DNA of 64,000 bases from Fimbriimonadia bacterium (GTDB lineage: Bacteria > Armatimonadota > Fimbriimonadia > Fimbriimonadales > JABRVX01), in NCBI GenBank assembly GCA_041483895.1, contig JBGPGO010000005.1, positions 96,001 through 160,000 of the forward strand, written 5' to 3'. Below, one piece after another: positions 1 through 64,000 of the stretch (its first letter is position 1; the number at the start of each line of letters is the position of its first letter). The notes under the pieces are model-generated. The model saw nothing but the letters and a program-made list of their open reading frames with translations, was not told where the DNA came from and did not search any database. The position numbers and the translations under genes are program-made.

Positions 1-1
1 G

Positions 2-130
2 GACCTCAACTGGGTGTTCCTGACGTTCGCCGGACCTGGACCGCTGGGGGATCTCGATGAAGATGGTATGGTCACCCTCACCGATTTGAACACTGTTCTG
101 GTCTTGTTTGGCACTGTGGGGGACGAATAG
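2..130 (+). CDS. 3' end of a protein with a dockerin-like C-terminal domain (partial)
   Basis: Frame 2 reads DLNWVFLTFAGPGPLGDLDEDGMVTLTDLNTVLVLFGTVGDE*, matching the C-termini of 3815-6265, 6267-8687, 54444-54905 and 55142-58060. Confidence 0.8.
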   Translation, partial: DLNWVFLTFAGPGPLGDLDEDGMVTLTDLNTVLVLFGTVGDE

Positions 131-325
131 TACACCTTCGGTCCGTGCAATCTCGCAACAACAATCACTGAACGGTCGTCCGAGACTGAATTGCATCACG
201 AACCACGCTCGTAATGCCGATATTCACCTCCACCCCGATGTATCCAGATGGAGGCATAGGCCCAAGGCATCGCCAAAGCCAATTCCAGACACATTTCTCG
301 ATTAAATAGGCCCTTCGTCTTAACA

Positions 326-357
326 CACTTGACAATATGACACTCAAGTGCCATGAT
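326..357 (+). promoter_or_regulatory. sigma70 promoter of dnaK overlapped by a HAIR (HspR operator)
   Basis: TTGACA 329-334, 17 nt, CATGAT 352-357; CTTGACA-N7-ACTCAAG at 328-348 vs HAIR consensus CTTGAGT-N7-ACTCAAG; hspR lies downstream. Confidence 0.85.
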
Positions 358-405
358 ATACGTACACTAATATGAGCCGCAAAGAAGAGGCTCGGAGGTT
401 TTCGT

Positions 406-2310
406 ATGGGCAAAGCAGTTGGAATCGACCTCGGCACCACAAATTCGGTCGTCGCGGTCATGGAAGGGGGAGACCCCACAGTCATCAGCACGGCGGAAGG
501 CGGGCGATTGACCCCGTCCGTTGTCGGTTTTAAGAAGAACGGGGAGCGGCTCGTCGGCGTCACCGCCAAGCGCCAGGCGGTCGTGAACCCGGAAAACACG
601 GTCTATTCCGCCAAGCGCTTTATCGGCCGGCGACTGGACGAGGTGCCGGACGAGAGCAAGATCGTTCCCTTTAAGGTCAAGAAAGACAAGAAGGGCATGG
701 CGGTGTTCGAGATCCCGGCTGTGGAGAAAGAGTTCGGCCCGGTCGAGATTTCGGCCATGATTCTTGGCAAGCTGAAGGCTGACGCGGAGGCCTATCTCGG
801 CTCAACGGTCACGGAGGCCGTCATCACGGTCCCAGCCTATTTCAACGACGCGCAGCGCACCGCCACGAAGCAGGCCGGCGAGGTCGCGGGGCTCAAGGTG
901 CTCCGAATCATCAACGAGCCGACCGCGGCGGCGCTCGCATACGGTCTTGATAAAAAGGGCAACGAGACGGTCTTGGTTTTCGACCTTGGCGGCGGAACGT
1001 TCGACGTCTCCATTTTGGACGTTGGCGAGGGGGTTTTCGAAGTCAAATCGACCGCAGGAGACTCGCACCTTGGTGGCGACGACTATGACGACCGAATCGT
1101 GCAGCATGTGGTCAAGGAGTTCAAGAAAGACAGCGGCGTGGACCTGCTGCAGCAGGCGGACGCATTGCAGCGCGTTCGCGAGGCGGCGGAGAAGGCCAAG
1201 ATCGAGCTGTCCAGCCAAGTGACGACCAATATCAGCTTGCCCTACATCACCGCGATCGACAACCAGCCGAAGCACTTGGAAATGACGTTGACGCGGGCGC
1301 AGTTCGAGGGCCTCTGCAAAGACCTGATGGACCGGGTGAAGAAGCCGTTCTTCCAGGCGCTGGAGGACGCGAAGCTGAAGCCGTCAGATATCAATGAAGT
1401 GATCCTGGTCGGTGGTTCGACACGCATGCCGATGGTGCAGGAATTGGTCCGCGAGCTCGGCGGCAAAGAGCCGAACAAGAGCGTCAATCCCGACGAAGTG
1501 GTTGCGCTCGGCGCGGCGATCCAGGCGGGTGTCCTAAGCGGCGACGTGAAGGGCATCGTCTTGCTGGACGTGACTCCACTCTCCCTCGGCGTCGAGACGT
1601 TGGGCGGAATCACGGACATCCTGATCGAGCGCAACACAACCATCCCGACGAAGAAGCAGCGGACCTACACGACCGCACAGGACGGACAGACCGAGGTCGA
1701 GATCCATGTCCTGCAAGGGGAGCGCACGCGGGCATCCGACAACAAGTCGCTGGGCCACTTCCGATTGGCCGGCATTCCTCCCGCGCCGCGCAACGTCCCG
1801 CAGATCGAAGTGACGTTCGACATCGACGCGAACGGGATTCTGAATGTGACGGCAAAGGATACCGCCACGCAAAAGCAGCAGGCGATCACCATAACCGGCG
1901 CCGGAAGCCTCAACAAAGAGGAGATCGAGCGCATGGTGAAAGAGTCCGAGCAGTTCGCGGATGCGGACAATGAGCTGCGCGAAAACGCTGAGGTCTACAA
2001 CAAGGCCGACGCCTTGACCTACAACGTCGAAAAGACGCTGGGTGATCTCGGCGACAAAGTGAGCGAGTCGGAAAAGAACGAGTTGATGGACAAGGTCGTG
2101 GGACTGCGAAAATCAGTCCAGGAGCAGGACATTGAAACGGTCAAGCTGCAGCACAAAGAGCTGGAGCAAGAGTTCTTCAAGCTGTCCGAGCAACTGTACA
2201 AGAACGCGGGCGAAACCGAGTCCGAAGAACCGCGGGAGACCGCGGGCACGGCGGCAGGCACTGGATCGGGTAACGACGACGTCATTGACGCCGAATTCAA
2301 ACAGGAATAA
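406..2310 (+). CDS. dnaK: Chaperone DnaK (Hsp70)
   Basis: [32 protein letters not shown] motifs; GGAGG RBS. Confidence 0.99.
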
Positions 2311-2317
2311 ATCCATT

Positions 2318-2387
2318 CTCTAACCCTCCCCCGCTCGCGGGGGAGGGTTAGAGCCTGCGCTGAGCTTGTCGAAGGGGTGGGGGTTCT
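2318..2387. repeat. GC-rich palindromic element (CCCTCCCCCGC-nn-GCGGGGGAGGG...GGTGGGGG); may also act as terminator
   Basis: 17-bp perfect arms 2318-2334/2337-2353; same core as the element inside ffh at 25990-26027. Confidence 0.8.
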
Positions 2388-2393
2388 GAGGAC

Positions 2394-2482
2394 CTTCACA
2401 GTGCGACTGTGAAGGGATAGGGAATATTTCATTGACGATCGCAACGTCATGAACAACATCCCTTCACAGTCGCACTGTGAAG
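2394..2482. repeat. REPIN-like doublet of inverted palindromes
   Basis: CTTCACAGTGCGACTGTGAAGGGAT (2394-2418) and its exact reverse complement (2458-2482); each unit is itself a hairpin. Confidence 0.8.
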
Positions 2483-2496
2483 AGGCAAACATCAAA

Positions 2497-3375
2497 ATGC
2501 CGACAAAAGACTACTACAAGATCCTAGGCGTCGAAAAGGGCGCAAACGAGAAAGACATCAAGGCGGCCTATCGAAAAAAGGCGCGCCAGTGGCACCCGGA
2601 TGTCAACCCCGGCAATAACGAGGCCGAGGAGCGCTTCAAGGAGATCAGCGAAGCGTACGAGGTGCTCTCGGATGATAAGAAACGTCGGCAATACGATATG
2701 TTCGGCACAGTGGGTCAGGGCGGCGGCCCCAATTTCCAGGAGGGCTTCCAGACAATTCATTTCGACCTGAACGATATCTTCGGCAACTTCTTCGGCGGTG
2801 GCGGCGTTCAGACCGGCCCGCGAATGCACCCTCCGCAAAATCTCGAATACGAGATGGACATAACACTCGAAGAGGCGTTCGCCGGCGTCGAAAAGTCCCT
2901 CACGCTGGCGGTGGAGGAGTTGGGCGAGAACGGCACGCCGATGCAGACGACGCGCAAGGTGAAAGTGAAGATTCCGGCAGGGATCGGCGAAGGTCAGCGA
3001 GTGCGTGTGGCGGGCCAAGGCATCGCGGGTTCGTCCGGCCGGCGCGGCGATCTGATGGTCAACATCCATATCCTGCCGCACAAACGTTTTACGCGGGAAG
3101 GCGACAACCTAATTGTCAGCCTGCCCGTTTTTTTCACGGTCGCGGCGCTTGGCGGCAAAGCGGATGTCCCGACCCTAGGTAAATCGGTGAAGATGACGGT
3201 GCCTCCGGGCACCCAGACCGATCAGAAGTTTCGGCTCCGCGGAGAAGGCATGCCAAGAATTCGTGGCGGTGGGCGGGGAGATCTGTATGCCGTCGCGAAG
3301 ATCACGGTGCCGAAACAGATAAGTCCTAAACAGCGAGAGCTGTTGGCGCAGCTCGCCGATATGGGTGAGAAGTGA
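2497..3375 (+). CDS. dnaJ: DnaJ-class (CbpA-like) co-chaperone without zinc finger
   Basis: [12 protein letters not shown] motif, G/F region, DnaJ C-terminal domain; start set at MPTKDYY, downstream of the repeat. Confidence 0.92.
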
Positions 3376-3767
3376 GACGCGACGAACCGGTCTATCCGAT
3401 GAGCGTTGCGGCTAAGCTGTGCGGCGTGCATCCGCAGACTTTGCGAATGTACGAGCGCGAGGGGCTGGTCAAGCCGGAGCGCGTTTCGGAGAAAAACCGC
3501 ATGTACAGCCAGGCCGATATCGACCGGGTGTTGCGCATCCAGCGGCTGACGCAGGCGCTCGGTGTCAACCTGGCGGGCGTGGAGATTATCTTGCGGTTGT
3601 TGGACGAGATGGCGGAGATGCAGCAGGATTTTGAGGAGCAGTTCATGGAATTGCAGCATGAGGTGGAGATCCGCTTCGCGGCGATCCTAAAGAACAGCAA
3701 GGCGCCGGTTCCTACAACCCGCAAGCCTCTTTTGCGGTTCCGCCGGGATCGCAAGATCGACATCTAG
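3372..3767 (+). CDS. hspR: MerR-family heat-shock repressor HspR
   Basis: [39 protein letters not shown] overlap with dnaJ; HAIR upstream. Confidence 0.9.
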
Positions 3768-3814
3768 CACCACGACCAACCGAATCGCCGGATATGTCCG
3801 ATGCGTCCAAGGGC

Positions 3815-6265
3815 CTAATGGTCGCCCTTCGCGCCAAAGTTGACAAAAACGATGTTGAGGTCCTTCAGATCGACCGCGCCGCTCCGATCCAAATCGCCAT
3901 CCCCGACCCCACCAAATGCCATGAAGATCGCATTCATGTCCGCCACGCCGACCACGTTGTCGCCATTCGCATCGCCGTTGATCAGTGACACATTAACAAC
4001 CTGATCCCCGGCCCCCAGATCGACGCCAGGTACGGTCCGCCGCAACCAGCTGCCGGTCTGATAGGCGACATCGAGCGCCCGCGCCGGGGCGGCGGCGGTG
4101 TAGTTGCCGGCCGCATCAATCACGCAAGATTGGAATATGCCGGCGGCATCCCCCGGCTGACGAAAATCGAGCGACAAGAACTGTGGCGGCGGCCCGGCCA
4201 AATTCCCTAAGTCCAACTTGCCGCTCAACTTTCGTTGCCACAGCTCATATCGACTCACAGAATCATCGTTTACGCTGACCGTCGTTCCGTCGCTTAACGC
4301 ATATACCTCCAGCCCACCGATGGGACATACGGCAACCGGATTTCCGCCGGCATCCACTGCGAACGTCTTCAGATAATCATAAACGTTGAGAAAACCGTTC
4401 ACGTCGATGAACATGCCAGTGAAACCACCCGTCCTCTTCCAAAGTATTTGCCCGATCGGAGAATATGCAATAATTCCGTTGCTGCCGAGCGCGAATAGGC
4501 CGCCGTTCTTACCCCAAATCACTTTGTTGAGCGACCATCCCTCGCTATACCACTTATTTGACCCGTCAGGATTGAACACATAGGTGGTTCCCACGGCGTC
4601 TGATTGGGTTCCGCTGATGGTTGCCAATGCCACAGCACCATCCGATTGAAGATCGATACCTGCGATCCATCGGGTTGTAAATTCACGCTGCCATATCATG
4701 CTACCGTTGCCGTCAAGAACAATAATGCTGCCCGCGACAGCATTGCTACGGTTTGCGACCGTGTAAATTCTGCCGTTGTCGCCGAGCTTGATTTGCCGAA
4801 TGTTGCCGTCATAATAGGCCCAGAGGAGCCCAAAATCCGCGTTGACGCACAAGATTGACCCACTGAAGAGCAGCAAAATCGAACCGTCGACCCGAGGCAC
4901 CGCATCCCAGAACGATCCCATCAGAGTACCAACTGCTTGACCATGCTTATCGATGATCCGCAATCGATCCCAAGTGCATAGATATGCATTGCCCTTTGAA
5001 TCGAATTTGGGAGGATTTGCTGTATATCCTGAAGAATTGCGCCACAGTTCATTGCCATATTTGTCCAGGCGTACAAGGTAACTTCCAGTTGAGCTATATT
5101 CAATCATTCGGTAGATCGTGTCGTCAGGTGCAATTGTTCCATGAAAGCCAGTATCGCCATAGATCAACCATTTAATATCATACGTTAGACGGTGTACTGA
5201 GCCTTCTCGCACCACCGCACCGTCCGCGGTAAAGAGCGGCCAGTAGGCGTAAGCATCCCGAAGCAGCCTGCCATCAGGACGGAATATCTGTACGCCGGTG
5301 TGTACATAGCCCTCGGCCGTCACGCCTACCAAGTCTCCGTAACCGTCACAAGGAGTGCTCCACTTCACCGAACCGGAAGGATCAATGGCGTTGAGGAGGA
5401 CCGCATGAGGTGCTGGTCGGCTTGAAAGATAGATTGTGCCATCCGGTCCGATCACCACTTCGTCCGATGCACCAGGCAACTTGAAACGCCAATGAATGGC
5501 GCCGTCCTGCCCGTAGGCATTTAGATATCGATCCGATGTCGCAAAATAGATCGTTCCGTCGTCCCCAATGGCCGGTTGCATATAGGAGGTAAACAGGCCG
5601 TCCGACACCCTCCAAAGAAGCTTTCCGTCCGAATTGTGAACATCGTAATGGGCAAGGTTGTCCAAGTAGCCGTAACCGTATACCAGAATCTGCCCCGTTG
5701 AGCTGATGAGGATTCTTGGGTCATCCATTTCGCCAGGAACCGACCAGGCGAGCGCGCCGTTCGGACGAATCTTGTATAGCAGCGGAGAGGTGCTCCCACT
5801 TTCGCAGCCAAAGTAGATGTTCCCTTGGACATCGATCGCCGTATCGGAATAGCAGTTTTCCGCGGCATGAAATCTCCACTTTTCCGTGCCATCCGAATTT
5901 ATGGCTACCAAATAATCGCGAAACAATCCATATACCGTTCCGTCCGCCGCCACGGTCAAGCCGGAATTAAATTCGTTGCTTCCCAAACCGGTAAAGGTCC
6001 ATAGATGCTTGCCAGCGAGCGTGTATGCGTCAAGGCAGCTATCGTCATTGTTCGTGCCATATAGGTTCCCGTTGGCATCCAGGGCCAGTGGCTGGAAGTT
6101 CATGGGTAGCAAACCACATCGAAAATTCTTACCGGCAAACGACAATGGGCACAGTGCCGTGTTCTTGGCGTCGTGGCGGGACATCGGCCATGGACTGCCC
6201 GGCTGGGGCTGCGCAAAGGCCGACACGAGCCATGCGCAGAGCAGGCAGGTCGTGATTCGCTTCAA
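3815..6265 (-). CDS. Secreted PQQ-like beta-propeller protein with C-terminal dockerin-like domain
   Basis: Signal peptide, SPWPMSRHD, repeated DGTIY/DG-x-KW blades, C-terminal NGDANGDNVVGVAD...DLDRSGAVDLKDL. Confidence 0.85.
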   Translation of the reverse strand: MKRITTCLLCAWLVSAFAQPQPGSPWPMSRHDAKNTALCPLSFAGKNFRCGLLPMNFQPLALDANGNLYGTNNDDSCLDAYTLAGKHLWTFTGLGSNEFNSGLTVAADGTVYGLFRDYLVAINSDGTEKWRFHAAENCYSDTAIDVQGNIYFGCESGSTSPLLYKIRPNGALAWSVPGEMDDPRILISSTGQILVYGYGYLDNLAHYDVHNSDGKLLWRVSDGLFTSYMQPAIGDDGTIYFATSDRYLNAYGQDGAIHWRFKLPGASDEVVIGPDGTIYLSSRPAPHAVLLNAIDPSGSVKWSTPCDGYGDLVGVTAEGYVHTGVQIFRPDGRLLRDAYAYWPLFTADGAVVREGSVHRLTYDIKWLIYGDTGFHGTIAPDDTIYRMIEYSSTGSYLVRLDKYGNELWRNSSGYTANPPKFDSKGNAYLCTWDRLRIIDKHGQAVGTLMGSFWDAVPRVDGSILLLFSGSILCVNADFGLLWAYYDGNIRQIKLGDNGRIYTVANRSNAVAGSIIVLDGNGSMIWQREFTTRWIAGIDLQSDGAVALATISGTQSDAVGTTYVFNPDGSNKWYSEGWSLNKVIWGKNGGLFALGSNGIIAYSPIGQILWKRTGGFTGMFIDVNGFLNVYDYLKTFAVDAGGNPVAVCPIGGLEVYALSDGTTVSVNDDSVSRYELWQRKLSGKLDLGNLAGPPPQFLSLDFRQPGDAAGIFQSCVIDAAGNYTAAAPARALDVAYQTGSWLRRTVPGVDLGAGDQVVNVSLINGDANGDNVVGVADMNAIFMAFGGVGDGDLDRSGAVDLKDLNIVFVNFGAKGDH

Positions 6266-6266
6266 A

Positions 6267-8687
6267 TCAATCGTCTCCCATCACTCCATAGTTGGAGAAC
6301 ACGATATTCAAATCTCGAAGGTCGATGACGCCGCTTCGATCCAAGTCGCCCGGTCCCTGCCATCCAAACGCCACGAAGATCGCGTTCATGTCCGCCACAC
6401 CAACCACGTTGTCGCCATTCGCATCGCCGTTGATGAGTGACACATTGACAACCTGATCCCCGGCCTCAAGATTGACGTCGTGCGCCGTCCGCCGCAGCCA
6501 GCTGCCGGTCTGATAGGACACGTCCAATCCTCGCGCCGGAGCGGCGGCCGTATAGTTGCCGCCAGCATCGATGGGACATGACTGGAACAGACCTGCCGCC
6601 TCGCCGGGGGGTCGAAAATCGAGAGACAAGAACTGCGGCTGCGGTCCGGCCAGATTGCCTAAGTTCAGATTTCCATTTATGGCGCGTGGCCAAAACTCGA
6701 ACCGATACACCATCTCGTTTCCACTGGCAATAATGGAGCCGTCTGGAAGAGGGGTCATTTCGCCGCCGGCTTCTGTGCAAATGGCGACAAGTTTGCCGGC
6801 ATTGTCGAAAGCGAGCGTGCCTCCCAAAATTCCGACGACAGCGAGATTATTTCGATCGACCGTTAGTCCAAGGCACTCATCGGGCAACGACCAAGCGATG
6901 TGACCGTCAGCAGCATAGGCATTCATGCCAAGGTCCCCAGCCGCGAACAGATACCCATCGACTCCCCAAGCGACCCAGCTCATCGCATTTCCATTGCTGG
7001 TCCACTTTAGTCCGCCGTTGGAATCGAGTACGTATATGGATCCGGTTGATTGATATCCCGGCAGGTCAACAGCTGCGATGGCGATTGTTCCATCTGCCCG
7101 ATGCGCGAAGGCATTGAGCTTTTTTCTGGAAAACGTCTGATTCCAGAGCTTGCTGCCGTTGGAGGCGAGGGCGATTAATTCAGACCAACTGTTGTCTCCT
7201 GCAACATACCGATTCAAGAAAATGGTGCCGCCGGGTCTCAATTCCAGGTTTACGATGTACCCGTCATAGTAAGCCCAGAGTACTCTGAATTCCTCGTCAA
7301 CGGACAATATGGAACCGCTGAACAGAAGCAGTATGGAACCATCTGCACGCGGCAAGGCTTTATTGAATGAACCACTCAGTGATTTCTTAGGATTCCCATC
7401 TTGATCGAATACCTGTAAGTGGTCCGAGTAGCAGGCGAACACGTTGCCGTGTCCATCGACCGTTACTGCGCGACCTAAATTCGGTGTGAACTTCCTCCAC
7501 CGCTCCTGTCCCTCCCCATCGAAACGTAGGAGAAACTTGTCTCCATAATTCTGGCCGTACACCAAACGATAGACGCTACCGTCCGGACCAACCGTGGTAA
7601 GCAGCGCTAAGTCCGCATAGACACCAAAACGAACGAAACTGGTTTCCCTTTGGGCGGCGAATTGACCAATAAGAACGCCGTCACTTGTGAACATCGCAGT
7701 ATGCGCAAACGACCTGGGAAGGAACTTCCCTTTTGGTGAATAGACTTCCGTACTGATGTGAATGTTGCCTTCAGGCGTCATGGAAAGATCGCCGATAGGA
7801 TAGTAGCATGGCACTGCCCACAGCTCGTTTCCATTGATGTCTACCGCATGCAAGTAATAGGACTTAATGCTTAGCCCTACCGCGTCGGCTCCCAACACAT
7901 ATATCGTTCCGTCCGGACCGATTACGGGCGATTTCGTAGCCCCTTGGATCGCAGTCCTCCACTTTTCCTCGCCAGTGAGGGAAAGAGCAATCAACTGTTG
8001 ATCGTACGATGGAATGTAAATTGTGCTGTCATTTCCAATCGCCGGTCCACCGGACGCGCTGAAGCGATCATCGCGCGTCCAGAGTAGATTTCCGTCAGAA
8101 TCGTATGCGAGCAACGCCAACTGGTGTGCGATCAAGACTATTCCGGTCGGGCCAATTCGGACTACCGGCCCGTACCACGGTTCTGGCAACAACCGTGACC
8201 ACAGTAGCTCGCCGCTGGGAGAAATTTTGACAAGGTGACCATCGGCGCCATACGTTGCGAAATAGACGCTCCCGTCTTGGTTGATAGCGGAAGACCAAAC
8301 GACGTCATATTTGTCCGCAGTCGGCACTCTCCATTTCTCGGTCCCATCAGATCGTAGCGCAACCAGGGCTCCCTCGCATCCGGCGTAAACCGTCCCATCG
8401 GCGGCAACGGTGATTGACTGAGCACAAGCATTCGATGTCCACTTAATACTGCCATCCAGCCTCCATGCCGAATTAGACCCATACACAGTGGCGTCAGAGT
8501 CAATCGCAAGCGGGTAAAAATCCGGCGGGTAGGCGGCGATGCGGAAACTCGGACCCGCAAAGGCGAGGGGGCAGATGCCGGTGTTCTTGGCGTCGTGGCG
8601 GGACATCGGCCATGGACTGCCCGGCTGCGGTTGGGCTAGCGCAACGGCGGTGAGGAGAAGCGCGGTGAGGAAACCGTAGTGCTTCAT
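6267..8687 (-). CDS. Secreted PQQ-like beta-propeller protein with C-terminal dockerin-like domain (tandem paralog)
   Basis: Same architecture as 3815-6265; TATACT 7 nt upstream of ATG. Confidence 0.85.
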   Translation of the reverse strand: MKHYGFLTALLLTAVALAQPQPGSPWPMSRHDAKNTGICPLAFAGPSFRIAAYPPDFYPLAIDSDATVYGSNSAWRLDGSIKWTSNACAQSITVAADGTVYAGCEGALVALRSDGTEKWRVPTADKYDVVWSSAINQDGSVYFATYGADGHLVKISPSGELLWSRLLPEPWYGPVVRIGPTGIVLIAHQLALLAYDSDGNLLWTRDDRFSASGGPAIGNDSTIYIPSYDQQLIALSLTGEEKWRTAIQGATKSPVIGPDGTIYVLGADAVGLSIKSYYLHAVDINGNELWAVPCYYPIGDLSMTPEGNIHISTEVYSPKGKFLPRSFAHTAMFTSDGVLIGQFAAQRETSFVRFGVYADLALLTTVGPDGSVYRLVYGQNYGDKFLLRFDGEGQERWRKFTPNLGRAVTVDGHGNVFACYSDHLQVFDQDGNPKKSLSGSFNKALPRADGSILLLFSGSILSVDEEFRVLWAYYDGYIVNLELRPGGTIFLNRYVAGDNSWSELIALASNGSKLWNQTFSRKKLNAFAHRADGTIAIAAVDLPGYQSTGSIYVLDSNGGLKWTSNGNAMSWVAWGVDGYLFAAGDLGMNAYAADGHIAWSLPDECLGLTVDRNNLAVVGILGGTLAFDNAGKLVAICTEAGGEMTPLPDGSIIASGNEMVYRFEFWPRAINGNLNLGNLAGPQPQFLSLDFRPPGEAAGLFQSCPIDAGGNYTAAAPARGLDVSYQTGSWLRRTAHDVNLEAGDQVVNVSLINGDANGDNVVGVADMNAIFVAFGWQGPGDLDRSGVIDLRDLNIVFSNYGVMGDD

Positions 8688-8800
8688 ACAGGTAAGTATA
8701 TCACGTTTGGGAAGTTACCGCGCGCGACCGTTTGGGTCAACGCCATCCCCGTCCAATCGGCCTGCGGGGTCGCGGATACGGAATCGTCCATAATATGCGC

Positions 8801-9943
8801 GTGAACGATTTTCTTGCAATCAGGGAGCAGATACCGACCCTCAAAGACCTCACTTTCCTGGTCAGCGCCTCCTTTGGCCCACTCTCGAACCCATCGCGGT
8901 GGGCGCTGAGGCAGTACATGGACGACTGGGAGGAATACATCCTGCGTGGCCTATGGCAAGAAATCTACACACGGGTCAGCGACAAAATCGCCCGCGTCAT
9001 CGACGCGGAGTCGAACACTATTTCCCTGCACCAAAACAGCACCATGGCCGCCGCCGTCGCCATGTCCTGCTACGAATTCACGCCACAGCGAAACAAAATC
9101 GTGATGACAGAGCATGACTTCACATCCTTCGCCTACACTTGCCTCCAGCACGAACGTTGCGGCGCGCGGCTGTGTATCATCCCGTCGCGAAACGGATTCA
9201 GCATCGATCAAGATGAGTTGCTCGACGCGATCGACGACGAGACGCTGTTCGTAGCCGTATCCCACGCATTTTTCCGCTCCGGTTACATGATCGATGCCGC
9301 AAGCGTGTGCGAAAAGGCGAGAAGAGTGGGCGCGAAGGTGATCTTAGATGTGTATCAGTCCGCCGGCGCAGTGCCCTTGCAAACCAAAGAGTGGGGCGCA
9401 GATTTTGTAGTCGGCGGAATGGCCAAATGGCTGTTCGGCGGCGAAGGAGTCGGCTACCTCTACGTCCGTCCCGATCTCGCGACGCAAATCGTTCCGAAGC
9501 TGACCGGCTGGCGCGCGCACAAGCGTGGCTGGGAGTTCGACATCTACCATTTCGAACCCGCCGAAGCCCCAACGCGATTCATGAGCAGCTCCTGGAACGT
9601 CGCGGGAACGTACGCCTGCGAGCCGCCACTAGACGTGATTCTTGGCATCGGATTGGATCGAATTCGTGAGAATTCTTTGCGCCAGACCGACCATATCATC
9701 GTAGAGGCCGATCGCCGAGGATGGCCGCTGCGGGGTTCCCGCAATCACGCAACCCGCGCCGGTTTCGTCACCCTCGACATTCCGTACGGACGAGAGTTGG
9801 AAAGCGCGCTGTGCGATGAGAAGATCCTCGTGGACTATCGCGCGGGTGGTGGGATACGAATCTCGCCGCATCTGTTCAACACTATGGAAGATATCGACAC
9901 CTTTTTCGTCGCCGCCGACGCTTGGCTTGGTGCGGCGGTATGA
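8801..9943 (+). CDS. Class V PLP-dependent aminotransferase, kynureninase-like (paralog 1)
   Basis: DVYQSAG, GGMAKWL (PLP Lys), IRISPHLFNT; GTG start chosen by alignment to the paralog. Confidence 0.85.
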   Translation: MNDFLAIREQIPTLKDLTFLVSASFGPLSNPSRWALRQYMDDWEEYILRGLWQEIYTRVSDKIARVIDAESNTISLHQNSTMAAAVAMSCYEFTPQRNKIVMTEHDFTSFAYTCLQHERCGARLCIIPSRNGFSIDQDELLDAIDDETLFVAVSHAFFRSGYMIDAASVCEKARRVGAKVILDVYQSAGAVPLQTKEWGADFVVGGMAKWLFGGEGVGYLYVRPDLATQIVPKLTGWRAHKRGWEFDIYHFEPAEAPTRFMSSSWNVAGTYACEPPLDVILGIGLDRIRENSLRQTDHIIVEADRRGWPLRGSRNHATRAGFVTLDIPYGRELESALCDEKILVDYRAGGGIRISPHLFNTMEDIDTFFVAADAWLGAAV

Positions 9944-11091
9944 CCGATCTCCTGCAGTGGCGCAAAGAGTTTCCCATTCTGGAAACGACCACCTATCTGA
10001 TCAGCAACTCTTTGGGCGCCATGCCGCGCCGGGCCATCGATCGATTGTCAGAATATACACAGCTCTGGGCGACGCGCGGCGCGCAATCGTGGCACGAAGC
10101 GTGGTGGGATAAGCCTCGACAGATTGCGGATAAGGTAGCGCCGCTGATCGGCGCGGACGCGGGGACTGTCAGCATCCAATTGAATATCACATCCGCGGAG
10201 GCCGTCGTCGCATCATGCTTCGATTTCAGCGGCCCCCGAAACAAAGTCGTGTTCGAAGACATGAACTTCCCTTCCGTCGCCTACTTTTGGCGCGAGCAGC
10301 AACGAATTGGCGCCCGCATCGAAGTAGTACCAACCGACGGCGTGCATGTTGATACCGAGCGCATGTTGGATGCCATTGACGACACAACACTGTTGGTACC
10401 GGTTTCCCATGTGCTGTTCCGCTCGGCCTTCATCCAAGACGCCGAAGCGATCTGCCAAAAGGCGCACAAGGTCGGCGCGCGCGTCGTGCTGGATACCTAT
10501 CAATCCACCGGCATCCTTCCGGTCAATGCAAAGAAGCTGGGCGTGGATTTTGTTGTTGGGGGAACTCTAAAGTGGCTGTGCGGCGGTCCCGGCGTCGCGT
10601 TCCTCTATGTACGTCCGGATTTAGCCGCCAAATTGGAGCCGCGGTTTACCGGTTGGTTCGCCCACCAAAAACCCTTCGATTTCGATTTCGACAACTTTGT
10701 TCGAACTGACGACAGCTATCGTTTCATGAACGGCACGCCCAACATCCCCGGCCTCTATGCGTGCGAAGCGGGGCTGGATATTATCGGGCAAATCGGCGTC
10801 GAAGCGATACGAAGCAATTCCATGCGCCAAACCGCAAAGATAATCGAGATGGCCCAATCGCGCGGATGGGAAGTCACCGCCCCATTGATTGCTGAAGTAC
10901 GCGCCGGCACTGTCGCCCTGGACCTGCCGGATAGCGAGAACATTTGCAATCGCCTCATCGCGCAAGACATTCTGGTGGACTATCGCCCCAAGGCTGGCGT
11001 GCGAATCTCCCCCCACTTCTACACCTCGGACGAAGAGATCGACGCAGCATTCACAGCGATTGAACAGATTATGCTTGTGAAAGCGCTTTAG
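9940..11091 (+). CDS. Class V PLP-dependent aminotransferase, kynureninase-like (paralog 2)
   Basis: YLISNSLG, DTYQSTG, GGTLKWLCGGPG, TGWFAH, RISPHFY; ATGA overlap with paralog 1. Confidence 0.88.
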   Translation: MTDLLQWRKEFPILETTTYLISNSLGAMPRRAIDRLSEYTQLWATRGAQSWHEAWWDKPRQIADKVAPLIGADAGTVSIQLNITSAEAVVASCFDFSGPRNKVVFEDMNFPSVAYFWREQQRIGARIEVVPTDGVHVDTERMLDAIDDTTLLVPVSHVLFRSAFIQDAEAICQKAHKVGARVVLDTYQSTGILPVNAKKLGVDFVVGGTLKWLCGGPGVAFLYVRPDLAAKLEPRFTGWFAHQKPFDFDFDNFVRTDDSYRFMNGTPNIPGLYACEAGLDIIGQIGVEAIRSNSMRQTAKIIEMAQSRGWEVTAPLIAEVRAGTVALDLPDSENICNRLIAQDILVDYRPKAGVRISPHFYTSDEEIDAAFTAIEQIMLVKAL

Positions 11092-11962
11092 CCAATCGGC
11101 CGGCAAGCCGCGCGTTCTTCACCAGCAGGCCACAATTCGCTTCCAACGGACGGCCGTCCAACGTATCGGACAGCGCGCGCAGCAGGTACGGGGTCAGTTC
11201 CCTTCCGCTAATTCCCGTTGCATACGCGTCCTCCACGGCCCGATGCACAACCGCATCGATCTCGGCCTTCGGAATCGCCACCTCCTCGGGCGGCGGTTGG
11301 CAAAGCAAAATGGCTTGCCGCAACCCGTGACGGTGGTGCGCAAACATGATCTCCACAACCTGCTGTGGACCGGAAACACTGGCCGTCGCTCGAACTCCGG
11401 AATCGGCGGAATAGAACGCGGGGACAAAATCCGTCTGATAGCCCAGCACCGGCACGCCGTGCGTTTCCAGCAGCTCCATTGTGGATTCAATATCAAGCAC
11501 GGCTTTCGGACCCGAGCAAACGACCAACATCGAAATCTCCGCCAGTGCGAGAATGTCGTTTGACACGTCGCAGGAATTGTGCAGATGCACCCCTCCGATC
11601 CCGCCGGTCGCCAGCACCTGAATTCCCACCTGCTTCGCGGCAAACATGGTGGCCGATACGGTTGTCCCGCCATGCTCGCCCCTTGCGGCGACAATGGCCA
11701 GATTCTGGAGATTCACTTTGGAGCACTCGCGGGTTTCGGCAAGGGTTTCCAGTTGATGGCCATTGAGGCCGACCCTGATCTGTCCTTGCCACATGCCGAT
11801 GACGGCCGGCACTGCGCCCTCCTTCCGGATGGCGTGTTCCATCTGCCGCACGGTCTCCAAGTTTCTCGGGGCCGGCAGTCCGTGGGTAAGAACGGCTGTT
11901 TCCAAAGCCACGACGGGCTTTCCGTCTCTCAGCGCTTCGGCAACCGGCGGCTCGACGATCAC
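11069..11962 (-). CDS. psuG: Pseudouridine-5'-phosphate glycosidase family protein
   Basis: PVVALETAVLTHGLP, TTVSATM, ATGGIGGVH, LTPYLL. Confidence 0.9.
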   Translation of the reverse strand: MIVEPPVAEALRDGKPVVALETAVLTHGLPAPRNLETVRQMEHAIRKEGAVPAVIGMWQGQIRVGLNGHQLETLAETRECSKVNLQNLAIVAARGEHGGTTVSATMFAAKQVGIQVLATGGIGGVHLHNSCDVSNDILALAEISMLVVCSGPKAVLDIESTMELLETHGVPVLGYQTDFVPAFYSADSGVRATASVSGPQQVVEIMFAHHRHGLRQAILLCQPPPEEVAIPKAEIDAVVHRAVEDAYATGISGRELTPYLLRALSDTLDGRPLEANCGLLVKNARLAGRLAKALSQA

Positions 11963-12828
11963 GGACGCGGCTGAGCCATCAATTTGAGGCTCTTGTCGAA
12001 CTCAGTCAATATCTTTTCTGTGATCAGCCCCGTGTAGACGACGACACTCTTGCCGTTTGGATTCGGAACGAGCTGATAATCGTCGTTGATCGTGGGCGCG
12101 GGTTGGGTCTTGGCATATCCGGAACCGGCCCGCACGAACAACACCGCGGCGGCCAGATCCCATAGTGACGCCGGTTGTGTGCCGATCGTCTCCGATAGCT
12201 GGCCGATCATCGCGCCTGCCTTGCCGTAGGCGCCGTATCGTTTCTTGAGGTCGGGACCGCTCAATTTCAGGCCGTCAGCGACTCCCGCGGCGGGGATCCA
12301 GGTCAACTTCGCGGAGGAGGACATCAGCGTCCGGGCCGCTCCCAAATCGTTCGCAAGGTTGAAATCGCCTCTGCCTCCACCGGGCAGCGGGCCCCCGCCG
12401 ACCCAATAAACCCAGAAGTTCCCGGCCGCCTTGGGGCTGGCCTGGATGGCAGAGGCAACATCGGTCGCAGTGGCAATGCACAGGACGTACAAATCGCCCG
12501 CCTCGCCAAGCTCGACCAGTTTCTTCGCGCCTTCCGAAATCTCCGCAGGATGCGGTCCGTCCGCACCGAGCCAGACCGGGATGTTGCTTGCGCCCAGCGA
12601 TTTCAAGACAGACTTCGCGCTCTCCTGGGCCTGCTTGTTGGTGCCGGGAGCTCCGTAATGGGTGGCCACGATCCCGCGAATATCGATTTGCGGCGAGGCC
12701 AAAAGCTCCATGATCGCCAATTGGTCGTCCACCCAATTGCCGCAATCGGTAACAACGACGACCTTCCGCGCCCCCCAGGACGAGGCAGCCAACACTAACA
12801 TCGATGCGAAAAGCACATAACGAACCAT
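11959..12828 (-). CDS. Nucleoside hydrolase (IU-NH family) with signal peptide
   Basis: TDCGNWVDDQLAI (DxxxxxDD), FNLANDL, LWDL; hydrophobic N-terminus. Confidence 0.75.
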   Translation of the reverse strand: MVRYVLFASMLVLAASSWGARKVVVVTDCGNWVDDQLAIMELLASPQIDIRGIVATHYGAPGTNKQAQESAKSVLKSLGASNIPVWLGADGPHPAEISEGAKKLVELGEAGDLYVLCIATATDVASAIQASPKAAGNFWVYWVGGGPLPGGGRGDFNLANDLGAARTLMSSSAKLTWIPAAGVADGLKLSGPDLKKRYGAYGKAGAMIGQLSETIGTQPASLWDLAAAVLFVRAGSGYAKTQPAPTINDDYQLVPNPNGKSVVVYTGLITEKILTEFDKSLKLMAQPRP

Positions 12829-12920
12829 TCTCGCCTCCTCTTTGCCACTTGGATTACGCTTCTGGCCGGTAGATTGTTACGGGCGAAGTCTACCATTGGG
12901 TACGAAGGTAGAATTCCGGT

Positions 12921-14681
12921 ATGAAGCGCGCAATCATCCTAATCGCACTGATCTTGGCCACCGCGATGGCCCTCGCCGATGTCAATTACCACGTCAAAGT
13001 GGATCAAGAGAACGGCAAACTGCTCTTCTCAATAACGACCAAAGTGAAGGGAGCGAAGACCGAATTTCAGATTCCCACCTGGGCTCCCGGCGCCTATATT
13101 CGCGCCAACTATGCCCGAAACATCAAGGAAGTCAAGGCCGTAGGGGACAAGGGGGCCGAGCTGAAGGTCGATCAGCCGGACAACATCACTTGGGCCGTGG
13201 ACACCATCGGCCAGAAGCAGGTCACGCTGACCTACCAGACAGAAAGAACGATTTCTCAGACCGGCTTCCAACTAAATGGTCCGGGATCTTATATGTACTT
13301 GGTCGGCCGCAAGCTGGAGCGATACACGGTCGAATACGAACTGCCGATCGGTTGGAAGATCGCCGTCGGTCTTGATCCCATGGGCGGCAACAAGTTTAGC
13401 GCGACGACATACGATGTCTTTATCGATTCCCCTGCGCAGTTCGGCAACTTTGGGGACGACGTCTTTATGGTCAAGGGAGTGCCTCACCACATTATCACGG
13501 CCGGCGCCGGCGCAGGCACGGTTGACCGGAAGAAGCTCACTGAGATCTGTCAAAAGATCGCCGAGGCAGAAACCTCCCTATACCGCCACATTCCATACAA
13601 GCGGTATTTCTTCTTCTTCACGGTCTTCAATGGCCTCGACGGCGGCGGCGGCTTGGAGCATTTGAACTCCACTTCAATCAGCCTGGCCTCTGGCCTCGGT
13701 CCCCGCGCGGCGCATGTTATCGCACACGAATTCTTCCACCTGTGGAACGTCAAGCGAATCCGCCCGTTTGTGTTGGGGCCGTTCGACTACACCCAGCCGG
13801 CGATAACCAAGAATCTTTGGTTTAGCGAAGGAGTAACGGATTACTACGCGAGAGTGATTCATCTTCGGTCGGGATTGTACGATCAGAATGCCTTTCTCAA
13901 GGACCTGAGCGGCACTATTCAGGAGCTGCAATCCAACCCGGCGCGGCTGACCGTAACCGCCGACGCCAGCTCGGAACGGGTTTGGGAGGCCAACAACAGC
14001 CAAGGGTTTGGCCGCTTGTCGTACTACACGAAGGGCGACCTCGTCGGCGTCTGCCTCGACCTCAAGCTGCGTGAACTGAGCAACGGAAAGAAATCGTTGG
14101 ACGACGTGATGCGATATATGTACGACAAGTGTGGCCGCGGCAACGGACCGGGTTTTCAGGAAGACGGCATTCGCGAAGCGGTGATCAAGTTCGGCGGTGC
14201 GGAGATGGGTCCGCTCTATGACCGCCTTGCCCGTTCAACGGACGAGATGCCGTTCACGGAACTGCTGGCCGGCGCGGGCGTCCGGTGCATGATCAAAGAG
14301 ACCCAACAGGCGGACATCGGGGGGACCTTGCGCTCGGATGCTGACGCCAAGGGCCTTATTGTGGGACGGATCCGGCCTGATAGCCCGATGGATGCCGCCG
14401 GATTGAACAGGGGGGACACAATCATCGAAGTCGACGGCAAGCCGATTGTCGCTGATGGCGGAGACGCATCCAAGGACCTCCAGGCCGCGCTTACTAAGAT
14501 GAACGGCGAGCTGCAGCCCGACGTGCCGATCAAGGTTGCCTTTATGCGGGATGGGAAACGGGAGGAAGCGACAATCACCCCGAAGGCGCGCAAAGTGATG
14601 TCCACAGAATGTACGTTTGCCGACAGCCCAACGGCGGGTCAGAAGCACATTCTCGAGGGGTGGCTCTCCGGCAAGAACTAG
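12921..14681 (+). CDS. M61 family metallopeptidase with PDZ domain, secreted
   Basis: PTWAPGAY, GGGLEHLNS, HEFFHLWN, WFSEGVTDYY, SYYTKG, C-terminal PDZ. Confidence 0.93.
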   Translation: MKRAIILIALILATAMALADVNYHVKVDQENGKLLFSITTKVKGAKTEFQIPTWAPGAYIRANYARNIKEVKAVGDKGAELKVDQPDNITWAVDTIGQKQVTLTYQTERTISQTGFQLNGPGSYMYLVGRKLERYTVEYELPIGWKIAVGLDPMGGNKFSATTYDVFIDSPAQFGNFGDDVFMVKGVPHHIITAGAGAGTVDRKKLTEICQKIAEAETSLYRHIPYKRYFFFFTVFNGLDGGGGLEHLNSTSISLASGLGPRAAHVIAHEFFHLWNVKRIRPFVLGPFDYTQPAITKNLWFSEGVTDYYARVIHLRSGLYDQNAFLKDLSGTIQELQSNPARLTVTADASSERVWEANNSQGFGRLSYYTKGDLVGVCLDLKLRELSNGKKSLDDVMRYMYDKCGRGNGPGFQEDGIREAVIKFGGAEMGPLYDRLARSTDEMPFTELLAGAGVRCMIKETQQADIGGTLRSDADAKGLIVGRIRPDSPMDAAGLNRGDTIIEVDGKPIVADGGDASKDLQAALTKMNGELQPDVPIKVAFMRDGKREEATITPKARKVMSTECTFADSPTAGQKHILEGWLSGKN

Positions 14682-15211
14682 CAGATTTGGACGCCGTTGA
14701 AGCGATGGCAATGGGGATCGTGCGGCGTTGGAACCATCGCGAGCGCCATGACGAACATTCGCGTGATCTCGGGCCCGGTGAATTTGAACGTTTTCCGGAA
14801 TACCGTTTGGTAGGTTGCCAGTTCTGCCGGCTGCAAGGAATCGAGCCAGGCACGAAAACTGCCATGCTGCTTCTGCAGCCCGGCGATCACCTTGGCATTC
14901 TCAATTGTGGCGGCAATCTTCAGCCGGTTTCGGATGATGGAGGCGTCCCCGAGGAGCCGCTCCACGTCGCCGTCATGATACCGAGAAACCTTTCGTACGC
15001 TAAAACCGTGAAAGGCCTTGCGAAACCCTTCCCGCCGATACAGAATCGTCTTCCAACTGAGACCGGCCTGGAAGATTTCCAGAGTAAGCAATTCAAAAAG
15101 CTGATCGTCGCTATGGAGCGGCATGCCCCACTCCTCATCGTGGTAGGCCGTCAGGAGCGGGTCGCCGGCGCACCAATCACAGACCCGCGTTGGAGTCTTG
15201 GATTGCGTCAT
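14678..15211 (-). CDS. tag: DNA-3-methyladenine glycosylase I
   Basis: YHDEEWG, LEIFQAGLSW, IIRNRLKI, FKFTGP, HxxxC. Confidence 0.93.
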   Translation of the reverse strand: MTQSKTPTRVCDWCAGDPLLTAYHDEEWGMPLHSDDQLFELLTLEIFQAGLSWKTILYRREGFRKAFHGFSVRKVSRYHDGDVERLLGDASIIRNRLKIAATIENAKVIAGLQKQHGSFRAWLDSLQPAELATYQTVFRKTFKFTGPEITRMFVMALAMVPTPHDPHCHRFNGVQIC

Positions 15212-15390
15212 TTTGCATTTTCAAGGACTTCGTCTCCGAACGTGTCGATGTGAAACTGGATTGCGGAAGTAACGTCCTTGAGGGCCTCTTCGTATGTCTC
15301 GCCCTCACCGACAACCACGCCCTTGATTCCAAGGGGATACGCCACGTAACCTTCGGGATGCTGCTCAACGACAATCTTGAATGACCTCAT
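15208..15390 (-). CDS. Short HicB-like antitoxin domain protein
   Basis: GYVAYP...GEGETYEEAL; overlaps tag start. Confidence 0.75.
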   Translation of the reverse strand: MRSFKIVVEQHPEGYVAYPLGIKGVVVGEGETYEEALKDVTSAIQFHIDTFGDEVLENAK

Positions 15391-15462
15391 ACCAGTATCT
15401 TACCGCCTCTTGCTACCGGTCCTACCCACATGCCATAATGTCACGAAAACCCGGAGGAGCAT

Positions 15463-16938
15463 GTGGCAGGGGCATTCCCGCTCGGACTGAGTTTTGACGA
15501 CGTCCTTCTCTTACCTCGGGACACCGAGGTAACTCCCGCCGATGTCGACACTTCGACCGTTCTCGCCGCCGACATTCGCCTGAATATCCCTATCGTCAGC
15601 AGCCCGATGGACACGGTGACCGAAAGCCGTATGGCCATCGCCCTCGCCCGAGAAGGCGGCGTCGGCGTCATCCATCGCAATATGTCCATCGACGAGCAGG
15701 CAAATGAGGTCGATCGTGTGAAGCGATCCGAATCGGGCGTCATTCTGGACCCGTTCCATCTCGGCCCGGATCGGCCCATCAGCGAAGCCCTAAGAATGAT
15801 GGAGCGCTACCACATATCCGGCGTGCCCATCACCGATGACACCGGCAAATTGGTGGGCATCCTCACCAATCGCGACATTCGATTCGAGACCGACTTCACG
15901 AAGCCGATTCGGGAACGCATGACCCAGCAAGACCTGGTGACTGCCTCCGAGGGCACGACGCTGGATCAGGCCGAGCTGATTTTGCAAGAGCACCGGATCG
16001 AAAAGCTGCCCATCGTTGACGCGGAGTTCCGCCTAAAGGGCCTCATCACCATCAAAGACATTTTGAAATTGCGGCGGCATCCGAATGCGACAAAGGACGC
16101 GAAGGGCCGGCTCTGCGTCGGCGCGGCCATCGGCCCGATGCGGGAGCCGGTTGAGCGCGCCGGGGCTTTGAGGGATGCCGGAGTGGATTTCATTGTCATT
16201 GACGCCGCGCATGGCCATTCTGTGGGCGTTTTGCAGGCGCTGGCAGCGATCAAACGGACCTACCCGGATCTAGTGGTCATCGCCGGCAACGCTGCAACCA
16301 AGGAGGCCGTCCAAGCGATGGCGGAACGCGGCGCGGATGGCATCCGCGTCGGCATCGGCGCAGGCTCTATCTGCACGACGCGCATCGTCGCCGGGGTGGG
16401 CGTGCCCCAACTAACTGCGGTTATCGAGTGCGCGGAGGAGGCCATGCGGCTCGGCATTCCGACCATTGCCGATGGGGGAATTCGCTCCAGCGGCGATATC
16501 GTAAAGTCGCTGGCGGGCGGCGCGCAGACCGTGATGCTGGGCAACATGCTGGCCGGGTGCGACGAAGCGCCGGGCGAAATTGAGATGTACCGAAACCGGG
16601 CGTACAAAGTGTATCGCGGCATGGGATCGATCGGCGCGATGCGGGCGACGACGGCGGATCGATATGCGCAGACGCCGAGCGGCAAGGTGGTTCCCGAAGG
16701 CGTCGAAGGCCGCGTCCCGTATAAAGGTCCGATGTCGGAGACGATTACTCAGCTGCACGGCGGGATTCGTTCCGGCATGGGCTACATCGGGGCCGCGAAT
16801 TTGACCGCGCTTCGAGAACGCGCCAGATTTCTTCAAATCACCAATGCCGGCCTGCGGGAGAGCCACGTCCACGACGTCTGGATCACCAAGGAGCCGCCGA
16901 ACTACTCCTCCGAATGGAACTTTACAGATCGGGAGTAG
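15463..16938 (+). CDS. guaB: IMP dehydrogenase
   Basis: FDDVLLLP, SPMDTVTE, CBS pair, GAGSICTTR, YRGMGS, PEGVEG. Confidence 0.98.
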   Translation: MAGAFPLGLSFDDVLLLPRDTEVTPADVDTSTVLAADIRLNIPIVSSPMDTVTESRMAIALAREGGVGVIHRNMSIDEQANEVDRVKRSESGVILDPFHLGPDRPISEALRMMERYHISGVPITDDTGKLVGILTNRDIRFETDFTKPIRERMTQQDLVTASEGTTLDQAELILQEHRIEKLPIVDAEFRLKGLITIKDILKLRRHPNATKDAKGRLCVGAAIGPMREPVERAGALRDAGVDFIVIDAAHGHSVGVLQALAAIKRTYPDLVVIAGNAATKEAVQAMAERGADGIRVGIGAGSICTTRIVAGVGVPQLTAVIECAEEAMRLGIPTIADGGIRSSGDIVKSLAGGAQTVMLGNMLAGCDEAPGEIEMYRNRAYKVYRGMGSIGAMRATTADRYAQTPSGKVVPEGVEGRVPYKGPMSETITQLHGGIRSGMGYIGAANLTALRERARFLQITNAGLRESHVHDVWITKEPPNYSSEWNFTDRE

Positions 16939-16942
16939 AACC

Positions 16943-16996
16943 GTAGCGCTGCCTTCCAGGCGGCACTTCTCCGGCAACGCTGCCTTCCAGGCGGCA
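16943..16996 (+). repeat. REP-like tandem repeat CGCTGCCTTCCAGGCGGCA
   Basis: Copies at 16947-16965 (preceded by GTAG) and 16978-16996; the 17-nt core recurs inverted at 19409-19425. Confidence 0.7.
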
Positions 16997-17139
16997 AAGG
17001 AAACCTGCCCCTTCAATGCCGTTCATACGCAACAAATGCGCCAACCAGCACATATTTCTGTCGCAACCCCCCTTAGCAATGCGGTTAACCACGCCAACAA
17101 TAGTAACTGGTAGCAGAACTCGAAGTTACGTAAGTTAGA

Positions 17140-18525
17140 ATGCAAAAGAATTCACGAACCGAAGGCTTCCTTTCTAAGAAGAGGGGCAGGGCGATGTGGC
17201 ACGACGCCGTTGCGCCTCTTACAATCCTCATCGGTATCGCCATCGTCGACGCCATTCAGAACGCATGGCCGAATTGCCCTGAGCCCGCCCCGCTCATCTT
17301 GGTTGCCGTTGCCGTCACCGGCTTCCTTTGTGGTCTTCGTTCCGCGGTCCTGAGCAGTGTTATCGCGATAGCGTATGCGCTCTTCTTTGTCGCGCCGAGA
17401 AATATACCGGAGTATCCTGGCCTGCCCATCTCCCTGCATGCTCTCCTGCTGGCCACGGCCGCCCCGCTGTTGGGGATCATGGCAGGCCTTATGCGCCAGA
17501 GAGTGACGCGCACGGCGGAAGCTCTGCATGCCCATCTCGCCAACACGCCGCTGGGAGTGATCGAACTCTATGCTGACTTTGAGGTGCGGGTGTGGGCCGG
17601 GGCCGCGGAGACCATCTTTAAAATCGAATCGAAGGACGCGATCGGAAAGAGTCTGTTCGAACTGCCGGGGGTTTTTCTTGGGGAGGACGATGCGGAAGCG
17701 GCAAAGCTTGCCCTGAAAAACATGGCGGCGGGCAATCGCAGCCACTTTGTGCATCACTCGCGATCGGGCGCGGTGACGGCGAACGCAAGCCACTCTCGAT
17801 GGTTCTGGTCCACCACGTTTCAGGAGCGCAAGCGCGACAGCAGGTTCCTAGTCCTGGTGGAAGACATTACCGAGCGGGTCAAAGCGGAACGGGAGCTGGA
17901 AGAGAGCAAGTGGGAAGTGATCCAGCGCCTGGTCCGCGCGGCGGAATATCGCGACCGTGACACAGGCCACCACGTGCAGCGCATGAGCCGCATCTGCGAG
18001 GCATTAGCGAGAGCGGCGGGTCTCAGTGACGACATCTGCGCGTTGATACTAAAGGCGAGCCAACTCCATGACATTGGGAAGATCGGCATCCCGGACAGCA
18101 TTCTTCGCAAGGAGGGCAAGCTGACGTCCGACGAGCTCGCCATCATGCGCAGCCACGCGACCCTCGGCGCGGAACTGCTGGCCGACAGCAACCATCCTCT
18201 GTTGAAGCTGGCGGAGACCATCGCGATGACGCACCACGAGCGCTGGGACGGAACCGGCTATCCGAAAGGTCTGAAGGGCGAGGATATCCCGATTGTCGGG
18301 CGCATCGCCTCCGTGTGCGATGTCTTCGATGCGCTGTTGTCGGAGCGCCCGTACAAGCAGGCGATGTCGTTGGACGATGCTTTGGCGGAGATACAGCACA
18401 TCGGGGGCACCTATCTCGACCCGAACCTGACGCGCCTGTTCTTCTCGATCGTGCCCCAGATCAAGACGATACTCTCCGACTACAGCACGATGGACAAATA
18501 CGACATGCTCCGCGACGCGGCGTAG
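17140..18525 (+). CDS. Membrane-anchored PAS + HD-GYP phosphodiesterase
   Basis: N-terminal TM helices, PAS-like segment, LHDIGKIG, HHERWDGTGYP; true start may be 17194. Confidence 0.9.
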   Translation: MQKNSRTEGFLSKKRGRAMWHDAVAPLTILIGIAIVDAIQNAWPNCPEPAPLILVAVAVTGFLCGLRSAVLSSVIAIAYALFFVAPRNIPEYPGLPISLHALLLATAAPLLGIMAGLMRQRVTRTAEALHAHLANTPLGVIELYADFEVRVWAGAAETIFKIESKDAIGKSLFELPGVFLGEDDAEAAKLALKNMAAGNRSHFVHHSRSGAVTANASHSRWFWSTTFQERKRDSRFLVLVEDITERVKAERELEESKWEVIQRLVRAAEYRDRDTGHHVQRMSRICEALARAAGLSDDICALILKASQLHDIGKIGIPDSILRKEGKLTSDELAIMRSHATLGAELLADSNHPLLKLAETIAMTHHERWDGTGYPKGLKGEDIPIVGRIASVCDVFDALLSERPYKQAMSLDDALAEIQHIGGTYLDPNLTRLFFSIVPQIKTILSDYSTMDKYDMLRDAA

Positions 18526-18631
18526 ACGCCAACTTTCCCTAAAGATGTGTTCGGGTTCACTCCTGACGACAACCCTGGTATACCAATTCCCTAGACCCGA
18601 ACACATCCGGCGCGCAGCCCCGACACAGGGG

Positions 18632-19273
18632 TTACTTGGACTTCACCACCCATTCGTGGAGGGCGCGGCTGAGGGCAATCTGCGCGGCGCGCTGCTCGTG
18701 CGGCGTGGCGGGCCCGCCGCTCACCACGGAAACCAGAGGCGTCACCAGAACGTCGGCAACGATTTTGAGAGTGTTTTCCTTTTCGTCGCTTCGGCCCGTA
18801 ACCCCGGTCTTCTTGTAGATCACTTTGCCCGCGCGCACGTCGAACACATAGGCGCTCACGGTGGCGGTAGAAATCGTTTTCGGCCCGGAGCCAACCCAGA
18901 TGCTGCGGGTGTGCCAAGCGATGGAACCATGGACAACAACGCTGGCCTTCAGCTTTTTGCCGAACTTCGACAGCGCGGCGTTGGTAGGCCTTCGGCTTGA
19001 TGCACCCATGGAGTTCCAGGTCTTCACGGCCAGATCGTGCGGAACGGTCGCATATCCTGCCTTGCGCGTTATCTCATCCACCGTGGCATAGGCGGTTCTC
19101 CGTGGCGTGTCCTTTCCTTTGACAAGGGTCCACGGATAGGCAACCGCCATCCCTTTGACATCATCCGGCTTAGCGGCGACGGCATGGCTGTCCGAGGCGC
19201 CCACCAACGGGAGAGTGCACGCGACGGCAATGGTCGCCAAGAGAGCGATCCGCTTCCAACTCTGGCTTTTCAT
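18632..19273 (-). CDS. Secreted hypothetical protein
   Basis: Signal peptide MKSQSWKRIALL; AAGGAG RBS. Confidence 0.75.
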   Translation of the reverse strand: MKSQSWKRIALLATIAVACTLPLVGASDSHAVAAKPDDVKGMAVAYPWTLVKGKDTPRRTAYATVDEITRKAGYATVPHDLAVKTWNSMGASSRRPTNAALSKFGKKLKASVVVHGSIAWHTRSIWVGSGPKTISTATVSAYVFDVRAGKVIYKKTGVTGRSDEKENTLKIVADVLVTPLVSVVSGGPATPHEQRAAQIALSRALHEWVVKSK

Positions 19274-19455
19274 GTTCGTTCTCCTTCTTTCAGTCATCCT
19301 GTTACGCGTCCACGTACGGGCTGCCGTGCACCGGTCCCGGCCCGCCTATCCTTCCGATTCGCTGACGAGATCCCGCCTCCTGTTTGTTCCCTTTCTCTCC
19401 TCTAACCGTGCCGCCTGGAAGGCAGTCTCTGTAGCCGTGGGTCCGCATGCCGATT

Positions 19456-19492
19456 GCTCCGCCCCCTTTTTCTGGACCAAAGGGGGCAGAGC
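19456..19492. repeat. Intergenic hairpin GCTCCGCCCCCTTT...AAAGGGGGCAGAGC
   Basis: Inverted repeat between ECF sigma gene and downstream gene. Confidence 0.5.
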
Positions 19493-19613
19493 ACTGCCTA
19501 CCCTGCCTCACCTGACAGCCAGAAAACCGGACAACAGAGTTTCCATGCCTTTGGAAAATAGTGTGTCGATGCGCGAAGAACCCAATCTATCCCAAGTCCA
19601 AGTGTCGCTGAGC

Positions 19614-20177
19614 CTAGACTTGAGCGACGCTGCGGGCTGGCGCAAACCGCGACCCCTCGAGCGCCTGTCGAGCGCGGCGAGTTGCTCGGAACAGCCGTGA
19701 CTTCACTGTTCCCAAGGGGATATTGAATTGCATGGACGCTTCCTGATACGACATCTCTCCTACAGCGAACTGCCATAGAAGGTTTCTGTGTTTCGTTGGG
19801 AGCAGGCGCATTGCCGCCACGACTTCCGGGTCGAATGAGGATTGGATGATTACCTCTTCAGGGGTTGGACCAGGATCGGCCAGATAGGCTTCGTACTCCT
19901 CGTCGATCTCGCAATGAGTAAGTGGCACTATAAGAATTCCACGGGCTCTCCGCCGCCTAAGATCGCAATAAAGGCGCTTGATGATCGTCATCACCCATGT
20001 GGAAAAGGCGCTTTCCTCGCGCCAGCAATCAAATTGCCGAAACGCGCGAAACAAGGCTTCCTGCGTCAGATCTTCCGCATCACTATCATTGAAACACAGA
20101 AAACCAGCGTAACTGTGCACTTTTCGATACGACTGTCTGGCAAGTCGATCAAATTTTTTCTTCATGACCTCGTCCAT
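19614..20177 (-). CDS. ECF RNA polymerase sigma-70 factor
   Basis: DAEDLTQEALFRA, FSTWV, SYQEAS...IPLGTVKSRLFRA. Confidence 0.9.
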   Translation of the reverse strand: MDEVMKKKFDRLARQSYRKVHSYAGFLCFNDSDAEDLTQEALFRAFRQFDCWREESAFSTWVMTIIKRLYCDLRRRRARGILIVPLTHCEIDEEYEAYLADPGPTPEEVIIQSSFDPEVVAAMRLLPTKHRNLLWQFAVGEMSYQEASMQFNIPLGTVKSRLFRATRRARQALEGSRFAPARSVAQV

Positions 20178-20519
20178 TAGAACACAACTTCCTCGCAAGA
20201 TGGGTGAACAATCTCGTTGTGCTTATTGTCCGACATCCGCCGGTCGTTAAGAAAGTCCCAATTTTGTTGTCCTAGGAATCATGTACTAGAAAGTGTTTAT
20301 CCCTGGAACCAAGCCTTTAGTTGGCTTAGTGGTGGGATGCGAGTAACCAACTGCCTTCGGTCATCCCGATTATTGCTCGCTGACCATCAAGGAATTCGCC
20401 AAACTGCGAACACAAGCGAACGCGGGATTGTTGAGGTCGCCAACTTTCCGAGCGGCCGTACTTCCCTTTGTGAAAGCTTATCGCCATTTATCGATCACAA
20501 CCCATGTACAATTGGCGTT

Positions 20520-21065
20520 ATGGACAAATGGACGACCTTTACAAGCCTAGACGAACTCATACAACATAACGTTGAAACGATAGCCAGGATTGAAAGGGCC
20601 GGCCACGACAGTCGTACGGCGAGCGATCGGTTTGCAGACATTGTTTCCGCATTCTGCGGTCGGATCGGTTTCGTGTGGGTCCATTGCGTTTGGTTTGTCC
20701 TGTGGCTACTGGTCAATGCGACCGCTATCTTCCCGGCAGGAATGCGATTTGATCCTCCCCCTTTCCCAATGTTGACGCTTATTGTTTCCCTGGAGGCCAT
20801 TTTTCTTTCGACATTCATCTTGATCAGCCAGAATCACCAGCAGCATCTTGGGGATAAGCGAAATCACCTTGATTTGCAGATCAACCTTCTCGCTGAGCAG
20901 GAGAATAGCCAGATGTTGACCATGTTGCATCAGATCATGGAACGCCTTAATATTGAAGGGGACCGCACGAAGCAGGCAGCGATGCGCGAAACTACCGACC
21001 CCGAGCACATGGTGAAGCATATCGAGCGTTCCACCGGCAATGCGAGTGCCGAAGACGCCGATTAG
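20520..21065 (+). CDS. DUF1003 membrane protein
   Basis: FDPPPFPMLTLIVSLEAIFLSTFILISQN, LDLQINLLAEQE; TACAAT 7 nt before ATG. Confidence 0.88.
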   Translation: MDKWTTFTSLDELIQHNVETIARIERAGHDSRTASDRFADIVSAFCGRIGFVWVHCVWFVLWLLVNATAIFPAGMRFDPPPFPMLTLIVSLEAIFLSTFILISQNHQQHLGDKRNHLDLQINLLAEQENSQMLTMLHQIMERLNIEGDRTKQAAMRETTDPEHMVKHIERSTGNASAEDAD

Positions 21066-21140
21066 TAGCAATCCTCGAATCCTAGCTGCACGGCCTCACC
21101 GGTTCGCACCGACAACGAAATATCGCCGTCCTGGTCCCGC

Positions 21141-21395
21141 CTAAGAACCGGCTTGGCGTTCCATTTCCACGAGCCGCGTGTAGTAGTCAGGGATCTCGTT
21201 TAGGTGAGCCCAGGCGATCTTGCCGGTCAGCAAAGGGTCGTCGCCTGTCACGTTCGTCCTCGGATCGGCGGCGCCGTGCTCCAACTCAATCGCCAGACCG
21301 AGCCGGAACTGCTCGAGATTGGTGACAGCCCAATCCACCCCGATCTTGTCGCCGATTGCCCTGGCCTCTTCTGTGGTGAACTCACGCTTGCTCAT
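21141..21395 (-). CDS. DUF5661-like small protein
   Basis: EQFRLGLAIELEHG, KIAWAHLNEIPDYYTRL; TATACT 6 nt before ATG. Confidence 0.8.
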   Translation of the reverse strand: MSKREFTTEEARAIGDKIGVDWAVTNLEQFRLGLAIELEHGAADPRTNVTGDDPLLTGKIAWAHLNEIPDYYTRLVEMERQAGS

Positions 21396-21599
21396 GGTCT
21401 CAGTATAGCCGCTGTGACTGACCGATGGATAGCCTTCACGTACTCGGTGCGTGATCGCAACCGACCAACTTCTCTCCGGGAACATTCGTTTGACGACAGT
21501 CAGCCTTTATCTGTCTACATATATCCTGACAGCCAAAGAGACGACTTGCACCCTTTTCCGTGAAAAGCTACAGTGGGGTTAAGAAAAAGGTGACGAAAA

Positions 21600-23336
21600 A
21601 TGAAAGTCATTCCGTACGTTTTGACAATTGCTCTCGCAGTGGCCGCCTCGGTTGTATCCGCACAGCAGATTCATGCGACGGTGGACGGCACTGCGGTGGA
21701 GTTCGCCGGCGTTCAGCCCACGATGGTGGATGGCCGCATATCGGTGCCCCTCCGCGAAATCTTCCAGCGGATGGGGGCCCAAGTTCACTGGAACTCGGCC
21801 ACCAGCACCGTGACTGCGGACAGAACCGGCACCAACGTGCAGCTTCGAATCGGCGAGTACACCGCCCAGGTTGATGGCCGAACCGTAAATCTGGACAGCC
21901 CCGCAACTCTCGTCAGCGGCCATGTGATGGTCCCGATCCGCTTCGTTAGCGAAGCGCTTGGCGCACGGGTTAACTGGCACGAACAGACCCAGACCGTGGC
22001 CATTTATACATCCGCAACGGCAATTGCGAAGGTCGATCCGTCCTTCGATAGCTACGCGGGGAACGGCAGCGCCGCCGGCCCTGCGATCCTTAGTAATGAG
22101 ACGGTCGGCATGACGACAATCGTCGCCGGCACAGTCATTCCGTTTGCGCTCGTAGACGAACTCAGTTCGGATAATTCAAGAATCGGCGACAAGTTCACGG
22201 CGACATTGAAGGAAAACAGTGGATTGGGCTATCTCGGCCTGCCCGCGGGGACAATCGTCGAAGGGCACGTGAACGCCGCAAATGCCAAGAAGAACAACAT
22301 GCCCGGCGTCCTTGGCCTCGCATTTGACCGGATTCGCCTACCAAGCGGAGCGACGTTCGCGGCCCAAGGCTCGCTTATCGGACTGGACAGCAAGAGCGTC
22401 GACAACCAGAATGGTCGCCTTGTGGCCAAGCAATCTGCCAAAACCGATCTGAAATATGTCGGCATTGGCGCTGGCGGCGGCATGGTACTCGCGCTCATCA
22501 CGAAGGGGAATGTCCTGACTACGTCGGTAATCGGCGCAGCGTTGGGTTACCTGTACACACTGGTTCAGAAGGACCCGGCGCAAGCCAACAATGTGACACT
22601 GCCGCCGGGCGCGGAGTTCGGTGTACGGCTTGACCAAAGCATCTTGTTGCGCAACGCTTCACTACGGGCAGAGGGAATAAGTGATGGCGGCATTGGCGCC
22701 AGTGGAGCCGTCTATGCTGTCAACGCTCCATTCGCCGGAATGAGCGGAGGCGAGACGATTAGCATTGACGCCGGCACCGTCATCCCGTTCAAGATGACGA
22801 ACAAGCTGACCTCGAACGGTTCGAGAAAGGGCCAGAAGTTTACGGGGACCATGCAGACAGACGGCGGCGGGGACTACGGCGGTCTGCCTTCGGGCACGAT
22901 CGTCGAAGGCCACGTAAACGTCGTACGGGCTAAGACCACCAAGGCTCCCGGCGTTCTCGGCCTCGCGTTCGATCGAATGCGCCTGCCGAACGGACAGACG
23001 TATGCTATCCATGGTTCTTTGATCGGGTTGGATGGCAAGAGTGTCGACAACCAGGACGGCAGGCTGGTGGCAAAAGCCGGCAGCAAGAACGACCTTAAGT
23101 ACGTCGGCTACGGGGCCGGCGCCGGCGCTCTCGTCGCGCTCGTCACGAAGGGGAACCTCCTAACGAACTCAGTGATCGGCGCGGCGCTCGGTTACGGATA
23201 TTCCCGCTTGCAAAAGAGCCCATCAAAGTTCAACAACGTAACACTCAAGCCGGGCACGAAATTCGGAGTGCGGCTAGACCGCGCAATGTCTTTCCGTAGC
23301 GCATCAGTTCCCGCTGTGTCGGTCGGCGTTCAGTAG
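21600..23336 (+). CDS. Secreted copper-amine-oxidase N-terminal (stalk) domain protein with two internal repeats
   Basis: VPLREIFQRMGAQV.W, MVPIRFVSEALGA; two homologous AGTVIPF...FGVRLD units with Gly-zipper segments. Confidence 0.8.
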   Translation: MKVIPYVLTIALAVAASVVSAQQIHATVDGTAVEFAGVQPTMVDGRISVPLREIFQRMGAQVHWNSATSTVTADRTGTNVQLRIGEYTAQVDGRTVNLDSPATLVSGHVMVPIRFVSEALGARVNWHEQTQTVAIYTSATAIAKVDPSFDSYAGNGSAAGPAILSNETVGMTTIVAGTVIPFALVDELSSDNSRIGDKFTATLKENSGLGYLGLPAGTIVEGHVNAANAKKNNMPGVLGLAFDRIRLPSGATFAAQGSLIGLDSKSVDNQNGRLVAKQSAKTDLKYVGIGAGGGMVLALITKGNVLTTSVIGAALGYLYTLVQKDPAQANNVTLPPGAEFGVRLDQSILLRNASLRAEGISDGGIGASGAVYAVNAPFAGMSGGETISIDAGTVIPFKMTNKLTSNGSRKGQKFTGTMQTDGGGDYGGLPSGTIVEGHVNVVRAKTTKAPGVLGLAFDRMRLPNGQTYAIHGSLIGLDGKSVDNQDGRLVAKAGSKNDLKYVGYGAGAGALVALVTKGNLLTNSVIGAALGYGYSRLQKSPSKFNNVTLKPGTKFGVRLDRAMSFRSASVPAVSVGVQ

Positions 23337-23365
23337 TCGGCGACGCAGAAAGCTAATGACTTCAC

Positions 23366-23400
23366 GGGCCTACGGTCTGCCCCGGACCGTAGGCCCCTTT
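23366..23400 (+). terminator. Probable intrinsic terminator
   Basis: GGGCCTACGGTC/GACCGTAGGCCC 12-bp stem then CTTT, between convergent genes. Confidence 0.6.
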
Positions 23401-23519
23401 CCCCGATATGCCCTGCCGTTTTGCGTTCTTGTTGATTTCTGTACGAGTGATTTGGGTAGGTTGCGCTGAAGGATCTCAATGTTCATTTTGTCAACTTCGG
23501 CATGTGTGGGGAGCTGCAG

Positions 23520-24023
23520 CTAGTCGAGCAATCCCGGGATCGGATGGATGGTCATGCGGCCTGTCTCAAGATTAACTTCCGTCACGATCTCTTTGACCGC
23601 GGGGATGAGGAACCGTCCCACTTCATACACGTCATTTGCGCCACTGTGGATGATATTGTCCAGCGTGCCAAGAAGAACGCCGGCATCTGTGTAAACGGAA
23701 ATGCCGATCAGGTCGTCGTCGTAATACGCTCCCTCTTCCAACTCCATTCGTTCCGTATCGGGGAGGAAGAGGTCGAAGCCGCGCAACCGTTCGACATCGT
23801 CAACAGTTTCCACGCCTTTGAACTTGACCAGCGCCTGGCCCTTGTGCCAGCGAATCGCATCGATCTCCATCGGCGTGGACGTCTCTTGGCGCTTGCCGCC
23901 CCAGCAGCGTAGACCATTCTTAAACCGTTCCGGGAAATCCGTGAGCGGCTCCACTTTCGCCTCGCCCTTTATGCCAAAGGGACCGACCACGACGCCGATG
24001 ACAAACCAGCCGGTTCTAGGCAT
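23520..24023 (-). CDS. rimM: Ribosome maturation factor RimM
   Basis: GPFGIKGEAKV, YYDDDLIG, GANDVY, LIPAV; context after rpsP-khpA. Confidence 0.93.
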   Translation of the reverse strand: MPRTGWFVIGVVVGPFGIKGEAKVEPLTDFPERFKNGLRCWGGKRQETSTPMEIDAIRWHKGQALVKFKGVETVDDVERLRGFDLFLPDTERMELEEGAYYDDDLIGISVYTDAGVLLGTLDNIIHSGANDVYEVGRFLIPAVKEIVTEVNLETGRMTIHPIPGLLD

Positions 24024-24034
24024 GAGCAATTTGT

Positions 24035-24118
24035 ATGTGATTCCGAGCTTGCGAGGAATCTGTGTGGCCAGGGAAACCCTCGGGCGATGGCAGATTCCTC
24101 GCAAGCTCGGAATCACAT
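24035..24118. repeat. Miniature inverted-repeat (REP/MITE-like) element
   Basis: 28-bp perfect arms ATGTGATTCCGAGCTTGCGAGGAATCTG (24035-24062)/(24091-24118); partial CGGAATGACA follows. Confidence 0.8.
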
Positions 24119-24159
24119 CGCGTCGATCCGGAATGACATGGGATCAAGAACATCAACTG

Positions 24160-24399
24160 TTACTCCGTCTCGAACTTAACGGAAACCGTCTGCCGTTCCT
24201 TTTGGGCTACCGCATCGACAACGGTCCGAATCGCCGTCGCCACGCGGCCGCGCTTGCCGATGATTTTCCCCACGTCCGGCGGCGCGACCCGAATCGAATA
24301 TTCCATCCCGTCGCGCCCGCGCATCTCCTTCACAGTGATCACGTCCGGATCGTCCACGATCTCGCTGACCAATGTTTCAAGCAAATTCTTGACAGCCAT
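24160..24399 (-). CDS. khpA: KH-domain RNA-binding protein KhpA
   Basis: DVGKIIGKRGR; between rpsP and rimM. Confidence 0.9.
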   Translation of the reverse strand: MAVKNLLETLVSEIVDDPDVITVKEMRGRDGMEYSIRVAPPDVGKIIGKRGRVATAIRTVVDAVAQKERQTVSVKFETE

Positions 24400-24887
24400 T
24401 ATGCCGGCGCCTCCTCCGCGGGAGCTTCCTCAACGGCTGTCTCTTCCGCGACCGGCTCTTCCGTTGGAGCTTCCGCTACCGCCTCGACCACTGGTTCTTC
24501 AACTACGGCGACTGGCTCTTCGACGACGGCCTCCGCAACCGGCTCTTCCTTCTTTGGAGCTGCCTTCTTCGGTTCCGGCTTCGGCTCCGGTTTGGGTTCC
24601 GGCTTGGGTCTTGGCGTGTACTCGATGCCTTTGGACTTCATGAAGTCGCCCCAAGCGCCACTCTCTTGCAAAAGATACTTGGCGGTGTCCGACGGTTGCG
24701 CGCCGACACCCAGCCAATATAGCGCGCGCTCGTTCTTGATATTGATCTTTGACGGATCCGGCATCGGGTCATACGTGCCGATGATCTCCCGATACAGACC
24801 GCGGCGGCCCTTTCGCGAATCCACGACGACAACTCGGTAGAACGGATGCTTTTTTGCGCCCATGCGGCGCAATCGTATTCGAACCAT
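24399..24887 (-). CDS. rpsP: 30S ribosomal protein S16 with acidic C-terminal extension
   Basis: MVRIRLRRMGAKKHPFYRVVV, GAQPSDT. Confidence 0.97.
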   Translation of the reverse strand: MVRIRLRRMGAKKHPFYRVVVVDSRKGRRGLYREIIGTYDPMPDPSKINIKNERALYWLGVGAQPSDTAKYLLQESGAWGDFMKSKGIEYTPRPKPEPKPEPKPEPKKAAPKKEEPVAEAVVEEPVAVVEEPVVEAVAEAPTEEPVAEETAVEEAPAEEAPA

Positions 24888-24905
24888 ATATCTATCAAGC
24901 CTCCC

Positions 24906-26387
24906 TTAGCGAAACTTCTTTCCCGTGCGCTTCATGCGCTTCTGCATTCCCATCATGCCCTTCATCATCTGCCGCATCTGCTGCAGCTGCGATATCAGGG
25001 CGTTCACATCTTCCGGCTTCGAGCCGCTCCCCGCCGCGATCCGCCTCTTGCGCGAGCCGTTCAGCAGCTCCGGATGGCGGCGCTCCTGCGGCGTCATGCT
25101 CAGGATCAATGCCTCCACGCGCTGCATTTGTTTCCCTTGCATCGCCTCATGGGCGCCCTTCATTTGGCTCATGCCGGGGATCATATCCATGATCTTTTCG
25201 AGCGAGCCCATCTTCTTGATCATCTGGAACTGGCTCAGCATGTCCTCGAAGTTTAGCGTGTTTGACCGCAATTTTGCTTCGAGCTGCTTCGCCTGGTCCA
25301 AATCGAAGGCCGCTTCGGCGGTCTCGATGAGGGAAAGAACGTCCCCCATGCCGAGAATTCGCCCGGCGGCCCGGTCGGGATAAAACGGCTCCAGGGCGTC
25401 GGTTTTCTCGCCGACGCCGACGAATCGGATAGGTTTACCACAAACGGCGCGAATACTGAGCGCCGCGCCGCCCCTCGCGTCCCCATCCATCTTGGTTAAT
25501 ATGACCCCGTCGATGCCCAGCTGTTGATTGAAAGCCTCGGCGACGTTGACCGATTCCTGCCCGGCGGTGCCGTCAACCACTAGAAGGGTTTCATGGGCTC
25601 CGACCGCCTGCTTGATGTTTTTGACTTGGCGCATCAGGTCGTCGTCAATCTGCAGCCGGCCGGCGGTGTCCACGATCAGGACGTCCGTCGCCTCCTTTTT
25701 GGCTTGGACGGCCACCTTCACCGGGTCCGTCTCGCCCTCGACGGCTACAACCGGCACCCCGATCTGCTCGCCCAACACCTGCAACTGCCTTACCGCCGCC
25801 GGCCGTTGCAGGTCACAGGCCGCCAGGATCGGCTTCTTGCCCTGGCCTTGCAGCCACTTGGCCAGCTTGGCAGCGGTGGTGGTCTTACCCGATCCCTGTA
25901 GGCCGCACAACAGAAACACCGTCGGCCCGCTCGCGGCCCAGTTGATCTCATTCGATGCGACCGGTCTCCCGACCGAGTCGCCAGGTCGACTCCCTCCCCC
26001 GCTTGCGGGGGAGGGCTGGGGTGGGGGTCCGGAAAAGCCCTCCCCTTTTTTCACGCCCTCGCGTGAAGAAGGGGGAGGGTTGGGTGGGGGTTCTTCCGAT
26101 GCGACCGGCCTCCCGACCGGCGCGCCACCAAGCAGCTCCACCATGTGGTCCCGGACAATCTTGACCACCTGCTGGTCGGGCTCCAGCGCTTCCCACACCT
26201 TCTCCCCGACGGCCCTCTCGGTGACGGCGCGGACGAACTCCTTGACCACCTTGTAGTTGACATCGGCCTCGAGGAGGGCGACGCGCACCTCGCGCAACGC
26301 TTCGGTGACGTCCTTCTCGCTGAGCCTTCCGCGCCCGCGCAGACGCCCAAATATCCCACCGAGCTTCTGGCTTAGGGTTTCGAACAT
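24906..26387 (-). CDS. ffh: Signal recognition particle protein Ffh with in-frame repeat-derived insertion
   Basis: ALLEADV, GLQGSGKTT, DTAGR, TKMDGDARGG, GRILGMGD, SMTPQER. Confidence 0.98.
   Translation of the reverse strand: MFETLSQKLGGIFGRLRGRGRLSEKDVTEALREVRVALLEADVNYKVVKEFVRAVTERAVGEKVWEALEPDQQVVKIVRDHMVELLGGAPVGRPVASEEPPPNPPPSSREGVKKGEGFSGPPPQPSPASGGGSRPGDSVGRPVASNEINWAASGPTVFLLCGLQGSGKTTTAAKLAKWLQGQGKKPILAACDLQRPAAVRQLQVLGEQIGVPVVAVEGETDPVKVAVQAKKEATDVLIVDTAGRLQIDDDLMRQVKNIKQAVGAHETLLVVDGTAGQESVNVAEAFNQQLGIDGVILTKMDGDARGGAALSIRAVCGKPIRFVGVGEKTDALEPFYPDRAAGRILGMGDVLSLIETAEAAFDLDQAKQLEAKLRSNTLNFEDMLSQFQMIKKMGSLEKIMDMIPGMSQMKGAHEAMQGKQMQRVEALILSMTPQERRHPELLNGSRKRRIAAGSGSKPEDVNALISQLQQMRQMMKGMMGMQKRMKRTGKKFR
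25953..26119. repeat. Composite palindromic element in frame within ffh
   Basis: 23-bp direct repeats (25953-25975, 26097-26119; 1 mismatch; offset 144 nt) enclosing hairpins at 25990-26027 and 26035-26096. Confidence 0.9.
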
Positions 26388-26506
26388 GGGGATCGGGAGT
26401 ATACCTTGGGCAGAGGCGGTGAATGCGGGGCCGGGCCACCTTGTTGTGCCCCAACGGAGACACTTAGGGATGCTTTGTAGGTCATTTTGGGCTACACTCG
26501 TTCGAG

Positions 26507-27562
26507 ATGGATCTAGAAAGTGTTCATATACAGAGATTCCGGTGCTTCGACGACTTCAAGATTACAGGTTTCCGCCAGATTACGTTAGTTGCCGGAGCTA
26601 ACAACGTCGGCAAGACCGCGCTCTTAGAAGCCATATTCCTGTTGTACGGCCCAGCTAGCCCGGACCTACCCGGCATGCTCAACTTGAATCGCCAACTTTC
26701 AGGCCACGTCATTGTTCCATTGGAGTTTTGGGGGTGGCTTTTTCACGAGCGAAACATAAAGGAAACCGCCACGATCCAGTCTAGCGGTGACGCCTCAACT
26801 GAGCGTAGCCTGACGCTCACGTTGAAACACGGTGACACATTGTCTATGAGCGACAAGGATCTTATCGCACAGCCGCCCGGTCCAATACTGAATCCGTACA
26901 TTCTCGAAATGGCATACCAGATTGGATCCGGGGAACGGTTTATTTCCCGTGCGAGACCCGGCGACCAGGGCATCCAGTACGATGTCGCTAGTATTCCGTC
27001 AATACCAACGATACTTACAATGTCCAGCACACTTAGATACCCTTTGGATGTGCCGCAACTCTTTACGGACGCTGTCCGAGACGGTCAGAAAGATAAGCTG
27101 ATTGCCGCGATGAGGACCATCGCACCAGATTGCAATGATCTTCTATTGCTCCAGTGGTGTGGAGCGTCTGTTCTGCACGTCGGTCGTTCTTCTGGCGTGC
27201 CTATGCCGATCCAGCTAATGGGGGATGGCGTTGCAAGATTGTTCTCAATCCTTCTTGTGGTATATCGGGCAAAAGATGGGATCGTGTTGATCGACGAAAT
27301 CGAGGCAGGCTTTCATCACTCAAATTTTTGCATGGTCTGGGAATCAGTTATCGACACTGCTACGAAAAACAACGTTCAGGTAGTGGCAACCACTCACAGT
27401 TTAGAATTCATCGAATCTGGATACAGCGTATTTCGAAAAGGCGAACGATCGGATTTGCTCAGATTGATAAGGTTGCAATCTGTTGATGGCAAGACCAAAG
27501 CATTCGATTACGATCTGGATTTGCTTGAAGCGGCCCGTGAAATCGAGGCCGAGGTCCGTTAG
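26507..27562 (+). CDS. ABC/AAA ATPase (AAA_15/AAA_21-like)
   Basis: IQRFRCF, GANNVGKT Walker A, MGDG signature, LIDEIEAGFH, ATTHS. Confidence 0.9.
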   Translation: MDLESVHIQRFRCFDDFKITGFRQITLVAGANNVGKTALLEAIFLLYGPASPDLPGMLNLNRQLSGHVIVPLEFWGWLFHERNIKETATIQSSGDASTERSLTLTLKHGDTLSMSDKDLIAQPPGPILNPYILEMAYQIGSGERFISRARPGDQGIQYDVASIPSIPTILTMSSTLRYPLDVPQLFTDAVRDGQKDKLIAAMRTIAPDCNDLLLLQWCGASVLHVGRSSGVPMPIQLMGDGVARLFSILLVVYRAKDGIVLIDEIEAGFHHSNFCMVWESVIDTATKNNVQVVATTHSLEFIESGYSVFRKGERSDLLRLIRLQSVDGKTKAFDYDLDLLEAAREIEAEVR

Positions 27563-28189
27563 TTGAAGTCCCAAGTGCCAGAGTCAATTAATCGGCCTTG
27601 CGTGATCGCAGTAGAAGGAGACGATTGCAAACGAGTTGTTCGTGCAATGCTACGTCATCTGCAACGAGATGCGGTTGTGCGGGATTTGAAGTCTCAGTCG
27701 GAGATTCGATCAGGCTTGCTGGCACTTGCCACTGATCCCGGTTTTGTCCACAATGCCAGGTCTTTGGCAGTCATAATTGATGCAGAAGCGAATATAGTTG
27801 CGGCAATTGACAAAGCAAAGGGAGCCATCGCCCAACTTCAGGATTGGCCTCATCCGACGAAGCACGGGGTCATCAGGTCCCATCCCAGCAACCTGCGGCG
27901 AGCAGGATTTTTTGTTCTCCCAGATGGCAAATCCAACGGAAATCTCGAGGACTTAGTCTGGCGATCTGTTGCGGATAATCCGATGGCTCCGTGCATCCAA
28001 GACTTTCAAGAATGTATTCACGAGAATGGGCTGCCACTTCCATCCAATTTGAGCAAGTTTCGTGTGCAATCATTCATTGCTGGACACCCAAGCGACTTTC
28101 GTCTAATCGGTGAAGCTGCCGACGGTGGCGTTTGGCCATTCGACCACGACGCGTTCGACGGCCTAAGAAAATTTCTTAGCGGCTTATGA
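27563..28189 (+). CDS. DUF3226-like TOPRIM-fold protein
   Basis: IAVEGDD, IIDAE, FVLPDGKSNGNLEDL, WPFDH; abuts the ATPase stop. Confidence 0.7.
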   Translation: MKSQVPESINRPCVIAVEGDDCKRVVRAMLRHLQRDAVVRDLKSQSEIRSGLLALATDPGFVHNARSLAVIIDAEANIVAAIDKAKGAIAQLQDWPHPTKHGVIRSHPSNLRRAGFFVLPDGKSNGNLEDLVWRSVADNPMAPCIQDFQECIHENGLPLPSNLSKFRVQSFIAGHPSDFRLIGEAADGGVWPFDHDAFDGLRKFLSGL

Positions 28190-28305
28190 ATACGTCTTGC
28201 AGAAAGCAACGGGCCTACTCGAATCTTCATCACGAGACTGCGATTTTCACCAGATGCCGTTGCTACGACGCCAAGGTATCGTATGTATGCATGTTCGAAG
28301 AGTCT

Positions 28306-28587
28306 CTATTGAGGAGAATTCTTACTGATTTCGGTTAACGCCCCTGCAAGGTCCTTCACCCGTCCATCGCGCACATCCTGTTCACTTGCTCGCATGGCGG
28401 CGATGAAGCGGGTGTGCTCCAGTTCGTCCACCATCGCCTGGTACGTCTCGACATCCTGAATCACGACCTCCGCGTCGCCATTGACCGTGATCGCCATCGG
28501 GCTTTTCGTCTCCTTAACCCGTTGGATATAGCGTTTGGCATTTCGCGTAAATTCGGTCAGGGAATGGATGTCGGTCGCCTTAATCAT
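28306..28587 (-). CDS. Phd/YefM family antitoxin
   Basis: DIHSLTEFTRN, PMAITVNGDAEVVIQD. Confidence 0.85.
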   Translation of the reverse strand: MIKATDIHSLTEFTRNAKRYIQRVKETKSPMAITVNGDAEVVIQDVETYQAMVDELEHTRFIAAMRASEQDVRDGRVKDLAGALTEISKNSPQ

Positions 28588-28780
28588 ATTTGCCTAGCCC
28601 TCATGGAATTACTCATGTTATTCCATGATACCACAAGTCGCAGCCGCTTAGGTATTTGGAATTCCAGACGAATTGACAGATGGGGCTGCGGCTACCTATG
28701 AGCGCCATGTAACCATCCCCCGACCTGTGACATCTAACGGTCAAGAAGCCCTTGTCAGCAGGGCAGAAGGTGGTCCTCTC

Positions 28781-31135
28781 ATGCACAAAAGAGCCGTGGC
28801 TTTGGCTGTAGCCACACCTTTCATCGTATGCGCGGTATGGTGGTCCGGCGCGACACCCGTTCAAGCGTTCCAAAAGGAAGCGAGTCCAGGACAGCTTACT
28901 ATCGTGGGCAAAGACGGAAAGGTGGGCGAGCTGTGTCCCCTCTCCAAGACGACCGTCAACGCCGACATCTCCGGCTTCGGCGCCCGCGTCACCATGGTCC
29001 AGACCTTTACCAATCCGTCTCGGGACACGATCGAGGCGATTTACACATTCCCCTTGCCCCCCGACGCGGCCGTTGACCGGATGCGGATGAAGATCGGCAG
29101 CCGCGTGATAAATGGCCAGATCAAGCGCAAGGAAGAGGCTCGGCAAATTTACGAAGCCGCCAAGAACGCCGGTCAGGTCGCGAGCCTCCTTGACCAGGAG
29201 CGGCCCAACATCTTCACCCAGTCCGTCGCCAACATCACCCCCGGCGCGACCATCGAGATCGAGATCAGTTATGTACAGGTTTTGAAGTATGAAGATGGAC
29301 AATTCGAATTCAACTTCCCCATGGTGGTCGGCCCGCGCAACCTGATGGCGGCCCCCGATCCACAAAAGATCGCGCCCCCTACCGCAGCCACACGCACTGG
29401 AACCAACATCGAATTGAACGTGCGAGTGAACGCCGGAGCGCCGATCCAAGAGATCAAGAGCGTGCTGCACGAAGTGAACATCAACCAGCCCGGACGCGGA
29501 CTGGCGATGGTCAGCCTAAAGAACAGCGATGAGATCCCGAACCGAGACTTCATTCTGAAATACCGCGTCGCGACCGGCACGGTCACTTCTTCCCTGCTCA
29601 CCTACGCCTCGTCCCAACAAGGCGGCTATTTCACCCTGATCCTGATGCCGCCGAAGGCCCCGACGGAAGATCAGATTTCGCCAAAAGAGATGATCTTTGT
29701 GATGGACCAGAGCGGCAGCCAGAACGGATTCCCCATCGAGAAGTCTAAGGAATTGACCAAAAAGCTGATCGAAACGATGGGGCCGGACGACACGTTCAAC
29801 GTCATTGGCTTCTCAACCCAGGTCAACGCTCTCTGGCCACAGACCATGCGGAATACCCCGGAAAACCGCACCGAGGCCATCGCGTTCGTCAGCGCCTTAG
29901 AGGCGAACGGCGGCACGGATATCGTCAGGCCGGCGCTCGTTGCCCTAACGCCACCAAAGGACCCGGAGCGCCTGCGCATCGTGATGTTCAATACGGACGG
30001 CTTTATCGGCAACGACTTCGACGTGCTGGACACTATCCAGAAGAACTTGGGCGATGCGCGACTGTTCACCTTCGGCATCGGCAACAGCGTCAACCGGTTC
30101 CTTATAGACGCGATGGCCTCTGAGGGCAAAGGCGACGCGGAGTACCAGACCCTGGCCGAGACCGCGGACGCGGCTGTCGAGCGGTTCGTGAGGCGTGTGC
30201 AACATCCGGTGCTTACGGATATCGATGTGAAGTTCGACGGCCTACAGGTGACGGATGTGCTGCCTAAGCGCATACCGGATGTGTTCAGCGAGAAACCCGT
30301 CATCATCATGGGCCGGTACACGCAACCCGGTTCCGGACGCATCGCAATCGCGGGTCATTTGGGCAAAGGTCCTTGGTCGAACAGTATCAACGCCGCTTTT
30401 CCCGCCGTCGACAAGGACGGTTCCGCCATCGCAACCCTTTGGGCGCGCGCGCAGGTCGATGAGCTGATGCGACAGGACTGGCGATCGCATACCCACGGCG
30501 ATCAGACGGATGTGAAAGAGAAGATTATTAACTTGGCGCTGGATTACGGCATCATGACCCAATACACATCGTTCGTTGCGGTGGAGCAGAAGGTGGTCAA
30601 CGTCGGCGGGCGTCAGCGCACCGTGCAGGTGCCGGTGGAGAAGGCGGACGGCGTGCGATATGACATGGACTCGGGTCTCGTCGCGTTCGATAAGTCCGAT
30701 AACTCGATCGTCACGGGTTCTCTCGGCGGCTTCGGCGGCGGCTATTCGACCGGCCGCGCCGCCACCAAACGCGCAACTCTGTCCGGCGGCGCCCCCGCAA
30801 CTGCCGGGAAAGTCAGTGCTGGCGTCGGCTACGTCGAACAGAAGGACGAATTGAACAAGGCCGGCGAAGTCAAGCCAGATCCGAAGAAGTTGCGAGAGAG
30901 CCGATATGAATCGGTCGTCGCGAAAACATTGCGCGACGCGAAGGCTGGCGCGGTCGAAGTCCAGATATGGCTGAAGGAGTGGAAGATGAGCGACATCCAA
31001 AAGCTGAAGAAGCTCGGATTCACTCTGGATTCCAAGGACGAGAGGTTGAAGGTCCTCTTCGGCCGCGTGGACGCAACGAAACTGATCGAGCTGGCGCAGA
31101 TCGAGTCGGTGTCACAAATCCGTCCGTTGAAATAG
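28781..31135 (+). CDS. VIT + von Willebrand factor A domain protein
   Basis: EAIYTFPLP, ASLLDQERPNIFT, DQSGSQ MIDAS, TDG, TSFVAVE. Confidence 0.92.
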   Translation: MHKRAVALAVATPFIVCAVWWSGATPVQAFQKEASPGQLTIVGKDGKVGELCPLSKTTVNADISGFGARVTMVQTFTNPSRDTIEAIYTFPLPPDAAVDRMRMKIGSRVINGQIKRKEEARQIYEAAKNAGQVASLLDQERPNIFTQSVANITPGATIEIEISYVQVLKYEDGQFEFNFPMVVGPRNLMAAPDPQKIAPPTAATRTGTNIELNVRVNAGAPIQEIKSVLHEVNINQPGRGLAMVSLKNSDEIPNRDFILKYRVATGTVTSSLLTYASSQQGGYFTLILMPPKAPTEDQISPKEMIFVMDQSGSQNGFPIEKSKELTKKLIETMGPDDTFNVIGFSTQVNALWPQTMRNTPENRTEAIAFVSALEANGGTDIVRPALVALTPPKDPERLRIVMFNTDGFIGNDFDVLDTIQKNLGDARLFTFGIGNSVNRFLIDAMASEGKGDAEYQTLAETADAAVERFVRRVQHPVLTDIDVKFDGLQVTDVLPKRIPDVFSEKPVIIMGRYTQPGSGRIAIAGHLGKGPWSNSINAAFPAVDKDGSAIATLWARAQVDELMRQDWRSHTHGDQTDVKEKIINLALDYGIMTQYTSFVAVEQKVVNVGGRQRTVQVPVEKADGVRYDMDSGLVAFDKSDNSIVTGSLGGFGGGYSTGRAATKRATLSGGAPATAGKVSAGVGYVEQKDELNKAGEVKPDPKKLRESRYESVVAKTLRDAKAGAVEVQIWLKEWKMSDIQKLKKLGFTLDSKDERLKVLFGRVDATKLIELAQIESVSQIRPLK

Positions 31136-31301
31136 GCGCTCCGTGTTGGGGTCTTCTGTGGTCCGCATACTATCCGAAGCGGCAAACGAGGACGCCAACA
31201 TAACATTCCGATTTTGTCATTCGTCAACCCTCATAATCCAGCTCGGCACCCGAAAACAGCCAGTCTCAATGGGAGACACTGCACGACGAATCGATCGAGC
31301 G

Positions 31302-32117
31302 CTAGACCCTCGCATTCATTCGGCCTCGCCGCCGATATAGTATGCCTCCGAGTCCCATAACCACCATCGCATAGACACTCGGCTCCGGTGTGACCTTATA
31401 CTGCCAGCTAAGGATGTCCTGCTGGGCGCTGGCGCCACCGGTTCCGCCCGTGAATCCCACCCACGCATTTCCATCGCCAAGAGCTAAGAGAGTTGAGAGA
31501 TTGATGTTGCTTGTAACGAGCGGATTTACCAGGTCTCCTACATACACGTTCATCTGTCCCTGCACGTAATCGATGACCGCAGTATGTACATTGCCATCCT
31601 TAAGAGTGAACGACGGTGTTCCTAGTCCTAATGAGTAAATTTCATCTGGGCTATTCTCCAAGGTGCCACGAGAATGGATGCTCACATGATTATCGTTTGG
31701 ATCGCCTAGGGTCACGAAACGGTAGATATCGAACTCAATTGCAAGGCTACTCTTAATTCCGGGATAGTAAGTGCTGCCTACGGTGTCCAAGCCATAACCG
31801 AGCCCGGAGCCACCGGCGCCTATCGCGCCGAGACCTTCATTCTGGACGATGAAAGTAAACCCGTCTGCCGTCCCGGAAATCTGAAACTGGAAGGTAGAAC
31901 GAAATCCTCCGGCGACGGACTGCTTCTGTGTGTAATACGCGGCACCGCGCTGGCTGTTCGTATTAGGAGTGATTCGAAGCCGGTTGCTCACGATCTGAGT
32001 GTTGCCGACAAAACTTAGCCCGGCTCCGGAAGAGAAATCGTTGTACCCAAAATCCGAAAAGGCGGTTGTTGCGAGAATGGCGAAGATTCCCGAAAGCGTG
32101 ATGGTGCGCAGTTGCAT
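31302..32117 (-). CDS. Legume-lectin-like domain protein with PEP-CTERM sorting signal
   Basis: ADGFTF, LAIEFD, NHVSI, WVGFTGGTG; C-terminal TPEPS-TM-RRR. Confidence 0.85.
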   Translation of the reverse strand: MQLRTITLSGIFAILATTAFSDFGYNDFSSGAGLSFVGNTQIVSNRLRITPNTNSQRGAAYYTQKQSVAGGFRSTFQFQISGTADGFTFIVQNEGLGAIGAGGSGLGYGLDTVGSTYYPGIKSSLAIEFDIYRFVTLGDPNDNHVSIHSRGTLENSPDEIYSLGLGTPSFTLKDGNVHTAVIDYVQGQMNVYVGDLVNPLVTSNINLSTLLALGDGNAWVGFTGGTGGASAQQDILSWQYKVTPEPSVYAMVVMGLGGILYRRRGRMNARV

Positions 32118-32268
32118 TTTCTTGCTCCTTTAGCAATAAGTGATGTGGCACCCAGGAGCAAAGTGAATCGGATGACTCGAAAACAGAACTATATCGGCAG
32201 TCGGTCCAATTGTAACAGATTATCGCCGAAACTTGATCATCTTCATCGGGGTTTATCAGTTGCGGACA

Positions 32269-32298
32269 ATAGGACTTATGGGACATATAGGTCATATG
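32269..32298. repeat. 9-nt periodic intergenic repeat
   Basis: ATAGGACTT ATGGGACAT ATAGGTCAT ATG; related to 36688-36726. Confidence 0.55.
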
Positions 32299-32326
32299 AG
32301 GCGCCTTGGATGGGGTCTACTAGGGC

Positions 32327-33145
32327 ATGAAAACCCTCGTGCTACTCGCCTCGCTGTTAGTCGCCGCAGCCCAGGCCCAGCAGGTTGCCGACTCGAACTA
32401 CGATGTCAGCGTCAAAAAGCCCACCTACGGACATGTCCATCCAAAAGTGCTATTCGACGAAGCCCACAACAACTTCCACACAACAATTGGAAGGTACAAG
32501 CCGTTTGCCGATCTGATGCGCAACGACGGCTTCCATATCACTCCCAGCGACAAGCCGTTCGGCAAGGAAACCCTCCAGGGATACAAGATACTTGTGATCG
32601 CCAACGCACGCGCTCCGAAAGGCGGAGGATCGCTGCTGCTCATTGCGGATCATGCGCCGATGGGCTACAACGCCGAAATCTTGGCCAAGCGTTTCAGTGT
32701 GGATATGAGCAAAGGATTCACCGCCGACGAGAAGCATTGCAAGGACAAGGACGAAACCACGCTGATTTACAGCCGGGAGAACGGGCTGCTCGGAAAACAT
32801 GAAATCACAAAGGGAATCAATACGGTTGTCGCCTTCACAGGCCAATCCCTGAGCATCCCGAAGGGCGCATCGGTTTTACTGCAGCTCGCCTCGACCGCTA
32901 CGGACCGGCAGCCGGACATCGAACGATCGCAAAAGGAAAACAGGATGATCCTCGGAGATTCAATATCGGCCAAGGGCCGCGCGCAGGGGATCGCGTTCCA
33001 GCATGGCAAGGGCCGAGTGGTCATCTTGGGGGAGGCCGCAATGCTCACGGCGCAGGTCGCGGATGGCGAGAAGTTCGGCATGAACGCGCCGGGCAATGAC
33101 AATAGACAGTTTGCGCTGAACATCATGCACTGGCTGGCGCGATAG
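32327..33145 (+). CDS. Secreted DUF4350/GATase-like fold protein
   Basis: VLFDEAHNN, GGSLLLIADH, GKGRVVILGE, DNRQFALNIMHWL. Confidence 0.75.
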   Translation: MKTLVLLASLLVAAAQAQQVADSNYDVSVKKPTYGHVHPKVLFDEAHNNFHTTIGRYKPFADLMRNDGFHITPSDKPFGKETLQGYKILVIANARAPKGGGSLLLIADHAPMGYNAEILAKRFSVDMSKGFTADEKHCKDKDETTLIYSRENGLLGKHEITKGINTVVAFTGQSLSIPKGASVLLQLASTATDRQPDIERSQKENRMILGDSISAKGRAQGIAFQHGKGRVVILGEAAMLTAQVADGEKFGMNAPGNDNRQFALNIMHWLAR

Positions 33146-33154
33146 ATCCGCTCG

Positions 33155-33745
33155 CTATCTGTCGGGTAGGAATTTTGGATCGACGCGGCCGCTAACCATA
33201 TCATAGACCGCTCCCACCAATAACGCCTGTCCACCTTGGATGCGCGAGCGGAGATCGAGGCTTTGGATGCGAATTGCTTCGAGCGACATTTGAACGTTCT
33301 CGTAAATCGCGGCCGTCAACAGATCCGGCGTGGGATGAGACTGCGCACGCTGCACGGCGGAGTACAAGCGCAAGACCACGGGACCAAGTGGACCAACGGC
33401 GGCGCTGTTGGACGCGGCGGCTTCGACAGCGGCACAGTGCGAGTGCCCGAGAACCAACAGCAGCGGGGCGCCGAGCTGACACACGGCAAATTCGAGGGCC
33501 GCTAGCGTCTCGCTGGTCACGATATTTCCCGGCACCCGCGTGACGAACATGCGGCCCAACGGCTGATCGAAAACGATTTCCGGCGCTGTGCGGCCGTCGG
33601 AACAGCAAAGCACTGCCGCAATGGGAGCAACATGGGCGATCAGCCCGCGGCGAACCTGTTCGTCATGCTCCCACGCGGCCGGACGACATTCCGCAAATCG
33701 CTCGTTTCCTTCCAACAGCTCGCGCAGCGCTTCTTGTCCCGTCAT
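33155..33745 (-). CDS. Beta-carbonic anhydrase
   Basis: GNERF, CSDGR, GHSHC Zn ligands; start 33745 or 33751. Confidence 0.88.
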   Translation of the reverse strand: MTGQEALRELLEGNERFAECRPAAWEHDEQVRRGLIAHVAPIAAVLCCSDGRTAPEIVFDQPLGRMFVTRVPGNIVTSETLAALEFAVCQLGAPLLLVLGHSHCAAVEAAASNSAAVGPLGPVVLRLYSAVQRAQSHPTPDLLTAAIYENVQMSLEAIRIQSLDLRSRIQGGQALLVGAVYDMVSGRVDPKFLPDR

Positions 33746-33868
33746 TGACATTGATTATGACGGTTGGGTTGGGGCTGTCATGCGACGTCCCTTGAAAATG
33801 CGGCAGCGACCCGATCCTCTCCCCGTTCAGATGCCACGATTATGGTGTTCTTGAAGTAATATGAAAGC

Positions 33869-35086
33869 GTGATCAAGGCAGCCTATCTCCTCGGTCTGGT
33901 GTGCCTGTGTTCTGCGACAATCCTCGCGATTTCGGACTGCGGCACGCGGAAAACAGCCACGCCGAAAAAAATAATCACCGATCCTGGCTGGCGAAAGCTG
34001 GTGCGGGCCATCGACATGATCCGGAAGAACCCGGCGACTGTTGATGCAAACAGCAAAGGTGATTTGATGGAGCTTCCCGTTCGCGAACAGAAGGCGCTTG
34101 TTGCGGCAAATCGCGACGGGCTGAATGCCCTGCGGCAGGTGGCGCGAGCTGAAATCCATGTTCCCCCAGAGTCAACGGATAAGACCGGCTTCTATCTTCC
34201 CATGTGCCGCGAATCCGTGCGAATGCTGGCCGTGGCAGAGCAACTTGCCTTCGCCGACGGAAGCACCCGAAAGGCTCTCGCTGATCTGTTCGATGGGATT
34301 CGCCTGGGGCAGACGCTACAACAGGCGACCTTCACAACATGTAGGGTGGGCGTCGCTTGCGAGTCCCTTGTGGCAGAGCCCTTTGCGAAGAATTTGGATC
34401 GACTATCGCCAAAGGATTGCGAAGCGATTTTAGACGTGATTGCCCGTCATCTAAAGGAACAAATCCCCATCGCATCGATCGCCGCGGGGGAAGACCGAGA
34501 GATTCACGATATGCTCATCGACCTTGTGAAGAGGAATGAGAAAGATCTCATTCATGATGTCAGCCGTCTGCCCGGTGGCGAAAACATAGAAGACCGTCTG
34601 CGAAAAGACCCACATACTTGGGAAAAGCTGATTCGCCGATCCGATCAGGTGAGAGGTCAGATTTACCGGGCGTTTGTGGCAGACATGGCCAAGCCGTTCC
34701 GACAACGGACCGTCGAAGGGCTCAAAGCTCCTCCAGACGACCTACTGACACAAATTATGATCGATGCACTGTACGGTACAGGCAACCTGAAGGGCTTTTC
34801 TATATGGCAGACCGCGCGCGAAGCCCATTTGAAGCTTATCGGCTTGCATGCGGCGATTGCTGCCTATCGCCTCGAGCACGGAAAGTTGCCAGACGCTCTC
34901 GCGGATCTGCGCCAGAAAGATCGCACGATCGATCCGTTTTCTGGTGAGCAGTTCCGTTACGCGCGCGACAAATCGGATTACAGACTCTATTCCGTTGGGG
35001 CGGACCTAAAGGACGATGGGGGCAAGCCCGGCAAGGGCTATTTTGGCAAAGGGGACCTGTTCCTCACGATGGACGGCAGCCGGTGA
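33869..35086 (+). CDS. Exported hypothetical protein with pseudopilin-like C-terminal motif
   Basis: Long ORF; LPDALADL..DPFSG..FRY..LYSVGADLKDDGG. Confidence 0.7.
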   Translation: MIKAAYLLGLVCLCSATILAISDCGTRKTATPKKIITDPGWRKLVRAIDMIRKNPATVDANSKGDLMELPVREQKALVAANRDGLNALRQVARAEIHVPPESTDKTGFYLPMCRESVRMLAVAEQLAFADGSTRKALADLFDGIRLGQTLQQATFTTCRVGVACESLVAEPFAKNLDRLSPKDCEAILDVIARHLKEQIPIASIAAGEDREIHDMLIDLVKRNEKDLIHDVSRLPGGENIEDRLRKDPHTWEKLIRRSDQVRGQIYRAFVADMAKPFRQRTVEGLKAPPDDLLTQIMIDALYGTGNLKGFSIWQTAREAHLKLIGLHAAIAAYRLEHGKLPDALADLRQKDRTIDPFSGEQFRYARDKSDYRLYSVGADLKDDGGKPGKGYFGKGDLFLTMDGSR

Positions 35087-35204
35087 CCACGTGAGGATGC
35101 GACCTCACCCTATTTCAACAATGAATTGGAGGCCGGGGTCGCCTTGTCGTGGTCCAAGGCCATTCCCTACGTATTCGAGTCTGAGAGCGCGGTAAAATCG
35201 GGCC

Positions 35205-35756
35205 GTGATCAAGACCGTGCCAATGGAAGTCGTCATCCCGCCCCACGCGGAGGAGTGGTACCACGTCGTCAACCCGGACGTGGTGAAGTACCCCGCCGCC
35301 GTGCTGCGCAGCGTCGCCAAGCCGGTCGGACGCATCACACAGGGCACACAGGGGCTCATCGACAGGATGCTAAAGGCGATGAAGGACGCGCGCGGGATCG
35401 GTCTCGCCGCGCCACAGATTGGCGTTTTGGAGCGCGTCTGCATCGTCGCCCCCGCCGACGAACACCCTATGATCCTGATCAATCCGGAGATCGTCAGCTC
35501 AACCGGACTCATGATCGGGCAGGAAGGGTGCCTCAGCATTCCCGGCCTCTATGGCGACGTGGAGCGATATGCCGAGGTCGAGGTCAAGGCCACCAATCGT
35601 CGTGGGAAGCCGGTGCGGCTGAAGTTGGAAGGCATGACGTCGCGGGTTGCCCAGCATGAAATCGATCATTTGGACGGGGTGCTGTTCACGGACCGCGTGG
35701 ACGCGACCACCTTGCATTGGCGGCACCCGCACGCGGAGGACGAAGACGAAATATGA
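35205..35756 (+). CDS. def: Peptide deformylase
   Basis: GIGLAAPQIG, EGCLS, QHEIDHLDG. Confidence 0.97.
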   Translation: MIKTVPMEVVIPPHAEEWYHVVNPDVVKYPAAVLRSVAKPVGRITQGTQGLIDRMLKAMKDARGIGLAAPQIGVLERVCIVAPADEHPMILINPEIVSSTGLMIGQEGCLSIPGLYGDVERYAEVEVKATNRRGKPVRLKLEGMTSRVAQHEIDHLDGVLFTDRVDATTLHWRHPHAEDEDEI

Positions 35757-36673
35757 CGCTGGTGTTTTTCGGTACCGCTGAGTTTGCGGTGCCAGCTCTC
35801 CGCGCAATCGCCGCCTCTTCTCATACAATCCTCGCCGTCGTGACCCAGCCGGATCGGCCGACCGGCCGCGGCATGAAGCTCCATTCTTCCCCCGTTTGTG
35901 CCGCCGCTGTGGCCGTCGGACTTCCGGTGATGAAGCCCGAAAAGTGCCGCGATCCGGAGTTTATCGAACAGATCGGCTCGATGGAACCGGACGTGTTGGT
36001 GGTTGCGGCGTATGGCCAGATCATGCCGGTTGCGCTGTTGGAGTCGGCCAAGTTTGGCGGGATCAACATCCACGGGTCGCTGCTGCCCCGATGGCGAGGG
36101 GCGGCGCCGATCCAACGCGCCATCCAACATGGAGATAGCAAGACAGGCATCACGATCATGCAGATGGACAAGGGGATGGATACCGGCGACATCTTGATGC
36201 AAGACGAGATGCCGATATTGTCCGATGCAACGGCGGAATTTGTCACGCATTGGTTGGCAGAGTTGGGCGCATTAATGATCGTCCGGGCGCTCGATCGACT
36301 TCCCGATCTGACTCGAACACCTCAAGGCGGATCATTGGCGACTTACGCGCCCCGAATCAAGCCGGAGGAGGGTCGAATCGACTGGGGGCGCACGTCTGTC
36401 GAGATTTACAACATGTATCGCGCCTTCACTCCTCGCCCCGGCGTGTTTGCGACCGCCGGCGGAAAGAGATTGAAGATTATCGAAATGCGACCCGCGGGGG
36501 ACGGCGGAGAGCCCGGTATTGTCACATCAGTGATCTCTGGCGGCATCCTGGTCGCGGCGGGCAGCGGCTCGCTTCAATTGATTCGGGTGAAGCCGGAGGG
36601 TAAACCGGAAATGTCCGGCACGGCATTAGCAATCGGCCATGGCATCCGGCCGGGGAGCCGATTCGGATTGTAG
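35753..36673 (+). CDS. fmt: Methionyl-tRNA formyltransferase
   Basis: VVTQPDRP, NIHGSLLPRWRGAAPIQ, GMDTGD; ATGA overlap with def. Confidence 0.97.
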   Translation: MTLVFFGTAEFAVPALRAIAASSHTILAVVTQPDRPTGRGMKLHSSPVCAAAVAVGLPVMKPEKCRDPEFIEQIGSMEPDVLVVAAYGQIMPVALLESAKFGGINIHGSLLPRWRGAAPIQRAIQHGDSKTGITIMQMDKGMDTGDILMQDEMPILSDATAEFVTHWLAELGALMIVRALDRLPDLTRTPQGGSLATYAPRIKPEEGRIDWGRTSVEIYNMYRAFTPRPGVFATAGGKRLKIIEMRPAGDGGEPGIVTSVISGGILVAAGSGSLQLIRVKPEGKPEMSGTALAIGHGIRPGSRFGL

Positions 36674-36687
36674 CGTGCATCGTTCAA

Positions 36688-36726
36688 TTAGGACTTATAG
36701 TACGTATGAGACCTATAAGTCCTATG
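36688..36726. repeat. 9-nt periodic palindromic repeat between convergent genes
   Basis: TAGGACTTATAG (36689-36700)/CTATAAGTCCTA (36713-36724). Confidence 0.6.
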
Positions 36727-36767
36727 ACCTCCGGAGATGGATACTGTTTGGCGCGCTGAGGCCGAAT

Positions 36768-37850
36768 CTAGTCGCCGCCTTGCGGCTCGCCGGGTTGGGT
36801 CTGCTTGGGCATCGCGCTCGGAGGGATGATGGGAACGATAAAGTTCTCCATCTTCGCCTTTTCCTGGAGCTCCCGAACCAACATGCTGCGGCGCATATCG
36901 GTGATCCGCTTGGTCGCCGCCTGATATTCCGCGGGAGTGGCTCCCGTGCCGAATTTGGTCGCGCGAATAATCTGGTAGCCGCCAGGAGTCTCGACCGCAT
37001 CGGCGATATCACCGGGCTTCAGCTTGAAGACCGCTTCGGCAAACTTGGGATCGAGCTCGTCCCTCCATTTCCAGCCAAGATCGCCGCCCTTCCCTTTCGT
37101 GAACGGGTCCTCGCTGTACTTCTGCACGGCATCATCCCATTTCATTCCGCCGCGAATTTCTGCCACGATCTTGTTCGCCGCTTCCAGCGTCGCCTCCTTG
37201 TTCTTCGCTTGCTCTTCCGGCGTGTTTCCGGGAACGCGAACGACAATCTGGGCCGACTGGATTAGGTCCGACTTCTTGAGACCCTTTTCGGTAATCTTGT
37301 CCAGTTGAAGGGTCGCTCGAAGTTGCACGTAAACGCGCGACCAAGAATTATTGAGCGCCATCAGCTCCTGGTCAAGCGTGTGGCCCTTGGGCATCCGGCT
37401 CTTCAGGTCCTTGAGTTGCTCGTTCATCATCTTCTTGACCTCGGCATCGATGACGACAACGCCTCGCTTCTTGGCCTCTTGGTCAATCAGCTTAAAAATC
37501 ATCAGCGTGTTGATGACGTCATTGCCGCGCCATTCCCAAATGAACTGCGCCACATCCGCGCCGGTAATTGCCTCTCCATTGACTTTGGCAACCACTTTGC
37601 TTGCCGGCCAGGGCGCCAAGAGCCGATCTTTGGGCACTCCGAATGTGGTGGTGGCTTTACTTGTCGGCGCCTTTGCTGGAGCTTTACCGGTGGTCTTTTT
37701 TTGCGCCGGCTTTTTTGCCGGAGCCGACTTTGCGGGCTTCTTCGTCCCTTGAACGAAAACGGATTGCTGGGTGTGGGCGCTTGGAACCACGGCAAGTAGG
37801 GGCAGCGCCAACGCCGCGAGCAAGATTTGGCGGATAGAAATTCTCAACAA
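36768..37850 (-). CDS. PrsA/SurA-like parvulin peptidyl-prolyl isomerase
   Basis: VAKVNGEAIT, YSEDP..KGGDLGW, VETPGGYQII. Confidence 0.88.
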   Translation of the reverse strand: MLRISIRQILLAALALPLLAVVPSAHTQQSVFVQGTKKPAKSAPAKKPAQKKTTGKAPAKAPTSKATTTFGVPKDRLLAPWPASKVVAKVNGEAITGADVAQFIWEWRGNDVINTLMIFKLIDQEAKKRGVVVIDAEVKKMMNEQLKDLKSRMPKGHTLDQELMALNNSWSRVYVQLRATLQLDKITEKGLKKSDLIQSAQIVVRVPGNTPEEQAKNKEATLEAANKIVAEIRGGMKWDDAVQKYSEDPFTKGKGGDLGWKWRDELDPKFAEAVFKLKPGDIADAVETPGGYQIIRATKFGTGATPAEYQAATKRITDMRRSMLVRELQEKAKMENFIVPIIPPSAMPKQTQPGEPQGGD

Positions 37851-37970
37851 TTACACCTCGATGATCTCTGTGGCGGGGCAATGGCCAGCCGCGAATTGTG
37901 CGATTCTTGCACGGATTGCCCGTTCCTGTCGACGGTTTCGCCCGCGCCCGCCATAGTTTCGACGCCAATT

Positions 37971-38933
37971 CTATCGCGGCACAGGCACCTGATTGAGTAC
38001 GGACATCACCGCATCGTCCGCGTCAACGCCTTCGATTTCCGCCTCCGGCCGCAGCAAGACGCGGTGCCGCAGAACAGGCAGCAGCACGGCTTTCACATCG
38101 TCCGGCGTTACAAAATTCCGCCCCTGCAATGCAGCCATTGCCTTGGAGCAGATAAGCACCGCAATTCCCGCTCTGGGCGACGCGCCGAGAACGAACTGGT
38201 CCGCCTCCCTCGTCTTTCGCACGATGACGCCGATGTAATTGAGTACCGAATCCGCAACATGGATTTGCCGCACGGTCTGGCGCAGTGCTGTGAGCTGACT
38301 CACATCAATTACGCGAGCGATCCCCACATCTTCCAAATGAGATGCCCGGAATCCATGGTCGTGGCGCCGCAGAATCTCCATCTCGGCCGCCTCTTCCGGG
38401 TATCCGACAACCACTTTCAGAAGAAATCGATCCAGTTGAGCCTCCGGCAGCGGGTATGTGCCCTCGTACTCGATCGGGTTCTGCGTTGCGAACACAAGGA
38501 ACGGATCGGGAAGCGGCAACGGCTCGCCGTCGATTGTCACGCGGCGCTCTTCCATTGCCTCCAAAAGTGCGGATTGGGTCTTCGGCGGCGTCCGATTGAT
38601 TTCGTCGGCAAGGAGCACGCTCGTGAAGATGGGACCCTTTCGAAGCTCGAACTTGGAGGTTGAAGCATTCAGGATATTGACGCCGGTAATGTCGGAAGGC
38701 ATCAGGTCGGGTGTGAATTGAATGCGTCGATACGGCAGGTCGCAAGCCAGAGCCAAAGCCCGAACCATCAGGGTCTTCGCGACGCCCGGCACTCCCTCCA
38801 AAAGCACATGGCCGTCCGAGAGCAGCGCCACGATAATCTGATCGATGACATCTGTTTGGCCAACGATTGCTTTTGCGAGCTGGCCCCGCAACTCCTCCGT
38901 CGCGGCGATGATAGGTTCGACATTTGCTTCCAT
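37971..38933 (-). CDS. MoxR family AAA+ ATPase
   Basis: GVPGVAKT, RIQFTPDLMPSD, DEINRTPPKTQSALLEAM, ATQNPIE. Confidence 0.95.
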   Translation of the reverse strand: MEANVEPIIAATEELRGQLAKAIVGQTDVIDQIIVALLSDGHVLLEGVPGVAKTLMVRALALACDLPYRRIQFTPDLMPSDITGVNILNASTSKFELRKGPIFTSVLLADEINRTPPKTQSALLEAMEERRVTIDGEPLPLPDPFLVFATQNPIEYEGTYPLPEAQLDRFLLKVVVGYPEEAAEMEILRRHDHGFRASHLEDVGIARVIDVSQLTALRQTVRQIHVADSVLNYIGVIVRKTREADQFVLGASPRAGIAVLICSKAMAALQGRNFVTPDDVKAVLLPVLRHRVLLRPEAEIEGVDADDAVMSVLNQVPVPR

Positions 38934-38979
38934 GCGCAGTACGATTTCGCCAACCCCGCAGCAATTCCTTGTGGCGGTC

Positions 38980-40275
38980 CTAGGGGAAGATTCCGCGAAT
39001 GGTCGTCGCTTGGGCAACTCGCTGCACACCGATGATGTAAGCCGCAATTCGCATGTTGGTCTTGTGGTGGCTCATGGTGCTCCACACGGAATCAAAGCTC
39101 CGGCGCATGATCTGTTCTAAGCGATCGTTGACCTGATCTTCCTGCCAGAAGAAGGCCTGCAGGTCCTGCACCCATTCAAAATAGGAGCAGACAACGCCGC
39201 CGGCATTCGCCAGCACATCCGGAACGACAAGGATTCCCCGGTCCATCAAGATGTCGTCGGCCTCCGGCGTCGTGGGGCCATTCGCCCCTTCCACGACCAG
39301 TTTCGCTTTGACCCTGCTCGCGTTCGCCTCCGTTATCTGGTTTGCTGCCGCGGCAGGCACCAAAATGTCACATTGCTGCGTCAGCAGCTCGGAATTCGAC
39401 AGCGGTTGCGCATCTTTGTACTCCTGCAATCCGCCATCCCGGCCGGCATAGCCCAGGAGCTTCTGGACGTCAAGACCCTTCTCATTGTAGATGCCACCGC
39501 GCGCGTCGCTGAGCCCCACGATTGTCGCTCCCTGTTCCGCCATCAGCTTCGCCGACACGCTGCCAACATTGCCAAAACCCTGCACAATGACCTTCGATCC
39601 GTCCAGCTTCATGTTCCGCATCTTCGAGGCCGCATCGGCGATCACCATCACGCCGCGTCCCGTCGCCTCAAACCGGCCCTCCGTGCCACCAATCTGGATC
39701 GGCTTGCCCGTGACGACCCCGGGAACGGAGTGGCCGACCTCCATGCTGTAGGTATCCATGATCCAGGCCATCACCTGCGCGTTGGTTCCGACATCGGGCG
39801 CGGGAATGTCCGATTCGGGTCCGATCAGAAAATTGATTTCGGTCGCATATCGCCGGGTCAGCTTCTCCAGTTCACGTGAGCTGAGCAGTTTCGGATCAAC
39901 GCAAACGGACCCTTTCGAGCCGCCGTAGGGGATGTTGACGATGGCGCATTTCCAGGTCATCCACATCGCCAGCGCTGTGGTCTCATCCAGGTCGGCGTCG
40001 GGAGAGTACCGAATGCCGCCCTTTGTCGGCCCTCGCGCGGTGTTGTGCTTGACACGATGACCGGTGAAAACCTTGATAGATCGATCGTCCATAACAACCG
40101 GAAAATTCACGGTTACCGTGATTTTTGGAACCGAAAGCACTTCGATGAGGCCATCTTCCAAATCAATGTAGTTGGCGGCAATAGCAAGTTGGTCTTGCGC
40201 CATCCGAAACATGCTCGTGCGTTCGCCATGCTGGTGATGAGAATTGGTTATCGTCTCTGTGCGCGCGCCGGCCAT
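38980..40275 (-). CDS. gdhA: Glu/Leu/Phe/Val dehydrogenase (glutamate dehydrogenase)
   Basis: KGGIRY, MTWKCA, PAPDVGT, QGFGNVG, EGANGP, NAGGVVCSYFEW. Confidence 0.93.
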   Translation of the reverse strand: MAGARTETITNSHHQHGERTSMFRMAQDQLAIAANYIDLEDGLIEVLSVPKITVTVNFPVVMDDRSIKVFTGHRVKHNTARGPTKGGIRYSPDADLDETTALAMWMTWKCAIVNIPYGGSKGSVCVDPKLLSSRELEKLTRRYATEINFLIGPESDIPAPDVGTNAQVMAWIMDTYSMEVGHSVPGVVTGKPIQIGGTEGRFEATGRGVMVIADAASKMRNMKLDGSKVIVQGFGNVGSVSAKLMAEQGATIVGLSDARGGIYNEKGLDVQKLLGYAGRDGGLQEYKDAQPLSNSELLTQQCDILVPAAAANQITEANASRVKAKLVVEGANGPTTPEADDILMDRGILVVPDVLANAGGVVCSYFEWVQDLQAFFWQEDQVNDRLEQIMRRSFDSVWSTMSHHKTNMRIAAYIIGVQRVAQATTIRGIFP

Positions 40276-40300
40276 ACTCATTCCCTCCCCATCGTAGGTG

Positions 40301-40786
40301 CTATCGGTTTGCGGCGGTCTTCATCGACCGAAGAAGCAGCAGATACAGCGGCACACAGAGCCCCGCATGATATGCGCTTCGCAGTATAGACAGTTTTACC
40401 CAACTTCCCAGGTCGTTTTGAGGCGCGATCAGCAAGAAAACCAGGTCAACGGTCAGGGTAGAGAGAAACGTGACTACCGGCCCGGTGATCCAGAGCTGGG
40501 GCAATAGAAATCGCGGCGCCCACCCCGCGACGAAGCCGCCGAAGGCTCGACTCACCGCGTAGGCCCCCAGAAATTCACCCGTCAGCGAACCCATCAGCAG
40601 TCCCGATACAAATCCGACAACGGCGCCCGCAGCTCTGCCCAGAAACAGGGACAGGCACGCGACGCCGATGACGAGCAGATCGGGGGCGGCCCCGAAAAGC
40701 GCCATGCGATGCGCCAATGGGCCGTTCAGGATTGCGCCGAGGATGAGCACGAGGACAATCCAGATCGCTGCGCGCATCCCGGTCAT
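40301..40786 (-). CDS. mreD: Rod shape-determining protein MreD
   Basis: Hydrophobic protein, PDLL motif, directly after mreC. Confidence 0.8.
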   Translation of the reverse strand: MTGMRAAIWIVLVLILGAILNGPLAHRMALFGAAPDLLVIGVACLSLFLGRAAGAVVGFVSGLLMGSLTGEFLGAYAVSRAFGGFVAGWAPRFLLPQLWITGPVVTFLSTLTVDLVFLLIAPQNDLGSWVKLSILRSAYHAGLCVPLYLLLLRSMKTAANR

Positions 40787-41583
40787 CGGAGCACGATCGC
40801 CTCTTCCAACGCATCGGGCTGCACCGACGGCTCGACCCATGCCCGCATGTAGCCATACGATCGGTCCCGCCAGACCTGCTTTACCGTGCCGACGAACAGG
40901 CCCTTCGGATACCGTTCCCCGACTCCCGACGTAACAATCTTGTCGCCTACCGCAACGTCCGCCCCTTCGGATAGGTGATCGAGCAGCAGCATATCGCCGC
41001 CCAGCCCTTTTGCGACGCCGGCCGCGCGCGATCCCTCCCGCGCCACCCGCGATCCAACCGCGAATCGATCGGCCGTCACCATGAGCACCACGCAGGAATT
41101 TCGGTCCACTAGCTGGACGATGCCGGCAAGTCCGTGCGGCGCTACCACCGGATTGCCAACACGCACTCCGTCTTCCGACCCGACCGAAAGCATCGCGGTC
41201 AAGGTCTGAGGATAGTAGGCGATGACCGACGCGGGCAGCGGCTTTCCGGGCGTTTGACGCAGCGTTTCCAGCAAAGCATGCAGCCGCCGGTTCTCCTGAT
41301 CCAGCTCATCGATCTTGACCTGCTGCGATACTGCCGCCGCCCGATCCCGTTCCAGCTCTCGTACACGGTTCCGAAGATGAGGAGCCTGGCCGATCCCGAT
41401 AAACAGATCGCCGGTAGATACAAGCGCGCTGTTTACAATGCCCTGGGGTCCGCAAAAAACCGACCGGACGGTATCGGTCAGCGGCTTCGAAACCACGCCC
41501 CGGTCCGCCCCCAAAACTGCGCCAAGGACGACCAAGGCGAGCAAGACGATCCAGTCCCGGGGCCGAATTCCACTCGGTTCCAT
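40783..41583 (-). CDS. mreC: Rod shape-determining protein MreC
   Basis: TM + coiled coil ENRRL, GDKIVTSG..YPKGL.VG. Confidence 0.92.
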   Translation of the reverse strand: MEPSGIRPRDWIVLLALVVLGAVLGADRGVVSKPLTDTVRSVFCGPQGIVNSALVSTGDLFIGIGQAPHLRNRVRELERDRAAAVSQQVKIDELDQENRRLHALLETLRQTPGKPLPASVIAYYPQTLTAMLSVGSEDGVRVGNPVVAPHGLAGIVQLVDRNSCVVLMVTADRFAVGSRVAREGSRAAGVAKGLGGDMLLLDHLSEGADVAVGDKIVTSGVGERYPKGLFVGTVKQVWRDRSYGYMRAWVEPSVQPDALEEAIVLR

Positions 41584-42626
41584 TAGGAGTGCGCGGCTTT
41601 AAGAAGCTTGCTCAAATGCGGATTCTGTCGGATCTCTTCCAGGACGACTCCCGTTCCGATCACGACGCAGTTGAGCGGCTCTTTCGCGACAAAGACCGGC
41701 ATTTCCGTCTCTTTCATCAGGAGCCGATCCATCCCTCGCAATAACGCTCCTCCTCCCGCCAGACAGATTCCCCGATGCATGATGTCCGAGGCAAGCTCGG
41801 GCGGCGTCGCTTCGAGCGCCAGTTTTACCGCGTCAACAATGTTGTTCAGCGGTTCCGCGATGGCAGCGCGCAACTCTTCCGACGTGATGGTGGCGCTGCG
41901 CGGCAGGCCGGTGACCAGGTCGCGGCCCCGCACTTCGGTTTGCAACTCCTGCTCCAGCGGATACGCCGAACCGATCTCGATCTTCACGTTTTCCGTCGTG
42001 CGATCCCCGATGTACAGGTTGTATGCGCGCCGGACGTAGGCGCCGATGGCCTCATCGACCTCATCGCCCGCCACGCGGATGGACTTGCTGAACACAATCC
42101 CGGCAAGGGAGATGATGGCTACTTCCGTCGTGCCGCCGCCGATATCGACGATCATCGATCCTGTGGGCTCGCCGACCGGCAGGTTGGCGCCAATTGCCGC
42201 CGCCATCGGCTCTTCGATCAGAAAGGCTTCGCTGGCTCCGGCGCGCTTGGCGGCTTCGTACACGGCTCTCCGCTCGACTTCCGTCACTCCGCTCGGGATG
42301 CCGACGACGACTCTGTGCCACGCGAAGGTTCGTCGGGTGGACTTCTGAATGAAGTAGCGGAGCATCTTCTCCGTCTGATCGTAATCGGCGATGACGCCAT
42401 CGCGCAACGGGCGGATTGCGACGATGGAGGCGGGAGTCCGGCCCACCATTCGCTTGGCCTCTTCCCCAACCGCCAATATCTGCTTGGTTTCGGAATCAAT
42501 CGCGACGACGGAAGGCTCTCGCAGAAGAATCCCCTTGCCCTGCACGTAAACCAAGGTGTTGGCCGTACCCAGATCTACTCCCATGTCGCTGGTCATCCGC
42601 GACAGGAGCGACCGCAAAAATCGCAT
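41583..42626 (-). CDS. mreB: Actin-like MreB
   Basis: [33 protein letters not shown]. Confidence 0.98.
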
Positions 42627-42641
42627 CCACCTACCCGCTTC

Positions 42642-42929
42642 CTATTTATTGTCCGATTTATTGTCAGATTCGTCTTCGCCGATGTCTCCACTGCAGAGAC
42701 GCTTAGCCAGGGTCTCCTGAGAGATGGCCGAGATAACGACCGGTCCAGAATTGGTGAAGATTACACTTTTCGTGCGCCGGCCTTGGGTCGCGTCAATCAG
42801 GTGCCCAGTCTTGCGGAGCTGTTGGATCAGCCGCCGCATGGGGGCCGATTCGCTGCTGACAAGCGCAACGATCTGCTCCGCCACGACAAAATTGTAAAAG
42901 CCGACATTCAATACCGGTGGCATAGCCAT
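42642..42929 (-). CDS. remA: DUF370/RemA family regulator
   Basis: LNVGFYNFV, SAPMRR, LIDATQGRRTKSVI, SAISQETL. Confidence 0.88.
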   Translation of the reverse strand: MAMPPVLNVGFYNFVVAEQIVALVSSESAPMRRLIQQLRKTGHLIDATQGRRTKSVIFTNSGPVVISAISQETLAKRLCSGDIGEDESDNKSDNK

Positions 42930-42991
42930 CACCCTGCTCCCCGAAAGCAAAAATAGCGGAAAGTCGAAAAAATGACGATGAGACGCCCAGG

Positions 42992-43020
42992 ATTATGCCA
43001 CAAGACCCTGTTACTTTCAA
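42992..43020 (-). promoter_or_regulatory. sigma70 promoter of remA-mreBCD
   Basis: TTGAAA-17 nt-CATAAT on the minus strand. Confidence 0.6.
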
Positions 43021-43062
43021 TAGGTCGCGATATCTGAGGTTTTCTTTGTTTTTCAAAGTATC

Positions 43063-43089
43063 ACGCGCGCGGTGATTCACCGCGCGCGT
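43063..43089 (-). terminator. Hairpin downstream of small gene
   Basis: 12-bp stem ACGCGCGCGGTG/CACCGCGCGCGT; weak U tract. Confidence 0.5.
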
Positions 43090-43104
43090 TGCGAAGTCTT
43101 GATC

Positions 43105-43422
43105 TTAGAGGGCTGCGCCGGCCGGAGGACCGCTGGGAGCGCCACCCGGCATCAACTGTCCGCCACCGGGACCTGGTGCGGGACCGCCAGGACTGGGAGC
43201 AAAACCGCCTCCACCTTGATCCTGGTTCTCCGAATTGCCCCAAAGCGGCGCCTGGCCCTGCATCTTCGACGCCTGCACGGCTTGGAGATTGGGCTGGGCC
43301 GGCGGAGGGATTTGTGCCGGCTCCTGCTGGCCGCCAAAATACCAAAACGCCGCCGCGCCGACAACACCAACCGCGATAATACCGATCAAAAACGGATCTA
43401 CGCCTTTATTTGGATTCGCCAT
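43105..43422 (-). CDS. Small single-TM Gly/Pro-rich protein
   Basis: AGGAG RBS; TM segment then low-complexity tail. Confidence 0.7.
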   Translation of the reverse strand: MANPNKGVDPFLIGIIAVGVVGAAAFWYFGGQQEPAQIPPPAQPNLQAVQASKMQGQAPLWGNSENQDQGGGGFAPSPGGPAPGPGGGQLMPGGAPSGPPAGAAL

Positions 43423-43451
43423 AATCGTCTCCTATTGTACCACCCCACCAC

Positions 43452-44981
43452 TTAATGCCTGAAACACCGAACATCGGTAAATAGCATCGCCATTTCATAT
43501 TTATTGACGGCCTCGATGACCTCAGGGTCCCTTTTTGACCCGCCAGGCTGAAGTATTGCTGAAATTCCCGCCTTCGCCGCTCCTTCAATCGAATCCGCGA
43601 AAGGGAAAAAGCCGTCGCTGGCCAGGACGGCCCCTTTCGCCTGCTCTGCCGCCTGCTCCAAGGCAATTCGAACGGAGCCGACGCGGTTCGTCTGACCGGA
43701 CCCGATCCCCAAGGTCCGGCCATTCTTGGCCACAACGATCCCATTCGATTTGACAAACGCAGCGATCTGCCATGCGAATGCCAGATCCGTTCGTTCTTGC
43801 TCCATTGGCTCCCGACTGGAAACGGTCCTTGGCTGAAAAGGCGGCGCTCCGACAGTCTGAACCAGCAGGCCGCCCGCGACCGACCGAATGTCATGCCCCG
43901 GCTGCCTTCTTCCCTCTCCGATGGCAAGCAGCCGCACGTTTTGGCCCCACCCGGACCGCGCCTGGATAAGCTCCGTGGCAGTTTCGGAGAACGCCGGAGC
44001 GCAAATCACCTCCAGGAACTGGTTCGGGGCGATGAGCTCCTTCGCCTCGGCATCTCCAATCGGCCGGTTGACAGCGACGATGCCACCGAACGCCGACACG
44101 GAATCGGCGTCGATGGCGGTCCGTATCGCAGCACTGGCATCCTCGGCTATCGCCGCCCCGCAGGGAGTCAGGTGCTTGACGACGACGGCGGCGGGTCCGT
44201 CGAAATCCCAACACGCGGCGATTGCGGCGTCGGCGTCGAGAATGTTGTTATAGGAAAGCTCTTTGCCGCCCAGCGGGGCCGCATGAAGCGCGCAAGGACC
44301 GAGATAGGATGGATCGATGTAGGCGGCCGCAAGCTGCCAAGGGTTTTCGCCGTATCGGAGCGTGGCCCAGCGCGGCATGGCGATCGTCAGCGGGTCCGGC
44401 ATCTCCTCTTCCCGATGGAAGTAGGCCGAAATCTGCGCGTCGTAGACGGCAACGGTCCCAAACACCTTCGCCATCAGCCTCCGCCTCGTCTCCAGAGAAA
44501 CCTGCCCTTGGCTTCGAAGCTCTTCAATCACTTTCGGGTAGTCCAGCGGGTCGCAAATCGCCGTCACGGACCGATAGTTCTTCGCAGCGGCGCGCAGCAT
44601 CGCCGGTCCGCCGATATCGATCATCTCGATCGCTTCTTCCAGCGTGTGCTCGCCTGAGACGGTTCGAATGAAGGGATACAGGTTGACCGCCAACACCTGG
44701 ATTGAGCCAATTCCATGCTCCGCGAGCGCTCTACCATGGTCGGGGTTGGATTGGTCCGCCAAGAGCCCAGCATGAATGTAGGGATGGAGCGTCTTGACGC
44801 GGCCATCGAGGATTTCCGGGAATTTCGTGATTTCCGCGACATCGGTGACGGGCAGGCCCAGGTCCCTCAAGTGCCGAGCGGTACCGCCCGTGGACACAAG
44901 CTCGAATCCAAGCCCATGGAGCTCTTCCGCAAATGAATCGATCCCGCTTTTGTCCCAGACGCTGATTAACGCTCTCTTCAC
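43452..44981 (-). CDS. purH: AICAR transformylase/IMP cyclohydrolase
   Basis: ALISVWDK, GRVKTLHP, IDIGGP, LRYGENP, KSNGIV, ASDGFFPF; GTG start overlaps pcp stop. Confidence 0.97.
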   Translation of the reverse strand: MKRALISVWDKSGIDSFAEELHGLGFELVSTGGTARHLRDLGLPVTDVAEITKFPEILDGRVKTLHPYIHAGLLADQSNPDHGRALAEHGIGSIQVLAVNLYPFIRTVSGEHTLEEAIEMIDIGGPAMLRAAAKNYRSVTAICDPLDYPKVIEELRSQGQVSLETRRRLMAKVFGTVAVYDAQISAYFHREEEMPDPLTIAMPRWATLRYGENPWQLAAAYIDPSYLGPCALHAAPLGGKELSYNNILDADAAIAACWDFDGPAAVVVKHLTPCGAAIAEDASAAIRTAIDADSVSAFGGIVAVNRPIGDAEAKELIAPNQFLEVICAPAFSETATELIQARSGWGQNVRLLAIGEGRRQPGHDIRSVAGGLLVQTVGAPPFQPRTVSSREPMEQERTDLAFAWQIAAFVKSNGIVVAKNGRTLGIGSGQTNRVGSVRIALEQAAEQAKGAVLASDGFFPFADSIEGAAKAGISAILQPGGSKRDPEVIEAVNKYEMAMLFTDVRCFRH

Positions 44982-45529
44982 AATCGTGCCCTGAGAAGGG
45001 CAATTACGCGCCGCACGAGCTTCTCCTGCTGGTCCAGCGCGATATGAGGGCCGTCCGGCCGGCTGACTTCGGAATGGGGAACATGGATGAAGATGCAGGG
45101 GGTCTCGGTCGATGCGAGGAGGCAGTAGTACCAGAAATTGCACAGATAGCCGCCGGCGTCGTCCGAAAGCTGGACAGCTTCGAGACCGGTGGGATCGATG
45201 ACGATGCGCGACGGGATCGTTTCGGGCCCAGGCGGGAGCGATGCGGCGTCTCCGGCCGTTCCCGCCATGTCCGACGTCTCATTGGCCGTGCGGAGCGCTT
45301 GGGTCTCCAGCCGAATCACCGCGTCGCCGCCATGAACACCCATTGCCACAATAAGGTCGGCCGGGGGAATGGCCGCAGCGGCAGTGAGGGCATCCGCGTA
45401 TGTCACCGGGAGAATGCGTGATTCAACCTCGAAACCATCGACCCCGACGGCCAGACGCATGGCCAGCGCCGCGGAGGGGTTGTCCGATATCGTGCGAAAC
45501 GATCCGAAGCCGGTTATCCAAAGCCGCAC
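44978..45529 (-). CDS. pcp: Pyroglutamyl-peptidase I
   Basis: ITGFGSF..NPS, RLE, SDDAGGYLCN, FIHVP. Confidence 0.88.
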   Translation of the reverse strand: MRLWITGFGSFRTISDNPSAALAMRLAVGVDGFEVESRILPVTYADALTAAAAIPPADLIVAMGVHGGDAVIRLETQALRTANETSDMAGTAGDAASLPPGPETIPSRIVIDPTGLEAVQLSDDAGGYLCNFWYYCLLASTETPCIFIHVPHSEVSRPDGPHIALDQQEKLVRRVIALLRARL

Positions 45530-45532
45530 AGC

Positions 45533-47038
45533 TTACTTGATACCGCCGTCCCCCGCCGGGGAGGCGACCACAACTCGGACCAGTTTCGTTGTCGGACGGC
45601 CTTGGGAATCCAGGGCGGTCAGGGTGAAGGTGGTGGTCTTCGTTACGTCAACCTCCATGCTTCCGCTTTCCGGGCTGATCGAGCCGACGTCGCTATCGAT
45701 CGATGCCTGTGTCGCGCCTCGAATCTCCCAACTTAGGGTCACCTTCCCGCCATCCGTGGGCAGCGTTGGCGGATCGGCGGCGAACTTCGCGATCTCCGCG
45801 TCGCTATCATCCACCTGAATCATGAAGCTCTTCGTGACGGTCTTGTTGTCGCTGTTGACGGCGACGAAATCGTATTTGCCGGAGCGCGGGAACACGATAT
45901 CTTTCGAGTGCAGGAACGGCTCGAGCTGAATATCAAGCGGGGTGATGAAGATGCGGACCGCCTTTTCCACGGCATAGGTGATCGTCGTCGGCTGGCCCTT
46001 CTTCACGCGTTTGGGATTGACGGTGAACTCTTTGATCTCCGGCATCGGCGCCTCTTGCGGGCTGTTGACCGTTATCGTCTTGTCCAGCCTGCTCTGGCCC
46101 ATCTTGCCTTCCGCGACGATCTCCAGCTTCCCGGTCTTTGGCGGCGCGAAGGTGAACGAACCGCTCGGCTTCAGGTTGGACTCTAGCACCTTGCCATCGT
46201 ATTCCAACTGAATCATCGCCGCATTGTTGGCGGTCCAGGTCACCGTGACCTCCTCCCCTTCTGTCACCGTCTCGCTATCCACAGTGAACCGGGTGATTTG
46301 AGACGGGCGGGGCCAGACGTACCAGCCGACGAGCACCAGTACGGCGATGACCACCAAGCTGATGAGAACGGACGGGCTAAGCATCCCTTTGCGCTCAATC
46401 TGCCCCTGGGCCGTGGCCGACACGTGGGAATTCTCCACCGAACGCGCCGAAACGGAGAATCCGTACAGACGCGGGGAGGAGATAATCGGCAGGCTGGTCG
46501 CCATGGCCGCCAGTCCGACCTCAGCCTGCCCTCCCGCAGGTAAGGTTTTCCGCTCCTCATCATATTGGTAGGTGCAGCCATCTTCCGGATCGGAGGCGAA
46601 CAGCTGGACGTGCTGCTCGGTATTTCCCAGATTGGCGACGATCGTTCGGAACTGCGCCGACCGGGAAAACGGCGAAATATCCCCACGCTTGGGCGCCAAT
46701 TCAATCGTCAGCAGGTTGAGCGGCTTTACGGTCACGCTTCCCTGCCGGGAAACCTTCTCTCCCGATTCCAACGACTTTACGCTGAGAACGAACGGGTAGA
46801 CGCCGGCGCGGCTCTCGCTGCTGCGTGGCGGCTTGACGAGCACCCGCTCCCTCGTCTCTTCTCCCGGTTGGAGGGTAAACGCAGGCACGGGAATGGCGCA
46901 CCATTCAAGATCGAGCCCTTCCACCTCCAACGCATACCGGCCCGCGGCATCGCCGGTATTGGCGACAACAACCTGGATCTTGACGGTACCGCCCGGCTCG
47001 ACAGCGAGTTCTTCTTGTTCGAGGGTGACGGTTATCAT
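45533..47038 (-). CDS. Membrane protein with Ig-like domains on both sides of one TM helix
   Basis: V.NTG...Y.L.V.GL...W N-terminal region, TM, repeated I..F...P...VTL.W units. Confidence 0.75.
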   Translation of the reverse strand: MITVTLEQEELAVEPGGTVKIQVVVANTGDAAGRYALEVEGLDLEWCAIPVPAFTLQPGEETRERVLVKPPRSSESRAGVYPFVLSVKSLESGEKVSRQGSVTVKPLNLLTIELAPKRGDISPFSRSAQFRTIVANLGNTEQHVQLFASDPEDGCTYQYDEERKTLPAGGQAEVGLAAMATSLPIISSPRLYGFSVSARSVENSHVSATAQGQIERKGMLSPSVLISLVVIAVLVLVGWYVWPRPSQITRFTVDSETVTEGEEVTVTWTANNAAMIQLEYDGKVLESNLKPSGSFTFAPPKTGKLEIVAEGKMGQSRLDKTITVNSPQEAPMPEIKEFTVNPKRVKKGQPTTITYAVEKAVRIFITPLDIQLEPFLHSKDIVFPRSGKYDFVAVNSDNKTVTKSFMIQVDDSDAEIAKFAADPPTLPTDGGKVTLSWEIRGATQASIDSDVGSISPESGSMEVDVTKTTTFTLTALDSQGRPTTKLVRVVVASPAGDGGIK

Positions 47039-47139
47039 TGGGTGATCGAATTCCGGGAGGATTATACGAAATCCCTTCGTAGGGTGTCAACGCGACCCGG
47101 TTGTGGGTTCGCCGAAGTCCTAGGTAGACTCATCCCGCC

Positions 47140-47856
47140 ATGACGATCAAGGAAACAACCCTGCGGGTTCCCGCAAGCTGCCGTCCGGCGGACGAAGGCC
47201 GAACCAAGAGTCAGTTCACCGAGAGCGTGGAAGAGTACTCCGAGGGAATTTTCCGGCTGCAGCAGGACTCCGAGAAGGTGACCACAGGCGAATTGGCGAC
47301 TTACATGACCGTTTCGCCGGGGTCGGTCACGACGATGGTGAAGAAGCTCCAGGAGCTTGGTCTGGTCAATCATGAAAAATACCAAGGCATTCGCCTCACG
47401 CCAATGGGCGAACAGTTGGCGAAGCAGCTCACGCGAACGCATCGCATTCTGGAAGTCTTCTTGGTGGACATGCTCGAACTGCCTTGGAACGATGTCCACG
47501 AATTGGCTTGCAAGCTGGAGCATTATCTGCCGGACGACCTGATCCGGCGGATCGAGCGGAAGCTCGGGCATCCGAAAACCTGCCCTCATGGCAACCCGGT
47601 CAATCCTGAGGAACCGCACGGCAGCTATCGTTTGCGCGAGGCCCACGTTGGGGATCATCTGCAGGTCGTGCGGATAACGGACGAGCGCGTGGAGTTCTTG
47701 CACCATCTTGAGGAACTTCAATTGACTCCCGGCGCGGAATTCGATGTCCTCGGTTCCGAGCCGTTCGACGAGCTGATCCGTTTGCGAATCAACGGCAATG
47801 AGCACACGGTCGGGCGAGCTGTTTCCACCCACCTTTGGGTTAAAAAACCGAGTTAG
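47140..47856 (+). CDS. DtxR/IdeR family metal-dependent regulator with FeoA domain
   Basis: SVTTMVKKL, HRILEVFL, ACKLEH, CPHGNP. Confidence 0.92.
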   Translation: MTIKETTLRVPASCRPADEGRTKSQFTESVEEYSEGIFRLQQDSEKVTTGELATYMTVSPGSVTTMVKKLQELGLVNHEKYQGIRLTPMGEQLAKQLTRTHRILEVFLVDMLELPWNDVHELACKLEHYLPDDLIRRIERKLGHPKTCPHGNPVNPEEPHGSYRLREAHVGDHLQVVRITDERVEFLHHLEELQLTPGAEFDVLGSEPFDELIRLRINGNEHTVGRAVSTHLWVKKPS

Positions 47857-48306
47857 TGGCCCCTCCGGCAGGACAACACCGAATATTTGAGAATATTAAC
47901 CCCAGTGTTAATGTTTGATTCTTCCGTCTTGGGAACTAGTTCTAACCATACTGTCCCTTTGACGAGTTGACAGATCGGCGAAGGCGTTTGATAATTCACG
48001 CAGAGACTGATACCTGTCGGACGCGGCATGCGCCAAAGTCTGCGTTCCTGATTGTCGTTTTTTTTGATTGATTAGAGGAAGGGAAGAGAGAGATAGCTTG
48101 ACACGCTCGCAGTACGGGTCCAAACGACGCTGGCAATATGCTTCTCCTATCGCGGCCATGCCGTGCCTGGCACGCCGCTTCATTTCCTCCTCCCATCAGA
48201 CATCGCCAATCAGATTTAACCGGCCCGAAAGCGCCCCCGCGAACGTGGGGTGGCCAATCGGCCCGAACGAATTTTCCCGCAGCGACGAGAATTTTTCCAA
48301 AATACC

Positions 48307-48335
48307 TTGTCAGAAGGCCTGGCCTCTGATATGAT
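48307..48335 (+). promoter_or_regulatory. sigma70 promoter of TPR gene
   Basis: TTGTCA-17 nt-TATGAT with extended TG. Confidence 0.6.
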
Positions 48336-48382
48336 TTCCTTGTTGCTCCGGGCTGCCACGTCAGACAGTCTTAGGTGAGTTC

Positions 48383-49165
48383 GTGATGTCAGCAATGTTT
48401 GATAATTATTCCGCAGCGGCGGGAATGGGAAAGGGAGAAGAAGGCTGTGGGCCGCCGGTGATTCCGGTCATCGGTCCTGCATCGATTATCCCTGAGCGAG
48501 ATACGGCCGAGTTTTCGGTCGCGGAATATCGTGAGAAAGCTCACGTGCTTCGGCTTTGCGGACGATGGTCCGAGGCGGTGGAAGCCGCCCGAAAAGCGAT
48601 CTCCCTCGATCCGCTCGACCCTTGTGGACGAAATCTTTTAGTCAATATCCTGCTCGATCGCGGCGAATACTCGGACGTTGTTCGAGAATCCGCGACCTGG
48701 CTGGAGCTTCAGCCTTACAATACCGGCGCCCTGGAGGCGCTCGCAAAGGCCCATTGGTACCGGAGCGAAATCGACAACGCCCTGCGGGTGATGTCGCGGC
48801 TTCTCCATCTAAGTCCCTATGAACCGAATTACCGATTCCAAAGAGGCGTACTTTATCAATATAAAGGCGCATGGGGACTTGCGATGGATGATTTCCTTGC
48901 GGTACTAAGCGGACGTTGCGCGGAAGAGTTGCGAAACAGAACGCAAGAGGCGGTAACGAGCCTGGAACATTGGCAATTGCGCCTCATCGCCATGCTCATC
49001 GTCGAATCGTATCAGTTTCGCATGGAGTTTCTCATTGATGCAGAGGAAGCCGTTCGCGGCAGGGGATTCCGATTGACCGAGGCCGGGATTGCGGTCCTGC
49101 GTTTCCTTCCTTACGGAAATCAGTTCGGAACGGATGCCCAATCGTCATTCTATCGGTACGAATAA
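48383..49165 (+). CDS. Tetratricopeptide repeat protein
   Basis: Repeated TPR-like helices (AISLDP, LELQP, LHLSP). Confidence 0.8.
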   Translation: MMSAMFDNYSAAAGMGKGEEGCGPPVIPVIGPASIIPERDTAEFSVAEYREKAHVLRLCGRWSEAVEAARKAISLDPLDPCGRNLLVNILLDRGEYSDVVRESATWLELQPYNTGALEALAKAHWYRSEIDNALRVMSRLLHLSPYEPNYRFQRGVLYQYKGAWGLAMDDFLAVLSGRCAEELRNRTQEAVTSLEHWQLRLIAMLIVESYQFRMEFLIDAEEAVRGRGFRLTEAGIAVLRFLPYGNQFGTDAQSSFYRYE

Positions 49166-49184
49166 ATTCATTCCATTTAGCAGG

Positions 49185-49218
49185 GAGTGGCCGCGAAGTT
49201 TTCGCGGCCACTCTTTTT
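49185..49218 (+). terminator. Intrinsic terminator
   Basis: GAGTGGCCGCGAA/TTCGCGGCCACTC stem + TTTTT. Confidence 0.85.
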
Positions 49219-49317
49219 ATGCGCTCAAAACGGCGCCGCTAGGCTCAAATCGGCTCGAATTACCCCGCTCAGCCACAAGCAACTCCCGAACTCGTCCCGA
49301 TTTGCCGATAATATGTT

Positions 49318-49354
49318 TGTTAGTCTTGGCTAATAATCAAAGTTGTGCTATACT
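49318..49354 (+). promoter_or_regulatory. mntR-mntH promoter with candidate DtxR-family operator
   Basis: TTGGCT 49326-49331, 17 nt, TATACT 49349-49354; imperfect palindrome TTAGTCTTGGCTAA 49320-49333 over the -35. Confidence 0.65.
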
Positions 49355-49362
49355 AATTCACG

Positions 49363-50031
49363 ATGATTGCCCAAACTATCTCCGTCGAGGACTATCTGAA
49401 GGCGCTTTACGGGCTTGGCGCCCTGACAGATTTTGTTCGGCCCGCCCGAATCGCGGTCCGGCTCAGCATTTCGCGGCCATCGGCCGGCGCGATGCTGGGG
49501 CGGCTGGAGGAGGGCGGGTTTGTGGAATCCGAAAAGGGACGAGGGTACCGATTGACATCGGAGGGAGCGCAGCGGGCGTTGCGCGTCGTTCGCAAGCATC
49601 GGATATTGGAACTCTATCTCGTGCGGGTCCTGAAGCTCGATTGGGAGGCCGTGCATGAGGAGGCCGAACGGCTGGAGCACGCGCTTTCCGACCGCGTCGA
49701 AGCCGCCATGTCCCACGCGCTGGGCGATCCCGAGTGGGACCCTGAGGGCCAGCCGATCCCGACGCAGGACCTGCAAGTGGCCGTACGAGATCTTCTTCCT
49801 CTCGGCGCGTCCGCACCCGGCGGCGATTTCATTGTTCGGGAGCTTCGCAACGAGGCGCCGGAACGATTGCGGCGATTTCGCGACAGGGGCCTGGTGCCGG
49901 GCGCCCGCGTTTCCGTTGAGGAATACGACGAGATCGACGATCTGTACACCCTTCGAATTGGCCGCAAGAAGGTAGTGATTGGAACGGAAGGGTTGGACGG
50001 AGTGTTCGTGGAGGCCGCCACCGAGCCATGA
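49363..50031 (+). CDS. mntR: DtxR/MntR family manganese regulator
   Basis: VEDYLKAL, HRILELYL, VHEEAERLEH; coupled to mntH. Confidence 0.85.
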   Translation: MIAQTISVEDYLKALYGLGALTDFVRPARIAVRLSISRPSAGAMLGRLEEGGFVESEKGRGYRLTSEGAQRALRVVRKHRILELYLVRVLKLDWEAVHEEAERLEHALSDRVEAAMSHALGDPEWDPEGQPIPTQDLQVAVRDLLPLGASAPGGDFIVRELRNEAPERLRRFRDRGLVPGARVSVEEYDEIDDLYTLRIGRKKVVIGTEGLDGVFVEAATEP

Positions 50032-51440
50032 GATCGCGAACCAAGGTGATCAACCATCGCAATGGCCGCGAAGCGCCTTCCCTGGTCGAGGTGTATCGAA
50101 GCGTTCGATTACCCGAAGGCGCTAGGGGAATCCGCCGCTTCCTTGCGTTCGCCGGTCCCGGCTTCTTGGTGAGCGTCGGCTACATGGACCCCGGCAACTG
50201 GTCGTCCGATCTGTCCGGCGGCTCCATTTTCGGCTACAAGCTTCTTTGGGTAATTCTCGCATCCAACCTTATGGCGCAACTGCTACAGGTTCTATGCGCG
50301 CGATTTGGGTTGGTGACCGGCCGTGATCTGGCGCAAGCCTGCCGCGACTATTACAAGAGGCCGGTATCCATTGCCTTGTGGCTGATCTGTGAAATCGCCA
50401 TCGTCGCGTGCGATTTTGCCGAGGTGATTGGGTCGGCGGTGGCGCTGAACCTGTTGCTGGGCATTCCTCTCGTCATGGGCGTCTTTATCACAAGTGCGGA
50501 CGTTCTCATATTGCTGGCCCTTATGCGATTCGGTTTTCGACTGATTGAGGCGATTGTCATCACTCTGGTCACGACCATAGGGGTCTGCTTCGCCATCGAA
50601 TTAATTATGGCCAAGCCGGATCTGGCGGCAATCGGGGTAGGGATGATCAAACCCGCGATCCCTAACTTTCAGGCGCTGTACATTTCGCTGAGCATCTTAG
50701 GGGCTACAGTGATGCCGCACAATTTGTATCTTCACTCTTCCATCGTCCAAACCCGCGCAACGGAGCCGACGGAAGATGGATTGCGGGAGGCGATCAAGAA
50801 CAACACGTGGGATACGATTTTGGCACTCAGCGCGGCGTTCTTCGTCAACGCTGCGATCTTGGTGCTCGCCGCAGCCGTGTTCCACGGAACGGTGGGAAAG
50901 GTGGAAGAGCTGCAGGACGCACACAGGCTGCTCACGCCGCTGTTGGGCGGCGGGGCTTCCACGCTGTTCGCCGTCGCTCTCCTTGCATCCGGCCAGTCGT
51001 CCACCATCACCGGGACGCTGGCGGGTCAGATCGTCATGGAGGGCTTCCTGCGCATTCGGATCACGCCCTGGCTGCGGCGTCTGATCACTCGACTCCTCGC
51101 CATCATTCCGGCTGCGATTCTCATTGCGGTTTCGGGCGGAAAGAACACCGTGGACCTGCTGAACCTCTCTCAAGTCGTCCTTTCCATGCAGCTCTCGTTC
51201 GCTACCTTTCCTCTCGTGATGTTTACGTCCGACAAAAAACGAATGGGGAAGTATGTCAATCCGCTGTGGCTGAAAGTGGTCGGCTACGCCGTTTGCACGA
51301 TAATCGCCGGACTGAACATCTATCTGCTCTACAAGAGCATCTCTCCTCTTTTGCTGTGGGGGATTGCCTCCGTGACGGTGGGTTTCGCTGTATGGGTGAT
51401 GGTTTTCTACAAGGGGAAGGAAAGGGAAGCGAAGATGTGA
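50028..51440 (+). CDS. mntH: Nramp Mn2+/H+ transporter
   Basis: GYMDPGNW, GATVMPHNLYLHS, SSTITGTLAGQIVMEGF. Confidence 0.96.
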   Translation: MRSRTKVINHRNGREAPSLVEVYRSVRLPEGARGIRRFLAFAGPGFLVSVGYMDPGNWSSDLSGGSIFGYKLLWVILASNLMAQLLQVLCARFGLVTGRDLAQACRDYYKRPVSIALWLICEIAIVACDFAEVIGSAVALNLLLGIPLVMGVFITSADVLILLALMRFGFRLIEAIVITLVTTIGVCFAIELIMAKPDLAAIGVGMIKPAIPNFQALYISLSILGATVMPHNLYLHSSIVQTRATEPTEDGLREAIKNNTWDTILALSAAFFVNAAILVLAAAVFHGTVGKVEELQDAHRLLTPLLGGGASTLFAVALLASGQSSTITGTLAGQIVMEGFLRIRITPWLRRLITRLLAIIPAAILIAVSGGKNTVDLLNLSQVVLSMQLSFATFPLVMFTSDKKRMGKYVNPLWLKVVGYAVCTIIAGLNIYLLYKSISPLLLWGIASVTVGFAVWVMVFYKGKEREAKM

Positions 51441-51562
51441 CGCTGCTATCGCTTGCCCTGCTCACTACCGGATTCGCGCCGTTGCCGACGGCTCTGCAAA
51501 CGGCTGTGCCGAATGAGGCCATCAACACCGATCGGCCGGATTTCACAGAGGCTTCTCGATGA
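51437..51562 (+). pseudogene. Truncated 5' remnant of a MetA-pathway-like outer-membrane transporter gene
   Basis: GTGA overlap with mntH; signal peptide then INTDRPDFTEAS, stop after 41 aa. Confidence 0.6.
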
Positions 51563-51617
51563 ACGGCGACGACCGAAAGCCGTTTGTCGGGTTCGGATTT
51601 GCTTTCCGGTATTGACG

Positions 51618-52259
51618 CTACGCGGTCAGAACCGTGCCTTTTTCCAGGCGCATGTCGGTATCGGCCCGTTCTAACACGTCGGCCATCCCGTCCATTGAGC
51701 AAGCGACGCCCGTGGTGAAGCTGAACGGCGGCAGACGTAGCATCTGCCTGGCCTCCAGCAGCGATGCCCTCATGCGGGCCAACATCACGGCGGCGCCCGC
51801 CTTATCGGTATCGGTCAGGATGATCCCGAACTCGTCCCCGCCGATGCGTGCGACGGTATCGGCCCCTCGCACGGAGCGAATTAGATAGTTCGCGGTCGCC
51901 CGGATCGCCAGGTCCCCAACTTCGCGGCCATGCTCCTTGTTCAGCGTCTCCAGCCCGTCGATATCGAGCGTGATGACGCACAAATTTGTCCCGTGCCGCC
52001 TAGCCTGGGTGATGTCGCGGGCGATGGACCGCTCGAACTCTGGCCGCAAGATGAGACCGGTAAGCGGATCGCAGGTGGAGGGCAATGGCTCTCGCTCGGG
52101 CCGCTTCGTCAGCGCGACACCGGACAACCCAACGATAAGAACCATGGCGACCGACTTCGCGAAGCCCAGCATGCACGGCATGTTTGGCGGTCCCATTTCG
52201 AAAACCATAACCGTTGCAACGGATAATCCGAAGAGAAGAAGTATCGTTTTTGCTACCAA
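51618..52259 (-). CDS. Membrane-anchored diguanylate cyclase
   Basis: DPLTGL, GDLAI, RGAD I-site, GGDEF; start uncertain. Confidence 0.88.
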   Translation of the reverse strand: MVAKTILLLFGLSVATVMVFEMGPPNMPCMLGFAKSVAMVLIVGLSGVALTKRPEREPLPSTCDPLTGLILRPEFERSIARDITQARRHGTNLCVITLDIDGLETLNKEHGREVGDLAIRATANYLIRSVRGADTVARIGGDEFGIILTDTDKAGAAVMLARMRASLLEARQMLRLPPFSFTTGVACSMDGMADVLERADTDMRLEKGTVLTA

Positions 52260-52300
52260 ATCTACTAGTCCACCCTTCCTTGATCTATACTCCCATCCTG

Positions 52301-52870
52301 ATGGGAGAGACCGAATCACCGCGCCGGCGGTCCAAATGCTGCGTTTGGGTTTTCCTTACGCCGTTCATATTGATCGGCGTCGGCCTGATCTTCCTATACT
52401 TTTACGCCGGCTTCCCGCCGAAGCAGGTCTGGCTGTACCTGTTCAACCCGAAGCGGGATCTGCATGTCGGGAGCTGCCTCGACAACTTGCGCGAAATGCA
52501 AAAGGCTCTTTCCGCATACGTTGTGAGTAATGACCGGTATCCTCCTGCGGATCGGTGGATGGACGAAGTGATCCAGTACAACTCCCCGGATGACGTGACC
52601 CGCAAAGAGAACTGGAAGCGATTCCGGTGCCCCACCTCCACCGGCGAGGACGAATACGGCTATGCGATGAACGCCGAGCTTTCCGGCGCGTTGCGGCCGC
52701 TGGAAAAGGACAAAGCGGAGTGGGCTCGCGCGGAGAAGACCCCCTTCATCTTCGATTCTTCGGACACATCCCGCAATGCTCACGGGTCCCTGTCGCTGTT
52801 GCCGAAGCCAGGCCGGCACGACGGTAAGAATAACATGCTGTATGCCGATGGACACGCAGCGTCTGAGTAG
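52301..52870 (+). CDS. H-X9-DG domain (pilin-like) membrane protein
   Basis: TM, SCLDNLREM, YGYAMN, HDGKNNMLYADGH. Confidence 0.75.
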   Translation: MGETESPRRRSKCCVWVFLTPFILIGVGLIFLYFYAGFPPKQVWLYLFNPKRDLHVGSCLDNLREMQKALSAYVVSNDRYPPADRWMDEVIQYNSPDDVTRKENWKRFRCPTSTGEDEYGYAMNAELSGALRPLEKDKAEWARAEKTPFIFDSSDTSRNAHGSLSLLPKPGRHDGKNNMLYADGHAASE

Positions 52871-54371
52871 CGATCTGGCTGCGATTGTCGGCGACGAGGG
52901 TGTGATCTCTCGCGCTGACCAGCTTGTAATGTACGATTGCGACGCGTATACAATCGAGAAGGCGCTTCCCACCGTCGTCGTGCTGCCCACCTCTACCGAC
53001 CACGTATCCGCCATCTGTCGTCTGGCACATCGTGCTGGGCTGCCGGTGATTCCACGGGGCGCCGGGACCGGGCTTTCCGGCGGCGCGTTGGCGGTCGAAG
53101 GCGGGATTATCATCTCTTTGACCCGCATGAACCGCATTTTGGAGATTGATATCCCGAACCGTTTCGTCCGCGCCCAGACGGGGGTGGTCAACGCCAGCAT
53201 TACGAAGGCGGTGAGATCCACAAGCCCTCCCCTTTTTTCCAGCGACTCCGGCAACAACCCGACGATGTCCAAACTCTCTGAGCCGGAAAAAGGGGGAGGG
53301 TTGGGTGGGGGTTCTTCGGATTTCTTCTTCGCCCCGGACCCCTCTTCGCAAGGCGCATGTACCATCGGCGGCAACATTGCCGAAAACTCCGGAGGGCCGC
53401 ACACGCTGCGCTACGGTGTGACAGCCAACCACGTCACGGGACTGACATTGGTTCTCCCCGATGGTACGGTGGAGGAACTGGGCGGGCCGGAGAGGGAGCC
53501 GTTCGGCTACGACCTGGTCGGCATCGTGGTCGGCAGCGAGGGCACGTTTGGGATCGTGACCGAGGCGACCTGCCGAATCTTGCGAAAGCCGGAGGCGGTG
53601 GTTACACTGCTGGCCTCTTTCCCTTCCGTGGAATCGGCGACGCAGGCCGTGACCGCTGTGATTGCCGAGGGATTGCAACCCGCCGCGCTAGAGATGATGG
53701 ACCGTCCCGTGCTGGAGGCCGTCGAGATGGCATTTGGGTACGGTCTGGCGCGCGGAGCGGAGGCGGCGCTCATCGTCGAGTTCGAAGGCTGCGCGCCATT
53801 TGTCCAAGAGGCCTCTCAGCAGGGCGATGCCATCTGTCGAGCGGAGGGGGCCTTCGCGGTCCTGTCCGCGACGGAGGACCTGGAACGGGCGAAGTTGTGG
53901 GCGGCGCGGAAGAAGGCGATCGGGGCGTTGGGTCACATCACGCCGAGCGTGGTGACCCACGACGGCGTAATCCCCCGGTCCAAACTGCCTTCGGTCCTGG
54001 CGCAGTGCGCCGATATCGCGCGTCGGCATGGGCTGCGAAATGCCAACGTTTTTCATGCGGGCGATGGGAATCTGCATCCGGTGCTGATGTTCGACGACAC
54101 CGATCCCGAACAGGTGCGAGCAGTGGTGGCGGCGGGGGAGGAGATTCTGAATACCTGCCTCGCCGCGGGGGGAAGCCTGACGGGCGAACACGGCATCGGT
54201 ATCGAGAAAGCAACGATGTTGGACCGGATGTTCGATGCGGACACGATTGACTGCATGCGCCGCCTGAAGACTGTATTCAATCCGGACGGGCGCTGCAATC
54301 CGGGCAAGATATTCCCCGATTCAAAGCATTGCTATGAAATGAAGCCTCGGCGGGGTCCGATCGGGGTTTGA
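52842..54371 (+). CDS. glcD: FAD-linked oxidase, GlcD-like, with in-frame repeat insertion
   Basis: PRGAGTGLSGG, APDPSS, GSEGTFGIVT, HAGDGNLHP, GEHGIG, NPGK. Confidence 0.85.
   Translation: MPMDTQRLSSDLAAIVGDEGVISRADQLVMYDCDAYTIEKALPTVVVLPTSTDHVSAICRLAHRAGLPVIPRGAGTGLSGGALAVEGGIIISLTRMNRILEIDIPNRFVRAQTGVVNASITKAVRSTSPPLFSSDSGNNPTMSKLSEPEKGGGLGGGSSDFFFAPDPSSQGACTIGGNIAENSGGPHTLRYGVTANHVTGLTLVLPDGTVEELGGPEREPFGYDLVGIVVGSEGTFGIVTEATCRILRKPEAVVTLLASFPSVESATQAVTAVIAEGLQPAALEMMDRPVLEAVEMAFGYGLARGAEAALIVEFEGCAPFVQEASQQGDAICRAEGAFAVLSATEDLERAKLWAARKKAIGALGHITPSVVTHDGVIPRSKLPSVLAQCADIARRHGLRNANVFHAGDGNLHPVLMFDDTDPEQVRAVVAAGEEILNTCLAAGGSLTGEHGIGIEKATMLDRMFDADTIDCMRRLKTVFNPDGRCNPGKIFPDSKHCYEMKPRRGPIGV
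53222..53317. repeat. Palindromic element in frame within glcD
   Basis: 96 nt; first 18 nt and last 28 nt identical to 26035-26052 and 26069-26096 in ffh. Confidence 0.9.
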
Positions 54372-54387
54372 GGAAAGCGGCAACCTT

Positions 54388-54420
54388 GGTGGCGGAGACG
54401 AGACGATCATCTTCGCCACC
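54388..54420. terminator. Hairpin between convergent genes
   Basis: GGTGGCGGAGA/TCTTCGCCACC. Confidence 0.5.
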
Positions 54421-54443
54421 GATTGCCTACACCAATTGCGACG

Positions 54444-54905
54444 TTAGGCTCCGACGAGGCCGTAGTTCATGAACATCAGATTGATATCCTTGAGGTCTAC
54501 GACACCGTTTCCGGTCACGTCCGCGTCGTTCGCTCCGGCCTCACCAAAATTGATAAATACGGTATTGATGTCCTTGAGCGTAATTGCGTTGTCGTGGTCT
54601 GCATCCCCGTTGCAAACGAACATCACATCCACCTCTGTGATGACTTCGATGTTGATGTTCTCTTCGCGCACGGATAGCCATTGCGGCGCTTTGGCAACGA
54701 CCGTCGTTGGGCCCATAGTGTTCGTTACCACAATGTACATGCTATTTTCGTCCAAGGTCCCGACGACCGTTTCGACCAGAGTATTATTCTGGTACAGATC
54801 CAGCGTCACCGGGATTCCGGTCACGTTGCCGACGTAGTCGGGAAGGTCGACCATTCCCATGATGCAACCACCGAACATTGAAGAAGCAACTAGTAGGCTA
54901 AGCAT
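54444..54905 (-). CDS. Small secreted protein consisting only of the dockerin-like C-terminal module
   Basis: QWLS...NGDADHDNAITLKDIN..FINFG...DVTGNGVVDLKDINLMFMNYG. Confidence 0.75.
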   Translation of the reverse strand: MLSLLVASSMFGGCIMGMVDLPDYVGNVTGIPVTLDLYQNNTLVETVVGTLDENSMYIVVTNTMGPTTVVAKAPQWLSVREENINIEVITEVDVMFVCNGDADHDNAITLKDINTVFINFGEAGANDADVTGNGVVDLKDINLMFMNYGLVGA

Positions 54906-55141
54906 TGCGTTTTGGCTCCCTTCTGGCTCGAGTCTTGAACCCCGCCCACCCCCTTGGGGGCAAGCGGAATAGGTCATTATATCACAGCATACGTACTTAT
55001 GGAGCCGGTCGGGCTATCATTTTTGTGCCGATCCAAACGGGCGGGCTTATTCTTCGACCGTGGCGGTTCTGCGCGTGGCGTTGCAATTCCAAGGCAGGTC
55101 GATTATAATAACTTCCGTAAGCTAGGTTGCGAGGTGGGGAC

Positions 55142-58060
55142 ATGAGGATTGCAAAGAGCGCCATTTGTTTGTCAATCGGGCTGAGTTGCCTTCTTGCTTT
55201 CGGGCAGAGTGGAACTCCGACCTACACGAGGGTATCCGCCGCCAACAGCGGCAAGCCAGCGAATGCTTCTTGCGTTTATGGACTGCCAAGCGGGGACGGA
55301 TCTGCGGTGGCATTTGCTTCGTATGCCACAAATCTGCTTCCAGGAGACTACTCAAACACGTCCGACATTTTTCTCTACAATCGATCTCTGCCGAGACTTC
55401 GCCTTGGCGCTGGATTTGCGCGCGATTATTATCCATCCATGGGATCGGCATCTCCCTCATTGAGCTTTGACGGTCAGCGACTCGCCTTCGTCGCATACGA
55501 TATCGCTGTATCGACGTTACAGGCTTACGTAAGAGATTTGCCAAGCGAACAGATCATAAATATCTCAGTGAACAATTCAGGAACGTTTGGAAACTCTTCC
55601 GCGCAGGTTCCTTCGATCAGCTCTTCGGGCAACTTTGTTGCCTTCATCAGCCAATCAACGAACTTGACGCCGAACGATACGGACTCAAGTCCGGATGTTT
55701 ATTTACGCGACATAAATACTGGCACGACGGAGCTAATTTCCATAAGCACGTCAGGGGCCAACGCAAAATCGACTTGCCGAAACTGTTCCATAAACGCCGA
55801 TGGAAGGTTTGTTTCCTTTGAGTCGAATTCAAAATTCTTGGATCCGCGTGTTACGACGACAACCTATACACATCTTTATGTTCGGGATCGATTGCTGGGC
55901 ACGACGACGCTGGTTGACAATGCTATGAATGGCAATCCTTCTGCCGTGGGTGTAAACGGATCCTACATTTCGGGAGACGGAAATTGGATCGGCTTCACTT
56001 CCACTTCCTCGAATTTTCTTCCGGGAGACACGAACGGAAAGTCGGATGGCTATCTCTTGAGCCTTGTTACTGGCAAGTATTACCGGGCTTCGATCACAAC
56101 TGACGGGAGCGAGTCGAACGGCTCGTCGCTCGTATGCGGCTTGAGTTCGGATGGTTCAAAGGTTGCTGTTTTGAGCAACGCCGACAATATCGTCCCGAAC
56201 GACGGCAATGCCGATTATGACTGCTTTATCTATGACCGGGTTTCGAATTCAATCCGGTGCATCTCCCTTACCGACGATGGGCAGACGGGTGAGGCGGAGA
56301 GCGGATACTATGGATTTAATATTAGCGCCGACGGCAATACGGCAGTTATCACAACTTCGGCAAATAATTTGGTATCAAACGATTTGAATCCGTATAAGGA
56401 TGTCATCGTTGTTGATTTGGTGCAGAATACGAAGGCGTTGATTTCGCTTTCGGGAGATGGCATACCAGCAGATACGTCGGTATACGGCGCTCTCCATACG
56501 CCAGATTGTCGATATTCAGTTTATACGACAAATGCCACAAATCTAGACGGCAATAGCGACGGCACTTATGGGCTTTACCTCTTTGATGAGGAAACGAGAA
56601 GAGTCGAACTTCTCAGCTACGCAAATGACGGTCATTCCGTGCATTCACCGTCTCCTCAAATACTCTGTGGCATGTCGGCGGATGCGCGCTATGTTGCGTT
56701 CGAATCTTCGTTACCCGACTACGTAGACAACGACACTAATGGTTTCGGTGACACTTTTGTACGCGACCGCAAGCTCGGGACAACGACATTGGCAACCCTG
56801 TCATATGATGGCAAACAATTGAACAGCCCAGCATATGGAGTACTCACTGCAAATGGCAAGGAGATGTTTTTCACGACCGCGGCAACCAACGTGGTTCCTT
56901 CAGGCCAGGATAGCGGCAGCCAAGTGTACGTCCGAAATCTGGAAACCGGCACCGTCGATTCATTAGTTTGGGAGTACACCGGAGGAAAAATCAAGAAGCC
57001 CTTGACAACGGCCGTCCTATTTTCCCCGGATGGAAGATTCGTAGAATTTGTCTCGGACGATGACTTGATCGTTCCAGGGGACACAAACGGGAGGTCCGAT
57101 GGGTTCTTGCTGGACCGGGCGACCGGATCGGTGATTCGAGTGTCGACAATGCCAGACGGATCCGATATGCCGGCGCCAATTGGCGTGCCACTTACGCTCG
57201 ACGGACGATTTGCATGGTTCACAACGAGCGTTGGATTTGATCCCGTCGATACAAATGGGCTTCAGGACACATACTTGAAAGACCTGTCGTCAGGAGAGAT
57301 TCGCCTTGTGACGACGAATGCCAGCGGACAAGTTGGGGAAAAAGCCGCCTATGCGGATATTGATCTGCTGAGTCGCTTCGCAGCCATTACAACGGCTTCG
57401 AAGAACTACCGCGGCCAGTCATCTTCGGGGATCAATGTAGTCTACTTCAAGGACCTATTATCAGGAGAACTGACAACCGTAAGCGCGACCAGTTCCGGGA
57501 AGCCCGAAGACGGCGACGCGGCGGGAATAAGTGTCGACGGTTCTCGAATCTATTTCCGATCGATGGGATCTGGGATCATTCCCGGAGATTTCAGTTCCCA
57601 CACTCAATTGTATGTATGGGACCGTGGCGTTCGAAGGACCAGATTGACATTGCGGGTAAATTTCAACGATTGGGCTGGCTTGCAACCCGTGGATGGAGTC
57701 GCGGCACGTACTAAGTGGAACGGCTACTATTATGGTCTTGCATATTTGAAATACAAGGACGGCGCGTTTGTCGGCAATGTACCGCGGGGAGATTTAGAGA
57801 TCTTTGTCTCGCACGACCATTGGCTGACCCAGTCGATCCATGTCGACACGACCGGCCAAGACACGGCGGAGGTCAGCGTGGCGTTGCCGAACGGGGATGT
57901 CGATGCCGACAATCGCGTCGATCTTCGCGACCTCAATGGCGTCTTCCTCAGCTGGGACACCGACGACGCCACGGCCGATCGGGACGGCGATGGCCTGGTC
58001 GGGTTGACGGATTTGAGCATTGTCTTCGGCAACTTTGGCCTGATCGGCAGCGAGTGGTAG
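55142..58060 (+). CDS. Secreted TolB/WD40-like propeller repeat protein with dockerin-like C-terminus
   Basis: Repeated SADGRxVAF.S...NL.P.DTN...D.F.RD units; NGDVDADNRVDLRDL; GAGGTG RBS. Confidence 0.88.
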   Translation: MRIAKSAICLSIGLSCLLAFGQSGTPTYTRVSAANSGKPANASCVYGLPSGDGSAVAFASYATNLLPGDYSNTSDIFLYNRSLPRLRLGAGFARDYYPSMGSASPSLSFDGQRLAFVAYDIAVSTLQAYVRDLPSEQIINISVNNSGTFGNSSAQVPSISSSGNFVAFISQSTNLTPNDTDSSPDVYLRDINTGTTELISISTSGANAKSTCRNCSINADGRFVSFESNSKFLDPRVTTTTYTHLYVRDRLLGTTTLVDNAMNGNPSAVGVNGSYISGDGNWIGFTSTSSNFLPGDTNGKSDGYLLSLVTGKYYRASITTDGSESNGSSLVCGLSSDGSKVAVLSNADNIVPNDGNADYDCFIYDRVSNSIRCISLTDDGQTGEAESGYYGFNISADGNTAVITTSANNLVSNDLNPYKDVIVVDLVQNTKALISLSGDGIPADTSVYGALHTPDCRYSVYTTNATNLDGNSDGTYGLYLFDEETRRVELLSYANDGHSVHSPSPQILCGMSADARYVAFESSLPDYVDNDTNGFGDTFVRDRKLGTTTLATLSYDGKQLNSPAYGVLTANGKEMFFTTAATNVVPSGQDSGSQVYVRNLETGTVDSLVWEYTGGKIKKPLTTAVLFSPDGRFVEFVSDDDLIVPGDTNGRSDGFLLDRATGSVIRVSTMPDGSDMPAPIGVPLTLDGRFAWFTTSVGFDPVDTNGLQDTYLKDLSSGEIRLVTTNASGQVGEKAAYADIDLLSRFAAITTASKNYRGQSSSGINVVYFKDLLSGELTTVSATSSGKPEDGDAAGISVDGSRIYFRSMGSGIIPGDFSSHTQLYVWDRGVRRTRLTLRVNFNDWAGLQPVDGVAARTKWNGYYYGLAYLKYKDGAFVGNVPRGDLEIFVSHDHWLTQSIHVDTTGQDTAEVSVALPNGDVDADNRVDLRDLNGVFLSWDTDDATADRDGDGLVGLTDLSIVFGNFGLIGSEW

Positions 58061-58191
58061 CCACCTTCCCGCCGCGGGCCTTGGGGTGGTCGGTCATAGG
58101 CGGGATTCGCCAGCCGGACCTGCGGCTACAGGGGACTTTCTTGCCTGTTTTTCCGGCATTCTTGACCGATTTTCTCCATAGGAAATGATGT

Positions 58192-58449
58192 ATGATGAAA
58201 GAGATGGCAAAGGTTCTAGAAGAAAAACTGACCGCTCCGCTGACGGTTACGGCGTGCTATAAGGCCGTCGATGGATGGTTTGCGGCTTGGGTTGAAGAGA
58301 TTCCCGGGGTGAATTCCCAAGGTCGAACGCTTGATGAAGCTCGAACGATGTTGGCGGACGCCCTTGCAATGATGGTTGCAGAATACCGGGCTGATACCCA
58401 GGCCGAGTTTGGTACCGGCGAGGTCCGCGAAACTTTGACGTTGGGCTAA
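58192..58449 (+). CDS. hicB: HicB family antitoxin
   Basis: WVEEIPGVNSQGRTLDEAR. Confidence 0.85.
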   Translation: MMKEMAKVLEEKLTAPLTVTACYKAVDGWFAAWVEEIPGVNSQGRTLDEARTMLADALAMMVAEYRADTQAEFGTGEVRETLTLG

Positions 58450-58643
58450 CTGCGACTTTCCGGTTCGGGAATTCCGAGATCGCGGCAGATTTTCTTCACC
58501 GTTAACCAGTTCACTTCTTTGTGTCGAGGGACCGAGGACTTACGGCCGGTCCGCTTATTGACACATATCTCATGTCCCCCACCCTCACGCAAATGCTCGC
58601 ATTCGTTTTTTCGCAAGTGTCTCTCCAATTCCGATCTCTTCAC
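58446..58643 (-). CDS. hicA: HicA family toxin
   Basis: REGGGHEI, VPRHKEV, KKICRDLGI. Confidence 0.88.
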   Translation of the reverse strand: MKRSELERHLRKNECEHLREGGGHEICVNKRTGRKSSVPRHKEVNWLTVKKICRDLGIPEPESRS

Positions 58644-58652
58644 ACACGCACT

Positions 58653-60338
58653 CTATCCCAGCTTCACCGCTACCTTGACCACCCCAGCCTTTTCGTGCCG
58701 GGCCGTTAGCTTCGCGGTGCCGCCCTTGGGCGCGCGGACCGTCCACTCGATCTTCAGCCGCTCATCCGTGGTGTCCGCATTCCACAGCCCGCCGGAGCCG
58801 CCGTTGTAGCATTTCCCCTCCAATTGAGAAAGCTCCATCCGTTCTTTCCCGCTCTCCAACATAGCCCCCGGCGGCAGCTTGATCTCCGCGACGATGGGCC
58901 GCACGATCTTCCCAGAAACCGCCTTCTTGGAAATGTACGTCGGCAACCATCCGGTGTTTTCGATATACATCCGCACCACATAAGACCCCCGGCCCAACGG
59001 CTCCGCCTCCGCCTTGATCAGCTCCAGCCGCGGCGCGATCTGCAGATGCCAGATCAGCCAGTCTGTAAACGGCGCGATCTCTTTCTCCAAAAGGTGCGGC
59101 GGCGGATTGCGCCATGCATAGCCGAAATCCCACCCGCCCAGCTCGATCTTCCCCAGCTGTGGATGTTTGAACTCATACCAATCGATATACCCGCGACCCT
59201 TCAGCTCCTTGTCCGCCCATTCGATCAATTTGACATCATCTTCAATCGGATGCTCGCGGAACCAATCGATGTATTTGAAATCTTTGATTCCGGCCTGTCG
59301 CTGCGGGCTCCATATCTCCACCGTCCACGCGAAAACGCCGCGATGCTCATACATCCAATCGTCAAAGACGCCCGTGATCACTTCTTTCGGGTGGTACTTG
59401 AAATCGTGGAAAACCGAGATGGCAGGGTAGCCGGTGAGCTCGGTTCCCTTCGCGCCGATTTTCTTGAATGTCCACACGTCCTCGGCTGGCAGCTCGTCGT
59501 CGGCCACGCGGCTCGGAGGGCGCAGCAGCACGCCGCTAAACGTGTGGAAGCATACCGCCCCGGTGATGTTCGGGTGCTTGCAGATGAAATCCACCTGCGC
59601 TCGGATTTCCGGTTCGGATGTGGGGTATGGGCCAGCGCCATATTGCTCGCCCTCGATGCGCCAGCCGGAGGGGTAGTTGCGGTTGAGGTCCAGTCCCTCC
59701 TTGCGCTTGGCCAGGTTGATCATCACGCCGTCATAGTTGTCCAACTTGCCCTCGGGCAGGAGGCGATAGTAGGTTCCGCCTTCTTCGCCCGGTTCGCGTG
59801 GAATGAGCAGCTTGGTGACCTCCGGATGGGATTTCCACGCGCCGTTGGGGTCTTTGATTCGCATCGAGAGCATGCGGCCGTCGCCATCGATGTCTTCATG
59901 ATGCAGGCCCTCGATCGGCTCTTCGTCGAACGGATACGGGCGGGTGCTGGAGCGGATAATCTTGGGCTTGTCGGCAAGCGCCCATTCCGCGCCGTCGGGG
60001 TTGAGGCGGGGAACGACGTAATAGGCGCGGGTGTCCAGCAGCCGCTTGATCTCCTTGCTCTTGGGGTCCTCGGTCAGAAGCTTGTTGATCAGATGGAGGC
60101 AGGCGGTGGAAGCGGAGACCTCGCTGGCGTGGATGTTGCCGTCGACCCACAAGGCGGGCTTTTCCTCGGCGGCGCCGGTTCGGAAGCGGGTGATGGTGCA
60201 GAGCCAGATGTCGCGCCCTTCGAAGCTCTTCCCGATGGATTCGAGGCGAAAAATGTCCGGCCGGTCTTTGGCGAACTGTTTTAGGAACTTGGTGATGTCG
60301 GCGTAGCGATAGTATTGGTTGAATTTTATATTGGCCAT
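58653..60338 (-). CDS. M14 family zinc carboxypeptidase
   Basis: IHASE, LNPDG, DLNRNYP, SEPE, FHTFSG. Confidence 0.92.
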   Translation of the reverse strand: MANIKFNQYYRYADITKFLKQFAKDRPDIFRLESIGKSFEGRDIWLCTITRFRTGAAEEKPALWVDGNIHASEVSASTACLHLINKLLTEDPKSKEIKRLLDTRAYYVVPRLNPDGAEWALADKPKIIRSSTRPYPFDEEPIEGLHHEDIDGDGRMLSMRIKDPNGAWKSHPEVTKLLIPREPGEEGGTYYRLLPEGKLDNYDGVMINLAKRKEGLDLNRNYPSGWRIEGEQYGAGPYPTSEPEIRAQVDFICKHPNITGAVCFHTFSGVLLRPPSRVADDELPAEDVWTFKKIGAKGTELTGYPAISVFHDFKYHPKEVITGVFDDWMYEHRGVFAWTVEIWSPQRQAGIKDFKYIDWFREHPIEDDVKLIEWADKELKGRGYIDWYEFKHPQLGKIELGGWDFGYAWRNPPPHLLEKEIAPFTDWLIWHLQIAPRLELIKAEAEPLGRGSYVVRMYIENTGWLPTYISKKAVSGKIVRPIVAEIKLPPGAMLESGKERMELSQLEGKCYNGGSGGLWNADTTDERLKIEWTVRAPKGGTAKLTARHEKAGVVKVAVKLG

Positions 60339-60408
60339 CGGGTCTCTTCCTTGAGTTGGGGTCTTGGGAAAGCAATTCGATAACGAACGGTCTGGTCCTG
60401 CCGGACCG

Positions 60409-60633
60409 TCAAGCTGCGAATCCCGGGTGGTCTATGCGGCGAGCGGCATACGTGAGGCAAGCTTTCAGATCATCCGGCTCCAGATCCGGCAATTCCTGCA
60501 AAATCTGCTGTGAGGTCAGACCTGAGGCAAACAGGTCGAGAACGTCGGAGACACGAATCCGCATTCCTCGGATGCAGGGCCGTCCTCCGCACTGGTCAGG
60601 GTTAATCGTTATCCGACGCAACATGTCTTCCAT
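60409..60633 (-). CDS. DUF433 domain protein (putative antitoxin)
   Basis: RITINPDQCGGRPCIRGMRIRV; TAGAAT 7 nt before ATG. Confidence 0.9.
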   Translation of the reverse strand: MEDMLRRITINPDQCGGRPCIRGMRIRVSDVLDLFASGLTSQQILQELPDLEPDDLKACLTYAARRIDHPGFAA

Positions 60634-60664
60634 TGTCGCGATTCTACCATTCCGTGCTTGACAT

Positions 60665-61783
60665 TCACGCAAATACCTCTAGATATTTCAACCCCGAACC
60701 AGTGTTGAAGAGGACCACGGTGTCCATAGGGGAGATGAACCCCGTGGCGAGGAGATTGCGGGCGGCGGCGAGGGTCGCACCACCCTCAGGGCAGGCGAAG
60801 ATCCCCGTCTTTCGCGCCATCTCTCTGGCCGCTCCAATCATTTCCTCATCTGTGACAGTGACGGCCGTTCCGCCCGAGGCACGGATCAGATCGAGCATGA
60901 TGAAATCACCGATGGCGCGGGGAACACGAAGGCCGGAGGCCGCGGTCTGTGCGTTCGGATAAGTCTCCGCGAAACGCTCGCCGTTTTGGAAAGCGGTGAC
61001 GATGGGCGCGCAGCCGGCGGCCTGCACCGACACCATTTTCGGCCGCTCGGATTCAATCCAGCCCATGCGCTCCATCTCGTCGAACGCCTTCCACATGCCC
61101 ACCAATCCGGTCCCGCCGCCGGTCGGATAGATGATAACGTCCGGCAATCTGCCGAGCTGCTCAAATAGCTCATACCCCATCGTCTTTTTACCTTCCACGC
61201 GATAGGGCTCCTTGAGGGTGCTCATATCAAACCAACCCTCATGATCTTTGCGTTTCGCGATTTCCGCGGCGCAATCCGTGATGAGGCCGTCGATAAGAGT
61301 TACATGGGCACCGTACACTTGGCATTCGATGACACATGCGCGCGGCGTGTCGGCAGGCATAAAGACGTGCGCCTCCAACCCTGCCTTTGCGGCATAGGCG
61401 GCGAGCGCTCCGCCTGCGTTTCCCGCGCTCGGGACCGCGAGCTTCATCGCGCCGAGATGTTTGGCCATGGAAACCGCGACGCTCATGCCGCGCGCTTTGA
61501 AACTCGCCGTCGGGTTGACGCCTTCATCTTTCACATACCACCAATCACCCAAAGCAGGTGTGTGATGCAACGGCGTAAATCCCTCGCCCAACGAGATCGG
61601 TTCGCACGGCGGCAACACTTCGCGATATCGCCATAATGATGGTGACCTGACCCCTAGATCGTGCGATTGGAGGGCGCCCGGAGTCAACTGATAGTCCACA
61701 CGCAACGGCTTGCCACATTCACAGATCGACTGCAATCGATTGGGATCATATTGATTGCCGCAGAGGAAGCAAGAGAGAGTCAT
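60665..61783 (-). CDS. thrC: Threonine synthase family protein
   Basis: SLGEGFTP, NPTASFKARG, SAGNAG, PTGGG, FNTGSGLKY. Confidence 0.85.
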   Translation of the reverse strand: MTLSCFLCGNQYDPNRLQSICECGKPLRVDYQLTPGALQSHDLGVRSPSLWRYREVLPPCEPISLGEGFTPLHHTPALGDWWYVKDEGVNPTASFKARGMSVAVSMAKHLGAMKLAVPSAGNAGGALAAYAAKAGLEAHVFMPADTPRACVIECQVYGAHVTLIDGLITDCAAEIAKRKDHEGWFDMSTLKEPYRVEGKKTMGYELFEQLGRLPDVIIYPTGGGTGLVGMWKAFDEMERMGWIESERPKMVSVQAAGCAPIVTAFQNGERFAETYPNAQTAASGLRVPRAIGDFIMLDLIRASGGTAVTVTDEEMIGAAREMARKTGIFACPEGGATLAAARNLLATGFISPMDTVVLFNTGSGLKYLEVFA

Positions 61784-62832
61784 CTCAGTTCTTGGATTCG
61801 GATGTTGCGATATTCAATGCGGCCGGGAGGACCGTTATGAGAATCTTGGAGACCGATATATCCTCGCATGGGCTTCTCGGCGATCGCGGGCACTTTATCC
61901 ATGTCAACGTCCACGCATGTTACGCCGTCGCAAGTCACCGTGATCTTCTTGCCGGCACAGCGAATATCGTAGTGATGCCATACGTCGTTGGTTTCGGATG
62001 GCCGCGGATGCACTGAGACAGTTCCATAGAGTGAACCGGTGCAGTGCATGTCATCGCGTGGCTCGTTCGATATCTGGACTTCATGGCCCGTCTCCCACGG
62101 ATTGGCCTCCGCATCGCAACGCAGAAATACGCCGCTGTTCCCGTTTTTTGAGACGCGCCAATCCAGACGCAGATCGAAGTCGCCGTACTGTTTGCGCGAT
62201 CGCAACCATAGTCCGTTCCTGCCGCTTTCGCTGACGATCTCCCCATTGCACACCATGAAGCCCAACGGATCGCCGACTACGATCCAATCGTCCAAATTGT
62301 CGCCATCAAATAAAGACGTGAAACCGGCTTCAACAGCAAGTTTCGCTTTGGTATGAAACAGCACACCGGCGGGAATCTCTTTCTTGTCGACACCGGGTCC
62401 AGAGTAGCTCACCTTCAACGCAAATTCTCCGCCACCTTGTTGGTAGCGCAGCACGATCGTGTGCATGCCGGCGGCCAGGCCGACCTCGGCGGACTGTTCC
62501 CCCTTGTCCCAATTGCTCATGATTGCCACGCCGCCAATCCGAAGCTCGCTTGTATCATCCGACTGCACAAAGAAGTGGTATGTGCCGGGTTTATCGATTC
62601 GGATATAGCCTTCGAGGCGCAGCCCGAAATCATAGTTGCGACGCATCGGGTAGGTGCTGAATGTCGCCACGGTCCCGGTGGCCACCGGATCCAAATGATC
62701 CAGCAAGCGCGCGTCCTGTGGAACGCCCTGGTAGTAGACATAATGAAGACCCGGCGCGACGTTCCCCAGCTTTTCCGCTGGAACTAGACCGGTTTGCGCC
62801 GCCGCGGCCAACAGAAGGAGAAGTACATTCAT
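61780..62832 (-). CDS. Secreted PA14 + DUF1080 (3-keto-disaccharide hydrolase-like) protein
   Basis: SDDTS..QGGG PA14; LFDG, GNSGVF, YIGLQDSH, YRNIRI. Confidence 0.85.
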   Translation of the reverse strand: MNVLLLLLAAAAQTGLVPAEKLGNVAPGLHYVYYQGVPQDARLLDHLDPVATGTVATFSTYPMRRNYDFGLRLEGYIRIDKPGTYHFFVQSDDTSELRIGGVAIMSNWDKGEQSAEVGLAAGMHTIVLRYQQGGGEFALKVSYSGPGVDKKEIPAGVLFHTKAKLAVEAGFTSLFDGDNLDDWIVVGDPLGFMVCNGEIVSESGRNGLWLRSRKQYGDFDLRLDWRVSKNGNSGVFLRCDAEANPWETGHEVQISNEPRDDMHCTGSLYGTVSVHPRPSETNDVWHHYDIRCAGKKITVTCDGVTCVDVDMDKVPAIAEKPMRGYIGLQDSHNGPPGRIEYRNIRIQELR

Positions 62833-63214
62833 ATTCGCCCTATTCGCCGGCTGTTCGGGATTTCCTGGCCGGGTTCCAGCCAGTCCGGTTCCGGACCATG
62901 ACAAACTGGACCGCCAGCATCTCGGTCCGCCCTTCCAGGTAGGCCTTCGCGACCCGATGGCTGCCGTCCATCAGCATGCCGTCCGCCGACAAAATGATTG
63001 GCCGGGATAGGTCGGCGTCGAGGATTCGCTTCACGTGATCGGCCACGTGGCGGCAAGTCGGCAAACGCTCATCGTCGAACCAACAGTTTTGATCAAACTC
63101 GCGAATATCTGCGATGAAGACAGTCCTAGTGGGAAGGTCCACCGCGGCCTTCCAGAAATTCTCCGTCCACCAGAACTTTCTTCCCCCAGGCGTAAGTCGT
63201 GAATGTCTTGCCAT
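62829..63214 (-). pseudogene. Small ParB/Srx-like protein with probable 1-nt deletion near the 3' end
   Basis: ADLSRPIILSADG.LMDGSHRVAKA; frame switch at 62895-62896 (see findings). Confidence 0.6.
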
Positions 63215-63274
63215 GCGAAAATGAAAAGGACCTCGCTGTCGCGGCGCCGGCCCCGCATACTCCAACTAGATTGA

Positions 63275-64000
63275 CTAAAACTCGTACTCCATGATGAAAT
63301 GAAACTGATCGGAATTGTCTTCCCGGTTGTTGATCGCGAATGCGTACGTGCCAAGAACGTTGAAGTTCTTACTCGCGCGATATACCAACGTTGGACCTAA
63401 CAGCATGTCGTGTCCCGAATCATGGAGATCGCGCACGAATTCAAAACCCCCGCGAAGTCCGGGCATGTACTCCAACTCCCCATACCCGTGCTCCTCATGA
63501 CCTTCAAATTTGCCATTCAGAGGCCGCACGTAACCCAATGTCAACTCGCTGTCAGTCGACTTGTTATCACCCTCGAGGTTTTGACCCACATTGACATTGA
63601 TCGTAAGGTCGCCGCCATCGTGGAAATAGACCGTCGAGATGAATTTTAGTTCGCCATGCGAATCCTCGTTTTTTGGCTTCTCAAATTCGAAGTTCAGCGC
63701 CGGCAGAATTCGGTCATAGTGGAAATCACCGAAGTTCAATCGAAGTTCCCCGTCAAACCCCTCGTACTTCAGCTCTTCGCCGTTGTCGCGAACGTACATG
63801 ATCCCCGGTTCGAATGCGATATGGTCTGTGATGCCATACTCGAACTCAAACTCCTGCACATACTGCTTCGTCTTATTGAAGAAGTGGCTGCGCGATTCAA
63901 TCTCTTTCTCACCCTTGTATGGGAGGAAAAAATCACGACTCAGTGTAAAATCGCGGTGATGGGCCCCCGCCCGTGGCGCGGCAAAAAGGAAACCGCCGGA
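63275..64000 (-). CDS. Probable outer-membrane beta-barrel protein (5' end outside window)
   Basis: Frame open from 64000 (SGGFLFAAPRAGA-HHRDF...); alternating beta pattern; ends EYEF. Confidence 0.7.
   Translation of the reverse strand, partial: SGGFLFAAPRAGAHHRDFTLSRDFFLPYKGEKEIESRSHFFNKTKQYVQEFEFEYGITDHIAFEPGIMYVRDNGEELKYEGFDGELRLNFGDFHYDRILPALNFEFEKPKNEDSHGELKFISTVYFHDGGDLTINVNVGQNLEGDNKSTDSELTLGYVRPLNGKFEGHEEHGYGELEYMPGLRGGFEFVRDLHDSGHDMLLGPTLVYRASKNFNVLGTYAFAINNREDNSDQFHFIMEYEF

Follow-up and report, generated by a model that had tools for sequence, protein, structure and literature searches.

The window analysed here is a stretch of 64,000 nucleotides (C5:96001-160000) from a 3.95-Mb genome (G000) that is 95% complete, and at 24906..26387 on the (-) strand, read from 26387 to 24906, it carries ffh, the gene for the signal recognition particle protein. 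The 493-residue product scores 558.6 bits against TIGR00959 (cut-off 473.2), and its named close homologues belong to Fimbriimonadales, Armatimonadota. This is the single ffh in the assembly, with one full match, a separate ftsY and an SRP RNA present. Just upstream and divergent from it lies a gene pair at 26507-28189 (+), an AAA ATPase (AAA_15/AAA_21) and a DUF3226 gene, which looks like an accessory defence or toxin–antitoxin-type module. Within ffh, an insertion of 165 nt (25950..26114, (-) strand) adds 55 codons between the N and G domains, so that residues 92-146 separate Val91 from Glu147. The linker was short in 23 of 23 aligned relatives (30 loci were taken, of which 6 were dropped when the ORF pattern failed), which marks residues 92-146 as extra. 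For example, the linker of the closest relative reads LLGGEPV and then EINW, and alignment of its DNA to the window leaves a gap of exactly 165 nt with no target-site duplication. Among the best 120 of 5610 Ffh matches, none other had the insert. An earlier note made from the letters alone had read the protein string and its DNA correctly and had expected a short linker in relatives; the insert it sized at 144 nt (48 codons) is 165 nt and 55 residues long by the empty site of those relatives.

The insert is built of four repeats of two families. In gene order it holds a truncated copy of family A (26098-26119), the B2 element (about 26033-26096), the B1 element (25992-26027) and a full copy of family A (25954-25981). 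The full copy, A2 (25954..25981, (+)), is a REP-like hairpin with a GATG foot, a stem of 6 bp and 5 bp, a one-base bulge and a 4-nt loop (fold z -4.4), and is identical to the family consensus. A1 (26098..26119, (+)) is truncated at its 3' end and folds weakly (z -1.1). Its last 5 nt (26115-26119) belong to the host codons for Pro90 and Val91 and agree with the A consensus, a microhomology of 5 nt at which this end appears to have been joined. Both copies carry the less common C variant, present in 50 of 161 family A copies. B1 (25992..26027, (+)) is a BoxC/triplex-motif repeat with a C-run, a 6-nt loop, a G-run, a 3-nt loop and a G-rich third strand (z -2.4 against shuffles), and B2 (26033..26096, (+)) is an extended repeat of the BoxC type that has a G-rich tail and carries an additional stem-loop within (z -4.3). 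The two G-tailed hairpins of the earlier note can thus be recognized, as can the likenesses it drew from them. B1 matches 2324-2347 at 23 of 24 positions, within an intergenic B1 element (2324..2386, (+)) that has another small repeat lodged in its third-strand loop. For B2, the arm and tail agree with 53286-53321 at 34 of 36 positions, within a B2 element (53213..53325, (+)) that sits in frame in a glcD-like gene (itself below the glcD cut-off) and amounts to a net +96 nt against the relative.

Support for the insert in the assembly was sought by comparing the contigs of four sediment metagenome runs with ffh. In one run (X1), three overlapping contigs without a mismatch tile the insert and both its junctions (25657-25979, 25953-26017 and 26000-26500), and two others (X2 and X3) hold the same insert pieces in part. 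The N-side junction was bridged in three of the four runs; the G-side junction was crossed in two of four by 30 letters only, one short of the 31-letter criterion. No contig that skips the insert was found in the four runs, and those covering it have no listed sequence differences. The Ffh insert is therefore real and no artefact of assembly. Short-read contigs do break at an A copy, and the whole insert is spanned by no single contig, as a misassembly around repeats would lead one to expect. However, the mismatch-free tiling in X1 and the same pieces in X2 and X3 speak against such an origin, and misassembly would not have kept the frame in 26 of 26 inserts (below); we give it a negligible probability.

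The two 23-mers that caught the eye of the earlier note, at 25953-25975 and 26097-26119, do lie 144 nt apart and agree at 22 of 23 positions. They can be found throughout the genome, in 15 exact copies and 153 within 3 mismatches, and form the core of the 28-nt, GATG-footed hairpin that defines family A. A 23-bp target-site duplication was rejected as their origin, since the empty site lacks the 23-mer and is shorter by 165 nt. With 153 dispersed copies and an empty site free of them, the 23-mer is a REP in its own right. Family A occurs 161 times in the genome (150 times with its 3' end complete) and never in the reversed genome; its GATG foot is present in 155, 159, 161 and 159 of the 161 copies at the four positions, a figure partly set by the search pattern. 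REPs are imperfect hairpins of 20-50 nt, in high copy and mostly intergenic, with a 5' GTAG or GTGG foot. Family A is a 28-nt hairpin in high copy with only 20 of its 89 clusters strictly intragenic, but its foot is GATG and not the canonical GTAG/GTGG. Atypical feet have been described for other TnpA-Y1 classes. Intragenic A copies in sense orientation favour one frame (13:1:1 clusters), whereas antisense frames are even (4:4:4), and stop codons explain only one of the two rare sense frames. Outside this genome, one match with 2 mismatches was found in 5 relatives and none in JGI metagenomes, while six single matches among GTDB genomes lack the outer stem and look like chance; the JGI and GTDB scans may omit the window's own and very close genomes. 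By these scans, family A is a REP specific to this genome. Its copies are very densely packed across an apparent anaerobic respiration and iron-uptake region at C7:98000-133000.

A candidate RAYT can be named for family A. A Pfam search found six Y1 transposases, all flanked by three other repeat families, and a profile built from those six found two more genes, both over the NCBIfam cut-off for REP-associated tyrosine transposase. One of the two is an intact RAYT at C12:73415-73954 (85.5 bits against an NF047646 cut-off of 80), whose translation has the HUH and Tyr motifs and which lies between an array of 8 A copies and, across the gene in inverted orientation, 3 further copies or fragments. 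The second is flanked by family F, and in all the other seven Y1/RAYT genes are flanked by repeat families other than A. An RAYT between inverted copies of its cognate repeat is the layout of a REPtron, and on this sequence evidence the C12 gene with its inverted A arrays is one for family A, and the candidate transposase. No close relative of this RAYT that carries A was found, the best full-length identity being 40%. Of 68 loci with RAYT relatives, 58 were examined and 10 short partial matches left out; inverted flanking repeats were present at 31 of the 58, none of them A-like. Fragments of RAYT genes also occur at C17:34178-34510 and C19:58541-58729, one fused to an unrelated small ORF and one beside D and K repeats.

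Family B is of a different kind. The genome holds 72 B1 cores, 42 B2 heads and 122 copies of the B tail, with B1-then-B2 doublets at 4 loci including ffh, and B is present in 25 of 60 intragenic clusters. In sequence and fold, B1 and B2 have the single-strand layout of a pyrimidine run, a complementary purine run and a purine third strand, as judged by a folding method that does not model triplexes. B1 fits the TMECO consensus bar one position; the strict consensus has 0 matches in the genome, and a relaxed form (A or G at one third-strand position, loop up to 8 nt) has 41, the Ffh B1 among them. In 48 of 66 clusters the G-tailed strand of B is the one with local C skew (p 0.0003), a weak and noisy skew signal hinting at a replication-strand bias of B. 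For the enzyme behind B, a link to DUF559 nucleases was presumed and then tested on loci of the phylum. DUF559 is found in 89 of 151 sampled genomes of the phylum, and at 20 high-scoring loci, one per genome, a B-like tail was present in 8 by a strict pattern and in 10 by a relaxed hairpin-plus-tail pattern, which hit 1 of 1000 random stretches, 0 of 114 ffh-region stretches and 0 of 68 RAYT loci. Several DUF559 loci are bracketed by B-like repeats in inverted orientation. In this 95%-complete assembly, neither a Pfam search nor a profile of 20 phylum proteins, with stops read through, found DUF559, and the mobilizer of B is thus inferred from other genomes: B was probably spread by another enzyme than A, a DUF559 nuclease now lost or unassembled. 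The enzyme hunt that the earlier note had proposed has accordingly given a candidate RAYT for A, and for B none in the genome itself. Titles and abstract openings of 22 DUF559 papers make no link to these repeats. In a same-order genome (G035:C20:129397-132415), a DNA methyltransferase-like ORF contains a B-type repeat in frame.

The insert in Ffh is one of many. Thirteen repeat families form 671 clusters, of which 60 lie well inside 55 genes by our own gene calls; with 87% of the genome coding, intragenic repeat copies are depleted about tenfold. Comparison with 2.41 Mb of a same-family relative (about three quarters of its genome), through 1330 orthologue alignments, gave 27 repeat-bearing insertions, all multiples of 3. 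One, a stop-containing insert at C1:122104, was dropped when an over-extended gene call in the relative was recognized and the insert proved intergenic, leaving 26. All 26 are in frame and stop-free, in 25 genes, with lengths of 24-321 nt, and when 26 frameshifts were introduced artificially, the same method picked up 25. For five more clusters that fall inside orthologue spans, the alignments yielded no insertion event. No direct repeat longer than 4 nt at the insertion offset was found in the 26, whose DNA junctions are well resolved for few, Ffh included. The inserts occur in both orientations, their peptides come from all six frames, and similar peptides recur in unrelated proteins. The kept frame suggests that they are probably translated as disordered loops. 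When 19 of the 55 host genes were scanned against family profiles, ffh, trmD, alaS, carB, purA, rsmG, queG and hemW were over cut-off and confirmed against the relative, and era, purL, mnmG, hisF, aroE and DNA polymerase III alpha were over cut-off without that confirmation. A DNA polymerase III alpha-type ORF of 1502 aa (C8:64748-69256) holds four repeat clusters of six families, the first two of which may lie upstream of the true start. In the reverse comparison, the relative had only 2 repeat-bearing insertions, and the pattern in these sequences is that of a burst in one lineage. Dozens of intragenic copies thus bear out the earlier idea of dispersed palindromic repeats set in frame in conserved proteins, like those of Rickettsia, and with the empty site they contradict the alternative of an old conserved linker unrelated to dispersed repeats.

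Ffh is essential in model bacteria, and what the loop does to the protein can be approached through structure prediction. In the AlphaFold model, pLDDT is below 50 for most of residues 92-143, which have no secondary structure, whereas the N and G domains are confident and superpose on solved NG domains with target-normalized TM scores of 0.82-0.92. The model leans on insert-free relatives and is biased towards the normal NG fold; it is compatible with a tolerated floppy loop of 55 residues. At the same spot, the linker is some 10 aa longer in two Ffh proteins of planctomycete type. A literature search on the N-G interface motif of Ffh found nothing.

The reading we favour, and consider likely, is that the Ffh insert grew by stepwise pile-up of small, non-autonomous repeats in a tolerant surface linker and is translated as a disordered loop. 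The composition and order of the repeats, the empty site, the inverted A copies around the RAYT, the BoxC-type nature of B and the kept frame are observed. For the steps between, the RAYT, a Y1 HUH enzyme that would cut and rejoin single-stranded DNA near its REP, may have spread A without target duplication and may also have left partial tandem copies such as A1; both features would be explained by such cutting and rejoining. That this RAYT acts on the GATG-footed A is inferred by analogy with TnpA-REP of E. coli, for which cleavage, strand transfer and BIME amplification have been shown in the experiments described in PMC3333891. B would have been spread by a different enzyme, probably the missing DUF559 nuclease. 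Selection would then have purged inserts that shift the frame, add a stop or hit the protein core, and those that survive would be tolerated, near-neutral loops. The earlier note had proposed one cassette of one element family bounded by direct repeats, that is, a 144-nt mobile miniature element with a 23-bp target-site duplication. Such a geometry would agree with the exact spacing of 48 codons between the two near-identical 23-mers, and A1 is perhaps a local partial copy of A2, given their shared C variant, but the empty site has no 23-mer, the 23-mer is itself a repeat of 150 copies, and no second locus has the order A-B2-B1-A on one strand. The insert in ffh is a mosaic in which two unrelated families meet, each with its own candidate enzyme, and a single element is very improbable.

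Two further explanations concern what becomes of the insert once made. It might be removed or skipped at the level of RNA or ribosome, as an intron-like segment or by translational bypass, to give an Ffh of normal length. In favour of this are the strong folding of the mRNA here (z -2.7) and the identical peptides on either side, which would fit a take-off and landing scheme. Removal, however, would not require 26 of 26 inserts to keep the frame and avoid stops, nor does it sit well with inserts in both orientations and all frames or with the tenfold depletion of intragenic copies, and we hold it to be highly unlikely. Hardly better are the prospects of a loop domesticated to modulate SRP function, or of hairpins that tune ffh translation or mRNA stability. 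The insert is fixed in the contigs that cover it and sits at the N-G hinge, as such a role would have it, but it is absent from all relatives examined, similar peptides occur in unrelated proteins, and the identity of A2 to its consensus speaks for recent age.

The pile-up account can be refined by asking where new copies land. Of 22 intragenic loci, 11 have A no more than 70 nt from B, against 0.11 expected from random coding placement, a null that ignores the rarity of tolerant sites, which alone would cluster inserts. At other loci the figure is 13 of 71 against 2.1 expected, with a maximum of 8 in 1000 trials. Where a cluster has both, A and B are on opposite strands in 15 cases, share a strand in 2 and are mixed in 4 (p 0.002 on 15:2), and Ffh is one of the two same-strand clusters. 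The A–B spacers are mutually unrelated, which argues that the pairs arose separately and that no one composite was copied. Family D beside B is on the opposite strand in 7 cases to 0, while family F follows B on the same strand on its tail side. Distant A–B pairs are even (17:16), and A shows no bias with respect to local skew (17:15); a replication-strand cause of the A–B polarity is unsupported by these counts. The excess of A beside B, far above chance and mostly on the opposite strand, with Ffh an exception, is the new observation.

One reading of this, possible but in our judgement short of an even chance, is targeted stacking, in which the RAYT would insert A preferentially beside B, in a strand left single by triplex folding or by a nuclease nick. 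The excess at both classes of loci and the opposite-strand rule, shared with family D and lost in distant pairs, are what it predicts. Against it stand the same-strand order in Ffh itself, the neglect of scarce tolerant sites in the coding-region null, the same-strand position of family F, and the absence of a stable triplex in duplex DNA and in vivo in the experiments reported for such repeats (Holder et al., PMC4666352). Targeted stacking refines the pile-up account, and both could hold together. More speculative still, and rather doubtful, is a coupling of two selfish repeat systems, in which B, spread by DUF559, would expose a strand, the RAYT of the GATG-footed REP would insert there, and B would so seed a growing, frame-filtered loop. 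If true, about 55 proteins, Ffh, TrmD and AlaRS among them, would owe their disordered segments of 8-107 residues to this route.

Intragenic REPs and Rickettsia palindromic elements (RPEs) are both published, and the general phenomenon being known, the surprise is limited. In the passages that describe them, intragenic REPs and REPtrons (Di Nocera 2013 PMC3733652; Quentin 2018 PMC6006769; Ton-Hoang 2012 PMC3333891) resemble family A in being short 5'-footed hairpins in high copy, mostly intergenic, with inverted copies flanking their own RAYT and in-frame singles or clusters in housekeeping genes. For instance, intragenic clusters of 43-82 aa have been reported there for GTAG/CGTC repeats with RAYT/TnpA-REP (PMC3733652, PMC6006769, PMC3333891). 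Unlike the REPtrons of those passages, family A has a GATG foot, its Ffh cassette mixes a REP with a BoxC-type repeat, and the host is of Armatimonadota. The word GATG is absent from the main text of PMC3733652 and PMC8266576, though the atypical REP table of Quentin 2018 may hold such cases; likewise, Ffh is not among the REP hosts named in a main-text section of PMC3733652, whose supplementary host list may include it. RPEs, in the part of PMC10969869 that treats them, are likewise palindromic, in frame in unrelated conserved genes and of similar length, but they are single elements of about 150 bp, each encoding a conserved peptide, whereas the stacked units here measure 25-65 nt and are read in any of the six frames. 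Both thus enter conserved genes in frame (26 of 26 here), and a conserved-peptide unit of about 150 bp is not found. BoxC/PIT/TMECO, as set out in sections of Holder 2015 (PMC4666352), shares with B1 the C-run, G-run and G-rich third strand and its consensus bar one position; B2 differs from the repeat described there in its long extra stem-loop. Those sections have TMECO always intergenic in E. coli K-12 and without a link to mobile elements, in contrast to the intragenic share of B. BIME/REPIN mosaics are like the Ffh insert in their REP clusters, variable linkers and local tandem amplification, but the basic BIME is an inverted REP pair, whereas in Ffh the two A copies point the same way, with repeats of another family between them. 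The terminal inverted repeats and target duplication of a MITE are missing: REP copies in direct orientation form the ends, and judged by the empty site nothing was duplicated. No description of REP-plus-BoxC mosaics inside genes was found among the papers listed in the searches; a 1999 enterobacterial survey covers BoxC and reportedly describes composite BoxC elements.

These repeats can be useful in several ways. The 55 host genes amount to a natural linker-scanning experiment, in which sites that tolerate large loops in core proteins, such as the N-G hinge of Ffh, can be read off. The strand polarity of A beside B offers a way to test how REPs choose where to insert and what role BoxC/triplex repeats play. 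Eight RAYT-type genes and one GIY-YIG gene each lie beside their own repeat family, so enzyme–repeat specificity is directly testable, including that of a GATG-footed REP. The GIY-YIG nuclease gene (95 aa, C28:88-690) has inverted pairs of family G repeats on both sides, a layout that in sequence is REPtron-like with a different enzyme. In the window, a perfect 28-bp inverted repeat that is family G-like (24035-24118) overlaps the 5' end of rimM. The Pfam match of this ORF begins at residue 39, and its first 30 or so residues are therefore probably untranslated. A small family G-related repeat is also nested in B elements, at two recurring positions between hairpin and tail, in 5 of 23 matches: at 2324-2386 of the window and at C5:47110, C18:41524, C1:433368 and C1:309143.

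Follow-up and report, generated by a model that had tools for sequence, protein, structure and literature searches.

A long-loop BoxC/TM-type repeat read in frame within a GlcD-like oxidase gene of a Fimbriimonadia bacterium

Introduction

BoxC repeats have been known since the 1990s, but without a mechanism. BoxC, PIT and TM_ECO elements are class II intrastrand triplex repeats (Holder et al. 2015, PMC4666352). TM_ECO occurs in many copies, each consisting of a C-rich stem, a loop, a G-rich stem, a short linker and a second G-rich tract that is the third strand in the triplex model, and its loops are less conserved than its stems. The accessible text of that paper places the E. coli copies always between genes, does not connect the motif with a mobile element, and mentions neither DUF559 nor an endonuclease.

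Other repeats already offer examples of palindromes translated as parts of proteins and of conserved arms that flank a variable spacer. Rickettsia palindromic elements (RPEs; PMC10969869) and intragenic GTAG/CGTC REPs (PMC3733652) are described in frame in unrelated genes, to whose products they add tens of residues. A literature search on intragenic GTAG/CGTC repeats, confined to main texts, gave nothing relevant, and supplements may bear on intragenic TM copies. REPINs combine conserved inverted arms, which carry compensatory changes, with a highly variable spacer, in which length is more important than sequence; this variability is noted but left unexplained in the accessible text of the reports (PMC3116915, PMC8049555, bioRxiv 10.1101/2021.07.10.451892).

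Here we analyze a repeat inside a glcD-like gene in a 64,000-nt stretch of Fimbriimonadia bacterium DNA (the window; positions 96,001 to 160,000 of contig JBGPGO010000005.1, assembly GCA_041483895.1). The glcD element has the order of parts, the high copy number and the poorly conserved loops described for TM_ECO. It differs from the published description in its 60-nt first loop between 8–9-nt stems and its 2-nt linker, against a first loop of 3–6 nt and a second of 3 nt in TM_ECO, and about 28 genes of this genome hold in-frame copies, whereas the E. coli copies are intergenic. It shares with RPEs and intragenic REPs the property of being a palindromic repeat in frame in unrelated proteins. 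However, RPEs are described as about 150 bp long with a conserved peptide, while this element is 96 nt long, the family is read in several frames, and each copy encodes a different central part of the peptide; by description, it is a sequence family other than RPE. A REPIN is described as a REP doublet with a RAYT as partner, whereas the glcD element is a single asymmetric hairpin with a tail, lies within a gene, and has DUF559 as its likely partner. The new elements of this work are 21 long-loop BoxC copies and an apparent exchange of loops with a RAYT-linked repeat family; neither the long-loop subfamily nor the exchange was found in the literature searched.

Results

The insertion in the glcD-like gene

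The host gene (52848..54371, + strand) encodes an intact GlcD-like FAD-linked oxidase whose Pfam FAD_binding_4 match is interrupted at the insertion site. The element is a net insertion of 96 nt (53222..53317, +), or 32 codons in frame, located between a helix ending in AV and the conserved APDP motif, just before FFFAPDPSS, as a preliminary description of the sequence had placed it. Exactly 32 residues are absent at this site from 37 of 37 aligned homologues (38 loci were fetched, L022 lacked the region and was left out, and row L023 comes from the unpublished genome G036). None of the 37 carries the loop, which supports the independent insertion proposed earlier, and no empty glcD allele was found. 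The insertion postdates the split from the relatives searched.

The left stem arm consists of a C-rich tract and a T-tract (53222..53238, +), and the right stem arm of an A-tract and a G-rich tract (53287..53300, +). They enclose a unique 48-nt interior made up of a short closing stem and a 41-nt loop (53239..53286, +). A 2-nt linker, the second G-rich tract and a pyrimidine-rich end of uncertain ownership follow (53301..53317, +). In the computed hairpin and its tail, the C-rich stem, the G-rich stem and the second G-rich tract follow each other in class II order, the last with G for A at one position. The length of the insertion is exact, but its ends are uncertain by about 6 nt: removal by hand of 53222–53317 leaves AVRSTDFFF, removal of 53216–53311 leaves AVSSSDFFF, and both are plausible. 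Copies of the family have a purine-rich flank on the head side and a flank starting with CTT on the other, and the boundary is not sharp. Collecting the copies had been proposed as a way to fix the ends and the target site; no sharp end could be defined, the element ends being fuzzy and asymmetric, and no target-site duplication was seen by reading at glcD. Five of the six reading frames across the 96 nt are open and one has a TGA, in agreement with the earlier statement that the element is open in both orientations. The interior is not host glcD sequence that two arms came to flank, because the net gain is the whole element. Rfam at gathering thresholds gave no match in the window.

The host protein is the only strong match of its kind in the genome, and it keeps the invariant columns of a 36-row alignment. 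Its TIGR00387 score of 429.7 is under the curated cut-off of 567.9, as are the scores of three of three uninterrupted homologues (408–498). The name GlcD thus holds in the sense of a GlcD-like FAD-linked oxidase; by TIGR00387, the protein is not a GlcD equivalog. Folding from the single sequence gave a pLDDT of 37, and the model based on the 36-row alignment (mean pLDDT 83.5) was used instead. Residues 128–153 of this model fall below 50 and lack secondary structure, and the rest adopts a D-lactate dehydrogenase fold (TM 0.90). The inserted 32 residues are predicted to be a disordered loop at a place where the protein can loop them out, consistent with the surface loop that had been expected. 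The encoded peptide is most likely neutral. Two CCG-domain (GlcF-like) proteins, L082 (G000:C6:1-489) and L069, also contain in-frame BoxC copies, and one of them may be the partner of the GlcD-like protein.

The BoxC/TM-type family

The head motif of the element has 129 matches in the genome compared to 1 in a Markov simulation of equal length, and a broader motif definition gives 134 BoxC clusters. The glcD element is a BoxC/TM-type repeat, a member of a known family with about 130 copies in this genome. The strict TM_ECO consensus, taken from the accessible text of PMC4666352, has no match in the genome, and 41 short copies fit it with one A/G change. The absence of strict matches and the 60-nt and 2-nt loops at glcD, outside the strict loop limits, identify a BoxC-type variant rather than TM_ECO proper. 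The exact T-tract pattern was absent from 400 other genomes of the phylum, and scans of metagenomes gave no match and then one unrelated short-loop match.

Most of the 134 clusters lie outside the scored open reading frames. Thirty long open reading frames spanning motif matches were submitted to Pfam, and 26 are recognizable genes with a BoxC-type copy; the four dropped were L094 (LtrA), L079 and L081 (no family), all three either false matches or not genes, and L055 (no Pfam family). Together with ffh and glcD, about 28 genes hold a copy in an open frame, of which ffh and glcD were compared against orthologues. The hosts include QueG, PabB/C, TrmD, HemN-like, KdtA, MutY, DNA polymerase III alpha, ABC ATPases, glycosyltransferases and others, where the labels QueG, TrmD, KdtA and MutY are our interpretation of Pfam matches. 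The host genes are unrelated, both strands and several frames are used, and in more than half of the 26 genes Pfam domain matches lie on both sides of the copy or across it. These small repeats thus reach core proteins (Ffh, TrmD, QueG, KdtA and the DNA polymerase III alpha subunit) to which they add sequence.

The preliminary description equated the glcD element with one in ffh. Their arms are identical, the right 28 nt according to the computed comparison and the left 18 nt when read directly, but the ffh insertion is a composite of 55 codons (25950..26114, −) in which two BoxC-type units lie between copies of a third repeat family. The unit common to both genes is a short-loop T-tract BoxC unit of 62 nt (26035..26096, +), a length that is not a multiple of 3. 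The two copies were said to have opposite orientations, which is correct relative to the genes; ffh and glcD are on opposite strands, and on the chromosome both copies point in the same direction. The ffh insertion is absent from 10 of 10 homologues compared (11 were fetched, one without a match to the anchor motif). The immediate upstream neighbor of ffh is an AAA ATPase with an AbiEii-type Pfam match (26507-27562), encoded on the opposite strand. A third BoxC-type hairpin in the window, with a displaced G-rich tail, is intergenic between dnaK and dnaJ (2318..2392, +).

Other repeats were encountered alongside the BoxC-type copies. Perfect inverted repeats of 28 nt and 25 nt (24035-24118 and 2394-2482 of the window) belong to two of at least seven further palindromic families in the genome, which have 18–153 motif matches each. 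Y1 transposase genes are flanked by several of these families, and proteins contain translated copies of several. The C-terminal part of the DNA polymerase III alpha open reading frame (L077; G000:C8:64613-69256) reads through at least four repeat families in frame. At the ends of contigs C24, C26, C27 and C32 of the same genome (G000), two kinds of insertion-sequence-like ends that start with TG, presumably IS3-like, lie in the short BoxC loop, which suggests loop-specific targeting.

Long loops and the family-2 spacer

Long interiors of 27–48 nt occur in 21 BoxC copies, grouped in length classes, and all are different except for one tandem pair. The eight loops of exactly 28 nt have 41% pairwise identity compared to 95% for their arms. 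Shuffled 28-nt loops have 27 ± 1.5% identity, and 0 of 5000 shuffles reach 41%. Loop divergence is about 10 times the arm divergence. These data support the earlier view of fixed arms around a variable interior. Long, variable BoxC loops extend to further families of the phylum (G098, G132, G215, G300 and G261). Long loops of nearly the same sequence recur at scattered sites within G098, and such loops are also shared between G098 and G132, which are two genera.

The consensus of the 28-nt loops led to a second repeat family, referred to here as family 2. Its 143 elements are 58–60 nt long, have inverted arms of 11 nt and contain 139 different interiors; the interiors have a mean identity of 42% and differ by substitutions with almost no indels. 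The family-2 pattern was absent from 170 other genomes of the class and from viral contigs. A RAYT (L146:904-1434; G000:C6:123203-123733) scoring above the NF047646 cut-off has family-2 copies on both sides, and six further Y1 transposase matches are present in the genome. The variable spacer, the arms and the flanking RAYT fit the published description of REPINs. Some family-2 copies are read in frame in proteins.

Many long BoxC loops appear to be related to the family-2 spacer. Of the 11 BoxC interiors of 34–37 nt, nine match the profile of the family-2 spacer in same-strand comparison, at p<0.05 by both an ungapped and a gapped test. The gapped test also detects three of six interiors in the 42–44-nt class, and neither the two 27-nt nor the two 48-nt interiors have a match. 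Closeness is 0.395 between BoxC loops and family-2 spacers, 0.384 among BoxC loops, and 0.278 for shuffled sequences. The BoxC loops, being as close to family-2 spacers as to each other, form no clade of their own. Moreover, 20 of the 134 BoxC clusters have a family-2 copy within 200 nt, compared to 1.9 at random, and nested BoxC/family-2 copies are present. From these data we infer loop exchange by recombination between BoxC and family 2.

The glcD interior had been called unrelated to that of ffh, and a search for the origin of 53241-53284 had been proposed. No source was found in its own genome (best E 0.11) or in phages and plasmids (best E 0.3), and its similarity to the family-2 spacer profile is not significant (p=0.06 and 0.31). 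In the family as a whole, the interiors are not arbitrary sequence: they form length classes, and the commonest long class matches the family-2 spacer. The only two 48-nt interiors have nine bases in common at one end (window 53239-53247 and G000:C1:309076-309084). Relative to the arms, these nine bases lie on opposite strands, which may reflect an inverted loop or chance.

DUF559 genes and BoxC-type hairpins

DUF559 (PF04480) is described as a Vsr-like PD-(D/E)XK nuclease (PMC3424549). Of 151 genomes of the class, 101 contain it, and it has no match in the present genome, which is 95% complete. Under a strict pattern, BoxC-like hairpins were detected at 13 of the 30 best-scoring DUF559 loci compared to 1 of 29 glcD loci. 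A relaxed pattern, with one locus added, gave 20 of 31 and 2 of 29; the DUF559 loci come from related genomes and are not independent, so that p-values for these comparisons overstate the association. The remaining 11 of the 31 DUF559 loci are without a hairpin even under the relaxed pattern. The DUF559 gene of G002, a genome of the same family, sits among several BoxC copies; in G215, from another family of the phylum, long-loop copies with differing loops adjoin two DUF559 genes; and E. coli ycjD, a DUF559 gene, is 167 nt from a TM copy. The same arm-and-tail repeat as in glcD brackets DUF559 genes in the relatives, whereas at glcD no nuclease gene lies between the arms. A literature search on the DUF559–BoxC pairing, and on DUF559 with palindromes or mobile repeats, gave nothing relevant. 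Gene proximity in these genomes suggests that the likely mobilizer is a DUF559 nuclease acting in trans.

Discussion

The glcD copy is genuine: it is an ordinary in-frame insertion of a long-loop BoxC-type repeat, and probably a neutral one. The explanation of the whole pattern that we favor, and hold to be reasonably probable, is a mobile BoxC repeat with DUF559 acting in trans, a passenger loop and tolerated in-frame copies. A non-autonomous BoxC/TM-type repeat, non-coding by origin, would have spread to about 130 sites in this lineage. The Vsr-like DUF559 nuclease would recognize the arms and the tail and drive copying, and as a result only the arms and tail would be under selection. The loop would be a passenger that keeps its length within a subfamily, drifts in sequence, and may be swapped by recombination with neighboring repeats. 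Within genes, the survivors would be the in-frame, stop-free copies at tolerant surface sites.

Three other explanations bear on the glcD copy itself or on what moved it. The long-loop copies could be chimeras that took both spacer and mobility from family 2 and are moved by RAYT, an HUH tyrosine transposase, and not by DUF559. This is unlikely, even though a RAYT flanked by family-2 copies and six more Y1 matches are in the genome while DUF559 was not found there, and the long loops match the family-2 spacer. The long-loop copies are without family-2 arms, those of G215 flank DUF559 genes, and a BoxC copy is within 1.5 kb of only one of the six Y1 loci; the seventh, RAYT, is flanked by family 2 and not by BoxC. 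We give clearly less weight to the copy being kept for a benefit to the host, either through tuning of glcD expression by an mRNA hairpin or triplex or as a new protein surface. Di Nocera 2013 (PMC3733652) is a source of speculation on such effects, the arms are intact inside genes, and arm changes in family 2 are often mirrored (25 in both arms versus 21 one-sided), which points to repair or selection for pairing. However, the host genes are unrelated and use both strands and several frames, the peptide is predicted to be disordered, and TM elements have no promoter, terminator or in vivo triplex effect in the accessible text of PMC4666352. An assembly artefact that joined a repeat into the gene is hardly credible. 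Contigs of sequencing runs X1 and X2 match the left junction and the entire interior without a single difference, and no joint in them omits the 96 nt. Moreover, the insertion preserves the reading frame exactly, its interior is unique, and 27 other genes have a like pattern. At the right junction the coverage reaches only 17 letters on one side, short of 31 letters on each side; this junction is therefore not formally bridged, and X1 or X2, the best runs, may be the source sample of the assembly.

The remaining alternative concerns the loop, which could be actively diversified on copying by error-prone synthesis or single-strand damage, so that a constant scaffold delivers a new 10–15 residue peptide with each insertion. 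We regard this as improbable, a little more so than transfer by RAYT. The 139 distinct interiors among 143 family-2 copies, their 42% identity with almost no indels, and the roughly 10-fold excess of loop over arm divergence are in its favor. In a toy turnover model with equal mutation rates, nearest-neighbor loop identity in family 2 approaches 1.0 compared to 0.69 observed, and this value is reached only with a loop error of 20–30% per copying. The same model then loses the consensus, with a mean identity of 0.26 compared to 0.41 observed. Family-2 tandem arrays differ at 18 of 170 interior sites, 12 of 161 sites in the co-duplicated flanks (p=0.34) and 4 of 132 arm sites (p=0.12 for arms versus flanks, not significant), and the loops once in place show no excess mutation. 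Fifteen of 95 dispersed family-2 copies have a neighbor at ≥80% identity, and together with the near-identical BoxC loops at dispersed sites and across two genera, they show copying without scrambling. The glcD loop is identical in X1 and X2. The overshoot of the equal-rate model means that drift alone needs an old burst and lasting arm conservation; this combination fits both figures, but it requires selection or repair to act on every copy. Slow drift with conserved arms, as in the explanation that we favor, accounts for most of the loop pattern.

The more general proposition that BoxC-type and REPIN-type repeats rewrite a single-stranded loop on copying and exchange loops between unrelated systems is, in our estimate, equally doubtful. 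If true, it would amount to a natural insertion library in which a constant, frame-open scaffold places a fresh 10–15 residue peptide in the surface loops of housekeeping proteins, and to a form of diversification that uses neither reverse transcriptase nor CRISPR spacer capture. The genome is a test bed for these questions, with about 130 BoxC copies (21 long-loop), 143 family-2 copies with 139 spacers, and signs of exchange, and family 2 is a clean case for the study of REPIN-type spacer variability. A CRISPR-like reading is ruled out by the inverted arms. A diversity-generating retroelement is ruled out as well, because all four bases vary and there is no adenine bias; the single reverse transcriptase match in the genome has no repeat beside it by eye, and both points also count against active diversification. 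This match (L145; G000:C7:201978-205532) lies in a low-GC stretch with an open reading frame upstream, a locus that we take to be retron-like.
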